A stretch of 64,000 nucleotides of DNA from Mytilus edulis (taxonomy: Eukaryota). The translations under genes and the position numbers were made by a program. Below, piece by piece: positions 1-64,000 of the stretch (positions are counted from its first letter, which is position 1; each line of letters opens with the position of its first letter). The notes beneath the pieces were generated by a model. The model made no database searches and was not told the DNA's origin. It saw only the letters and a program-made list of their open reading frames with translations. The stretch lies in contig NC_092345.1 in NCBI RefSeq assembly GCF_963676685.1, positions 15,562,001 through 15,626,000 of the forward strand, read 5' to 3'.

Positions 1-713
1 TCATTAAATCCCTGAAAAGAGCAATCAGAGAGGTTAGAACGAGATCAGAGTTGTTCAGTCACTTGGAAACTGATACCATCAATTGGACCAAGAGGAACAC
101 AAAAGGGACTTTGACATGCTTTTAGTGGAATAGAAAAATACTATAACTCTTGAAAATCATGACAAGAATAATAGAAAACATAACAAGAAACGCAAATAAT
201 AATAAGTAAGGTATTGAATAACAGTCATTTTGTTTAAAGAAACAGTGTACTTTTTTTGCACTAAACACTCTGTTCAAATGAAAAATACAGGTCAGAAAAA
301 AACTTTAAAATACTGTTTCATGTTGAACGATCTTATTCCCTGAAGTTTTGGTCAACTGGTATCGTTTTTTTTTTATTCTATGAACATGGGTGTTTCGATC
401 AAACTAGCTATCGGACATTATTTTCGTTGTAAAACATAGGTGCAAGTTTGTCCATATTTTTAAGGTGGTAGGATTGCAAAAAAACTCAAGACAAACTATT
501 AAATTGTAAAAATCGTGTGGACCTTTTCACAACATAACAGTGATAACATAGGTGTTTTATTCCGGGTGAATAAGAAGATGCAGACATTAGTATTTATAAG
601 TCCATATGGTGTATTGCAACTTCGAATATTCGTCCATTTCCGACACATTATTCTATGCTGTTTTATGGTCATAGGTTTTATTATTTCTATAAACCTTGGT
701 TTGTTAATTTCAG

Positions 714-931
714 ATTATTTCGTGGAGCGTGCAATGGTTGTGGGTTGCACATTTCTCCAAATGAACTAGTAATGAGAGCTCAAGGATACGTTTATCATCT
801 ACAGTGCTTCGTTTGTATAGAATGTGGTCAGCCATTACAAAGGGGAGATTACTTTGTCATTCGAGATGGTCAGCTCTTCTGTCGCCTGGACTTTGAAAAG
901 GAATTCCATATGTATTCCATGAGTCCGAAAA
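714..931 (+). CDS. Lmx1: Lmx1 LIM-homeobox transcription factor, internal exon encoding LIM domain 2
   Basis: Acceptor tttcAG at 712-713, donor GTAAGT at 932. Encodes LFRGACNGCGLHISPNELVMRAQGYVYHLQCFVCIECGQPLQRGDYFVIRDGQLFCRLDFEKEF with LIM CxxC..HxxCxxCxxC..CxxD spacing. The LIM1 exons lie upstream of the window. Confidence 0.95.
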
Positions 932-1408
932 GTAAGTTATGAAAACAAAATTCTGGTGATTGGAGAGTTTTTATACAACCTTTTTTTTTTGTTTAAATAC
1001 TCAGTACATTAGAAGTGTATCATTTTATTAACTTATGTCTGGTTATCAATTCATTTCTAATCCGGCTTTATTGCCATTACACTATATATTTGAAGCACGC
1101 GACACAACATAACAAAATGAAAATAAACAATATCAACATGTGTATCATGATACTGGTTTAACGTTGCAGCTGAAATTTTAGTCCTCGCTGTCATGTGCAA
1201 AATCGATCCCGGTTTCAAATTCATGTCTTTAGATTAACTGCCCGTGTAAATCTTGAATTAGTGATCACAACTAAATTATAAATTCCATTTTTAATTTACA
1301 TATACATCAAATCTCCTTAATAATATTATGTTTTTCTGTGCTGTGGAAAGTGTTAATTTACAGGTCATTTGCATACTATAAAATGAGTTAAAACAGGTTA
1401 CATTTTAG

Positions 1409-1545
1409 GTGACGATAGCGATGATTATGATGACGGGGAAAGCGATGGAGGTAAACACCCCAAAAGACCACGAACAATTCTTACAACGAGTCAAAGAAGA
1501 AAGTTTAAATCAGCTTTTGAGATGAACCCCAAACCTTGTCGAAAA
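1409..1545 (+). CDS. Lmx1: Lmx1 exon: acidic linker and homeodomain N-terminal part
   Basis: ttttAG|GT GAC..., phase matches the previous exon. Encodes [46 protein letters not shown], donor GTAAG at 1546. [15 protein letters not shown] is typical of Lmx1. Confidence 0.95.
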
Positions 1546-2018
1546 GTAAGATTTGTTTACAAATTAACATCGATAGAACAAACGATTAAATTCATTGAAA
1601 AGACCAATATGTACTCCTGATCTTAAAGATATAAAAGACATATTGTCCACTCGGTAATGTCGGTGTATAATGCACATTTCATACGGAACACATATTTTCA
1701 TAATATGTTTGCCAAATCAGTTTTGATGGGTTAAAATAAATAATGATTACAGAAGTATGCTTTGTTTTCAATAGTCCGGTTTCATCATTGAGGGATCACA
1801 GACACGCTTCCCCTTTCCCTCTCGAAAGGATGTTTCGCTTCTTTATTTTAGTAAACTGAAAGTGTAAATTGATATATCTTACTTACTTAAATACTGATTA
1901 ATATTCCTACATATCGATTCATTTTAGGTACTAATGAATATTTGAATTTTTTTTCTATACATAAAGTTAGTAACACATATTTTTTTATTAGAGTCTCAGC
2001 AATTTTTTTCTATTTTAG

Positions 2019-2096
2019 GTTAGGGAACAGCTAGCGGCAGAGACCGGTTTAAGTGTGCGTGTCGTTCAAGTGTGGTTTCAAAATCAACGTGCTAAG
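2019..2096 (+). CDS. Lmx1: Lmx1 exon: homeodomain helices 2-3
   Basis: ttttAG acceptor, GTAAG donor. Encodes [26 protein letters not shown], nearly identical to vertebrate LMX1 ([26 protein letters not shown]). Confidence 0.97.
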
Positions 2097-2498
2097 GTAA
2101 GAACAGATCACATATTTACATAGCTAAGCAGTAGTCTGTAAATAAACAGATTTGGATAAAATATTACATGTTTAGCATTTGAACATCCACAAAGTTTTGA
2201 AATGGGTTTTTAAAGTTAAATTATAGGTAGAAGGATAGCAAATTTTAATAGGAAATAGCACTTACCAAAAAGAATACATTGTAACAACCGAATAGAGTAT
2301 CGATAGATTTGCTACATCTGGAGAGTGAAAAAAGCAGAAGAAAAAGACACCAATGGCGCAATCAAAAACCACCATAAAAGTTATAAAGTAAACAATGCCA
2401 AAAAAAGAAAACTACGATTATAAAAACAGCACTTCACATTTCATAAATTAATAAAAATAGAATCCAACCACTATGTTTTTTTTTTGAAGTAACAAGTA

Positions 2499-2652
2499 AC
2501 AGAAATGTACTTCTCAATTCTACTACATTGTATAAACAACAATAGAAGTCGAGCATTTGTTTACATCACAGAAATGTACTTCTCAATTCTACTATAAACA
2601 ACAATAGAGGTCGAGCATTTGTTAACATCATAGAAATGTACTTCTCAATTCT
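2499..2652. repeat. Short tandem triplication (~65-bp unit) in an Lmx1 intron
   Basis: agaaatgtacttctcaattcta occurs 3 times; aaacaacaatagaRgtcgagcatttgtt occurs twice. Confidence 0.8.
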
Positions 2653-3091
2653 ATGATAAGGGGATTGGTTTTGTACCTTCGGTCAACATGTCTACATCAT
2701 AGTATCTAATGTGTTAATGCCATACTAACAAGTTTAAGGTCGCGACAATAGCACCATTGTAATTAATACTTACAAAATACCATCTGCATCTATGATTGTG
2801 TAACTCTTTCACAGTGTTTACATGTAGACATTGCCATTCGAAAAATTAACACTGGACTGCGTTTTCCACGCAAGCGATATGTGTGTACGTGTCTTACCCC
2901 AGCATAAAGTGGGCAGATCAAAAGTTGAAACATTCCTATTATAGAACATAAAAAACTAAAATGGGCCCCAATATCTTTGAAGTTCACCCTTGCCTAGGGA
3001 GTTGCAACCTTAGTTTTAGATGCGATATTTTGTGAATGATAATATGGTTAATTTTGTATTTAGTTTATGAATGTATGTTCTACCTCAGATA

Positions 3092-3240
3092 TCGATTACC
3101 TTAGCTGTATTTGGCAAAACTTTTAGGAATTTTGGTCCTCAATGCTCTTTAACTTTGTACTTTATTTGGCCTTGAACATTAACTTTTTTATTCGAGCGCT
3201 TCTGGTGAGTCTTTTTGTAGACGAAACCCGCATCTGGCGC
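3092..3240 (+). mobile_element. Hammerhead-containing short repeat, degenerate copy
   Basis: Shares gattaccttagctgtatttggcaaaacttttaggaatt with 15590-15630. Ends in a mutated core CTGGTGA-gtc..gac-GAAA..ATC-tggcgc. Confidence 0.7.
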
Positions 3241-3711
3241 AGTTACAAAATGTCAATTCTATCTTAGCTTCCTTCTGGCAACCTATGATAAATTAATTGT
3301 TGTGTAATCTCTCTTTGGTGAGCAAGAGAGAAGGGTATAACCAAGATTGTGCATAGAACGTGGCATGTCGGATATTTATTTATTTCCCGTCAACTAGAAA
3401 CAGAAACCACAATGAATTTACATATTAATACATGACGTAACATTTCAGAGAAGACATATTTTAAACACAGACAGTTATCAACTTTGAGAAAATAAAATAT
3501 GTTTGAAATAAAGTTTAAGAAATATTTTGAAGAATTTTAAAAGTAAAACAAAACTGGGCAAGAACAGTACTTATTAAAGAAAATGACTGTGAAAATTGAG
3601 CAATGAATGTACTTTAAAAATTACGAACGATCTAAACCTTTTATTTGTGTAAATGTAAATACCATCTCTGTAAAGTGTAAATATAAAAACAAGGAGATAA
3701 CTACCTAGCAG

Positions 3712-3878
3712 ATATATAGATATAGGCAGATGTGGTATGAGTGCAAATGAGTCAACTCTCCATCCTAGTAACAATTTATAAAAATAAACCATTATAGGTC
3801 ATTATAGGTCAAGGTACTGCCTTCAACAGAGAGCCTTGGCTCACACCGAACAGCAAGCTATAAAGGGACCCAAAAATT
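3712..3878 (-). mobile_element. 3'-terminal tail fragment of the Penelope-like family
   Basis: Reverse complement matches 17985-18133 (ctttatagcttg..ttcggtgtgagccaaggctc..ttgaaggc..gagagttg..cataccacatct..cctatatctat). Confidence 0.85.
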
Positions 3879-3973
3879 ATGTATATTTAAAGGACATATG
3901 AATTCCTGTCCTCCAAAAGATTACTGTATTTCTAGTCCTTTCAAAACTGATTAAAATTCTCTTTACAATTCAG

Positions 3974-4094
3974 GTTAAAAAGATTGCACGAAGACAAAGC
4001 CAAGACGGCAGTAGTGGTAAAGGCAATAAGAATAAAAATGGCGATTCAAAGAAAGAAAAATCGGACGGTTATAAAAGCGATGATAGTGATCCAG
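3974..4094 (+). CDS. Lmx1: Lmx1 exon: homeodomain end and low-complexity linker
   Basis: ttcAG acceptor, GTAAAG donor. Encodes VKKIARRQSQDGSSGKGNKNKNGDSKKEKSDGYKSDDSDP (cf. LMX1 MKKLARR). Confidence 0.92.
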
Positions 4095-4506
4095 GTAAAG
4101 TATTCATGGGGAAATAATTTTTTATACCCAAAATTACTGTCTAAAATACAGCTATTGTACTGTGGGACAATCGAAATCTTAAAAAAACACGACAAGACCA
4201 TGGAAAAAAAATTGACGAAAAGACAAAACAATAATAAAATAAAAAAAAGAGCATCACGAACACCACTAAAAAATGGAAAGTTGCTACGTAGTAGATAGAC
4301 TCAAAACTCAGAATGGTACAAAACGTCATTTTAGTTCTTCATCTGTTCATGAAAAACAGAAGCCAACTACAACTTCGGACCTCATTTCAATGCTTAGATT
4401 ATGTAGACAAACAGGGGAAACTTGTTTATAAGCACTTAAACCTCCACAAAACTATGTTAAATTCCCATCACACTAGACCAAGCACTTGAACCCCCACAAA
4501 ACTATG

Positions 4507-4954
4507 TTAAATTCCCATCACACTAGACCAAGCACATTCCGCTACGATAGTAACACGTTCTAGTTACGATATTGTCACTCTTTTGCTACGTCTAATAAGA
4601 CATTAGAACGACTTACATAATCTTAGTACACTTCTACCAAGACCTTCTCGATCGCATTACTATCTCAATACTAGTCTACTACGATCGAACTACAACTCCA
4701 CTGCGTTGTCTCTGAAACCTTCTCCATTGGCTTTCCAATTGCATGTGACTTTTGCAATATGTTTCCAAAACGATGCTTCTACGCATCTAATACGACTAGT
4801 TTTACGAATATTTTAAGCATGTTCAAAGTTGGTCGTCGTGCCGGAAATCCATGACCACGACGACCTCGGTACGTCCTCACTGTGACCTTTCTAAGACTTC
4901 CAAAATGTTGCATGATGTAAAGCGGGATAGTGGTCCTAGTATGATTGGGGTATT
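4507..4954. mobile_element. MITE-like element (possibly PIF/Harbinger-derived) with a duplicated left end
   Basis: ttaaattcccatcacactagacc versus ggtcctagtatgattggggtatta form an imperfect inverted repeat. A ~52-bp tandem duplication lies at 4430-4534. Confidence 0.4.
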
Positions 4955-5119
4955 ATTGGCGATTACAGCCTTATAACAACTTAGTTAAAGAAGAAACTAA
5001 ATGTGTGACATTTTAATAGTATTTGTAAAAAATATTATTAATTTCATTCTTAAAATTATCAATATTATTATTAATAGTCCCCTTTAATCCTTAAAACTAT
5101 TTATTTTGATTTTTTTCAG

Positions 5120-5155
5120 ATAGTAATGGTCGACTATGTGACGTAGATTCCATAG
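5120..5155 (+). CDS. Lmx1: Lmx1 36-nt mini-exon (phase 1-1)
   Basis: Strong ttttttttcAG acceptor and AG|GTAAGA donor, open in frame: DSNGRLCDVDSI. Confidence 0.7.
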
Positions 5156-5887
5156 GTAAGAAACTCAAATTACAGGATAAAAGTTAACAAAAATATAGGG
5201 AACTGCATTTTTTTAACTACTGAAATATAAGTTTATAAGTGGAAACAGTACATCAAGATTGCAACACATGGGATAAATGTGCTTTAATTAAGAAATAAGC
5301 CAATTAATCACAAGTAGCGAACGAAAATTGATGACTATTTAGGTTTTAGCATGAAGTAATAAGGAGAATTAACTATTGTAAGAAATATAAGGCAATTCTT
5401 AAGTTTAGGTTTCTTAAATATAAGCAAAGGAAACATTTGGATTTGAAACAAGGAGATAGTAACCTACAAAAAAGTAGAATAACAAAAATATTAGAACTCA
5501 GAGGAAAATTCTAAACGGAAAGTCCCTAAGCAAATGGCAAAATAAAAGCTCAAACACATCAAACGAATGGATATCATCTCTCTTATTCCTGACTTAGTAC
5601 ATTGGTACAGGCATTATTTTTTTTTAAAGTAACACAAATACGGTCTCGAAATAACAGTCATTTGTCAACACTTTTTGATAAACTAAAAAATAATTTAATT
5701 TCTTGTACTTTATGTCATCATGCTCATATATTTTATAATTTGAAAGTAGCAATTTAAGAATATAAGACAAAAACAATAATATTATTTAGACTATTTTTAA
5801 CATTGTTCAGACATTAAAATGAGATCGCTCAACTATAACAATGCCACTTCTTTTTTCTTAAATCTCAAATGTTTCATTTCATTTCAG

Positions 5888-5962
5888 TATCAATGAGTTC
5901 AGACAAACATCACCATGGTAACGCAGAACAAATATCACCATTGCCTGCCAGCGAATATCAGG
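5888..5962 (+). CDS. Lmx1: Lmx1 75-nt exon (phase 1-1)
   Basis: tttcatttcatttcAG acceptor, G|GTAATT donor, open in frame: VSMSSDKHHHGNAEQISPLPASEYQ. Confidence 0.72.
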
Positions 5963-6114
5963 GTAATTATATTAGATTTAATTTTGTCATGATTAAAAAC
6001 TATGATAGTACACAAAAACTAATTTGTTGAATGATATTGAATCTTATTTCCTCTTAATTTGAATGAGATATATTTGCAACGTTATTGCTATGCATCAAAG
6101 AAATATGAAAAGAA

Positions 6115-6580
6115 CACTTAAAAAGTAAAATCCCAAAAATACTGAACTCAGAGGAAAATCTAATCGGAAAGTCCGTAATCACATGGCAAAATCAAATGGC
6201 AAAACACATAAAAAACGAATGGACAAGAACTGTCATATTCCTTGTAGAAAATGTAGAAAATGGTGGATTGAACCTGGTTTTTAAGCGCTAAACCTCTCAC
6301 TTTGATGACAGTCTCATCAAATTCCGTTATATTTACAATGATTCGTGAACTTAACAGACATAATAAATAAAACAGTCAAAATATGGGTACCGCAGTCATT
6401 ATCGTGTAACAATTTTAAAAGGAACAATTTAACAGAACACAAAATCATTTATCTACAAACACATTCATTGATTCGTTATAAATTGTATGCGTACGACGCG
6501 GTTTACTTGAATTACCATCATCAGAAATGCCAAAGAATGTATAGGTACCGAAGCACGTGAAGATCTATATGGCCAAAAAG
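6115..6580 (-). mobile_element. Retroelement 3' fragment (third family) with a twister-like relic lacking P4
   Basis: Homologous to 5470-5615. Minus strand reads actgtcat..GAGAGGT-ttagcgctt-aaaaaccaggtt-CAA-tccac..atgacagt. The P4 part cctg/aagt-cagg survives in the copy at ~5586-5612. Confidence 0.55.
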
Positions 6581-7166
6581 GACATGAAAATATAATATCC
6601 AATAGATATAGGAAGATGTGGCATGAGTGATAATCAGACCACTTTCCATCCAATTCCATCAAAAAAGTGAAGTCACAAAAATAGATCAACATTGCATGAG
6701 GGAGCTGGAACCTTAGTTTTTTGTCAAAAATTTATTATAAATTCATAAACGGAAAATTAAAAAGAGATTGTTATGGTATTACTCACGTAAGTGTCGAAGT
6801 ACTGACTACGAAGCTGGAGATAATCGGGGGGGGGGGGGGGGGGGGGGGGCTACTAGTATTAGACCATCAAAAAATAGTGTAACATGTTTATTAGGTATGC
6901 TAACAAATATATGATCGGGGGTATTTTTCAAACGGCACGGGTTGCTTTCATTCGATATGGGTTGCTTTCATTCGCAATGAAAACAAATCACAGTATGAAA
7001 TGGTTCATCCTTCAGTCGGTAGAAGATCAGAATTTGCATGAATTAAACACTTACTGTAAATATAACAGAATTAAACCAGATAGGTGAGATATATTTTGCT
7101 AAGCATGAAAGGAAAAACAATTCAATCTATTCTCTTGAATAAAACTACATTATTTTTTCATTTTAG

Positions 7167-7351
7167 AATCAAGATTTGACGAAATGGACGATTCGAGGAG
7201 TGTACGGCAAGCAATGGAGGACAATATCAATTGCATCGATCAAATGTTCATGACCGATTCCCATGGACATTCGGCTATGGATACCGGCAATGTCTTAAAT
7301 CCTATTGACAAACTGTATTCAATGCAAAACTCTTATTTTAGTGTGGAATGA
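7167..7351 (+). CDS. Lmx1: Lmx1 terminal coding exon
   Basis: ttttAG acceptor in phase 1. Encodes ESRFDEMDDS...GNVLNPIDKLYSMQNSYFSVE then TGA, matching the conserved Lmx1 C-terminal motif NPIDRLYSMQxSYF. Confidence 0.93.
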
Positions 7352-7562
7352 TATGGAACTGTGATAAGATATATTATTTGTATGTTTGGTAAAAGAAGAT
7401 ACATGTAGTTGACTTCCGAGTTAATTAATATTTTAAAAAAATATGATTCTATAGGTTATTATAGAACTGGGGGTATTTATTCAGCAATATATAATTATCT
7501 TGATATTAATGTGCAATTATGTGATATATTCTGTCTCAAAAGGATTGTACGTACTTTTAATG

Positions 7563-7925
7563 TTTGTACCCCAAAAAGTTAAAATTACGTCACGTCATTG
7601 GTTGAATTCCAATTGTTTAAGACTGTAAGCCAATTACAATGTTTTTGGTTTCCGCTTTTAGAAATATTATACATTGTGTGTATGTACTAGCCTAAAGATT
7701 TGTGCAACTATACTGATAACCTATATATACGAATAAGTCGAAATAATATCGTATCGAAAGAAAAGTAGTTCGGCATTGCAAGTAGTTGTCGTCAGTGTCC
7801 ATGTTTTTTCTTCTTAAAAATCAGGTAGTACTATTTAAATGTATAATTTTGTACCTAATTAGCGTACTAAACAAACGAAATTCAACCAATAACAACGTAA
7901 CGTAATTTTCATTTTGGTGTAAGAA
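7563..7925. mobile_element. MITE-like element with ~46-bp imperfect terminal inverted repeats in the probable Lmx1 3' UTR
   Basis: tttgtaccccaaaaagttaaaattacgtcacgtcattggttgaatt (7563-7608) versus aattcaaccaataacaacgtaacgtaattttcattttggtgtaagaa (7879-7925). Confidence 0.6.
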
Positions 7926-8997
7926 CGAATAGAAGTGCCACTTTCAATAGTTTTCTTTTCCAATGTTTCAAAACAGTAATTTTTCAGAAGATGTTTTTTT
8001 GTTCATTCTTGGTATTCCGCGTAGCTTTCTCACAAAATAAGCCAGACTAGTAAATTGATATAAAGAAATTAATTTATTATTCTGTACCATGTGCTAAAAT
8101 ATTTAAGTGTAGACTCCAGAGGTATTTTGACCATTCTTGAGATTTGTATGTACCCGTTTACATTAAATTTGAAGCATAAAACAATAACGTTTCTTTAATT
8201 GCTGTTTTGATAAAAAGACTATTTGTTTTGGGTTTATTAGAAGCTAAGCTTAAAAAACATTCTAGCATGCAAGTTTGTATTTCATCATCTCAGATCATTT
8301 TAATCATAAAAGTATTTACGTAAAATGCTTTCAAACATCTGGCTATGATGAAGATAGATTCAGATGTCATCTTCGGACGTAGCGAAAATTGTTTGTCTAT
8401 CTTAAAAATGAAATAAGAAATACATTACTGCGTTTTCTTTTTATGATTTTGAACATTGCCCTTCCTTTTTAATAGATGTTTTCGCCGCTGTTACTGCCAC
8501 CGTTTCCGCCAATGTGTCTGTTTCTATACTACATTGAATTTATTTGAGAATGAACAAATCAATTTTCATGAACATTTTCTCATTCCTGAAAGTTTGTTTT
8601 CTACGCATTTTCATTTTGTTTAATATTGTACATTCCAATAATAATTATGTTCTCCAACACAGACAAAAAACCGTAACCCCTTCCCTCTTTTGAATTAAAA
8701 TGATTGCTGCCTGAACAATTTTTAAATATTTCATACTTTAAGGGAACAAGGATCTAGAAGGGTATACATGAGACAAAAATTCACAAGATATGTTCAGACG
8801 CTTCAGTGAGCTAACGGATCAATCATGTCATATATATCCAATATTTGCTTTTCAAAAACAACTTTTGTTTAGTATTTGACATTGAATTAAACCAATGACT
8901 TAATTTTGTATGGTTTGTTTTATTGTGTTGAAAAATAAAAATTATATTGTGCTTTATTTATTTTATATTGTTATACAAATGTTGTCACGAAAATTTG

Positions 8998-9003
8998 AAT
9001 AAA
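8998..9003 (+). promoter_or_regulatory. Candidate Lmx1 polyadenylation signal (implies ~1.65-kb 3' UTR)
   Basis: AATAAA followed ~15 nt later by a U/GU-rich tract (ctgctttttgtgtt). A second AATAAA lies at 8934-8939. AATAAA is common in this AT-rich DNA. Confidence 0.35.
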
Positions 9004-11191
9004 GAATTGATATTTTAGTCTGCTTTTTGTGTTATTCCAAAGACCTTCATGATATCTTAAATGCATGAGTGCTATTTAGCAAAGACGTTATCGAAGAGTC
9101 ATCACACATATTAAAAAATAATATGGTGATGAAAGATGCTCAGTTTAGATTGTCATTTTAAAATATTCATTATTATTTGGAGAAAGCACCTTTTATATCG
9201 TAATGAAAGTTTTAAAATATTACATGATCCTGTACGCGCTTGCGTGAAATGAAAGCATAAAGCATGAAACACTATATTTGTCTAATTAATCTTTTTAAAA
9301 AAAATCCATTCACATGCACAGTCGCTGAATAAGGAGTATCATTACATTAATCAAGGGTGCCGAAGGATAATATATTTAAACAAAATATAAAAAAAAGTCA
9401 TGCAACAACACACGACAAAGACAATTCAGCCAGTAAAAACACAAATACAAATAAAAAAGTGATATTGAGTGTATATCGACAAACAGGCAGAAACGTTTAT
9501 ACAAGATACGTAGTCAATAAAGACTACACGGTACTGGATTTTCTCATTGTTAAAGGACGTACAGTTGCCTATAAATGCATTCACTTCATTTAAAGTTTGT
9601 TCGGTAGTTGTTTCATTGTCAATCTAAACACATCTCCTTATTTTCATAATAAAACCGAAAAAAAACATTGAAAGACCAACATGCTGTCAATTGACAAAAC
9701 ATACAGACAACCATTAACGGTTAGTTTATTCATAAATATATATATGGATATAAAAGAACAGACTTCCAATGTCTCCTGCGTTGCACATTTTTTATCTGTT
9801 TAAAGGATAATAAATAAATAAACCTATTTAGTTTGTTCTTTTAAATTCTTATAAATATCTCAAGAGAACGGAAGACAGGAGAGCAGATGCAATGCAATTT
9901 TCAATATGATTAAAATTTCAAAGGGACATAACTCTCAAAGCGAGAAAATGAGCGGACTGATTTATGAGCCAAAAAACTGACCACAACCATTGAATTACAT
10001 GCTTTTGACTTGGTTAAGAATAAACATAATTGTGGTAAAGCTCACAAAAGAATCGAACCAAAGGTATTACTATTCCTATTCAATTAAAAGAAAGACATTA
10101 TCATAATACACTTCTTGACTTTAGACAGGCACGTTGACATGTGTTAAACCTTTTCTTTTTGGTATTCAAGTGAACCCTCTCCCCTTTATGTCTGCTTATA
10201 TCAACACGAACTAAATAGTTATACAGTCTTAACTTGTAGATTACTTGTAAACTAGTTACGGAAAAGTTTATTTAATACATGAGGGTAACATATTGACCTA
10301 TCTTTGTCGCTTTACTTATGGGTTTTGTTTATGAAATTAATTGCTGAATACTTGTCAGAGCCATTATGCGTTTACACCTCAGTTGTCGAATGCGACATGA
10401 GATGGTGAACTATTTTGATCGATAAAAGTCCATACCAACACGCGAATTTTAAATAATGCATATCTTATTCGTCCGAATTGCCTTACGTCCTGTAAGCCTC
10501 TGGCAGAGATAAATGACTCTTCTGATCTATTTCAATACAAAACTTTAGCGGAGGATTTGTAATGTTTGTACAACGACACGTCGTTGTTTTCACGCGGATG
10601 AATCTCCTATTCAGTTATAACACCTCTGACGGAAGGGGTGAATGTTAAGTTGAAATAGGTTGTCAGAAACGGAACTATTCATTTATTCTCTCATTCATAA
10701 ATGTAAAATGGTTTAAGAATACCCATGATAAATTAACTTTCCCTCAATTTTTCTGAATCACACGTCGAGAGGGTTATTTAAGTGGATTAAGTAGATTATC
10801 TAGTGTTAAGGTGAAAAGAAAGATTTTAAGTTTCTAAATTTGAACAATGTATCTAAATTTTAAGACAGATTCAGTCACAATATTTCTATATAAGTGTAAT
10901 CATGATCATTTCATTTATTGACATGTTTGATTTATCTTTCAGTTATTCACTTGATGTAGTATACAATTTTTTATTTCAATAAGTATTGTTTTTCATTTTT
11001 TGTCATTACTTCATATCCGCTATAATTTGGTATGTGTCTCTTCTAAGACAAGCCAGTAGTATTGCCACACTTATGTTCACTTGATATACTGTTGAAAATT
11101 TTCAACAAAATAAGAGTTATGTGCTTTAATGTAGACATGCTATGTTCAATGTGGTATAGTTATCAAAGGTACCAAGATTATAATTTAATAA

Positions 11192-11238
11192 TACGCCAGA
11201 CGCGCGTTTCGTCTACATAAGACTTATCAGTGACGCTC
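11192..11238 (-). ncRNA. Minimal type-I hammerhead ribozyme copy (G8>A, probably inactive)
   Basis: Minus strand: gcgtca-CTGATAA-gtc-ttatgta-gac-GAAA-c-gcgc-g-TC-tggcgt. Confidence 0.75.
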
Positions 11239-12720
11239 AGATCAAAATAATTATAGAGCCAAAAAGGTAAAAAGTTGAAGAGCATAAAGGACCCAAAATT
11301 CCAAAAAGTTGTGCCAAAAAAATCAACATAGGCTATTGTTGCTTGTTTTTGAATGCTGTTTGTCACAATGTGAAATAATATTCAAAATAAAATAAATTAC
11401 ACTCAAATATATAGCGGTCCCGAAACAATCTTTTAAATTAATTCAGCATCTAGTACGGTTTTTATGTCTTTTTTTCATGATGTGCTTATGCCACTTCTCT
11501 GCATAAAGTGTAATGAAAAATATCAAAGCTTCATGCATAAAAACAGTAGTCGAAGAAAAGTAGAAACCAATACTGAAACCGAGCGTGAACTTTTTTATAC
11601 ATTTTGTAATTATTATCTATTACATTACATTCAATCAATCTACGTGTATCATCATTCGGGCGTCCGTAAAACTTTTAACACTGATTAAAATGAAAATGAA
11701 AGTAGATATTATTGAACATAATATAAGTATTTGTAATAGAGAGTCGAAGGTAATTTGAATCACTTCAAATGAAAATCAATAAGCCAAAAATAATATTAAA
11801 GTCATAAATTATATCATTACGATAAAGTATACACTACAAGGTGACCAGGCGTGCTCCTTCGCCGTAAATTCCCGTTTCCTGGTAAAGGTATAGGGTCATC
11901 TATCTAAATAATACTTATTCAAACATAAGAAAAATCTATCTTAACCTACAGACTTTAAAACTTCAAAGACTCTTCCTTATTATTGCTATTAAGAGGACGG
12001 GATCATTACAAAAGGGCTCATATATTTCACGTTTATCTGTGCCTCAAGTTAACACCTTATGTAAAAAGACATTATAAGGAACAGATGAAATTTTATATAT
12101 CAAGATTTTATAAACATCAAAGAGAATGTTTTATTTGTTTTCTCCTCTTTAATTTTGTTTATGAATCCATAATTTTGATTACAGCTTCTATACAAAAGTG
12201 GTGTTTTGGAAAGTTTATGAATTTCGCGTTGGTTGTCTGTTTAACTTGTACGGTAGTTTTCTTAAAATTTCAAGATTTGTTGCATTTATTAGTTCTCAGT
12301 ATAAGTGCTATACAAACACAGAGAATGCGTGTTAAATGCAAGAAACATCAGATCAAAAGTTAAGCTTTAAATAATTTATGACACTGAGTTCAGGTCAGGA
12401 AAATATTTGCACTTTTCTGATTTTGTTTTTCTTTTTGCACTTTTCTGATTTTGTTTTTGTTTTTGCAATTTTCAATAATAAAAAAATCGTAACATTTACT
12501 CTAAAAGAATTGTTTAAGTAAGAATAGTTATTCAAAATTTTGATATTGTATTGATAACGAATTAACATTTAAAATTTTCTATATTTGAACAGATATAATT
12601 TTCTGAGATAATTTTGCACACACATGTCTCTTTTTTATATATATATAATTGAATACAAGACAGTACATTCAGTAAATGCATCACATCCTTTTCAAAAGTA
12701 GGTGAAGTTGGAGGACATTT

Positions 12721-12918
12721 GAGATCTTGGAGCGGGCCCTGGTTACTTCAAGACATATTGTTTTCATTAATTAGCTTGAGCATGTAATAATCATGCCGGG
12801 AACCTCCCATTTCAAAATATCTTGGAGCAGATCCTGGTTCCCTCAAGACATTTAGTTTTCATTAATTAGCTTGTGCACGTAGTAATTCCATCATGCCGGG
12901 AACCTCCCATTTCAAAAC
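12721..12918. repeat. Tandem duplication (~90-bp unit)
   Basis: atcttggagc..caagacat..gttttcattaattagcttg..tcatgccgggaacctcccatttcaaaa occurs twice. Confidence 0.8.
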
Positions 12919-15698
12919 ACTTAGATCCGCCTTGGATAGGTTAGTATTTACGAGGTGAAGGTTCCGTTATATATTTGATTAAAGATAAAAGTAGATATAT
13001 ATCCTCATGATAAAATGACAACAGGTAATCAGGATGTTACTGGTTACCTATACAATACGATAAGGATATGTCACAAGCAATGTTACCGGGCTTGACAAAC
13101 AGCTATCATGTCTATATAAATAGATAAAAAGTGATATCAGTTTTTGTAATTAATTTTCCTGTACAAGTATGGACATATTCTGAAATGTATTGATTAGCAT
13201 CTATTACCCGTAACAAATAAAACTGAATCAGCTGCTTAAAAATATTTTAAAATTTACACCAAGATGCCAAACAATAGAACACAAAACTCAACACAGAAAA
13301 CTAAAGACTTAGCATCACCAACCCCACCAAAAACGATCTCAGGTGCTCCAGAAGGGTACGCAGATCCTGCTGCATGTAAAAGTTAATGATATTTTTTTTA
13401 AATGATTTCATATATTTAAAGTGGACTCAATCACTACACGAATCTATGTTCAAAAATAAAAAATGACAAAAATATTGTTTGCATTTGTCCGATTTAACAA
13501 GACTCCGAATGCAGGTGAACAAATACATGCTTCTAATGAAATCATTGGTTTAAAGAAAACAAATTCGTGTTCTTTTGAGTAGAAAACAAAATGGTTTTGT
13601 TTATTAAAGTTGTAGGATAAATCGTCTCGAGAATGGCAAAACATTCTTCTTTTCCCCCTCGGAAATCATTTAACTAGCTGAAAAATCCTGAACGTGCATG
13701 AAACATTTGCCACTGGACGTTAAAGTGGTACCCAACACCTTCACTAAAATTAATTTGGCTCGTTTAATCTTCATAAAATTTTGACAAAGAATTAACTTTG
13801 ACCCTTTGACAAAAATTTATAAAATTTTAAAATATTTGAACCAACCGTTTTATCAGAAAAATTACACTGGTTATATAGCAGTTTGACAAACACTAAAATC
13901 GTTTTATATAGACATAATAAACTTTCTTATAGCCTTGTGCTTTTTGTATTAAAACTTTTTATGTACTATGTATTTATAAGAACTAGTAGTAAGCTTGTCC
14001 CTACTGTAGACCAACCGTATGTGAAGGGACATCGATAAATCTTGATGGGTCACAAAAAGAAATAACAAAAATAAAAACAAAACAAAGTCGATATGTTACT
14101 CTCAAAGTCTACGAAATTTTCTCATGAAGCTAACGTATTTTTTTTTATTTAAGCAAATCTTTAAACTGTTGGCTTAGAGCAAGTAATTAGTTTTTCCCTT
14201 CGTATGTTGTCGAGAAATCTTAGTAATTGTCAATGAGTGTGTATTGGGGAAAACTTCAAAGGAAATTTATTTAAAGAGCTGAGAGTTGCTATAGAGTATC
14301 TGTCACGAAATGAATAGTTAATATATGCTAATAATCAGTATATTTATACAATTATTTGGTAAATAAGTTACAATCAGATTCATCCTTAAGACACCCTTCT
14401 TTACCGATATTGTTATTTAAAAAAAGCTGAAAAGCTTTTCAGTGAAAGCGTTGATCAGGTGTGCGCTTTAAAAACGAAAACCACTATTCACTAACTTATG
14501 GACCAGTTGGTTTTTCCAATAAATAATTCCGGATTTACATCATATTATAGAAGCGAAACACGGGTTGTATTCAAGAGATAATAATGCTACACAGAATGAT
14601 TTCTTGTATGGTGTTTACTTCCCATGCTATTAGCATGAATTTGAAATTGAAATTATTTAAAGTTTGTGAAGTTACAGTCCTTTGATTGACATTTAGGCTG
14701 ATTATACGCCCGTTTCATGATGTTTTCACATCTGATCGCTCGCGTCCTTGTGTGGTCTATATTTTGCTTGTATGATCCATGTGCATGTGTCTTACATCTT
14801 TTAATTTATTCCAAAAAATGAATTCATGCAGTATGGGTATTCAAGTTTTATTTGAAATTTAACAATAGATGCAAGTAAAATAAAATGATTTGTCAATCAA
14901 TTTTATTTTTAACAAGATATTTTGACGGATAGTGTTTTCCTACTACTTATAAAATGAGCGGGGCATATAATCAGATTTTATTATACTTCTTTTAAGATAC
15001 AGCATTTCTGGCCACACATATTGGTGTTTTATACCATAAGCTCTGGTCATAAAAGTGACTTAATTCACCAAATTGACAAGAATTATCGCTCAATTAAGGT
15101 CCGTCACTGAAAAGAATGACCAAATACACCTGTTAAATGGTCAGTTTATTGAAGTAGTTATGACAAAATATTGCAAATATTCCAAACAATTGCAAAACCT
15201 ATGAAATGACACTGTGTAAATTATAAATAATAAAATAAGTGATTAAAGATTTAATTAAAATAAAATTAGGAGATGTGGTGATATTGCCAATGACGTTGAG
15301 AACTTAAGTTTGGGACGTGAATTAAAAAAATACCGAAGCAGTATAGAAAGCAATAAAGGCCTAGAATGACAATATGTGAAACAAATCAAACGAGTAAACC
15401 ATGGACGGTAAAGACGAAAACACAAAAACAATGAAATGATTGGCAAATAGAAACAAAAGATAACCACTGATGTTTTAGACATTCTATTCTTAAACTGACA
15501 CCCACAGACATGAATTATCATTGATATGGTAATAATAACTGTTGATTTTTTTTTAATACTAAGGCTTTTCTACATGTACCTCAAGGATAGATTACATTAG
15601 CTGTATTTGGCAAAACTTTTAGGAATTTTTGGTCCACAACGCTTTTCAACTTCGTATCTTTTTTTTTTTTTGCTTGCTGTTTTAACTTTGTTTCATTC

Positions 15699-15744
15699 GA
15701 GCGTCAATGATGAGTCTTTTGTTGACGAAATGCAGGTCTGGCGC
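15699..15744 (+). ncRNA. Minimal hammerhead ribozyme copy (C3>A, degenerate)
   Basis: gcgtca-ATGATGA-gtc-ttttgtt-gac-GAAA-tgcag-GTC-tggcgc, within the same short repeat as 3092-3240. Confidence 0.65.
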
Positions 15745-16022
15745 AAACACAAAACTCCAATCCTTGTATCTATGATGAGTTGTTTGTACTCAATTTAAAA
15801 TGTCTTACAATTGTTTTAGCAGAGTATAACAAAAATACCGAACTCCAAGGCAATAAAGACTGACCAAATCAAACGCGTTCAATATACATGTATTTGTATA
15901 TTACACACAGTCGGTACGTTCAATATACATGTATTTGTATATTACACACAGTCGGTACGATATACATGTATTTGTATATTACACACAGTCGGTACGAATG
16001 GTGCGGCTATACATGTATTTTA

Positions 16023-17114
16023 GATAAAATACATGCTTTCAATGGTCCTTACAATTCTGTTGACAGTTATGATTTTTCTACTCTGTACACTACACTTCCA
16101 CACAATCTTATAAAGAAAAAGTTTTTGTATTTGATAAAATGGTCTTTCGAAAAATCTCATTGTAATTTTATTTGCTGTAACTCGTTTAAGGCCTTTTTCT
16201 GTAACGAAAAGGGAAAGTATGCTAGATACACTTACTGGAAATGTGAGGATATGATTGAAGCTTTAAACTTTCTGCTTGATAACATTTATGTACGTTTCGG
16301 CGATAAAGTGTATCGTCAGGTAGTAGGTATTCCTATGGGCACCAACTGTGCCCCTTTAATAGCAGATTTATTTCTATATTGCTATGAATCTCAGTTTATG
16401 ACCAAACTCAGTAAAGACCCATCATTGTTACATTTGGTTGATACATTCAAAAATACCTACCGTTATCTGGATGATATTTTTTCGTTGAATAATCCAGACT
16501 TCTCTAAATATACTTCAGAAATTTACCCAAACGAACTTACTTTAACTAAATCTAACATAAACAGCAGCAGTTGTCCTTTTCTAGATTTAGACATTTCAAT
16601 TTCAAACGGGAAACTTCACACTAAAATTTACGACAAAAGAGACGATTTTTCATTTCCTATTGTTAATTTTCCTTTTTTAGATGGCGATGTGCCTTTGGCT
16701 CCATCATACGGTGTTTATATATCGCAACTCGTTCGGTTTGCCCGTGTGTGTTCTGATGTCATAGATTTTAACGAACGTAATCAATGCATCACTGGTAAAT
16801 TGTTGTGTCAGGGATTTCGATACCATAAATTACTTAAAACTTTTACTAAATTCTTTCATAGATACAAAGATTTGATTAGTAAATTTGGCTATACCTGTAG
16901 AAAGCTTATTAAAAATGGTATTTCACATCCTAAATTTTATGGTAATATTGTACTTAAAGCGAGGAAATCACTATGTGATCCTTGTAAACTCATCGAACCT
17001 TTAAACAAACTTATAAGTAAGGGTTATCGTACCAATATTGTAATAAGATCTCTGAATATAGTTCACATTGGCACTAATATTGATATTGTCATTAGCAAAT
17101 TAAAACATAAGTAA
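16023..17114 (+). CDS. Penelope-like reverse transcriptase, C-terminal 363 aa, uninterrupted
   Basis: Motifs YDFSTLYTTLPH, YRQVVGIPMGTNCAPLIADLFL, YRYLDD, CPFLDL, thumb IYDKRDDFSFPIVNFPFL..SYGVYISQLVRFAR; TAA stop. Confidence 0.93.
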   Translation, partial: DKIHAFNGPYNSVDSYDFSTLYTTLPHNLIKKKFLYLIKWSFEKSHCNFICCNSFKAFFCNEKGKYARYTYWKCEDMIEALNFLLDNIYVRFGDKVYRQVVGIPMGTNCAPLIADLFLYCYESQFMTKLSKDPSLLHLVDTFKNTYRYLDDIFSLNNPDFSKYTSEIYPNELTLTKSNINSSSCPFLDLDISISNGKLHTKIYDKRDDFSFPIVNFPFLDGDVPLAPSYGVYISQLVRFARVCSDVIDFNERNQCITGKLLCQGFRYHKLLKTFTKFFHRYKDLISKFGYTCRKLIKNGISHPKFYGNIVLKARKSLCDPCKLIEPLNKLISKGYRTNIVIRSLNIVHIGTNIDIVISKLKHK

Positions 17115-17248
17115 ATTTCATTATCTTTTGAGGCGAGATGTATAGAGACACAGACACGTTAACTTTTATTTCTATAGAAGTCGCTCTTCACTATACTACT
17201 ACCTGTCGATACATTTATTTTTGGCATTGCACAAGTCATGTCTTCTTT

Positions 17249-17306
17249 GACTATTAATGACGTTAAAATACTAAATCCCTGTGATGTGTTTTAGTCGATT
17301 TTAGTC
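17249..17306 (+). promoter_or_regulatory. Eukaryotic SECIS element (form 2) in the retroelement 3' UTR
   Basis: Helix I gacta/tagtc; core ATGAc (17257) / cGAt (17296); 10-bp helix II gttaaaatac/gtgttttagt; apical AAA 17273-17275; ministem atc/gat. Confidence 0.85.
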
Positions 17307-17789
17307 TCTGATGCATGATTTTTTATTATTAATTGGTTTTGGCTTTTAACTAGCTGTCAGTAACTGCGAGTACTCTCAAATCGTATTTTCTTGTTAATTC
17401 GACCTGTTGATACTGTTTATAATGCTTTTTTGTCATTTTTTATTTATACGGATCTTGTCTGTACACCAGCTTTGATTATTTGTAATATCTTCACTTATTC
17501 TTACAACATTTGTATAAACTTCAAGATTATAAAAAAAACCGGTTTTTTTTCTAAAGTGAACATTGATTGGTTAAATATTTCTCAGTCATGTCCTGTTTTT
17601 GAATTTGTTTGTTAGCTTTTTGGTCATGAATGTTTGTCTCTAATATTTAATTAACTGTGCATTTGTATTCAGATATCGCAGATCAAATTTATTCGTTCAT
17701 TGTTTAATCATACGTTTTTTGATTGAGTTAAGTCTGCCAATTGATATTTTATCGTATGTTTTTCTTTGTTGTGATGTTATGCTATTGTT

Positions 17790-17873
17790 TCAGAAAAAGG
17801 GAGAAGGTTTGGATCCATTAAAACGTTTAATCCCGCTGCAAATGTTTGCACCTGTCCTAAGTCAGGAATCTGA
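17790..17873 (+). ncRNA. Twister-like self-cleaving ribozyme, P5-type permutation, intact core
   Basis: P5 tcaga/tctga; P2 TCCC/GGGA; GA-AGG pairing with loop TCCT; TAA at 17828-17830; GC pairing with loop aaGT; P3 tgcaa/ttgca; P4 cctg/cagg. Confidence 0.8.
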
Positions 17874-20382
17874 TGTACAGTAGTTGTCGTTTGTTTATGT
17901 AATATATACGTGTTTCTCGTTTCTCGTTTTGTTTATATAGATTAGACCGTTGGTGTTCCCGTTTGAATGGTTTTACACTAGTAATTTTGGGGCCCTTTAT
18001 AGCTTGTTGTTCGGTGTGAGCCAAGGCTCCGTGTTGAAGGCCGTACTTTAACCTATAATGGTTTACTTTTTAAATTGTTATTTGTATGGAGAGTTGTCTC
18101 ATTGGCACTCACACCACATCTTCCTATATCTATTTGTATATTACACACAGTCGGTACGTTCAATATACATGTATTTGTATATTACACACAGTCGGTACGA
18201 TATACATGTATTTGTATATTACACACAGTCGGTACGAATGGTGCGGCTATACATGTATTTGTATATTACACACAGTCGGTACGTTCAATATACATGTATT
18301 TGTATATTACACACAGTCGGTACGATATACATGTATTTGTATATTACACACAGTCGGTACGTTCAATATACATGTATTTGTATATTACACACAGTCGGTA
18401 CGATATACATGTATTTGTATATTACACACAGTCGGTACGAATGGTGCGGCTATACATGTATTTGTATATTACACACAGTCGGTACGATATACATGAATTT
18501 GTATATTACACACAGTCGGTACGAATGGTGCGGCTATACATGTATTTGTATATTACACACAGTCGGTACGTTCAATATACATGTATTTGTATATTACACA
18601 CAGTTGGTACGAATGGTGCGGCTATACATGTATTTGTATATTACACACAGTCGGTACGTTCAATATACATGTATTTGTATATTACACACAGTCGGTACGA
18701 ATGGTGCGGCTATACATGTATTTGTATATTACACACAGTCGGTACGTTCAATATACATGTATTTGAATATTACACACAGTCGGTACGAATGGTGCGGCTA
18801 TACATGTATTTGTATATTACACACAGTCGGTACGAATGGTGCGGCTATACAAGTATAAAACAGAAAATTATAACAATAAAAAAAACAAGAACATCATATG
18901 CAAAACATTTCAATCGAAATAAGTTTTTGGCAAATATAAAAAAGAAGATGTGGTATGATTGCCAATGAGACAACAAGAGACAAAAATTACACAGAAATTA
19001 AGAATGTAGCATTGCCTATAAGTTGAGATGAGTCTATATGGTTCTTCAATTTGGGCATGTTCTTTAAAATGTTATTACAAGCAACCTCAGAGAAATTTAA
19101 TTACCTTTTAAAGCTCAATAGATATTTCATTATGTCCTTGTTTATTATATACTATGCCGACTCTAAATAAAATTAAATTACTATTACCATTTATCATATT
19201 TACGTATTTATATAACCCTAGATTTCAAACGTTAAAGTTTGAGCGTTACTGATGAAGGTGCACCCAGGAGATTTTCATTTTAAATTATATCAAACTTGCG
19301 ATTTTTTTTTATTATTAATTAAATAAATGACATGAGAAATCGAAATAAACAAGGACATTCCTGCATTTTTCTTCCTAATTCATTTGTTATTATCGGGAAG
19401 TATCTGGGTTAAATGATAATATTAGCCGATAAAACAAAAGACGATTTTTGTCCTATAACAATATCTCGGCAGGAAAATCTCTCAATCCTTTGACATTGAT
19501 TTTATTTATCCATGAAAGTGAAAAATGGATGAAAAGTTAGTTTTATCTACAACTGTGTGAACATTGGATTGTTAATGATGATAAAACAGGAAACCTACGA
19601 CACAACACGAAAATGCAACGACCATGATGGGATACTTGCGCTTTTCAAAATTCCATTTGGCCCTTGGTCAAACCCAGCAATGAATTTGATAGACAAAGAC
19701 AAATTATTTTAAAATTTCATCTTCATTCTTAAATTATTATTAGTTTAAAATGACTGATGCGAAATATTTGTTGACACAAGTCTTTTCGTAGTTGCTCCTA
19801 CATCGTTTTTATTGTTATCTGTCACATTTGCCTGATCCGGGGTGATCGACATCGATTTACCATATCCAGAGATCAAAATATGTTCATCTTTTCCTTGGTA
19901 GAATATAGATTTGATGAGTTAGTGGATAAATTGATGGAACCCATTTAAAACCTACCCTTTTGTTGAGCTGTCACGGGATTATAACAGACACTATACTTTG
20001 ATGAAAATTAGGTAGTCATTTTTCATCATAGCATATCGATTGAATATAAGAATAGGACATTCTTTTTACAGATCCTGGTCGTCTTATCAAATGTAATCAT
20101 CAAAATGGCTTCATATGAAATCATTTTCATGATACCGTCTACATATTAGTATATCATTAAAAATGTTCTCGGAGTTTCTTTTTTCTTTCCTTCTTTGAGT
20201 TTTTTTTTCTAGAATTGTTAAAATCTTTATTTAAATCTGCTACAAAAAAAATAGTGCGAGCTGTATTTTTTTTTTCTTTTTCACGCAAGCTCAAGTCAAA
20301 ATAGAGAAAACGACATGTAATACACTATATCAAACCATTATCCTGTTTTCCCTGTGTGTTTTGGGGCACACTTAACATTGAG

Positions 20383-21157
20383 AAGAGACAACACCCCGAT
20401 CAGAAAACGGGCAAAGACCACCAATGAGTCTTCAACGCAGCAAGAACATCCAGCACCCGGGGGACCTCCGAGGTGGTCCTCAGCTGGCCCCCTCAATAAA
20501 ATTGTTTACTAGTTCAGTGAAAATGGACGTCACACTAAACTCCAAAACACATAAATGAACTAAAATTTGAAAACATTCAAAACTCATTTTAAACTAACAA
20601 AGGCCAGAAGCTCCTGATTGAGACAGATGCAAAAATGCGGAGCGGTTAAACATGTTTTGTGATATCTCAACCCTCCCCTTTACATCTAGCAAATGTAGAA
20701 TAAAGAAACACATAGCAATATGCACAAAAAATTAAGCAAAATGACAATGATACATAAATTAACAAACTAAAGACTATACTAACAGTTTATGACATGCCAG
20801 CTCCAGACCTAAATTAACTGATTGAAAGATTGTGTCTTCATTACATTAAAATCAAGTACAATCTCTCCCTAACGGGGTTCAGTATCATACCATCGCAAAA
20901 TATATGAGAATAACATTTCCCGTATCATACCAACAACTGGTTTTAGAATAAATGTGTTTCCGTTGCAAAGACCCTATGAGTGAATCATTATTACTACCAA
21001 AATATCCAAACCTTAATAACTTGACGACATTTTTGTGCTTTGTAAAGAATATTTCCATAAAATATTGGATGTGAAATACCTGAACGTATCAGATGTCTGA
21101 ATGTTGAGTTGTATTTTGTGATATCGAAAACCCTGGTGTAATATTTTTTCCGTAATA
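20383..21157 (-). mobile_element. Degraded 3' part of a second Penelope-like subfamily (RT C-terminus, SECIS relic, twister relic, tail)
   Basis: ITEKILHQGFRYHK and RHLIRSGISHPIFYGNILYKAQK match ITGKLLCQGFRYHK and RKLIKNGISHPKFYGNIVLKARK. SECIS relic ~20839-20906; twister relic ~20601-20690. Confidence 0.85.
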
Positions 21158-23617
21158 TGAATATACATATGTATGCAGACATATCCTTGAAACCAAAACG
21201 GAGCTAAAATTGCCAACACATCTATGGTCATACAGCAAGGTGAAAATACGGCTTTGTACAGAGTGTATTTGATGAAAATTTGTCCAAAAAAATATGGATA
21301 GTTATGATATAATTTCAATTAAAAACTGCTGAAAAGTTTCATTAATAAAATATTGTTTTCATTGACACCAAAAAATAAACAAACCTTTTTAAGATAGTTT
21401 TTGTCAAAGCAGGCAAACTAAATAATTTTATTTTCCATCGGTTCATTTATATTTATAATTGTTGATATGATCGATTTTGTTGCGATATTTATCGCTTTTA
21501 CACTTAACAGTTTGCACGTGAGTGTCGTAAAACGATTCGATGACAATAGCAGCTATTGTCATTACTGCTAAATTTCCTAGAGACGTACTTCGCATTGATC
21601 GTTTACAGCCTTTTTATGTCGGTGGAAAATATTTTCTCCAATGATTTATAATGAAAAATTCTGTGATGACGACTTCCGGTTGTTGTTAAACAGTGGGTTC
21701 CGATTAGTTATAAATGTAAAAGGAAACAACCAAGAGATTAATGCATGCATAATTAATGAAGCTGTCATACTTCTGTAAAGGATTATATGGTTCGTGGTGT
21801 TTTGAAACATAAACATACAATTATCACCGTGTATTAGAACTGTAAAACCAATTTTGTACTATAGAAGCGATTAAAACGTCTAAATGACAACAAATAGAAT
21901 AAAAATATGTGAATGATGTTATTATTTTTAAGGAAAATAATGAGTTTAGTTCTTAACTGGTTCTATACTACCGAATATGTCATTCGAAATGTACTTGAAA
22001 GTGTATACAGTTACTACTTTGCCCATCTATATAACACTGCTTAAGGTGTACATAATTCAATTTTACCAGACAAGCGCCCTTTTCATAGCAAGAGAACAAA
22101 CTTTGGTCTCCGGTAGGGTTTGTTTTTATTTAGCTGTTAGTACATCCTTTTTGAAATAACCTTTAGATACTGTTAATACAATAATCTTAAGCATCAAAAC
22201 CGTCTTTAACTGAGAAGGCTTCAAACTTGTAGCTGGTTCTTTTTTCGTTATCTTTATTAAGAAACGGAGTATTCATAATGACGATGAATGATTTCTTTCG
22301 AAATAATGGTTAGTGGGTACATTTTGCGATTGACAGTTAGCTAACAGTGGTACCAACCGGAGTGACACTTAACAATCCTAATAAACAATCGTTTTTTTAA
22401 ATTATTATGTTTTATGGGGTTTTTTTTTAAAGCAATTATGAGGTTTTCCATGAAAGAGGATAAAAAAAATCATATGCTTCAAAATTAGTTCATGTTACTA
22501 CTAAGCCATTTGATTCAATATTCATTAAATAGAACTAATTGTACTTCGTGGTTTTTCTTTCTTTCTGTCACAAAAAGTATGCATTTTCAGCTGCAAAGTA
22601 TCTTCCACAAACTGGTTACATGGATAACATTACCCTGCACCCGAACTACTTCACTTAGCAGACGACATTTGTGTTCCACCTACTGATGGAAAGTCAACAG
22701 ATCAATACATTGTTGATGACAACTGACAAATCCATTGCCCGGATGACAATGAAGTACCCGGATTAAATTCATATTGACCTTCTATTCCGTTCGCTATGCA
22801 AGCCCTAACGATTAAATAATTTATATTTCTGAATCGTATTCTTATTCAAAAAATAAAAGTCTATTGAATTGGATATTTCCATACAATTATTCTGTAATGA
22901 TGTGTTGAAGAGACACGTAACAGTAGCATTGCTGTGTATTTAAATCTTGACGAGCACTTCCGCTTAATTTACTTTGCATTTAAGGTCTTGTGCCATGTCT
23001 TTAAAATCGTATTAGGACAAGAATAATGTCATTCAAAATTTATTCATGACAACTGCTTTATTTTCAGATGTATTATGGGTAAAATGAATTATAGTTTATG
23101 TCCATATGTTACCTTTTTAATGACCCTTTTAGAAAAGTATATATTGCGTACCTGAGTAAAAGAGACAGAAGATAGTAACTTGGTTGAATTTTTTTATTAG
23201 AGGCTCTTGATATATTTATGTTCAAAACATATGAATATTTGAATCCTACAAACATCAAGACTATATTCTGAATACACTTATTTTACCCTAGAGCCGAGCT
23301 AAGGAGTCTATTGGTTTCAATTTTCTTATATCAGGGTCCAAATAAAGAGTACGTTAATGTGAGTTAACTAATATATATCAGATGAGCTAATTTGGACATC
23401 AGTGTAAGTTTAATCATTTCAGAGTTGAGATAACCAGTCCGTGAACATGGGTTTATATGTATCAGTCTCGGGCTAAAGAGTCCATCAGTATGTTTAACCA
23501 TACAAGAACAAGTTAGATCGTATACATATTACGACGCTAGATTAAAGCTTACGAGGAAAGGAGACACCCGGCCACCAAAAGCTTTATTTTTTGTACAACC
23601 TAGGTGGTCGAGTGGTT

Positions 23618-23770
23618 TAGCGCGTCGGGCATAGTGCAAGGCGATTTGGTACCACGATATGTCAGTTACATGAGTTCTAATCTCGGCGAGGGAAGAACAA
23701 ACACATTTGCTAACGCAAATTTACAGATCTAACAGTGTTGGGCTGATATTTAGCCGAGTTATATATATAT
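23618..23770 (+). mobile_element. tRNA-derived SINE
   Basis: A-box-like TGGTCGAGTGG, B-box-like GAGTTCTAATC, (AT)n tail. A related copy lies at 57495-57612. Confidence 0.65.
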
Positions 23771-25756
23771 TACTGTATAAACATTAGGAGATGTGATATG
23801 ATTTCTATTGAGACACAATCCGACAGTGTTTAGTTGACGTATAGGCGTAAGCGAATCCATATTATATAGTTCATATAAAAGAAAGGATACGAGGTATCCA
23901 TCCATAACACAAAACCAGTACATGCACAGCAAAAACACAAAAAGGAAAAAGAACAGCACTTGTGTTGCATTCCAAGGTCACAGTGAGGCCTTTAACTTTA
24001 ACAACATTTCTCATCTCAGTGAAAGTTTAAGGCCATCTCTAGCACCGGATTGAGTTGAATTATTCGCAAAATCATTATTTAAGTAAACAATTATGTTTTG
24101 ATAACGCTTCATTGAAAGGCGATACTATATTTCGTTCATAAAAAAAATTACCTCTTGCAATGTTCATGCCTTTCATTACTTTGATTAAATCTTCTTTTTG
24201 GACAAGCTTTTACTTTTTGACGACGAAAATGTTATTGTTCATTTTCTTCAAGTTACCCTAAAAAAACAAAGGTTCGTTACAATATTTGTTTTAATGAAAA
24301 TCAACTACCACTATTTTTTTTATTTTTTTGGCAGAATGATGTCTGCTAGACGAGCACATAAAGAATACAATTTGAACTTAATGATAAACTTTGCACGTGT
24401 GATAGCTTTTTCAACAAAAAACATAATTGTCCTAATAACTGAGCTAATTGAACTATTTATTTAAGACATTTCTGTTTTTTAAGTCTCCCGTATTTGTTCT
24501 TATGCAAATGGCCACTTCTAATCGGCTATAATACAATCAATTAAATACTTTTTCTGCTCTGTAAAAATCGAGAGTGAAATAATGTTTTGTTTTCTGTGAA
24601 AGAACATAATTTGTCAAGTCGACATGTTCAAGTGGATTGTCTTAAAGGATCAATTTAAATAGTGAAGCTAGAGAGCCGTTATAAAAACATATGGAAATGA
24701 CAAAAGAGATATCTCACGCCAAAACAGTCCTCGCGTGATTTTACGAGAGGCGGGTTTCCCTTGTGTATTGGCTTGTCAGAGTAATGAGATGTAAGAAATT
24801 GTAAAAATCAAAAGAAATAAATCGTCGTACAATGATTTACAGTTTGGTTCATCTAGAGGCTTCATGTTATTTGGAATCAATCTTTAATATGTTTTTACTT
24901 CTTGATGTAATTACTGAAAATAATATGCAATAATAACGTGCAATGCTAGAATTATGTATTATCTAATATGAAAATGCTTCTTTGATATTTTCACTGCATA
25001 CATTTCCAATAAATCTGTGCACATTGAAACGTTAACTTTGTCAATCATGTTTAATAACAAAAGGCTTTATATCGCAGATATAATAATAGATTATTACGCC
25101 AATTCGTCCCTTTGTTTGCAATGTAAGATGTTTGGCGTACATTTCCACTTTTGCAGTGCAGTTTGACTTAAACTGTTTTTATGCCAGCTAATAAAATTCG
25201 TGAATGGTGACATTGAAAATATCATAATTACCAAAGGGTTGACACATCTGCTGACAATCAGTTGCCTCTCAACTGTAATACCTGTCTATAGTAGCTCGGT
25301 ACGTTAGTCCGGCTAGTATGGAAATACGCATATCAGAGAATACAACGAACATGTAACACATTACTAGTATACATTTGGTAAATTACAAATGATCCCCCTT
25401 ATACGGATAGTTCATGCAAAGATCTCATAACTGGCTAGTTTTATTTTTCCTTGGTTGTAAGTTCGGACCGAGGTGTGTTTGATATTGATCTTAAGGGATT
25501 GCCATTTTCCCTGATCAAGGTTGAACTTGGCGGTTGTCTCCGATTGCCATTTTCCCTGCTCAAGGTTCAACTTGGAGGTTCTTTCCGAGTACTCAGGCTT
25601 CCTCCGCAAATAAAAAAAACATTGAAACACTATAGCAACCAAACAAACAAAAAAATCTCTTCTGATATTTCCACGTCTCGTTTTTTTCGTATGCCAATGC
25701 GTAGGCCATTCACTCTTCACTGACTGAAGTTTATTTGTTGGAATGGATATACTCTC

Positions 25757-25832
25757 ACGGGGAGGGTTGAACGCTCACAAACATGTTTAACCCCGCCACA
25801 TTCATAATGTGCCTGTCCCAAGTCAGGAGCCT
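25757..25832 (+). ncRNA. Twister-like ribozyme copy (core intact, P5 5' strand missing) heading a retroelement tail running to ~26090
   Basis: cggg-GA-GGG-t-tgaacgctca-ca-aacatgtt-TAA-CCCC-GC-cacat/atgtg-cctg-TCCC-AAGT-cagg. Confidence 0.75.
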
Positions 25833-26564
25833 GTAGTTCAGGGGTTAACGTCGGTTCATATCTGTCATATTTGTTTTTCGTTCGTTAACTGTTATAAATT
25901 AGGCCGTTAGTTTTCTCTATTGAATTGATTCATATTTTTTCATGTTGGAGCCTTTTATAACCAACCACACGGTATGGACTTTTCTCATTGTTGAAGGTCG
26001 TACGGTTGCGTATAATTGCTAACATCCACTTCATTTGAACTTTGGTGGATAGCTGTATCATTGGCAACCATACCACACCTCCTTAATTATATATGAGGCA
26101 TTTGTATCATGTACTAACTTTATTTAGCATTTAGTCCATCATTTAATGAATTTTGAAAAAGAGTTTTATAATTATTTAGAAAAATATACGCAAGAGTAGT
26201 ACCTTCATTTACAGCTGAGTATAGAAGCCTCTTGAACAAGGTTAGGTTTTAAGGACTCACAACAGACGAACACAACAGGTTTTGGAGTTTGTTGATTCTT
26301 GTCTTTGGGTTGTTTTGTGGTCTTGGAGTTTTCCTGTTTTTGGATGAGCGTAACTGTCATAAATTCATATCTTGGACGTTATTGATGAAACTTTCACAAT
26401 GTTCCTCTAATTTTAAATGACTTAGTGTAACCATCGGAAAAAACATTTTTTAAACTTTTGACATTGCTGGTATTAAATGCAGCATATTATATTACTATTT
26501 TTACTATTCAGAAAAATCAACCATGCTAAGGAAGTTTATCATAACGTATGTAATTATGTAACTG

Positions 26565-27357
26565 CACTAGTAACCCGAATTTAACTTGATCGGACAAAAA
26601 CGTGTTAACGCTATTTAAATGAGATTGATCGTTATTTGATAAAGATTGACAAAAATTAAATATTATATTTAATTCATTTCAATTCATATCAATTCATTTT
26701 AACGCCAGTCAAATAGATTTCTCTGCGGTGAATCAATTGAAATCAAGTTGCTGGTTAGTTGCGTTAAACTAATAGGCCACGCCCCCGTTAAACTGTTTCA
26801 AACATGCATTAATTCGTTTTAAACATGGATAGGACCCGGGATTTTTACAGGTAAATCACCCAAGCAAAACGACCTCGATGTATATATCGTTTTTTTGTTT
26901 CAAACTTTAAATGCGTATAGTCTTAGTAAAGTCAGATGCTCCACAATTTAAACAAACGAACGTATAATACACGGGACATGTACCTATATAAGGCCTTTAA
27001 ATAAAAACATTAAAATATATATGCACGCGCGGTTTAAAAATGCAAAACTTTTGAATCTGTTGAAAATAAAATAGTTAGATATATAACATGATTCTAATTT
27101 GCTCAAGTGCACTAGATCTTTATCGCATATACACATGCGTTTCAAAAATTGCCAAGTTCTATGAAAACTCGTGGCATGTAAGTTACGTGTGGTCCTTTGC
27201 AACTATTTACGAAACTTTATGTATTCCTGTATATTTACCGTTTCTCTTTTTTCTGTTTTACTATATTGTACTCGTAAATCAAATGTAGACACGGAAAACT
27301 ACACAGAAATTATTTATTGTGTACATAATTTAAATCGATGTATCTTATATTTCCGGT
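26565..27357 (+). repeat. Left arm of an ~800-bp inverted repeat starting CACTAGTAACCCGAATTT
   Basis: Near-identical reverse complement of 40790-41656. The same spurious 72-aa ORF appears at 26984-27202(-) and 41018-41236(+). Confidence 0.95.
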
Positions 27358-28298
27358 AAGCAACAAATATTCATTATCTTGCTGTATATTGATATATGGA
27401 AAAGCTTGTAATGAAAAACAAGGTTTTGTTGAATAATAAAATTGACGAAGATAATGTTGACGTATGTTGAATATGATAAACAGAAAGTCATGCTCAAAAT
27501 TCTAAATGAAGTAGCAGCCCACTGAACTTTTAAAACTGTGTTAAATTGTAATACCGGTCACTGGCCAAATCGAGCCTTAATTGTGGAAGAGAAGCAAATA
27601 TCAAACAAAAATTGGTCTTACGATTCTGTAAAAGATTATTGTGTTGTCATACACCCTGACGTACTTGTAATACATGAACATGTATTCTGTATATATGAAA
27701 TAAATTTTAGTCTGCGATAACGATGGGTGAGTTGATTAAAGTTTAACGACCTTGACTGGCTATTTGTCGGCATAGTCTAAAGTTTTTTAATATTTTAAAA
27801 GAAAACATATATTTACGTTTTGGACATTTCATATAAGTCTACTTACAAAATCGAAATGAACAAAAACATTGTTGAAAAAAATGGAAAAGAAACATTCTGC
27901 ATTGTTGCTTTCATATAATTTTATTTCATATTTGAGCGGAAATTTTTAACTTAAAACTGATTGTAGTTAAGATAAAATATTTCATCTAGGTGCTCTCGTT
28001 GAAGTTCTCGTTACATATTAAAATTAAAATGAGTTTCATTGGTCGGAACGTTTGCAAACTTTCAATCCAGGTGTTCTCATCGAGGTCCGCGTTCATGTTT
28101 CAATTCAATACACAATATGAAGTCCAGTTCGGCTAACAGAAATCAAATTAAGACTCTACGATGTCCGATTAAACAAACAGATTTTTTAGAAAAATTACAC
28201 ATTAACGACAAAAATGTCTATCTTTTTCTCCAATGAAAATCATTACTATTTATATTAGAACAAGTCAAAAGTTGCCGGAGCTTGATTTATAATTCAAA

Positions 28299-28423
28299 CG
28301 AAACTCTAATAAATAATTATCCGGTTTGTATTTTTCAAAATAACTATTATATATGATTTATGGTGCATACAAAACTCTAATAAATAATTATCCGGTTTGT
28401 ATTTTTCAAAATAACTATTATAT
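28299..28423. repeat. Tandem duplication (71-bp period)
   Basis: aaactctaataaataattatccggtttgtatttttcaaaataactattatat occurs twice. Confidence 0.85.
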
Positions 28424-31400
28424 CCGATAACAATCGAAAAATAGATTATCGGTTAAAACTACCGATTTTTCTATGAGACAAAAATTATCCTTATTTGAGT
28501 CAACTTTGTAATATAGATTCATAAAGGAAAAACCATATCCTCAGTTTTTATGCAGCACTAGTAAGCATAGTTCGTCTGTTCTCGCTTCAAACCAAGCCAT
28601 CATAAATACACCAGAGATTACTAAAATGAAAGTCTTTTCGCTCATAGAGATTTTTTGGTAGGTATTAAGCTTCAATTTGACCATTCACTTCCGTAAATTT
28701 TCGATTTTTTTCAGAATTACGAAATATATGTTATAATCCTTGACCTACCCGAAGCTTATACTTCGTTCATTCGATTGTAAGAAATTATTTTTTTTAATAA
28801 ACCGGTCTTTTACTGCAAAAAAAAACCAACAAAAGATAAAAGCGATTTTTGTTTGAAGTAACGAAGGTCATTCTTAAAAAAAAGAAAGTTTTCGTGTTTA
28901 GGTCTTCCTGATGCAAACGTAAAAGTTGAAATGAAAATTACACTCCGAGATTACACTAAAGACATTTCGCTAGCACACATGGGACTAGATTTATTTATCG
29001 TTCATTTGCAAGTCAAAAATAATAATAATGCAAAACAAATGATAAAACTTCCAAATTTAAAATTGAGAAAAAATCCGACAGGAAACCAAAGTACAAAGGT
29101 ACGGCATTTATATAAAAACAATCTCTATATATATCCAACTTCAAAATGTGAGGTAAATCGATTAGCTTACGCTAGCCAAGCAACCAACAGACAAAATAAA
29201 TCTTGCGTCCCCGATCAAGACTACCTATAGACACGGAATAAAAGATAAGGAAATAATGGCATGTAAGATTGGTTACAAACACATTTATGCAAACATGAAG
29301 CAGCTGTTTCTTTACTGAACTGGTCAGTGGTAATACAAAACCAGGGTTTCAAAAAGATGAAGAAAAAGTCCCATGTTTGAAATTTTAAAACAAAGTTGAA
29401 ACAAAGGCTTGTCTTCATATCAAATTGTTTTCACGGCGAATGTCTTGCAAGAAGCAAACTCCCATTACTCCGGTGTCGCCCCTACATGTTCATAATTTTG
29501 CGTGATCTATGCATGTTTCTGAATTACTTGTCTTTTGTTCATTTACTTTTCTACTAAATGGCTATAGTCTAAGTGTTAATTATATTAATTTTCATTTGTA
29601 AATGTCTGGTTTCGCAATGATGCATGTCCACCAATTAATATCCAGACATTGTGCGAAAAAATATAGTTTAGAAGATATCAAAGTCAGAGCTTAACAAAAA
29701 TACAAATTATCAATGGTCAGCGTTTTTATTCCTGTTCATCTTTATTGTCGCTAGAGGGTATTCAACAATGAAAGAATCACTTGTTTACCAGAACAATTAA
29801 CAAAACGACACTTGCAAGAAAGGATCTGAGAGTACTTAAGTTTCTGACAGCTAGTTCACACTGTTACGTTTGAAGTCTTCCTGTCCGTCATCCCGCAATC
29901 GCTATTTAGAAGACCATAAGTGAATGAATAATTTGATTTTCTGTTTCAGGACCTACGTATATATAAAATACTTGCCACTGAACATTGAACCAAGTAAAAT
30001 CAATACACATCGTTTCATATATAAAAATCAATCTACAGATGAGTAAGCATTTCTTTGTTGGTTAGACTCCCTTTTGTGGGAGTTGAACACTGTGCGGGAC
30101 AAATTTCTTCTCATGGGAAGATATATTTTTTTCCCATGGGAATATTAGTTTTTTCTTTTATTTTGTTTCAGAATTTGTAAAAGTGCTATGATATATCGAA
30201 ATGGACTGACAATCACTAGTAACCAATAACTGAAACAATTTAACAGACATTTCAACACATTAAAAGTATTTCTATCATACTTTTACACTCAAAAGTCTTT
30301 TTATATCGTTAAATGATTGATAGAAATTCTACACGAATCAGCGGCTGATTTTGTAATTTGAATCTTTCACCTTTGTCTTCGGTCAATATCCTCGTGCATT
30401 TCATGTAATAGTGTTCGCTGAACTGTCAAGTATCAGAAACATGTCTTTTGAATTTCAAAATTTAATTTAAGAATCAAAATTATAATTCTGTTTTAATCTA
30501 TATACATGGGGAATGACGAATCGTGTTTTAGATTGTTTTCTAATTATTACCTTATAATTTCGTGAATTTACATCATAATTATTATGAATGTACTTATTCT
30601 TTTTCGTCTACGTAACGCGATATGCGTTTTTCGCCACTAGAAATATGTGCACTTACATTTTTTGTTCAAATTTCCTAATCATGCTTATGCAATGTTGTAA
30701 CTCGTCTACACAAAAATCTATAATTTCAATTCATTTTTGGCAAACACCTTTGGAAGTCTTTTCTAGATCTTTTATAACCTCTCAGGTAATTATAAAAGAA
30801 AATCCAGAGTTTTGCATTTACAAGGACGTGTACGGATGAGGATCCGATTAGATATAATCTTTGTGATATATTCACTTGTACTTTACTCGTAGGCTGTCTA
30901 GGTGTACTGTAATTTATGGTTTTAAAGGAATACGAATACTTTATTTTTCATAAAACTTCAATTACTAGTTATCAAGAACATACATACACATAACTTTGAG
31001 GTAAAATTATTACATGCATGTGTAAACGATACAGTTAGATTAACTTGGAGGACTGACTTTCACATTTATAACTTTTGCATAGTTTTTCTAATATTACAAT
31101 ATTTGATGAGTTTAACTGTTTATCAGCTTTAAAGATATAAAGGTTTGACTAATAGTAGTTCCTTAAACATTTCCTTCTTTTCCTATAGTTTAAATGTTCT
31201 ACAATTTATAATGTAATGGTACTCGTCATCAATTTTGTTTGTGTCACAGAGACGACATATTCTGTCTTATCTGTGTAAATTCTGAGTCCTTTTAGACTCA
31301 ATCGTCAACTACCACATCTATATCTGTGTAATATATGAATTTAGAAAGGTAAAAAGGAAAAATAGTTTTTCAAATTGGTAATTCTTTTTGAAAATACGAT

Positions 31401-32774
31401 AACATTATGTTTTATGCGATTTTGCAATAAAAGCAAAGAATATTTCTTGAAACTGGTCTTTTGGGTTTTGTTTAATACGTTTTGACAACCATTTATCACA
31501 AACTGTTCACAAGGACGGATAAATATTATACGTCCTTTCTGTGCATTATAATTCGAAATAGTTGTAATTTCCAATATTTTAAAATTTGTATTTTTTTCCT
31601 CACTAGATAGGTGAAAGTATGTAAAAAATTTATTGCGAAAATGCATTACGAGCATTAATCTATACCTTTAAGTTAGAATTAAGAGTCTCAACTTTTTTCA
31701 AAACCCATGTATTATTTATGTTTATGTTAAAGGCGTTTGATTGGATAATAGTTAAAGGTAGGCGTGGTTTTTTGTAACTTTCCTCCAATCAACTGGCCTA
31801 TTCGACAAACCTGTGTGCGCTGATGCGTGTAAACTGGGTATTGTAACGGTACGTGTCTTATATCAGAATCTATCGTGCGTGACCAATGTTTATTGTATAA
31901 TTTCTTGTCATGTTGTCAAATTATCTGAAATACAAGTTCTAAAGGTTACATCTTTTTTAAAGATTATTTTCGGCAGTGCCCCCGATATACGATGTAAAGT
32001 GTTTAAGGCCGTGCTCACACCAAACGCCGTGTTAAGTAAACATGTTTGCAATTAGGTTAATGTAATGGACACTGGTTTCACATTAAATTTGTTCACATCT
32101 ATAGGGCGTATTGCATTTCCGCTAATTTTTCAAAGTATCAATACTACGTTTTTGCAAATTTTAAGTATACGTTTCCGTAATTTGTATTTATTACTTTTCC
32201 GGAAATTTATCTGGTAAATTATATATATTTAAATATAATTATATTAGATAAATATTTCATTTTATTTTTTTTAATAATGAAAAGGTTCTGATCTTATTTC
32301 TTCAATATATTAAATATAACTAGTTGACTCTGGATTTTGGTAAATGGCCAACACGTTTCTTTGTACGACGTTTTCATCCATTTTAATGAAATTGTTGACT
32401 TTTACTTGCATGTTTTGATGAGCTTTAACTTAAAAAATATTGTTTTTTTTTATTATGGCTTGCTTCCGATCAACAGTTATTCCTTAATCATTTGCGGAAA
32501 AGTAATAATTATTTTTTTGCGGAATAGTTATTTTTTTCTTGGAAAAGTAAGATATTTATTTGCGGAAACGTAAACTTTTTTTTCCGGAAACATCTTTTCT
32601 TTTTCCCTGAAAAGTAATGCCAATTTGCGGAAACGTAAAACGCTGCATCTATACACCTTGTTTAATTAACTGTAAATAAGATTTGTTCATACTTGTAAAC
32701 TATGTGTCATTTAAATGTTCATTACGTAGAACTGAATTCAAAGTTGTCGGACAATTTTTCTAGTATAGTATTAA

Positions 32775-33011
32775 GGGAACGACCATTTGACTTCAAAAGG
32801 GGGATGGAAATATTCCGACCCCGAATTTGATAAAAAAAATCTGGTTATACAGATGATAAAAAAATATACTGAATCAATAGTTTCCCCATACATTATAAAG
32901 TTAAATATTGAAAAAAAGTATTTGATCACCAGCATCGGAAAACAAAACGGAATGAAAACGTAGGCGCGAAAATAACTCCCTCCCTTTTTTTTAAGTTAAG
33001 TGGTTGCTACC
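32775..33011. mobile_element. Kolobok-type MITE (degenerate)
   Basis: TTAA-GGGAACGACCATTTGACTT ... AAGTTAAGTGGTTGCTACC-TAA. Confidence 0.5.
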
Positions 33012-34014
33012 TAATGAAAGCCATTTTTGTAATATGCAGTAGTTTGAACATACTAGAGATGTCTCGATTACGCATTAGAAAACGTTAACTGCTGGAGCGT
33101 GCTTACAGCCAAAAAAAGGATTGAGATATTAAGCATCACTACATTTTTTATCTTTTCTGTTTGTTTCAAATGGTATCTTTTCTCCAATATAGGAGTATTT
33201 GGTAAAGAAATAGGGTGACGTTTTTTTTTAAATTTTAAGTGTTATTTAACGGATCTGAGATACTAGACAAACATATCATTTACCTCACACTTTTTTTACT
33301 CATGCTTTAATGCGTGACTCTGTTTGAGTAAAGACCAGTGGCGAATATTTCTGTGTACGTCAAGTCGATTCGGGAAGACCCTTTCAAATGAATTAGGCAG
33401 CAGCTATTTATTTCATTTTTATTTCTTGGAATGGGGTGGGGATGCGTGGGCTTTAGATTTTTTTAGGACAAATTTTGGTGACAAGTCGAAATCAATTTTA
33501 GCATTATATAAAGTGGCAGCTGTTTTCAGGGCCAAAAACTGGAAATATTTTTTTTATTCAAAACAAAATTCATAGCCCCCCCCCCCCCCCCCCTGCCTAA
33601 GGATTAAAGGTTTTCTTTTTATATTATAATTAGTTTGGATTTTAATTCGTCTTAAAGATTTAATTTTTACTGCCGGTTTCTTAATTACGGTTTCAGTTGT
33701 TATAATTCACACACAAATTAATTGGATTATTTTGAAATCTGCTGCATGGTTTATTCCATTGACAATCATATTCAAGAAAAGTTGTAAATCTTGAATATTC
33801 TGTATTATTCCATATTGGTATTATTTTAGTAGGTTTCTCTATGCGAATTGGATTTTGAATAAAAAAGCATATTCACCTGAGAAAGTGTTATTCACCGCGC
33901 TTAACGTCACATGCTTTTACCTGCAACGTTACGTTAAAACGTTTCATGTAAACTTTGTTTTGGTATAATATGTTTGTCATTAAATCATTTTCTTTTCTCG
34001 GAATATGGAATAAA

Positions 34015-34161
34015 ACAATTACTGTCTTTTGTTTCGGTAAATATGAGGTTTAATTGACTTTTGAAAAACTGATATTCACTTCGGCCGTCGGCCTCAGTGA
34101 ATATCAGTTTTTCAAAAGTCAATAAAACCGCATATTTACCTCATCAAAAGACAGTAATTGT
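34015..34161. repeat. Long terminal hairpin (~66-bp stem) of a non-autonomous element, possibly Crypton-like
   Basis: acaattactgtctttt..ctgatattcact / agtgaatatcag..aaaagacagtaattgt with loop tcggccgtcggcctc. A second IR: ttattccatatt (~33805) / aatatggaataa (34002). Confidence 0.8.
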
Positions 34162-34944
34162 ATAATATCTTTATGAAGCGTGATTGAGACGTAGATTCAA
34201 ACATATACCAATTATTGTTATCTTTTCTTCATTTACACAAATGAATGTCGGGGATTCGGAATACGGCAGTTATACATGTATTGTCAGTTTATATTTAGTT
34301 TGAAGCATTATCGAACTAATACGATTTTCATCTTTAAATTTCACTTTGCATGCACTAAATATCTAATCCATATGTTTTAAACAATATGATATGTTTTAAC
34401 TAAATATCTAATCCATTTGTTTTAAACAATATGATATGTTTTAACTACAAAATATCTAAATGAGATTATATAGGAATAACTTGTGGTGTATTCATGTATA
34501 CTAGTATGTAATAATAATAAAAAGAAACCAACAGCACTATTTGACGAAGACGAAATAAAGGATTGAATTTTAACGTCCAGTGACATATATTACAATGATG
34601 TCGAAACAGAACTTGAAATTGACAAAAGGTTTTCATAGAACCGTCGCTTTTCCAAAGAATTCACGCTTAGTTGCGATGTCACAACTTCGGGTTCGGGATC
34701 ATACGTCTACATTTTAAGGGATTAACAAAGAGGACAATCGAAGAATATGACGTGTTTACTCGAAAAAAAAACCCACACACAACTTAATTTATTGAAATCA
34801 ATAAAAAAGCAAATATGTGATATGATTGCCAAAAATAATGAGACATTTACAATTAACAATCATAGGTCATCGTATGGCCTTCAACAATGAGCAAAGTTCA
34901 TACGGTATAGTCATATGAAAGGCCCTGAAATGACAAATGTAAAG

Positions 34945-35638
34945 GTTCCTGGTTCGATTCCCGTTAGGGATGAAAATTTCAGGAACTCAATTTTCGGCTC
35001 TCCCTCGACACCATTTGCGAGTATAGTCTTGGGGAAACGATGACAGTCCGACGGAAGGGGACGATAAATGGCTGACCCGTGTTAAGGATGTACTTAGGTG
35101 AGGTTTTGGAATTTGTGTCAAATGTTCGGACTCCTTGGTGTTTTTCCATACAATACAATGTAAAATATATTGCCCCATACGCCCATTTATTTTTTCACAT
35201 AAGACTTAATTCCTTATGAAAGGTCATTTACCAAATTTTTAGAAGATTTTTTATTTTCTTTCTTTTGTTTTGAGGCCTGCAAATATAAGGTAAAAGTCCG
35301 AGTCAGCCTTTTCCAGCCATATTTCAAATCTCAAATATCTCGAAAAGGAGGTCCATGACCTATCAATATTTTTAGCTTATGTTTATCCTTAATTGATGCT
35401 CTACCAACTGATAGTATCAATTTTAAGTTCTTAATTTATTAATTTTCAGCTAACCTCACCTAAGTACATCCTTAAGAGAGAGCCATATCTCTTGCACGTT
35501 AAAGACACCCTTGTAGATTTCGAAAAAGAGTAGGCTAATGCCGCTACAAGGCAGCTCTCGAACCCGCCAAGTGGAAAAGGATCAATATAAGTTGCAAAAC
35601 TTGTTTCCCAATCCACTATAAATAAATATGTTTAAACT
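34945..35638 (+). mobile_element. 5'-truncated tRNA-derived SINE (Meta-domain-like) with 10-bp TSD
   Basis: B box GGTTCGATTCC at 34951; central tgcacgttaaagacaccc; TSD aaatgtaaag at 34935-34944 and 35639-35648. Confidence 0.8.
35086..35471. mobile_element. Kolobok-type MITE (386 bp) inserted in the SINE
   Basis: Perfect TIR GGATGTACTTAGGTGAGGTT / AACCTCACCTAAGTACATCC with TTAA on both sides. Confidence 0.85.
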
Positions 35639-36111
35639 AAATGTAAAGCAGTTCGAATGAGAAAACTTATATACTTTTAGAACACCTAAACATATATCTC
35701 CATTTTTCAGAAGACATGATAACCCATATGTGTGTTCATCCTAAATTACAGCTCTGTTTGTCTCTTGATTGACAATGGTTCTTTTTATCTCAAACTATAT
35801 AATTTCTAACCTTAGAGACTTTAGTTGGTTTTTTTATAAGAAATGAGTATGAACTTTAACTCTTTAAATTATTATTAAAGGGGGATAATCACTGGAAAAA
35901 AATCTTATTCGCGGTAGAGCATTTAGCTGTTAAATAGCGCAAATGAAGTTTTTATGTTTGGCGCAAATGAAATATAACCTTGTGCCGCAAATGAAAGATT
36001 GGATTTTTTAGACCCTTCTACAACGAAATTTGTTTGACATGGACACGTATAAAAATTGCGGTTTTTATCCAACGCAATCATAGGCTTGAAAGTAGTTTTC
36101 AATTTAGACTC

Positions 36112-36147
<36 letters not shown>

Positions 36148-36222
36148 CAGTGATAATGAATGCCATACTAATTTCCAAATTATACACAAGAAACCAAAAT
36201 TAAATAATACAAGACTAACAAA

Positions 36223-36318
36223 GGCTAGAGGCTCCTGACTTGGGACAGGCGCATAAATGCGACGGGGTTAAACATGTTTCTGAGATCTCACCCCCCCCCC
36301 CCCCCTATACCTCTAGCC
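36223..36318 (-). ncRNA. Twister-like ribozyme copy with a 9-bp P5
   Basis: Minus strand: ggctagagg-tata-(G)15-tgagatctca-g-aaacatgtt-TAA-CCCC-GT-cgcat/atgcg-cctg-TCCC-AAGT-cagg-ag-cctctagcc. The GA-GGG segment is obscured by a G run. Confidence 0.7.
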
Positions 36319-38813
36319 TAAGTTTCAGTTCAAGAGAAGTCTGGGTCTGATGTCAGAAGATGCATATACGGACCCTGGATTTAAATCAGTTATGATCTGG
36401 CGGTTTTTGTCTTTTTTTCAAAATACATATTTTCGATTGTGACTATCTTTAGTTCCGAATCTTTCTATCATTCTAATTAATTTAGTTTAAATGAAAATAA
36501 GGAACTTAGAATTAAACACTGTTGAAGAGAAACTACATATTCGGGTTAAATTCACCTCAGTTTGTTAATTCAAGTTTGACATCTAACATCTTAATCCGTA
36601 ATCCACATTTACGTGACAACCTTAAATTGTTTATTGTATTTTATCAATCGAATATCCTCACACAGGAAACTGAAACGAATATGTTATTTGTAATGGTATT
36701 TATCAAAACTAAAATGATTGAAAATATATTTGTAGGATATGAATTTGCCTAATAAGCGAATAATTATAATATATAGATTTCAACATCTTCAATAGAAAGA
36801 TTACTGATAAGATGTCCAAAATATAAGTACATGTATATTGCGATTAGTGCTATATAGTATGTCAATGATATTGAATGCCCGCTGAGTGTAAAACATATTT
36901 CAGCTTAAATCTTTATTTCTGTAAACCCCATTTATTTACTTTCATAGCCTCATATATGTACATGTACATGGTATTTGAAACAGAAACAATATACCGTCGT
37001 ATATTACAAAAATTGAGAATGGAAATGGGGAATATATAAAAAAGACAAAAACCCGACTATAGAGCAGACCGTGCAAGGGCTGTATAGCCAGTCAAGGTCG
37101 TTAAAAACTTCCATTTGTTGTATAGAGCAGACAAAAGAGGAAGGCCTATATTACGGGTCTGCAATGTAGAGAGAAACTCATGCGTATACATACATGCATT
37201 ATTGTATGCACATGCTTGGACTTATAAATGCATATATATATACTTGTACAAGTCCCAGATTGTGTTATAAATTATTTCTTATAAACATACAGGAACATTT
37301 TAATGCTAATTCAAACGCACAGGTGTCAATATCTGCAAGTCTACCGGTTTTATAAGTTGTCATTTAAAAAAGTGAAATTATAGTGTATTTTAACAACAAA
37401 AAATTATGAATGAATTTATTTAAAAAAATTCCAATCCCTTAAAAACGAGGCATCATCATATATACTTATAAAACAGCTCAAATTCTATTTTGTTAACTTG
37501 GAGTAGAAAACTTACAATATATTTTATCTCATTGAAACATGAACGTGGACCCCATTGAGAACACCTTGGATTGAAAGATTGCAAATCTACTGACCAATGG
37601 AATGCTTTGGATTTAGAACGCGGACCTCAACGAGAACACCTACATCGATAACACACTATAATCTGTAGACCGTCAGACAGATAGCAAGAATTCCAGATTT
37701 CGTTTTCTTTTATTTTAAGTAAGGTCACAATATGGAAGAATATATGCTGCAAATATACAATTCCTTGATGCTGCTGTGCATGCCTGATTGACAAAGATTT
37801 AATCAAATTCATAAAAATATGTAATAACAATTTAAGTGTTTCTGTATTAAGATTGGGATTTAAAATATGCATTTTATGTACTTGTTTTGGTTTGAATTTG
37901 TTTATTCAAATCTCGAGAGAACAGCTGATGTTAGCTGATCTCTTAAGCCGTAACAGTAGTGGTAGATATTCACAGATTTTTTTTATATAAAAACACACTA
38001 GTACAATTACATATGACAATAATAATGTGTCTGTTTTATAAACCAGTTTAGTCTTAGTGTGCATAATTATGTCTCCGCTGAATATAATTCAATGTTAGAT
38101 AAACATTAAAAGCTGTATAATTATCAATAAATTCATTTTCAAAATCATTTATTTATTTAGGCTTAATTAAAATATTCATCAAATAACGAATGAATATAAG
38201 AAGATGTGGTATGCTTGTCAATAATTTCATTCACCGTACATGTGGAATACCGTATGGTAGTTTTTTGGTCTAAATAAGAGTACATCTACTACATGTCTTT
38301 GATTTAACAAATGATAAAAGATCTGGCATAAAAACATGATTCTCAATATAATCTAAAAATTGAGGAGAAAGCCAGATTAAGACAGTTATACAATTTAAAG
38401 AATACCAATCTTTAAGTTTTATTACTTAGAGATATACTGTCCCCCTTCTTTTAACCTACACGAAAACTTCACGAGAGCCAATGATTAAATATCCCCCTTG
38501 TTTTCCGTATATATATTAAGTAACTGAAGAAGCAATTCAAATGCCTAAGGATATTCAATTTGTTTCAATATTGCCGAAAACTGAGGCTACTATAATTTTT
38601 ATACTGTTTTTACATGTAGTAGTCTCAGCCGAAAACAATACATAATATTGACAATATAAGCAAGTGTGACATACCAATAAAAAATTTGTTGTTTGGGATT
38701 ATTCATAGTTCACTAGTATTCCTTTCACGGATTTGGCTATACTTTTTGGACCTTTTGGATTATAGCTCTTCGTCTTTTACATTAGCTTTTGATTTCATAT
38801 ATTTTGGCCTCGA

Positions 38814-38857
38814 GCATCACTGAAGAGACATGTATTGTCGAAATGCGCATCTAGTGC
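38814..38857 (+). ncRNA. Minimal type-I hammerhead ribozyme with intact catalytic core
   Basis: gcatca-CTGAAGA-gaca-tgtat-tgtc-GAAA-t-gcgc-a-TC-tagtgc. AUC cleavage triplet ends at 38851; palindromic stem III; one stem I mismatch. Confidence 0.8.
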
Positions 38858-40789
38858 AAGAAAATTGGTACCGTTAATGTTATTCTATATCAACCAGTGA
38901 CACGTGTACTAATTTTTTAGAAAAGGGATAGAAAAAGTATGAAACAAAAATAACCGGTTTTTCAAAACTATATTTTCAAAATACACTGCATAATTTAAAC
39001 CGCTTTAAAGTGTTTCATGTCATTTTATGTTTGTACGTATACGAAAAAATGAAAGCAAGTTAAACTTCAATGTTCATGACTTACAAGTATTATATTTCTT
39101 GTAAAATTGATAGATGAGCGGTTTTCACAAATACCGAACATAAAAAAATATAGCGTAACGTCAATTAATGGACAAGCAACCCAACGAGAAACATATTATT
39201 TCAGAGGCATCTCCATGTACATGTACAACTAGTTTTGAGTTAGAGAAATCATTCAACATGTTCAATGCCATATGATTCGATTCAGATTTGTGCGTTTTTT
39301 CGATTTACGAATAAGTCAATAAGATCCAAAAAAGTAATTGAAACAACAAAAAAAGTACATGAAATAACGAATTATCATAAGTTTACAAATACATACATAG
39401 GTGCATTTACTAAAACAACATTTATTTTTTTCATATTATTGTAATTTTATGTTTATGTACCCGATATGGAGTTCTTCTGAAATTAAAAATCACTTGAATG
39501 GGTATTTCTGGTATATATACATGTATCACACGTGCTATCTACATGTACAATATACGGAAATGACACGGCTGGGTATTGTAAAGTTACTGAAGGTAGATTA
39601 CTGGCAAGGAGTATATCCCCGGGCGAAGAATTTACTGATTTGTGAAAACGGTTAGGTGTAATTTGCGATTATTCAAATTATTACAATTGAATAGCGCTCA
39701 TCTCTTCTTTTTTTATAATAGTAATTGCGCCAACAAATGGGACTTGACACATTTCCTATTTCCATTCTCAATTTTATTAATTGTGTCATATTTACCTCGA
39801 AACTATTAACCTAATTAACATACATGCAACGTTAGAATATTTATTTCAACTGCAAAATAACGTTATAATTACTAAAATTCGAAATTATGTACTTCTCCTT
39901 CCGTATGCCATGTTTTTTGTATCAATTCTATCTTTCCATCAGGTCCATAGTGCACTTTTTTGTCAGTCTAAGTGCATTAAGGAGGCCCTTTCAGTTGGCG
40001 ATTTCTGAACCTACATGTAAATACTGAAATAGACCTCCTCAGTGCACTAAGAATAAACATTTGAAAACAAGTCTATAATATTTGAGCAATTAAATGATTG
40101 TTTTATTGGCGCAAATGAATGTTGCAGTTTTTATGAAAACGTGATGCAGAAAAAGAATTCGCGTAATTAACTTGTAGCGTAAATTAATTCTTTTTTAGCC
40201 AAACTGGATATCGGCCTTCAAAACATTGTGTATACACAAACAAAGCAATATTTATCTTTACGCAGTCTAGCCGGAGAATAAAAGTTTTTGCAATTTATGT
40301 AGGATTTTAATTTTAGAATGTAATGAACAAGTAAGAAGATAGTTAGAAACCTTAAGTGAATCGGAAAATGAGCTATACACGATAAAAATTTCATGGATGC
40401 TCTTGATAATTGTAAACTTTCAAGTCTTCAAATAACATCCATTTGTAGAACTGATTATTTCGATCCTTCAAATATGTGTAGAATAATAATAAAAAAAAAT
40501 ATATTATTAAGTCTCTTTCATATAAATACTGTAGATTTGTATATGATCATCGATTGCCAACATACCGTTCAGTGAAAAATATTTCATGTATTCGTACAGA
40601 GAACAAATCAACTTCTTTCAGAAAACAATTGGTTGGTTATTGAAGTAAATGATTTGCCACAGAATAAGTGAAACTTGGCCAGAAGCGTACCTCTAAAATA
40701 AAGAAATTGAAATTAAAATTAAAAAAAGGTAAAGTTTTTTTAATTCTGTATTTTACTGATAATGGACTTAAGCACTTTTTTCAGTCAAT

Positions 40790-41656
40790 ACCGAAATTAT
40801 GAAATACATCGATTTAAATTATTTACACAATAAATAATTTCTGTGTAGTTTTCCATGTCTACATTTATAGACGAGTACAATATAGTAAACTGTATAATTT
40901 GTGTATGTATTTGATCCTATGAGCTGTATATTTTCTTACGGAATAAAGAATTATTATAGTTAAACAGAAAAAAGAGAAACGGTAAATATACAGGAATACA
41001 TAAAGTTTCGTAAATAGTTGCAAAGGACCACACGTAACTTACATGCCACGAGTTTTCATAGAACTTGGCAATTTTTGAAACGCATGTGTATATGCGATAA
41101 AGATCTAGTGCACTTGAACATATTAGAATCTTGTTATATATCTAACTATTTTATTTTCAACAGATTCAACAGTTTTGCATTTTTAAACCGCGCGTGCATA
41201 TATATTTTAATGTTTTTATTTAAAGGCCTTATATAGGTACATGTCCCGTGTATTATACGTTCGTTTGTTTAAATTGTGGAGCATCTGACTTTACTAAGAC
41301 TATACGCATTTTAAGTTTGAAACAAAAAAACCGATATAAACATCGAGGTCGTTTTGCTTGTGTGATTTACCTGTAAAAATCCCGGGTCCTGCCCATGTTT
41401 CAAACGAATTAATGCATGTTTGAAATAGTTTAACGGGGGCGTGGCCTATTAGTTTAACGCAACTAACCAGCAACTTGATTTCAATTGATTCACCGCAGAG
41501 AAATCTATTTGACTGGCGTTAAAATGAATTGATATGAATTGAAATGAATTAAATATAATTCTTAATTTTTGTCAATCTTTATCAAATAACGATCAATCTC
41601 ATTCAAATAGCGTTAACACGTTTTTGTCCGATCAAGTTAAATTCGGGTTACTAGTG
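40790..41656 (-). repeat. Right arm of the ~800-bp inverted repeat ending ..ATTCGGGTTACTAGTG
   Basis: Reverse complement of 26565-27357, with an extra ~70-bp segment at ~40890-40960. Confidence 0.95.
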
Positions 41657-42376
41657 TACACCATAAATCGTTTTAGGTTTACTATTTTCTTCATAAAACT
41701 ATACATGTTCTACTAATATAATCTACATTTAGTTCCCCTACTTTTACATTTTCCTTTTTTATGTAAGAAATCTAAGCAACGGATGATTATTTATTCATCA
41801 TATGTCTTATGAAAAAATTATCATGTTTCTCGTTATCAGTTGAATTTCGGGCAAAGTAATCCTGATTAACGATTTACTATTGAGATTTAAGACTAAAGTG
41901 AACATTGCAAGTCATAGTATACTAAAGAGAAACACGCCATTGTAACGAGCTTTAAGGAAAATACCTGGTGTTACTGAAACAAGGAGCAAAAGGTAGAGTT
42001 AGACTGGATACCCGATGAATCCTACAGTTGCTATGAATGTTCCTTAGAAACAGATACCAAATCGGACCTAAGAATATATCGTATGATTTAAGGATCATAT
42101 AAGCAAATAACACTTTCATGCATAAGCTTAAGGATTAGTCTTGCCATCCCACAAGTTTAAACTGCAGGATATTATGTTCAACATGACACTGGAGAAACTG
42201 AATTAAAGTAAAGTGATAATAATACCCAAAAGATCATTTATTTTTGTATTATCACTATATAATGACAAGTTAACGAGACGGATTCCCCATTAAACATAAA
42301 AGAGAATTATAACTTGATAAATACTCTAAGTAAAAGTTTTCTTAATATTAGTTCGAAAATGCGCAATAAGACATCC

Positions 42377-42700
42377 TGTGTGGAGAGGTTAGGATGAATG
42401 GTATCTTGTGTGTGGAGAGGTTAGGATGAATGGTATCTTGTGTGTGGAGAGGTTAGGATGAATGGTATCTTGTGTGTGGAGAGGTTAAGATGAATGGTAT
42501 CTTGTGTGTGGAAAGGTTAGGATGAATGGTATCTTGTGTGTGGAAAGGTTAGGATGAATGGTATCTTGTGTGTGGAGAGGTTAGGATGAATGGTATCTTG
42601 TGTGTGGAGAGCCGGGTTAGGATGAATGGTACCTTGTGTGTGGAGAGGTTAGGATGAATGGTATCTTGTGTGTGGAGAGGTTAGGATGAATGGTATCTTG
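42377..42700. repeat. 32-bp minisatellite, ~10 copies
   Basis: Unit tgtgtggagaggttaggatgaatggtatcttg. Confidence 0.95.
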
Positions 42701-45280
42701 CCTCTCTAATGATAGCAAATGATTTTCTTCTCAAAATTAAAGTACTGTTAACTAGAAGTGTATTGATGATCTCTAGTGACCACCCAATTCTCACCAAGTA
42801 TTATTTATATAATGGCTCTGAAATCATAGAGGGAAATATTATTTTTTTAAACAGATTCAAAATTAACAATCTTATTTATTTTATAATATGTATTTCAAAA
42901 GGTAATTATTGTTACCATACAAAAAAAAATCCTGAAAGAATCAAGTTAACTTTTAAATTCCAGATACAGTTGAGAAAAAATAATTTAAAAAACTAGAAAA
43001 TAAAGTTTCATAGCAAACATAATTAAGAGGTTGAGGTTACAGCAATGGCGAAACCACTTTCAAGCAGGTTAAATTTAAGGAGTAAAAATAACTGATACTT
43101 AGTCCTTATCAATAAATTCTGATTGCACAGGCTTGAGTTTGTTAATTAGTTCTTTTGATGTACTTAAATTAAAAACAAATGCTCAGGGGCAAATAAATAA
43201 TAAGTCGTAGATCTAGAAAGATAGACACTATCATTGCAAAAGGAGGTTAAACGAACAGATGCTGAACACTTCGAAAAACACTACACAAAAATAAGACGAA
43301 ACGGCAATTGACAATTACATAAAAGACTACACGAAAAATCAGACGAACAGACAGCAACAATTCATAAAACACTACATAAAAAGATTGGGCAACACAAACC
43401 CCGAAAAAAAAACCAGGGGCGTACCAAGCTGGTGGTCCGGAAGGTTTAGAAGTTCTCTTAAGCAGGACGGACAAAATCTAGAAAGCCAGTACAATTCCTC
43501 TCTTTCGGAGCAGTGGTTATAAAAAGAGAGAATCGAAAATCAACTTATGAAGAGATATGATTATATAAGTTAACTTATAAACCAACAAGGTTTAGCAATA
43601 TGTGTCATTTAAAACTTGTCGTACCGAACCACTGGCTACTACTGTCGGAGGTTGAAATTAACAAAAAATGAAAAATTGGGAAAGTTTAGGTCAACAAAGC
43701 GAATAATAGTTCGAAAGATTTGTTCTAAAACAGAAACAACAGCTTATGTCAATGATTGTTCCGGTTTTTTTTCAATCAGAATGGTATCCTCTAAAACTTT
43801 TTTATCATGATACTTCGAATAAAATATCTTTTGAAATTCAGATATATCTTTCTAGGTACGTCATGTTTATGTCTTGGTTTTATATTAAGGTTTTATATAC
43901 TCTGTAGATAATTTACCGAAGATGGAAGGTCCACTTCTATTTACCAATAAGTATAGACTCTCGCATTGTGACGTCGCTGATAACTTCTCCTCTCACATTG
44001 TGACGTCGCTGATAATGCCTGGTCTCGTTTTGAAGTCTAGATACGAGAATTGCGGACCGACAGAGCAGGGTGTTATTGGCGTAAGGAAGGACGATAAAAT
44101 TAGATTCTACCATCGAGTGTGATACGATATTTATCTACTCGAGACAGTTGAATTTTCAAATTTAAAATCTATCGTATTACACGAGATTTGGTGGTGGAAT
44201 CTGTTTCTCTAATGATTTTCTAACAACATGCAGGTAAACTTATTCCTTCTTTTCGAATGTGTGTTCTATCTGTGACGTCATCAGGCATGGTCGCCTTTTT
44301 CATGCCGTCACAATAGGAAATTCAAACGAAAGCAAGAAAATTCGACGTCATAATCGGATTTTAACCAATGAAGTCTCAGAACTGCCATCAAACAAACCAC
44401 ACGTTGATTAAAACAGCGATATTGTGGTTTACATAAAACAGAACAAAACTCTTGTATAGATTCGTTGAAACTCTACATGCAGATATCCTATCTAAATGTT
44501 CATGAAATTAAACCGGATCCTCTGTGGCCGTGTGGTCTAAATAGTTCATCTACAGCGATTTTACTGTCCTGTCAACAATTAAGTTGAGAGTTTGAGCCTC
44601 GATCGTGGCAAGCATATAAACAGGTCGCCACATAAAATCGTCTTATATATGAAATAAGAAAAAATGGTATGATTGCAAATTAGACAAATTTTTACAAGAG
44701 ACAAAATGACACAGAAATAAACAACTATAGTTAACCGTATGGCCTTCAACAATGAACAAAGCCCACACCATATAGTCAGCTATAAAATGCAACGAAAATA
44801 CAAATGTAAATAATTCAAACTAGAAAAGAAACGACCTATTTTATGTACAAAACAATGAACAAAAACATCATTGCAATCAGTGTAAAATAAGTAGATGGTT
44901 GTTGTTAAATACATAATAATAACGAAAGTTAGAATTTTCTTTTTGCAAGTTGTTACATTCTACTAAATAATCTTTGTCTCTTTAAAGGAGAAGGACTTTT
45001 AAAAGAATTTATTTTGTTGATTCAGTTTCAAAAATTGAAACTCTTCAATTTTATAAAAAAAAAAATATGTTGATTTGGTCGATAAATGCATGAAAGAAGT
45101 AGTGCAACACTTTTTTTCTCTCTCACTAAAATGTAAAAAAAAAATAGTATTGACGTGTTTTTTGACCTTAAATAGCCTTTAAAAATGTTATAGTTTATTT
45201 TTTTCTATAACCAAAATATATAAGCAACAGTTTAACCCAAAGTAAATAAACTCATCATAGTTACCAAGATTAAAATAGTG

Positions 45281-45327
45281 TACGCCAGACGCGCGTTTCG
45301 TCTACAAAAGAGCCATCGGTGACTCTC
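45281..45327 (-). ncRNA. Degenerate hammerhead copy
   Basis: Minus strand: gagtca-CCGATGG-ctc..gac-GAAA-cgcgcg-TC-tggcgt. Confidence 0.6.
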
Positions 45328-48300
45328 GAATCAAAAAGAGGCCATATGAAGAACGAACTTGCATCTTAGACCAGATCAGACATTTTGTGACAAGTTATCT
45401 TTTATGACATTGGTGTTATTTCTGTATGGAAAAACTAATAAAGAAATAGGGTTTATAGTTTTTAAGTTTACAGGCAGTTATTAATTAGGCTGTTAGTTTT
45501 CTCAATTGAACTGTTTCACATTTTTCATGTCAAGAGACGACTATACGGTTTGGCGTTTGTTTCTTCTATTATTGGCGGCAACGTTAATCTATGATTGTTA
45601 ACATGATGATGGAAGTTTTTAACGACCTTGACTGCTCATAAAGCCCTCACACAATCACCTCATTTGATTTTTAATGGATAGTTGTTTCATTGGCAATCAT
45701 ACCACACCTCTTAAAAGTATGTGTATATTATATAAATATGGTAAAAGTACTTAACTGTTTTTGAATTCAATGGGTCATAATGACCCTATCAATTAGTATA
45801 TCTTGTTGTGCTGTATGGGTTTTTTCTTATTGTTGAAGGTCATACCTTGACATATAGTTGAACATTTTATACGTCATTTGGTGTCTGTTGGAGAGTTGTC
45901 TGTTTGACAATATTTTTGTTTTTGTTTTATATTATCAAACATATTTGCGTCAAATATTCTTAAATTGTCTTGGACTTTAAAAGTTTATGATGCAAACATA
46001 GGAACAATATAAAAAATAAAGTGTGGCGCTAATACGCTCCCGTACTTTATCATTTTCTATAAATATTGTTGTTAATAAACACAGTCATGTTCGTGGTCTT
46101 TGGACACTTGTATAGTATCTGTTGTCGTCAACAAACGATATAACATGAGAAAGTGTACACCCCAAACTTCATTATTAAAAGTTTTAATCTTGTTATAAAA
46201 TGCGACGATTTTCTTTTCAAATCCTACGTGTTACCCCTGTGCTAGTTATATGTTTATTTTGACAGTAAAAATTAGATAATATTTTCTATATTAAATCCTT
46301 GCTTACAATTAACTTTCTATTATATGTTTACATAAGCCTGGTGTCACTGATTTCTGAATTAAAGTCAACGATTTAATTATGAAAATTAAATAACTTTAAG
46401 CTTCAAAATTAAATTGTTTTGTACATTTCCAAATATCATCAAGACAACCAAAGACTTCTTGCAATGCAACTGCATATGACATATATAAAATACTCTACTT
46501 TTGGTGTCAACCGCGAAGGCTTACAGTTTGATCCGTGATTCTATATTTAAGTTAAATTGAGAAATAAATTGTTTAATGTTTTTTCGTTATCTATGTTTTA
46601 AAAAGTAGTTAATAGAAGAATTATGTTATAAAAAATAAAGTCTTATATGGCAATAGGTTTATTATTTGTTACTTAACGTCCACTAGCGAATATGTCATGA
46701 AATGCATTTATCGATACAAGAACTAATGAACCTATTATTATGGAAAGAATGGCGTGAGATTTGGACTGGCACTTGGAAATAACGATGTACTGCTTAGGGA
46801 CGGAACAAATTTCGTGAAGACGTGACTGCGTATTTATACATCCCGCACATCTATACGGACGTCCAAGTTTGGCAAGGTTCTTTTCCTGCTGTACGGGAAA
46901 GTCCGGGGATGCCAACCCTAGAGTTTGTTTTAAAATCTAAAAAGGACAAGACCTATAATTACTTACAAGTATTTATCGTGAAGTAACCTCCAGATAATAT
47001 TATTATGTGTTGTTTGGCTGCTCTCAATCATGAACTCCCTCGTCTTTCATTCTCTATGATTTTAGAATTATTACAAAATATTTCCAACAGACTGGTAAAT
47101 TGAATACTAACATGCCATGACAATAAAAGACAATGAAAAAGTCTACGCATTATGTGAAGCAGAAAATAGCTAAGGGTTCTTAAGGCAGGCCGTGAATAAA
47201 TTTACAATATATATACATTGTCGGAAAATATAGAATTTATTTGTACGAGCTCTAGAAACAGGACGAAAAGCAAGGCTCGTTGAGCTTTACTCGAAATCGA
47301 CATAGTTGAAACGCAGACCGCGAAGAAGACCCTAAAATGAACTATTACCCAGAAAGAAATATCCATTGTACCGGTTGCTCAACATGGTAGCCAGTAACAT
47401 GAGACTTTATTTGCACAAAAAGCAAAAAAATAATTGTGCACCTGTTACCGTTGTAAAATAGTTAGCATATTGCAGGATAAATTAAATAGATACTATGAAG
47501 TATTTACCATGCATAACACCAAAATGTAAAAATGTAAAAAAAGTCAAATATAACTTAAGACATTCGCTGACGAGATTTCTAACTTTGGACAATCAAACCA
47601 GTAAGTTGTCTTATTGACAATCACACCCAAATCCTCATTTTTTTCTCATGTAAAGGGGTTTAACAAAAAAAATGACATGACCAAATGTACACAGAGGAAT
47701 ATACAATGAAATAAATTAAATTTTACAACACCAGTATTATAAAAAAAACCAAGCGATGTTTTAATTGGTAATATATACCCCCTTGAATGAATAGCTAATT
47801 ATGACAATTCTAGTATGAATTCAATATGAAAAATATATAAATACAATCACAATTATGTTCAAAATTATTGACATATCTGCGATCAATTATCTTTATTTGC
47901 TTATATTCACGGTAAGTATAGTGTCCGGCTAGGATCGTGGTTTTTCAAGTGATTTGATCGGGCTTTTTCGAGTGTGACCACTTTTTTCGAGTGAATATGT
48001 TCAAAAATGTTAACAAACAGACTTCTTTTCTAACAAGACGTGATATAGAAGCTTGAGTTTGATATACAAAGTTATACATGATATGTTAGCATTTGAGATA
48101 TAAAGATAGTATCATTCTGACATTGCTTTTCGTTTAAAAAGTTAAATTTAGCCTTTAATTCTTACACATACCGATGCAAATGTCGAAGGAAACTTGCATA
48201 CATGGAATCTATATATCCTTAGATATACAGACACTTTACAAAAACTACTGTCATTGCATTAAAAACGACATTTTTAGAGTAATTTCAGTTTTTCATGTCC

Positions 48301-48569
48301 GGGCCTTTTCGAGAGCAGTCCGGGCTTTTTCGAGTGTGTCCTTTTTTTATCGAGTGATTATACGCATTTCTCAAAGCTAAAAATGTTATGTGTTTACGTT
48401 TAAAAACTATAAAATAAAGGCTCATATTAAGTACTTTTAAGGCACATGGTGTATCAACACTTGTATTTTATCATGAAACAAGTATCGTTCATTTGTATAT
48501 ATTCTTTTTCTCACATCATATAAATTGCATGTACAGTATATATCCGTGATGTCAACAATCTAATGTGAG

Positions 48570-49334
48570 TGTTCCGGACCATATAAGTATTTGGACCTCA
48601 TGGGATAACTATTACTGAACAGCAAAATGTCGATTAGGAAGATAACTTCCAAAATTGTCTTAATGAACTGTTAAACAAGAGTTCAACTGTTTTACTAACT
48701 GACAAAAAAAAATCGATATAATAAAGAGTCTAATAATTGATACTAGAGACGGACAGTAAACAGATACACCTAACTTAAGACAATTAATTGAAAGACAATG
48801 CGTTTCAACTTGTAACTTGTGCTGTTTTGGGTAGCCTCTGAACTATAAAATTATCACATTCCATGTAACCGTCATTGTTATAGATAAGTATATTGTATTA
48901 TTGAATCGTTTCTAATGTATACCTATATGGTCCCAAATTGGGGTTTCCCTTGGGCACTTATATTTTTCGCCACATTATTACTTTTTTCGCCAAGTAACAT
49001 TAATATATATTTCGCTTAAAAAAAATTCTACCCCACCCCACCCTAAACCGTTAGTTTTCCCGTTTGAATGGTTTTGAACTAGTTATTTTGGGGGCCCTTT
49101 ATAGCTTGTTGTTCGGTCGGTGTGAGCCAAGGCCCCGTGTTGAAGACCGTACCTTGGCCTATAATGGTTTACTAAATTGTTATTTGGATGGAAAGTTGTC
49201 TCATCGGCACTCATACCACATCTTTCTATATCTATCATATGGTTCGACCATACGAGTACAGTTTGACCATATGAGTATACTCATATGGTCGTGACCATAC
49301 GCGTATGGTCCTTATACTCATATGGTCGGGAACA
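48570..49334. mobile_element. Palindrome-rich MITE nested in the CAC element, itself containing a retroelement tail (49047-49236)
   Basis: TGTTCCGGACCATATAAGTAT.. / ..ATACTCATATGGTCGGGAACA. Perfect palindromes at 49265-49290 and 49293-49310. Confidence 0.65.
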
Positions 49335-50083
49335 AAAGCATAGACAATTCGAATTGAGACGTACATACATATATGTTGTATAAGATGAGAGGTATGTTCT
49401 TAAAAGAGTATACATCTTAGATATTTCATTATCTATTTGTCTTGTATCTTGTATTATTTATTTTATTGTTTAAGAAATGGACGCCGAAAATGACTAAATG
49501 CTACACCTGTGAGGAGGTGTCTGATTATGCAAATATAATAATTGGTCGTAAAGCAACTAAACACCATGATAACTTCCTTTCAATAGATGAAAAGTGTTTA
49601 AAAAGTGGAAAATATGAATGTTAATCAAGACATTACAATGTTGTTCCTAGTGTCGTTCGAAGCACTGGACAATCTAGCTGGTCATAGCATATGATATACA
49701 AATTTTGTATTTGTCTATCATTGCTAAAGGATCATAATTAGGCTAATGAACGATTCATTTCATTGTTGATTTTATTTTGAAATTTTATTCAAATTTTGTG
49801 TTCAATGGCAATAAAAATGGGGTGGATTAAGTGTGTGGGTTTTTTCTTATGTTTTTTTATTAATAGGTTTCTTTTATAAATCTCCGGAGTTCACCACAAG
49901 AAATATTATTAACTGTAAAATCAAAAGTAGCATGAAATGAAGTTAAAATGAATATGAGTTCCCTGCATAATATTCTAGACACCGTTTTGTTAAGGATGAA
50001 GTTATTTCTAAATGAACACTGGAAAGTAGTTGTATATTGCTCTCCAAACAGAATATTTGTAAATTCCATATGGGGTGAGAGCG

Positions 50084-50653
50084 AGTGTGCTAGTGACCTA
50101 ATACGGTATATATAGGGTCAGTAAATTCCAAATGGGGTGAGAGCGAAGCTCGAATCCCCATATGGAATTTACTGACCCCATATATACCGTATTACGTCAC
50201 TAGCACACTATGTAACGAATTTATCTTACCGACTATCTTAACGTGTGAAATTAAGACCAGTGATTTTCAAAATAGCAAATCTTCAATACTGTTAGCACTA
50301 AGAAAATACTTCCATTGATCCTACAAAACAGATGCCAACAATAACGATTGTAAGGTTTAAATGTGTTTTGTGAATTTGTTTCAATCTCTTCGTCTGTTGA
50401 AACTTTTAAGATTTTTTTTCAGTACCGTTTTGTTTTTATTTATAAACGGACATAACACCATTACTAACCGTGTATGAAATAAGCCCCGCCCCCTTCTGAC
50501 CTAATTAGGAATATAAAGGGACGTAACTCCACTACTAACCGTGTATGAGATAAGCCCCGCCTCCCTACTAACCTAATATTAAATATACACGGTTTGCAGG
50601 CGGACGCTTTTAACCAATCATATTTCCCGAAATGTTTAGGAGGTAAGATAAAT
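50084..50653. mobile_element. Long-hairpin non-autonomous element, possibly Crypton-like
   Basis: 54-bp stem 50084-50209 with a GCGAAGC-containing loop, followed by a second IR atttatcttacc / ggtaagataaat. Confidence 0.65.
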
Positions 50654-51662
50654 GATATTGTCCTTCACTTAATTACAGTTATAAACTAGAAAAAAGTAAT
50701 TTTTAAAAGCCTAGAATACCTTCATATTTTTCTGTAAAAAAAACCGGACCATTTGTCTAAAAACCCGGACGAATTCACAGTTGCTCTCGAAAAAATCCGG
50801 ACAATAACAAACACTGATTTTTTTTTATTAAATACAAGGAAATTGAGCTTCTTTGTTGATCAAAACATATATAGTATTCAATATAAGATGGGTAGTAATG
50901 TTAAAAACTGTTATAATCACGAAATATCCGTTAATTAAACTTATCGCATGTTTAATCACTCGAAAAAGCCCGAACTACACTCGAAAAAAAATGGACCAAA
51001 TCACTCGAAAAACCACGATCCTAGCCTGACACTATACCTACCGTGATATTGCCTCTAAAACAGATGCGCGCAAATTTAATAAACAGCTGCGCAAATGCAA
51101 ACGTCTATAAATTTTTAAAAAAATATATGCGCGCAAATGGATAAATGAATAAATGTTTAATCGTACAAAGACACTACTACCACTATATACGTCCAAAATA
51201 ATTTAGTGGTCGAATGTTGAGATATTTGATTTTTTCTTTTCCTTTTCTTTTAATAAACTTTGTATCAATATATCTTACATCCATCAAACAAATAAGTTGA
51301 AAATGATCAAGCGGCCATACATTTTTAAACACAAACATAAGATGTACAAGCTCATAGGTCCAAGGGAGTTAAATCTTGTGCGATTTGATATAAGGTGAAC
51401 AAAGTTACCACTCTTTGTATGTTCTTCGTGTGAACAGTTTAATTTCTACTTCTACAATATAAAATATCAATACCAATATTTCCAATCTAAACAATTATAT
51501 ATTATCTTTGTTTTTTTTTGGTCGTATCAATTCACCAATCATTTGACTGATAAGTATTTCCCCCAAAAATGCTTATATTTACAAAAACTGATATTTCAGT
51601 TGAATGTCTTAGAGTAATGTTATTTCTTTTTTTTTTTAATTCTAATAATACATGTTTATTTT

Positions 51663-52339
51663 GGGAACGTGTCAAAGAGACACCAATACGACCAAGAGCA
51701 GAAAACAGATCAAGGCCACCAGGTCGTATTGTCCAATGAGACTTTAACGCAGCGAAAAATCCTGCACGCAGAAGGCGGGCTTCTGTTGGTCCTCTTAACA
51801 ATAATGTATACTATACATGTTGTTCAGTGAACTTGACACAACATTATTCTTCGAATCATACAAAAGAACCAAAATATTAAAAAAAAAACATACAAGACTA
51901 ACAAAGGCTAGAGGTTCCTGACATAGGACACGCGCAAAGATTCGCCGATGTTAAACATTTTTGGTGATATCTCAACCCGCCCTCTTTACCTCTAGCCAAT
52001 GTAAAATGTAAAATGTACATCGAAACTCATGCAATTTGAATTTGAAAAAACCTTCCAAACCTATGTTGGAAAAGGAAACAGAATAAACTACGCAGAGTAA
52101 CAACGATTAACAACAATTAACAAAGGACTACAGTTACTAGTAGTTACTGACATGACAGTTTTAGACCTCAATTTATAAACTGATTGAAAGATTGTCTCCA
52201 TCATATGGAAATCAGTTAGTCTCTCCTGTTAGAAGCTTAGTGTCGGGTCATCATAAATGGAGGAGAAAAACATAGCCCTTTTCATGTCAACAACTACTTT
52301 TAGAATACATATGTTTCCTTCCGTTGCAAAGACCCTATG
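51663..52339 (-). mobile_element. Degraded 3' region of the second Penelope-like subfamily (SECIS relic, conserved block, twister relic, tail)
   Basis: Colinear with 20383-20980. SECIS relic ~52201-52260 retains ATGA..AA..GA; twister relic 51906-51997 retains P5 ggctagagg/cctctagcc. Confidence 0.8.
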
Positions 52340-52544
52340 TGGAATTAATTTTAATTGTATACCACTTGAAGTTATCCGTTATTAATTTTCCAATCTCATC
52401 AAGTCTTCCATGTTAACCTATGCCATCAGTGAAATAGGATTTACATCAGCCGCCGCTAACATGCATTTCTACTGAATGAGGGTCACACTTAATATGCTGA
52501 CAGAATTTGTGAATTTATTTTATTCAAGTAAAGAGGGATCCTAC

Positions 52545-54847
52545 CAGGGGCGTAGCCAGACTTAAATTGAAGTGTAGGCACCAATCGGCAGGGGGTCTGG
52601 GGGCCGCTGAAGGCCCCGAGTGGGTCCAGGGCTTGTAGGGGGCTCAGGGGGGCGAAGCTCGCCGACAGAAAACGGTTTTGAGCATTTCTGGATGCAAAGT
52701 TTTTGATTTCGTTCCACAGAAAACATTCAATTCACTGGTTGTTTTTCTCATGAAATATACACGAAAAAAGTAAAGTTTAACTAGATTTGTAATTGCTAGC
52801 AATAACAGATGGCACCCTTCCCCCATTGCCAGGTGAGCAGCAGCCATTTTGAATATTCCAAAGTCAAAGAGTGCATCTACAGATGTCTAGTAACATTTTT
52901 GCAAAGTTTCATTAAGTTTAAAGCATTTTGAAATTTTTGATATTTTTGCTGTTTCCATGGTTACGGCGGCCATTTTGAAAATTCAAACTTCAAAAGGCAA
53001 CTCTACCCATGCCAGTTACCATTTCTGTAAAGTTTCATCCAGTTTGCAGAATTTTAATTTTTTTTTTTAATTTTTGACCTTTTTGCATTGTTTCCATTGT
53101 AACGGCAGAAATACTAGAAATTCCAACACCAAATTCCACATCTACCAATGTTTCTACAAAATTGTGTGCAAGAAAAATAATGAGAAAAAAAAGAAACGTA
53201 GAATAACAATACGTCACCCCAACTCCGTTGAGGGTTCCATAATTATTTATTTAATAATTACAACTGACTGATGAATGACTGTCCAGAAATTGTTTTCAAC
53301 ATTTATATTATATGCACATGAGGACAATGTTAAAAAGTTCAAACATAAAAGAAACCATCAAAGTCAAACTAATAAAGTACTAAATTTTCAGGGAAAACCA
53401 TGACAAAATCACAACGTTTATAAAACGAAATTAAGGTGTCTGTTTTTTTTTCACTGAAAATTTGTCATTAATGTATTTGGTATTTACACTTCTTATATTA
53501 TATATAAATATATTCAAGATTCTTCCAATTCGAAATAGGCCTTTTTGAGAACGACTTTTATTTACTGTCTTTTGATGAGAAAAGCACACAATAAGCACAG
53601 TAAAGTGCGTCAGTTGGTACCGAATAGCGCATCCATGGATGATTTTGAAGCCAGGAACTTTGAAGTTTTCTCTGCTTTTGTCCAAACACCCTGAAAATAC
53701 GAGTTGTTTTAAAGATGATCATGTGGTTTGGTAGTTGCCAATGAGACAAATATATTCACCAGAGACGAAAGCTCGAGGATGATAACATCTACCGTTATTA
53801 TAGGTATAACTGTACGGTCTTTAGCAATACGAAAACACAGAATATTAAGATATAAATTTAAAAGGTTCTTGCATGACAAAATGTTAGTTTCTGATCAAAA
53901 GTTGTAAATGGAAACAATCAAAGTAAACGTTAAAGAACAATACAAAATCTACACATGTACAACATACAACTTAACAGAAGTCGGAGTGGAAAATCATATT
54001 AAAAAAAAATGTTCTGAAAACTGATAGACAATATAGGTACGTAATTTAAGCTAGATGCGTGCATACTAGTACTTAAATTCAACACAAACTGAATTTATCA
54101 AATATATATTTTCTGATTTATGCACCTACAATGTACCTGCTTGGGAATTTAAATAAGTGAGATTCATTCCACTTTGTAGACAACAGTTTTTGTTTTATTA
54201 GGTCATCCATATCAGATAATTTAGCAATGTCAGGGTATGGAGGTTCATATTTGCTGATTACACTAAGAGTGGAATTTGAACTGGAGCTACATGTAGAAGG
54301 CGTCAAATCGGACGTAGCTGTCACTGCTTCACCTAAGTCAGTCTGGCTCTCCGCCATTACAACTGTTTCTTCATTTTCGTCACTTTCCGAGATTTGCTTT
54401 GATACCTTCGGCGTTTCATTTTGATTTTCTGGAGATTCACTTTCTCTTATTTTCTTAATCATTTCGTCTCAGTATAGTTCTATTTTTTAATTTGGGTTTT
54501 TCTTTGGGTTCTGACATTTTTCACAACTGAATAATCAATTCAATTACCGGTAAATGTCTGACTCGATCTGTATAGTTAAAAACTAAATACGGTTAACTAA
54601 GTTACTGTCTGCACATAAATTATTCTTTCAAACTTTTTTCAATCAACAACAATAATCAGGACATACTAGATATATACAGTGTCGTTTGACACGATGATTA
54701 AAGAGTTGTGATGACTTCGCGTGCATCTCGAAAGGGATGGAGAATGAATCTAAAAGTTAGATTATTAAGGCCGTAAAAAGTAATTTTTTGAAAAAATAAT
54801 GTGTTATAGGCACGTGCCTATAGTGCCTAACGGCAGCTACGCCCCTG
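52545..54847 (-). mobile_element. Internally deleted hAT-type DNA transposon
   Basis: TIR CAGGGGCGTAGC / GCTACGCCCCTG and a ZnF-TTF transposase remnant. No clean 8-bp TSD was seen. Confidence 0.75.
53510..54462 (-). pseudogene. hAT transposase N-terminus (TTF-type zinc finger), two exons, frameshifted
   Basis: A GT-AG intron 54136-53691 joins FKFPS-R-VFGQKQRKLQSSWLQNHPWMRYSVPTDALYCAYCVLF, followed by a frameshift to KSFSKRPISNWKNL. Confidence 0.75.
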
Positions 54848-55666
54848 CTAGGCTACCACAAATGACATTTATCAACCAAATTTGAAATACGATGATTGCC
54901 GAATATATTACAAAAAATTGAAGATTTTTTTACTCCATTTGTCATTTAAATGGATTGAATGCATATTGTTTCAAACATTGTCCACTCCTTTTTTTAAACA
55001 TGTAATTTATATGTTGTAATAGTTACGGTTTTCGAAGTAGTTTCTCATGTCACGGGTGTCCTAATTTATCCTACAACAACAGTTCAACACCACAGACATG
55101 TCAATCAATCGAAATGTTAAAATGTTTAAAAAGCCAACAGTGTTGACCTTGAAGCGTTATGGGTCACACGAGATCCTTCGAGAAGTTGTTTGTCCTGCTG
55201 CTTCTCTTTTCATACATTGCAGTTCTGCACTAAATCAATACAATTGAATTTGTCAAAACTCTTCACACCTGCCGAGAATTGAAACAGAAATATTTCATCA
55301 AGTAAATAGTATCGGCTACCTAACCCGAATAATTCAGTCGTTATATTCCGCTGATCTATGATGGCTGCATTCCTCGCGGGATAGAAAATGGTAAGTTTGG
55401 TCTTGTTCTATCAACAGGTTAAGTCAACGCAACAGTGACTAATGACATTTGCATTTTTCGAACACATTGTAAAAAATACCCCCCCCCCACTCTTTTTTAG
55501 ACATCAGAATACTAGGGTGAATAAGATAATTTAGCCTATTTGTGCTGTAGTATTTGAAGGAGAATGAGAATTCATATTCAAATAAAACAAAATATATTGA
55601 CCAGTTTTAAAAGTAAGAACATCTGTAAAAATTATTTTTAAGGATACCAGGCTTATAATTTGTGGG

Positions 55667-55713
55667 TACGCCAGACGCGCACTTCGTTTACAAAAGACTC
55701 ATCAGTGACGCTC
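55667..55713 (-). ncRNA. Hammerhead copy (CTGATGA intact, GAAA>GAAG)
   Basis: Minus strand: gcgtca-CTGATGA-gtc-ttttgta-aac-GAAG-tgcgcg-TC-tggcgt. Confidence 0.65.
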
Positions 55714-56332
55714 AAATCAAAAATTTAGAAGGCCAAATGAAGTTATATGATGCAGGAACCAAAATAACAAAAGGTTATCCCGTATATTAAACAATTTGAT
55801 TTTATATATTGTATATTTATCGAAATTTTGTAGTAAAATTCAACCTAATGAATTGTTTCAAAATTTTTGGTACTAAAATTCTGCTTAATATCCAGCATTT
55901 GTAAAAAAAAAAAGACAACTGGACTTAAATGCTTATGTTACCGCTTTGCGGAAGAACATTTTTATCTCAGACTATAACGGTCCCCTCTAATCAATCGTGC
56001 TTCTTTTTCAATGAATCTAGCACCACTAGTCGTCCTGAATATGCCTAGGCCTTTCAACACAAAGATACGTACAGGGCAGCGCAGTTTATGTGATTGGGTT
56101 TGTTTTGTATTTTTGCATACCTGGATAATTATAACCGCAACCTTTGTGAGGGATAAGATTTACAGAATAGAGATAAATGAGCAAAAAAAATTAAAGAAAA
56201 GAGAAAAAAAACGAAAAGTAAAGATTCTAGAAAAATGAGGTGCTAAAATATGAAGAATAGAGCATAAAAGACAAAAATTATGAATACACAGAAAAATGGC
56301 ATAAAATCTAATGATAGAATACAGAAATGAAT

Positions 56333-56542
56333 GCCCCACCATCCACACCCTCCTTTGTCTTATATCTAGCTGGCCCCACCATCCACACCCTCCTTTGTCT
56401 TATATCTAGCTGGCCTCAATATCCACACCCTCCTTTGTCTTATATCTAGCTGGAATGAATGACCAACCATCCACACCCTCCTTTGTCTTATATCTAGCTG
56501 GCCCCACCATCCACACCCTCCTTTGTCTTATATCTAGCTGGC
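56333..56542. repeat. 40-bp minisatellite, 5 copies
   Basis: Unit ccatccacaccctcctttgtcttatatctagctggcccca. Confidence 0.95.
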
Positions 56543-57105
56543 TTTGATTCTGGTACACACTAAAACTTAATAATGGCGGGTTAAGAACTAGAATAACATT
56601 GTTTTATATGATCAATCTGTGAAGTCTTGTCATTGTCTCTCCCATTTACTGAAGAAAAAAATAGTATGAAGTGCTGGATAGTTTAAATTTAACCCTATTT
56701 GAAATGTTTGGTTTCACTGTATAGTCTGTATAGTTAAATTGATTTTTTTTTCTTCAGTTATTTTTTATAATTCAATTTATCAATTGGATGTGGGAGTAGA
56801 TAGCTTGAACATGTGTTATCGCTAATTCTAATTTAAAAAGACCAAAATCGATGGTTAAGGTGAAATACTGTTAAAACTGACAGATAGCAAAACAAAAGAA
56901 GTTATCAGTGTAAGATTGTTGATAAAACAAATAAAACACACACTGAGGTATTTGTTGTAATTTCCTGAATTTGACAAAAAAGTTACCCTTTTGATTTTAC
57001 TACATTTCGTGTTTTAATATTTTCTATCGAGTATTATTATAGCTCGTTCAAAATACTTTAACTATGTAGCTGAAGACCATGATTCTTATTAGAAAATCAC
57101 AGTAT

Positions 57106-57168
57106 CTCCTCTGAGACTCGAATCTGGGACCTCTGTGTAACAAATCAGCGCTCTAACCGAGTGAGCTA
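57106..57168 (-). mobile_element. tRNA-like SINE head or tRNA pseudogene
   Basis: Minus strand tagctcactcggttagagcgctgatttgttacacagaggtcccagattcgagtctcag has A/B-box-like motifs but a poor cloverleaf. Confidence 0.5.
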
Positions 57169-60100
57169 AAACATACTGCTCTATGTAACAAGTATCTACT
57201 AACCAAGGGAAGCAACCCTGTCACAACTATAATAACAACATTACAACTGTTACCGAAATAGTTTGTATGATGTATTCTTTTAAATAGCTGATATAAAATT
57301 TCTAATAATTTTGAACTTTTGTCTACAAGTATTTCACTAATGGCATTATGTCAAACTATTCTAATTCAGCATTTATTGAAGAACTAATAAAATATTTTAA
57401 CCAAATTAGTATTGCTCATATTTGAAGACCGTACAGCCTCTGCGGCTCTCTCTCCCCCCCCCCCCCCCCCCCCCCCGACTTGATTTTTGTCGAGCCTAGG
57501 TGGTCCAGTGGTCTAGTTTGAATCTTGACCAGGGAAGAACAAACAATTGCGGAAGCAAATTTACAGATCCAACATTTTTGGGCTAGTATCTAGACGAATT
57601 ATATATATATATAAATCGCCAATGGCAGTCAGCAGGGTAAAGAGACCTGTTAGTCAAATGTGTTTTGTTTAAATATACTTTGGTCTTTTGGAAAGTGTTG
57701 TATATGCTGTATTTAGACCCTTCTACAACGAAATTTGTTTTACATGCACAAGTATAAAAATTGCGGTCTTTATCCAATGCAATCATAGGTTTGAACGTAG
57801 TTTTCAATTTAGACTTGTATATATACATGTACGTATATATAGTTTTTATATTTCTAGTTATATTACTTGATGTAACACATTACTTTGTATTTAAGTAGGG
57901 AAAACCTTTTTGTTTATACGTAAGTAAGAGATAAAATATCATGTGCTTAAACATGACAAGATTTGATAATTCGTGAATTATTTTTTCCAACAAAGCTGGG
58001 AGAAGATTTGTGGTTGCCCTATCTTTCGACATTTAGCTTTCATCTTCACTTAACAATGCGCGACATTTCAACAAAAAGAATTTCCCCGATTTAATTTCAA
58101 TTAAAACCTTTGCAACTGTTTTGTATGAAACATATAATTTCCTTCGACATGATATAAGATTAACAATATGTTTGATTTCTTCAGGCGTTCAACTAAGTGG
58201 GGTATATCGTTTCAGGCTTTGTTTTCTGAATGCCTGATGTTTAAATGTTTATCACTGGAATAAGGATACCCTGTCATCAAAGGGTGATTTTAGTATCACA
58301 TTAAGCCTCAATTAGGCACGGATCGCCTAGATATATACAAACTTGGGTTTTCTTCAATTTATGCCTTATTTCACCTGATGACAAAAGTGACAATTTTAGG
58401 TCAAAGGTGTGAGCATCTAATGACACTCTGTGCACGTAAGCAAACACAAAAGCTTATTTAGAAAAATTGGAATATGTAGGCCAAGACTTTTTTCAGAAAT
58501 TTTGAAAAAAATAATGTATTGAAAAGGATAAATGTAGTATATGAATTGGGGATGTATATATATTTTTTTCAATAGTACCAAAAGACAACAACAGTACATG
58601 AAATAGAACATAGAAAACTAAAGACTTAGCAACACGAAGAGTTCTGATTATGAATAATAACTTTTCTGAATAAAGGGGCTATTCAAAAGGTCGAAATGAA
58701 GCATACATGTATGTACCGAAATTAAAGTAGTTAAAGTCAGTCCAAAGATATATATATAGGTCACTGTGACAGGAATATTAATCCGCGATAAGTTAGGGTG
58801 ATGGTGTTTTGTACTTAAAAATTTGTTGTTCAAAAAAAGGAAGAAAAAGTTTGTTATTTTCGAATGAAATTCGAATTATAAATAAAATATTTCGCAGAAA
58901 GACAGATTGAACGATTGATTATTTTTTTTATTTATTGAAATAATAAATAAAACAACAAAAAGTTAAAAAAAAGTACCCATTTTTTCAAACTAATACAACA
59001 AGCTCAAATTCTATTTTTTGAAACCCAGATGTGTACTACTTTGAACCACACACGTGCAACACAGAATTTGATAGGTGCACTTTACATTATAATCGCCCCC
59101 TGCTGCATTTACAATGACCCAGAAAATGACTGTAATCAACGATTCTTTTGAACATTTTCTTTTTAAATGTGAAAGTTTAATGATAGTGCAGTCATTATCG
59201 CACAGACAATGTGTTAGGTAAAATGTTACTAATAATGTGTTGACATTATCAAAATCTCTTTATTTATATCTGAGAATACCACGATAAAGCAGGAACACCA
59301 AACATGATGGTTTGTGCAGGTTACGTGTGTGTCTTCTAACCGTGTACGTGTGTGTCTTCTAACAGTTATGTACATCGTTTATAAGTGTTAAGTTAGCATT
59401 TCGAAATTGCCTTCATAAACTTTAATATTCCTGCTGGATTGGTATTAAACCCTATTTTCCTCGAATGTTACCTTCGGAATTAGACCTATTCGTGACCGGG
59501 TTTTTACCTACATGAGCAACACGACAGATGCCACATGTGGAGCAGTATTTTATTATCCTTACAGCGCACCAGAGATCTCTCCCGGTTTTTGGTGGGGTTG
59601 TGTTGCTCAGTCTTTGGTTTTCTATGTTTGTTTTGTATACTGTTGGTTTTTGTTGTTTGGTTTTTTTTTGGTCGGTTGACATGGTATTGTAATTTTTTTT
59701 CAACTGTATATGTTAAACTCCAGTTGTTGTATTGAACTTGAAGTGAGTTGAGTATGTGTGTATATTGAAGGCCTCGCTGTGCCTTTGTGATGAAAAATGA
59801 CAGCAACGAAAAAAAAACGTTGATGTTTTAACTCTACTTTATGTTCATGTTGTGATTTTGTTCATTGAATTTTTCTGAGCTGTTCTAAGATTGCAACTCT
59901 CACAGGAAAAGTTTATTCTATTTAATAACTTCTTGATTTCTAAGCTCTGTCCTGTTTTGTATTTAGTCTTCCCAAACATTTGGTTCGCTCAAGATTAATT
60001 CTCACAGTGTACATGTGTTGATTTCACAAAAATTGTTATAAATATTTTTTATTTGTATTTCCTTAAAATATAAAAATAAAAAAAGTAATTTAATTACACG

Positions 60101-62635
60101 TATGTTTCAATCGAAACTACAATTTGTATTGGCTGACAAAAATCGCGAGGCACTCCAGTATCATATTTTATTTCCGTATAAAATACAACAGCTATATGAC
60201 TGCACGTGCTATTCGTGACAATGTTAAAATAATGAATTAAATCGTAATATTATGTTTGTAGCATAAAAATGTAATTCTTAGAATTAAATGCTTCTTTTAT
60301 GATTTTATACTGTTGTAATGTGATCGTGCGCACATTTTGAATATAAAAGCGCTTCCGCGCTTCATACAAAAGGTGCTTCGGTCAACGCTTTTACACCCCA
60401 ATAACTTAATGGAATTATGAACGCGAGTGCATTTTAAACCCTTTTTGTTTTGTTTTGGTACTCCTTAATAATTATTCATTTTTTATTCCGGTCTCGAAAC
60501 CTAATAAGAAAAAAAGGGGGAGAAACCAAAGAAACAATCAAATTTATATCGAAAGGAAACAAACAAAACATGGCATTTAAGTAAAGAACAATCTACAAAA
60601 ACAAAAGACCGATTTAAACGGATCTGCATAAATACCGATGGTGATCTCAGGTGCTTCGGAAGGTTAAAGAACATCCTGCTCCCTTTGAGGTGTCAGTCGT
60701 GTTTCCCATTTTAAGTTCGTATTCACATACAGATGCTGATTAGGGGCCGTCTAGATTGCTGAAAACAAATCATAAGACAATAAGTAGGTCGATCGGCATG
60801 AAGGTTATGTTGGATTGGGTCCAAACTGTGCCATGTAAAAGACAACTTATGGACCCCTGAGACAGTTCACGTGCAGAGAGCATGGCACTCCAGAACAGCC
60901 ATGCGATGTTTTCTAAAAGGGGGAAATTTATACAAACTACCTAATGTAAATTAACGAGTGAACATCTATATGTGTTTGTTAATACTTTAAATTTTATTAT
61001 AACAACCAGAGACCTTTTTTAGACAAAAAATTATGCATACTAAAAAAATGATCTTTCATTCTTACATCTACTGTATTAATTTATGAAAAGTGTAACTATA
61101 AGAAAACTTATTTTAAATACACATGTTTTATTCTTAGACTATTCTTTCAAGTCTTCAGAAGGTGCAATTTGTTTATGCGTTTAAAAATTCATCAAATCTA
61201 ATCTGTGATTAGCTAAATTTAACTTAAAAGCATTCTTGTACAAAAGTACATTTACAAAGTAAACTATGAAATAGATGAGAAGAAAAACTGAAAAGGGTTT
61301 TTAAATTTATGTAGGAAGAAAAACGGATGTGAGAATGTGAACAAAGTTCGCGAGTGTAATGACACATCACTAATGATAGTGTACAAACATGTGATCATAA
61401 TTATTGCAAATGATTATCCTTAGAAAATAACTTAAAATTTAAAAACGCCGAAACTTTTCAAAACATACTATCAAAGAGACAACTCTTTCAACAAGTCGCC
61501 AATCTTTGATCAACTATTAAGATATCATAGATATAATTTTAGATACCTTTGAGGCTAGTGAGTGTTCAATTTGTTTTTAATGAAAATTATTACAATGATT
61601 TGAAAGAAAGTTTTTTTCAGAAGTTCGGACACCGCTACGCGTATCTTTTAATTTTCAATGAACTTTTAAAGTTCAAACAAAACAGCTCTATTTTATACAA
61701 TGCTTCGCTGCGTACATTTGTGTCTTCTTTTGGAATACATATTTGAATATAATGTAACTTAATGCAAAACGAACACATCATAAGCTGTAAATTTTAAAAG
61801 CATAATGCATATATAATTGAGCCCAAAGACTGTTTATGTGCCATAATTTTACACAAAAATATCATTTACATCATATACTATTGTAAAGGTTTTTCCATTT
61901 CTCGCTTAATTTATTCTTCATTCTCTTTTATAAAAACTCTTCGTCAGTCCTTAATGCATTTCAAATCTAAGTCAACACAGAGAACTTTATTTTTATATAG
62001 CTCATTAAGATAATAATTCGATCATAATTTACAAAAATATGAAATATCTGAATACATAAGATCGTTTTAAATCAGGTGCGATATTTCACGGTACAAAAAC
62101 TCGGAGAACTATGAATATTTGAGTTAGTGAAAGTGACTTCTAAATGGCTACTTAACATACTATAAGATTATAATAGACCGAGGCCACACATTTTGTTTAA
62201 CAAATATTTTTAGCCTCAATAGTTCAAAGACATTCAAAAAAATTTAAAAAGTCTCTTATATTTTGTTATATCTTTTATAACACCGTGTGAAATTTTCCCT
62301 TCTTTAAATGGAAATATTATTGTGATTTTCATGTCGTAAAACGAGCGATAATACGGTAAGAAACAATGATGTTTCAATGTGTGCAGTACGCCAGGTGCAC
62401 TGCAATATAATACCTTCCCATGTTTGCAGCAATATCATATTTCAAGACTTGAACTCAAGTTGTAAATTCAATTTTGAAGATTGAAAGTGTCAGTTATGCA
62501 ACAACTTTGTATTTATGAAAATAATTTGAATTATCATCCTACAACTGACCCTCCATATCCCCCTCTCTCACTTTGGCTGCATACTCCTCTTGCTTATCAA
62601 GTTCCCAATGCCTACACATTGATGTATACTTGTCT

Positions 62636-62730
62636 TGGCTATCACATGGGACTAGGCTATCACATGGGATTAGCTATCACATAGGACTTGGCTGTCACAT
62701 GGGACTTGGCTGTCACTTGGGACATGGCTA
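62636..62730. repeat. 18-bp minisatellite, ~5 copies
   Basis: Unit ggctRtcacatgggactt. Confidence 0.85.
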
Positions 62731-62853
62731 TAACGTTAGGCCAAATATGGCCATAAAATGTCAAAAACTGCCATAAATTGGTTCTACTATAGATCTATTT
62801 CAAAAGCATTACTACTAGGTTAAGCATATCTAGCCTTTCGATACATGAAGTCA

Positions 62854-63037
62854 GCCGTTAGTTTTCTCATTTGAATTGTTTTACACTGTCATTTCGGGGC
62901 CTTTTATAGCTGACTATGTGGTATGGTCTTTGCTCATTATTGAAATCCGTACGGTGACCTATAGCTGTTAATTTCCGTGTCATTTGGTCGCTTGTGAAGA
63001 GTGGTTTTAGTGGCAATCATACCACATCTTCTTTTTA
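62854..63037 (+). mobile_element. 3'-terminal tail fragment of the Penelope-like family
   Basis: ccgttagttttctc..ggggccttttatagct..ccgtacggtgacctata..tggcaatcataccacatcttcttttt, matching 17945-18125. Similar copies lie near 9520, 25900, 34815, 44660, 45480 and 49047. Confidence 0.85.
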
Positions 63038-63871
63038 TGTTAAGAGTACATTCTAGGCTTTATTAAAGTCAGCAAATTATTGAAATTTGTAAAAAAAAAA
63101 AAAAAAAGATGAGTATTTTTTTAACATAAAAGCTTAAGGATAAAATTGGCTTCAATCCATGATTCAAAATGCCTGTAGCCAAAAGTTGCCAATGACTGTG
63201 TTATTAAAATATCTACACAATCGATCTCTACACAAAACGAAATTTTGAACCAGCGGTGATGGCCAAAGAAAATTATGTTAAACCAGTTAAGAGTTATTGA
63301 AAACTGACCAAAACTGACGTTACAACACAAACAATGTATTTCTTTGTCATTTTAAATGTGATGGGCAAAAAAAAAGTTATTTTGTATTACTAGTTATATC
63401 TATGTGATGTTTGTTGTGTGTTGGCCTGATTAAAAAAGCAAAACGTTTAAGGCCAAATTTTAGCCTAACACTGTATTATTTACTTTTCTTCTCATTGGCG
63501 AATTTGTTACGGGAGGAAGATACTATGTGCTATTCCTTCCGATGGCGATTTCTCTTTAAAGTTTAATAAAATGTCTATACATCGAAATTTTTCAGACGAG
63601 TATTAAATGACTGTTTAACAATATATTCGAAGTAATTCGTTATGAAAATACAGCTGAAGAAAAGGCGTTTGTTATGTCTGTAATTTTTAATCCGTACTAA
63701 AAGACCTAAAACGTTTAAGAAATGCGTCAATTATCATAAACATTTACGAATTGTTAGAAAAAGAAACATGAAATTAAGATATTAAAATCTTAAAAACATA
63801 TCGATCATGTAAAAGCATAACCCGATATTTCGACCTACATGTATATCGCGTTAAAAATGCTATTGAAATGA

Positions 63872-64000
63872 AATTGAAAATGGAGATAGGGAATGTATCA
63901 AAGAGACAAAAACCAGATTAAAGAGCAGAAAACAGCCGAAGGCGACTAATTGGTCTTCAACACAGCGAGAAATGCCACACCCAGAGGCGTGCTTCAGTTG
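63872..64000 (-). mobile_element. 3'-terminal tail of the second Penelope-like subfamily, running off the window
   Basis: aattgaaaatggagatagggaatgtatcaaagagacaa..gagcag..gaaggc..ggtcttcaa matches the tails at 37011, 51663 and 20383. Confidence 0.75.

Follow-up and report, generated by a model that had tools for sequence, protein, structure and literature searches.

A SECIS hairpin in a truncated retroelement of Mytilus edulis points to a Naiad family with five predicted selenocysteines

Introduction

Why should an apparently intact SECIS hairpin lie downstream of a reverse transcriptase (RT) fragment that contains no in-frame TGA? The question is posed by a stretch of Mytilus edulis DNA of 64,000 nt (hereafter the window; AT-rich, with a GC content of about 32%), for which a first-pass annotation offered two answers: either the selenocysteine (Sec) codons belong to the lost 5' part of the open reading frame (ORF), or the subfamily reverted Sec to Cys and kept its SECIS. 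Four Sec-containing Naiads, from two clams and two spiders, have been described, with 3-4 UGA codons and a type I SECIS located 1-21 nt past the stop (Craig et al. 2021, PMC8557442). Here we describe the copy in the window, its full-length relatives and their sibling families, and weigh what these imply for the reading of the UGA codons.

Results

A truncated Naiad copy with a SECIS hairpin

The locus comprises the following features (window coordinates):

15876..16017, no strand: host minisatellite (units 37-47 nt long) forming the left side of the insertion target
16018..18132, + strand: 5'-truncated Naiad Penelope-like element (PLE) of family A, 2,115 bp, sharing 99.4% identity with the 3' half of L033, a full-length copy, and ending at the 3' end that copies have in common
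16020..17114, + strand: retained C-terminal 364 codons (RT core with YLDD, thumb) and TAA stop, no TGA; residues 638-1001 of the 1001-aa protein P0002
17235..17319, + strand: SECIS with outer helix, recognized by folding, Rfam, descriptor and cross-family alignment
18131..18835, no strand: host minisatellite as on the left, forming the right side of the target

Judged by its sequence, the window element is a young, 5'-truncated family-A copy whose 5' cut falls inside the RT and which inserted into a minisatellite. The retained frame is indeed free of TGA, as first described, with 364 element-derived codons (counting from the start at 16018) instead of the 363 initially given; Pfam RVT_1 matches it weakly (E 0.011). 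Having no 5' UTR, start or UGA to act on, the copy is probably a dead by-product. The minisatellite, with units of 37, 41 and 47 nt, is split by the Naiad insertion, and no clear target-site duplication is seen. A small contig (C499, copy L001) is identical to the window copy and has the same upstream flank, probably representing an uncollapsed haplotig; elsewhere in the window, an open frame with a LIM domain (574-942, +; Pfam E 1.7e-18) is probably a host gene exon.

The hairpin starts 135 nt past the TAA (17112-14), in agreement with the approximate spacing claimed before, and its AUGA lies at +142. An outer pairing (17235-41/17313-19) encloses helix I (GACUA/UAGUC, 17249-53/17302-06, 5/5 pairs), a core in which AUGA (17257-60) and GA (17297-98) contribute to the non-Watson-Crick UGAC/CGAU, helix II (17262-71/17286-95, 10/10 pairs, three of these G-U) and an apical AAA (17273-75). 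Of the hallmarks named in the first-pass annotation, the AUGA/GA quartet, the 10-bp helix II, the AAA, helix I and the outer pairing are all borne out by sequence and fold; the ministem is only marginal, being reduced to two pairs in the window copy, whose minimum free energy (MFE) fold has a 14-nt loop. The ministem measures 3-4 bp in an older copy (L086) and in sibling families B and C.

The fold is unusually stable (MFE z = -4.5; equalled by 0/200 shuffles), and SECIS_1 (Rfam RF00031) ranks first among the 21 Rfam matches in 4 kb, with 28.4 bits and E 0.013 (E 0.0033 when rescored on 1 kb), a score below the Rfam gathering score of 35. Scores of 23.5-24.9 bits are obtained for family B and 30.9 for family C, the best value (34.4) belonging to L086. 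A SECIS descriptor matches 0/425 other 300-nt tiles of the window, and its untiled scan of 128 kb returns one weak 8/10 look-alike. The hairpin thus resembles eukaryotic SECIS elements (RF00031) in its AUGA/GA core, 10-bp helix II, apical AAA and helix I, and departs from them in lying below the gathering cut-off, in its extra conserved outer helix and in being carried by a mobile element.

Full-length family A has five in-frame TGA codons at conserved Cys sites

A DNA search of the genome (1.37 Gb, fourteen contigs of 71-126 Mb) gave 6,206 candidates, among which the 40 scored matches all proved 99-100% identical. The full-length main body spans about 4.44 kb (4,441 bp), and in four loci (L033, L034, L035, L042) a truncated copy lies upstream of a full-length body, in a pseudo-LTR (pLTR) layout. 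The full-length ORF encodes P0002 in 1001 codons, with a GIY-YIG endonuclease (EN) at the N terminus and an RT at the C terminus, and its only interruptions are TGA; past its TAA, the SECIS core follows at 142 nt.

These TGA codons occupy positions 52 (second Cys of a CX4CxxC finger), 83 (Cys before GIY-YIG), 94 (first CCHH Cys), 381 (first Cys of CxC) and 519 (DKA+8), so that the Sec codons supposed to lie in the lost 5' part of the element are found there in intact copies. Four of 19 copies, partly picked for length, retain an ATG-started 1001-aa frame whose sole stops are the five TGA; one more shows the same five TGA without the start. Among fetched copies covering each site, TGA is present at codons 52, 83, 94, 381 and 519 in 8/8, 9/9, 9/9, 25/25 and 33/33, respectively. 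The in-frame TGA sought opposite Cys in full-length copies are likewise matched by a near-invariant Cys in 62 homologues (49/49, 48/52, 53/54, 61/62 and 58/61 rows with a letter at the aligned sites). Contigs from two public runs with different organism labels (X1, X9) list no change at the TGA sites that they span, so that assembly errors are not the source of these codons. Among the 33 Cys/Sec positions of P0002, TGA accounts for 5/10 conserved and 0/23 unconserved ones (Fisher p 0.001), a bias that fits selection at ligand sites and equally fits older sites having had longer to convert.

Family A is assigned to Naiad by motifs and homologues

P0002 contains, in this order, a CX4CxxC finger, GIY-YIG with CCHH, a KR-rich block, CxC, GPKY, DKA and the RT; a CX2-5CxxC finger and CCHH in the N-terminal GIY-YIG EN, and a KR-rich block, CxC, GxKF/Y and DKA between EN and RT, are among the Naiad hallmarks (PMC8557442). 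PF01541 and PF00078 are found in homologues that align with 80-90% of its length. On full-length P0002 itself Pfam calls neither GIY-YIG nor RT, so that the identification rests on the motifs and the homologues. Other Naiad hallmarks are found as well, namely 5' truncation and partial tandems (pLTR), with a 4,441-bp body at the upper edge of the 3.4-4.4 kb range. Searched with Rfam up to E 10, 17100-18150 shows no hammerhead ribozyme, nor does the 5' UTR of L033, scanned to E<=3.

UGA codons and SECIS are jointly present or absent across Naiad families of the genome

Protein searches identified four further families, two of them siblings of A (B, 78%, and C, 63% protein identity) and two remote (D and E, 37-38%). 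Family B, whose copies are older and broken, carries TGA at codons 52, 83, 94 and 381, with Cys at 519; the four TGA occur together in one long copy only (L082), that at 381 being also found in L117. In family C, which is young and rich in intact copies, TGA occupies codons 52, 83, 94 and 519, and codon 381 is Cys. Families D and E are intact and have Cys at all five sites. Predicted Sec and Cys are accordingly exchanged site by site between siblings. As to the individual families, B (L079, L082) is an older sister of A whose SECIS has a 4-bp ministem, and C (L091:1359-4367 and about 1,300 other places) is very abundant, with many intact copies arranged in tandem and two or more subfamilies (93% protein identity).

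Once copies with <82% identity to the reference or <250 nt of tail were dropped, the descriptor found a SECIS no more than 300 nt after the stop in 47/50 copies of A (one of these rows being a probable haplotig duplicate of the copy in the window), 8/10 of B and 31/32 of C; over the same 300 nt, it found none in the Cys-only families (D 0/14, E 0/9). Rfam SECIS matches are likewise present in A, B and C and missing from six D loci. Across A, B and C versus D and E, UGA codons and SECIS are thus present or absent together.

In an alignment of 11 SECIS sequences drawn from the three UGA-bearing families, AUGA, GA and AAA are invariant (11/11) and the helices vary. Pairing is formed in 94% of cells, against 33-45% in slid controls, and changes on both sides affect 14/24 pairs overall, with 7/10 in helix II and four of five in helix I; these figures come from only three independent lineages and from a structure drawn from the same sequences. 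RNAalifold recovers the same helices, and in a 500-shuffle test the alignment beat only 14 of 500 shuffles on changed pairs and none on pair types. The hairpin at 17235-17319 is real and has the form of a SECIS, and it belongs to the 3' UTR of a selenoprotein-type Naiad.

In a quick tree, whose sampling covers families A to E and database proteins, A, B and C form a group with the W-bearing proteins (SH-aLRT 95); the sister of this group is a Cys-only protein, and D and E are placed at a great distance. Several database proteins, which supply the W exceptions to Cys in the homologue alignment, show W at 83, 94 and 519, and some at 381; most likely these reflect UGA read as Trp by the gene caller. 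W at 381 in only some relatives implies that the CxC site varies in another lineage too. The Cys-only sister of the Sec clade is represented by P0089/P0094, and the W-bearing proteins fall into two lineages (P0033/P0066 and P0068/P0074/P0078/P0081), one of which is polymorphic at CxC. When homologues were searched with residues 199-636 only, 25 of the top 29 matches began past DKA+8, an observation that is only suggestive.

A twister-like motif in the tail and dispersal of the SECIS

Downstream of the SECIS, the tail contains a further predicted structure:

17790..17880, + strand: twister-ribozyme-like motif in a permuted, P5-open layout, predicted only; its pairings persist in families A, B and C although the letters differ

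Rfam twister-P1 matches this interval at E 10 only. A twister pattern matches 4/6 rows, with all P2, T1, T2 and P4 pairs formed, and compensatory changes affect P2, P3, P5 and one pseudoknot in 4/6 rows. Similar motifs from related repeats lie at 25737-25849 (+) and 36212-36324 (-). Hammerheads are known from PLE pseudo-LTRs, and twister ribozymes occur in P3- and P5-permuted forms (PMC6765202); the part of that source bearing on PLEs mentions no twister in them. The predicted motif could replace the hammerhead that is missing in Naiads.

About 0.9 kb separates the SECIS from the element's 3' end, which is why the truncated window copy retains the hairpin. That truncated copies scatter such elements around the genome, as the first-pass annotation had anticipated, is evident as copy number: the whole 43-nt family-A SECIS core has 199 exact genome matches (control 0), and 761 and 4,926 exact matches are found for a 23-nt 5' arm of B and a 31-nt 5' arm plus loop of C (controls 0), patterns that leave an intact 3' arm unproven. 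In all, the dispersed SECIS-motif matches of A, B and C number about 5,900. TGA at DKA+8 occurs at 1,358 genome sites, mostly of family C among the 100 matches listed. Donation of SECIS elements by truncated copies was proposed in the Discussion of PMC8557442.

Host machinery and expression

Five tRNA-Sec genes score over the cut-off in the genome, four of them clustered at C7:74.8-75.4 Mb and one at C1:49149863. In one RNA-seq run, family A has zero depth over its 5' half and less than about 2 per strand over the remaining ORF and SECIS; family C has coverage over its whole length, with a 3' gradient, in a library that seems to be unstranded. Run X24 likewise looks unstranded, with a depth that tracks the genomic 3' bias, making it uninformative on sense SECIS transcription or host-mRNA capture. 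Public holders of family A (18 in 7 studies, under 3 organism labels) include none listed as RNA, a status that was guessed, and are uninformative on expression. Small RNAs of ~30 nt in run X21 map to the SECIS (L033:5246-5308) and, in opposite orientation, to the tail (5642-5886), which suggests piRNA targeting.

Comparison with published Sec-Naiads

Among the closest known relatives of family A are the clam elements Naiad_Scon (Sinonovacula) and Naiad_Mmer (Mercenaria). It shares with them the permuted EN-RT order, a 3'-UTR SECIS and three UGA sites, namely the Cys that precedes GIY-YIG, the first Cys of CCHH and DKA+8 (PMC8557442); the N-terminal parts of the clam Sec-Naiads in file S4 of the same source resemble family A by eye only. 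It differs from them in having five UGA, not three or four, and a SECIS 135 nt, not 1-21 nt, past the stop. A UGA at the second Zn-finger Cys is also added relative to the clams, the sites described in PMC8557442 placing one there only in spider Naiad_Sdum. Relative to those sites a UGA at the first CxC Cys is new too, with the CxC state of Naiad_Scon and Naiad_Mmer taken from the main text. The ministem of sibling families B and C is type II-like, whereas all four published Sec-Naiad SECIS are given as type I, and the host of family A is of mussel type.

The spider elements Naiad_Sdum and Naiad_Smim share UGA at the Zn-finger Cys, the Cys before GIY-YIG and DKA+8, together with a SECIS, but have a reported independent origin, a reduced IFD and, in the sites described, no UGA at the first CCHH Cys (PMC8557442). 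Naiad_Mgal, Naiad_Mcor, Naiad_Mphi and Naiad_Bpla come from the same host group as family A (PMC8557442); no UGA or SECIS is listed for these four in S1, and they form a separate lineage with a 5-aa Zn-finger insert missing in family A. An N-terminal motif common to Naiad_Mcor and Naiad_Mgal has 25 occurrences in the genome (control 0). Short family-A peptides have 0 matches in the portion of the PMC8557442 supplement compared, where a motif expected to be present also gave 0, making this result uninformative.

In the literature searched, with Repbase, Dfam and subscription journals outside its scope, only PMC8557442 bears on Sec-Naiads; within that scope, a mussel-type host of a Sec-Naiad, five Sec including CxC, Sec/Cys swaps between siblings, the dispersal of some 5,900 SECIS-motif matches and a tail motif of twister type were not found in print. 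Family A is distinguished from published Sec-Naiads by its five predicted Sec, the CxC site, its host group and the scale of its SECIS dispersal.

Discussion

The answer to the question raised by this locus is, very probably, that the UGAs of family A are recoded as selenocysteine, that the hairpin represents a Naiad's 3'-UTR SECIS, and that the window copy lost all five Sec codons by 5' truncation. By analogy with eukaryotic Sec biology, host SBP2, eEFSec and Sec-tRNA would bind the SECIS and decode the five UGAs. All of these precede the RT core, so that mobility would need complete read-through: where it failed, no RT would be made, which would tie the movement of the element to the Sec machinery of its host and, probably, to the supply of selenium. 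Five UGAs served by a single SECIS may give a low yield. Reverse transcription often stops early, which leaves copies longer than about 0.9 kb with a SECIS and no Sec codon, like the one in the window.

Ordinary read-through inserting Cys, Trp or Arg, or RNA editing, might instead carry translation past the UGAs, the hairpin serving another job such as RT/RNP binding. The sub-threshold Rfam SECIS scores would agree with this, as would the nature of the UGA sites, which are probable structural metal ligands and not known redox sites. It is nonetheless a very unlikely account: five leaky stops in series would yield almost no RT, the SECIS-specific AUGA, GA and AAA are kept in three families despite helix change, and the hairpin is missing from the Cys-only families.

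Family A might also be non-autonomous, its UGAs acting as terminators while Cys-only Naiads mobilise it in trans and the SECIS hitch-hikes. Intact Cys-only families do share the genome with family A, and family-A RNA is scarce in the one RNA-seq run; yet several young copies of family A have an ORF that is intact apart from its UGAs, and across the 22-37% protein divergence of A, B and C it stays open, with stops confined to Cys sites, which makes such parasitism very improbable. Reversion of family A from Sec to Cys with a vestigial SECIS, the second answer initially offered, can practically be set aside, since the single-site switches of B (Cys at 519) and C (Cys at 381) and the degraded family-A ministem are outweighed by TGA at each covered site in every fetched family-A copy and by 0/82 genome-wide Cys-codon matches at DKA+8 with family-A letters.

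A broader proposition, built on recoding of the UGAs as selenocysteine, is that a clade of selenium-gated retrotransposons is radiating in mussel genomes, with up to five Sec per protein, single-site Sec/Cys swaps between siblings and a ribozyme of twister type taking the role of the hammerhead. Of its roughly 5,900 dispersed SECIS copies, some would lie in host 3' UTRs and would have given host genes UGA read-through or created new selenoproteins; taken as a whole, we regard this proposition as speculative and rather unlikely.

In summary, selenoprotein-encoding transposons, so far known from four families, now appear to include a young and intact one with five predicted Sec and a previously unlisted UxC site. 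SECIS-based selenoprotein scans and ORF-based transposon annotation are both liable to be misled in mussels. Families A, B and C, set against the Cys-only D and E of the same genome, form a natural series in which UGA and SECIS come and go together, and two proposals of Craig et al., the importance of Sec at zinc-ligand positions and the donation of SECIS elements to host genes, become testable within one genome.

Follow-up and report, generated by a model that had tools for sequence, protein, structure and literature searches.

In twister ribozymes the scissile bond precedes the first A of L1, and the type-P5 class among them is said to have been described by Roth et al. in 2014. Retrotransposon-borne variants are known as well: in Schistosoma mansoni, Perere-3 (RTE) retrotransposons carry twister T-variants at their 5' end in which P1 is weak or absent, yet activity both in vitro and in reporter cells is reported for them (PMC8501958). 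As regards Penelope-like elements, one account (PMC6765202, with reference to Cervera and de la Pena 2014 and Lunse et al. 2017) places minimal hammerheads in their pseudo-LTRs and describes them as slow, with a palindromic stem III loop, and as acting in the form of dimers. Within this group of elements, the order GIY-YIG, CxC, DKA and RT defines the Naiad clade (PMC8557442). The same study reports no canonical hammerhead in Naiads and does not mention twister, and, hammerheads having been regarded as the rule in Penelope-like elements, the hammerhead-free success of Naiad and of most Chlamys clades serves there as an argument that these elements may do without the ribozyme. In the collection of papers that we searched, none links twister to Penelope-like elements, Naiads or bivalves.

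Here we describe a motif in a 64,000-nt stretch of Mytilus edulis DNA (the window) that is very probably a twister-class fold under selection and that we are somewhat inclined to read, more specifically, as a circularly permuted (type-P5), P1-less twister variant that resides in the 3' UTR of a Naiad element, cuts itself and processes transcripts. An earlier note had proposed a twister ribozyme at 17790-17873(+) on the basis of compensatory changes between copies. The letters it quoted for that span and for the other copies are present in the window where it placed them, and the paired changes claimed for the copies at 25757(+) and 36223(-) are as listed, the copy at 20601(-) being a decayed one. 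Its span is exactly the inner P5 closure of a somewhat larger layout, 17778-17886(+), which can be drawn throughout in the type-P5 twister order (Table 1). From 5' to 3', the outer and then the inner strand of P5 lead through a short A-rich joint to the 3'-side strand of P2 and an L1 strand of five letters; after a segment of 21 nt come UAA, the second P2 strand, GC, the P3 hairpin, P4 with its eight-letter loop and the return strands of P5. Core letters stand at twister positions in UAA, in GC, in the GAGGG-type L1 strand and in 7 of the 8 letters of loop L4, and about 17 of them occupy the right structural places.

Table 1. Coordinates of the host element, of the parts of its twister-like motif and of the other motif copies in the window.
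Feature	Position	Strand	Pairing or remark
5'-truncated Naiad-type Penelope-like retroelement, family A	16021..18130	+	RT C-terminal half, stop 17114, then 3' UTR
Outer P5, 5' strand	17781..17788	+	pairs with 17877-17884; MFE fold, pair table
Inner P5, 5' strand	17790..17794	+	pairs with 17869-17873; five lineages, five different helices
P2, 3'-side strand	17799..17802	+	pairs with 17831-17834; three covarying states
L1 3' strand GAAGG	17803..17807	+	conserved G17803, then T1 strand 17805-17807
T1 pseudoknot	17805-17807 with 17856-17858 in loop L4	+	pair table
Palindrome 1, in P1's place	17811..17816	+	palindromic, letters differ, six lineages
Palindrome 2	17821..17828	+	last base is the base preceding the predicted cut
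L1 5' strand UAA	17828..17830	+	predicted scissile bond 17828/17829, by twister analogy
P2, 5'-side strand	17831-17834	+	pair table
T2 dinucleotide GC	17835-17836	+	pairs with 17861-17862
P3 hairpin	17837..17850	+	17837-17841 with 17846-17850; five different helices
P4, 4 bp, closing 8-nt loop L4	17851..17866	+	17851-17854 with 17863-17866; near invariant
P5 3' strands	17869..17884	+	inner 17869-17873, outer 17877-17884; MFE fold, pair table
Family D copy	25748..25847	+	88.7 bits; truncated inside the 5' strand of P5
Family C copy	36216..36320	-	92.6 bits; poly-G expansion over L1 3' strand
Decayed family C-like copy	20595..20699	-	50.5 bits
Decayed family C-like copy	51899..52005	-	52.3 bits

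The pairing pattern was followed in a table of nine lineages, compiled by coordinates from real copies, in which A, A2, A', B, C, D and E come from this genome and F and G from metagenome contigs of one other source. Five unrelated helices make up P5, and five P3, while P2 occurs in three states (4 bp in A, A', B and C, ambiguous in E and F). The T1 pseudoknot likewise has three states; its two double changes affect different pairs, one at one end in lineage A and one at the other end in E, F and G. In T2, GC (AC in E and F) pairs with GU, the last two letters of L4; since this loop ends in U and not in C, T2 consists of one Watson-Crick pair and a G-U wobble, the latter giving way to A-U in E and F through a one-sided change. 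The 5' strand of L1 reads UAA in lineages A-D and G and CAA in E and F. When 67 distinct copies are aligned with model R1, 87.9% of cells pair and covariation amounts to 0.203, against 0.127 after shuffling (0/500 reach the observed value) and 0.025-0.065 after sliding. The pseudoknots, which lie outside model R1, still show pairing in 84.9% of cells, compared with 7-47% in the slid controls, a count lowered by lineage F being one column out of register in this test. Unaided minimum free energy (MFE) folding with RNAfold recovers the helices P5, P2, P3 and P4 in lineages A, A' and B; the folds of C, D and F show an alternative hairpin in competition with P2/T1. Many of the compensations go back to few evolutionary events. 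Three contigs labelled human gut metagenome (L091, L094 and L114) were excluded from the model searches, and two further contigs (L148 and L172), which appeared in one pattern scan only with just a 16-nt chance match, were not used.

In database comparison the motif aligns with twister models, at low scores. The Rfam Twister-P5 model (RF02684) aligns both family C (23.1 bits, E 0.0032 for that search) and family B (17.6 bits, E 0.095) in this register, the 21-nt segment taking the position of the model's P1 insert, and both scores lie below the gathering score of 37.6 bits. The window copy obtains only 14.4 bits, on twister-P1. The Rfam search of the whole 64-kb window gave 0 matches, and RF02684 gave none over the genome among the 79/31236 candidates scored. 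A sceptical reader might hold that the likeness between copies reflects common descent only and that the twister drawing was fitted by eye, the more so as every Rfam score lies under the gathering score and the model-based R1 alignment leans towards nested helices. We deem this very improbable, given the correct placement of the core letters, the independent Rfam alignment of family C, the unaided MFE folds and the covariation in pseudoknots outside the model. On the contrary, the twister fold has gained in support since it was first proposed, through additional lineages, the covariation of both pseudoknots, the unaided folds and the Twister-P5 register, and the comparisons indicate that selection maintains this fold (P5, P2, P3, P4, T1 and, less clearly, T2) in the master elements.

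Other collections yielded several related observations. About a dozen IMG/VR viral contigs (L191, L200, L201, L202, L210, L215, L217, L232, L239 and L243) share one 76-nt stretch that contains the P4-L4 core of the motif and gives the same weak score with model R1; neither the Naiad RT nor a Naiad-type motif was found in viral contigs. Twister-like sequences of canonical order (type P1), in which L4 ends in U, are present in unrelated metagenomes (L079, L120, L137, L118, L082, L107 and L073) and score 25-47 bits on Rfam twister-P1. A Type I hammerhead match at L030:2955-3008 (+) reaches 27.7 bits (gathering score 34), and this sub-threshold match suggests that hammerhead-bearing repeats are held by this genome too.

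The motif is a fixed 3' UTR module of Naiad Penelope-like retroelements and not a free-standing repeat. The earlier note had treated it as a copy of a repeat, and repeated it is; what had escaped that description is its nature as part of a larger element. The ORF that ends at the stop codon carries RT motifs with a weak RVT_1 match, and its relatives number more than 100 copies at 94-100% amino acid identity in the 1.37-Gb genome, where further RT families are found at about 80% and 70% protein identity; the RT also has relatives in other animals. The window copy retains only the C-terminal half of the RT. A fuller copy, L056, from family C (the 70% RT family), has an N-terminal GIY-YIG domain, the CxC linker, the DKA motif and the C-terminal RT, as read from the pieces between in-frame TGA codons, which were searched apart. 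The loop-L4 core lies 3' of the stop codon in every RT family (by about 745, 450 and 392 nt), the motif being downstream of the RT stop across RT families that are 70-100% alike, and three-way identity in the 3' UTR peaks at the motif. It is situated on the sense strand, about 280-300 nt before the 3' end of the element; the element end near 18130 and the distance of 302 nt given for this copy by the earlier note were correct. Head-to-tail tandem insertion is seen in L139, and L056 has an inverted 32-nt terminal fragment.

Several features of these elements deserve separate mention. The family C ORF at L056:1624-4660 (+) has in-frame TGA at conserved cysteine places, in the zinc-finger region of GIY-YIG and after the DKA motif, one of these places being TGA in four copies; this ORF is a selenoprotein-type Naiad as described for clams. 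Both flanks of the window element (15885-15996 and 18125-18834) consist of the same tandem array, whose repeat unit measures about 36-44 bp; the element is thus embedded in a minisatellite, and the start of the 408-aa ORF is translated tandem array. A separate short non-autonomous repeat, first taken as a 385-bp element, was rejected because ragged 5' ends and RT remnants upstream identify such copies as 5'-truncated Naiad tails. Also rejected were a tandem retrozyme-like array, the copies being dispersed and not tandem units, and a tRNA-derived SINE head, the A-box-like letters in the 3' strand of P5 being found in families B and D only.

The 16-nt P4-L4 core has three exact occurrences in the window, and six when up to 3 mismatches are allowed (0.23 expected); the motif covariance model identifies five solid copies. 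Extrapolation from the window puts the genome total at roughly 10^5 motif copies. The last 190 nt of the element (17943-18133) are 70-87% like three other window segments (49044-49235, 3716-3875 and 62855-63031) that do not contain the twister-like part, and this shared tail is either a separate, more abundant module or the product of deeper 5' truncations. The small contig C499 (L001, L032) is identical to the window region along at least two stretches and probably represents this part of the assembly a second time, left uncollapsed.

The most conspicuous departure from twister concerns P1. Next to the predicted cut this helix is missing: there are no complementary strands, and two short palindromes are found instead, preserved as such in every lineage. 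The first is a perfect palindrome, centre included, in six lineages that differ in its letters, one of its variants being common to L037 and to the unrelated metagenome contig L179; the second is perfect or has one mismatch in all lineages. Such sites could conceivably act in DNA, binding dimeric factors in a pseudo-LTR internal promoter, with the RNA fold being incidental. Both palindromes do have self-complementary centres, like DNA sites, and pseudo-LTRs of Penelope-like elements contain promoters (PMC6765202), but this leaves unexplained why P2, P3, P5 and the pseudoknots vary by paired changes that are strand-asymmetric and in which G-U pairs occur too, and we consider it improbable. Somewhat less remote, if still tentative, is a dimer-activated twister, in which palindrome 2, by pairing with the corresponding palindrome of another copy, would provide a common P1 in trans; cutting would then be limited to tandem or paired transcripts and would yield unit-length RNAs that could be circularised. 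When the segment in P1's place is co-folded as a homodimer, it beats shuffled sequences only in lineage E.

Self-cleavage is predicted from the motif, and we judge the chances for and against this prediction to be even. The cut between U17828 and A17829 put forward in the earlier note has not found backing: besides the low Rfam scores and the absence of P1, no pile-up of read ends is seen at 17828/17829 in the raw RNA reads of one public run (X24). These reads cover the region on both strands at a depth of 50-200, and 17277 is the only position of the region in the list of read begins and ends, for which the cut-off is one fifth of the local depth. Most of the reads derive from thousands of passively transcribed copies; given this and the threshold, slow or conditional cutting is compatible with the absent pile-up. 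The 5' ends of truncated copies (about 100 copies) show no peak at the predicted site either. In an inverted copy beside a truncated one, at L020:1887 (+), likeness falls from ~90% to ~40% exactly at the first A, a single case of a 5' boundary at the predicted cut.

The missing read ends would also suit a twister-derived or twister-shaped RNA that no longer cuts and serves instead in recognition of the 3' UTR by the RT, in assembly of the ribonucleoprotein or in dimerisation through the palindromes. The fold is conserved although P1 is gone and T2 weakened, and the palindromes are conserved like retroelement dimerisation sites. Nonetheless, unpaired letters that in twister matter for catalysis only (the A that follows the cut, the G that opens the L1 3' strand and the AAG of L4) are invariant across RT families 30% apart, which is more than a mere scaffold would need, and we regard loss of cutting as possible but the less probable course. 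Under the favoured reading of a self-cutting P1-less twister, the Naiad transcript would be cut at U17828/A17829 slowly, or only when two copies are paired via their palindromes; cutting would process read-through or tandem transcripts and might enable the formation of RNA circles, a role equal to that proposed for hammerheads in other Penelope-like elements.

The significance of the motif is best seen against the systems outlined above. With the type-P5 twister (RF02684) it shares the order of parts, the L1 strands (UAA and a GAGGG-type strand), P2, GC, T1 and a weakened T2, as well as P4 with its 8-nt loop, and the Rfam model aligns families C and B; it differs from that class in having two palindromes and no P1 hairpin, an L4 that ends in U, a long two-part P5 and a P3 that is always present. 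It also makes available a natural P1-less, palindrome-bearing twister for tests of dimer control. The Perere-3 T-variants resemble it as retrotransposon-borne twister variants with a weak or absent P1, but they are of type P1 and lie at the 5' end of their element, which is defined by the cut, whereas the Naiad motif is of type P5, has a Penelope-like host and is situated about 300 nt before the 3' end of that element. The host itself agrees with the Naiad clade (PMC8557442) in its GIY-YIG, CxC, DKA and RT parts, in its in-frame TGA codons at cysteine positions, in its huge bivalve copy numbers and in its tandem and inverted insertions. A twister-like fold may compensate for the hammerhead that Naiads are reported to lack. 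The presence of a conserved twister-class module in the position of the hammerhead would reverse the argument for dispensability, for the need for a self-cleaving RNA would then be general and the class of ribozyme interchangeable; it would also mean that a bivalve genome holds on the order of 10^5 sites, many inside genes, at which transcripts could be cut. The hammerheads of Penelope-like elements come closest in context, sharing with the Naiad motif the kind of host, the region of the element, a palindrome that replaces the closing helix and the occurrence of tandem copies. They belong to another ribozyme class, and their dimer-dependent cutting is shown, whereas for the Naiad motif it is a guess. 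If dimer activation were true, no more abundant twister family would be known from an animal genome, and Penelope-like elements would offer a second, independent case of dimer gating.
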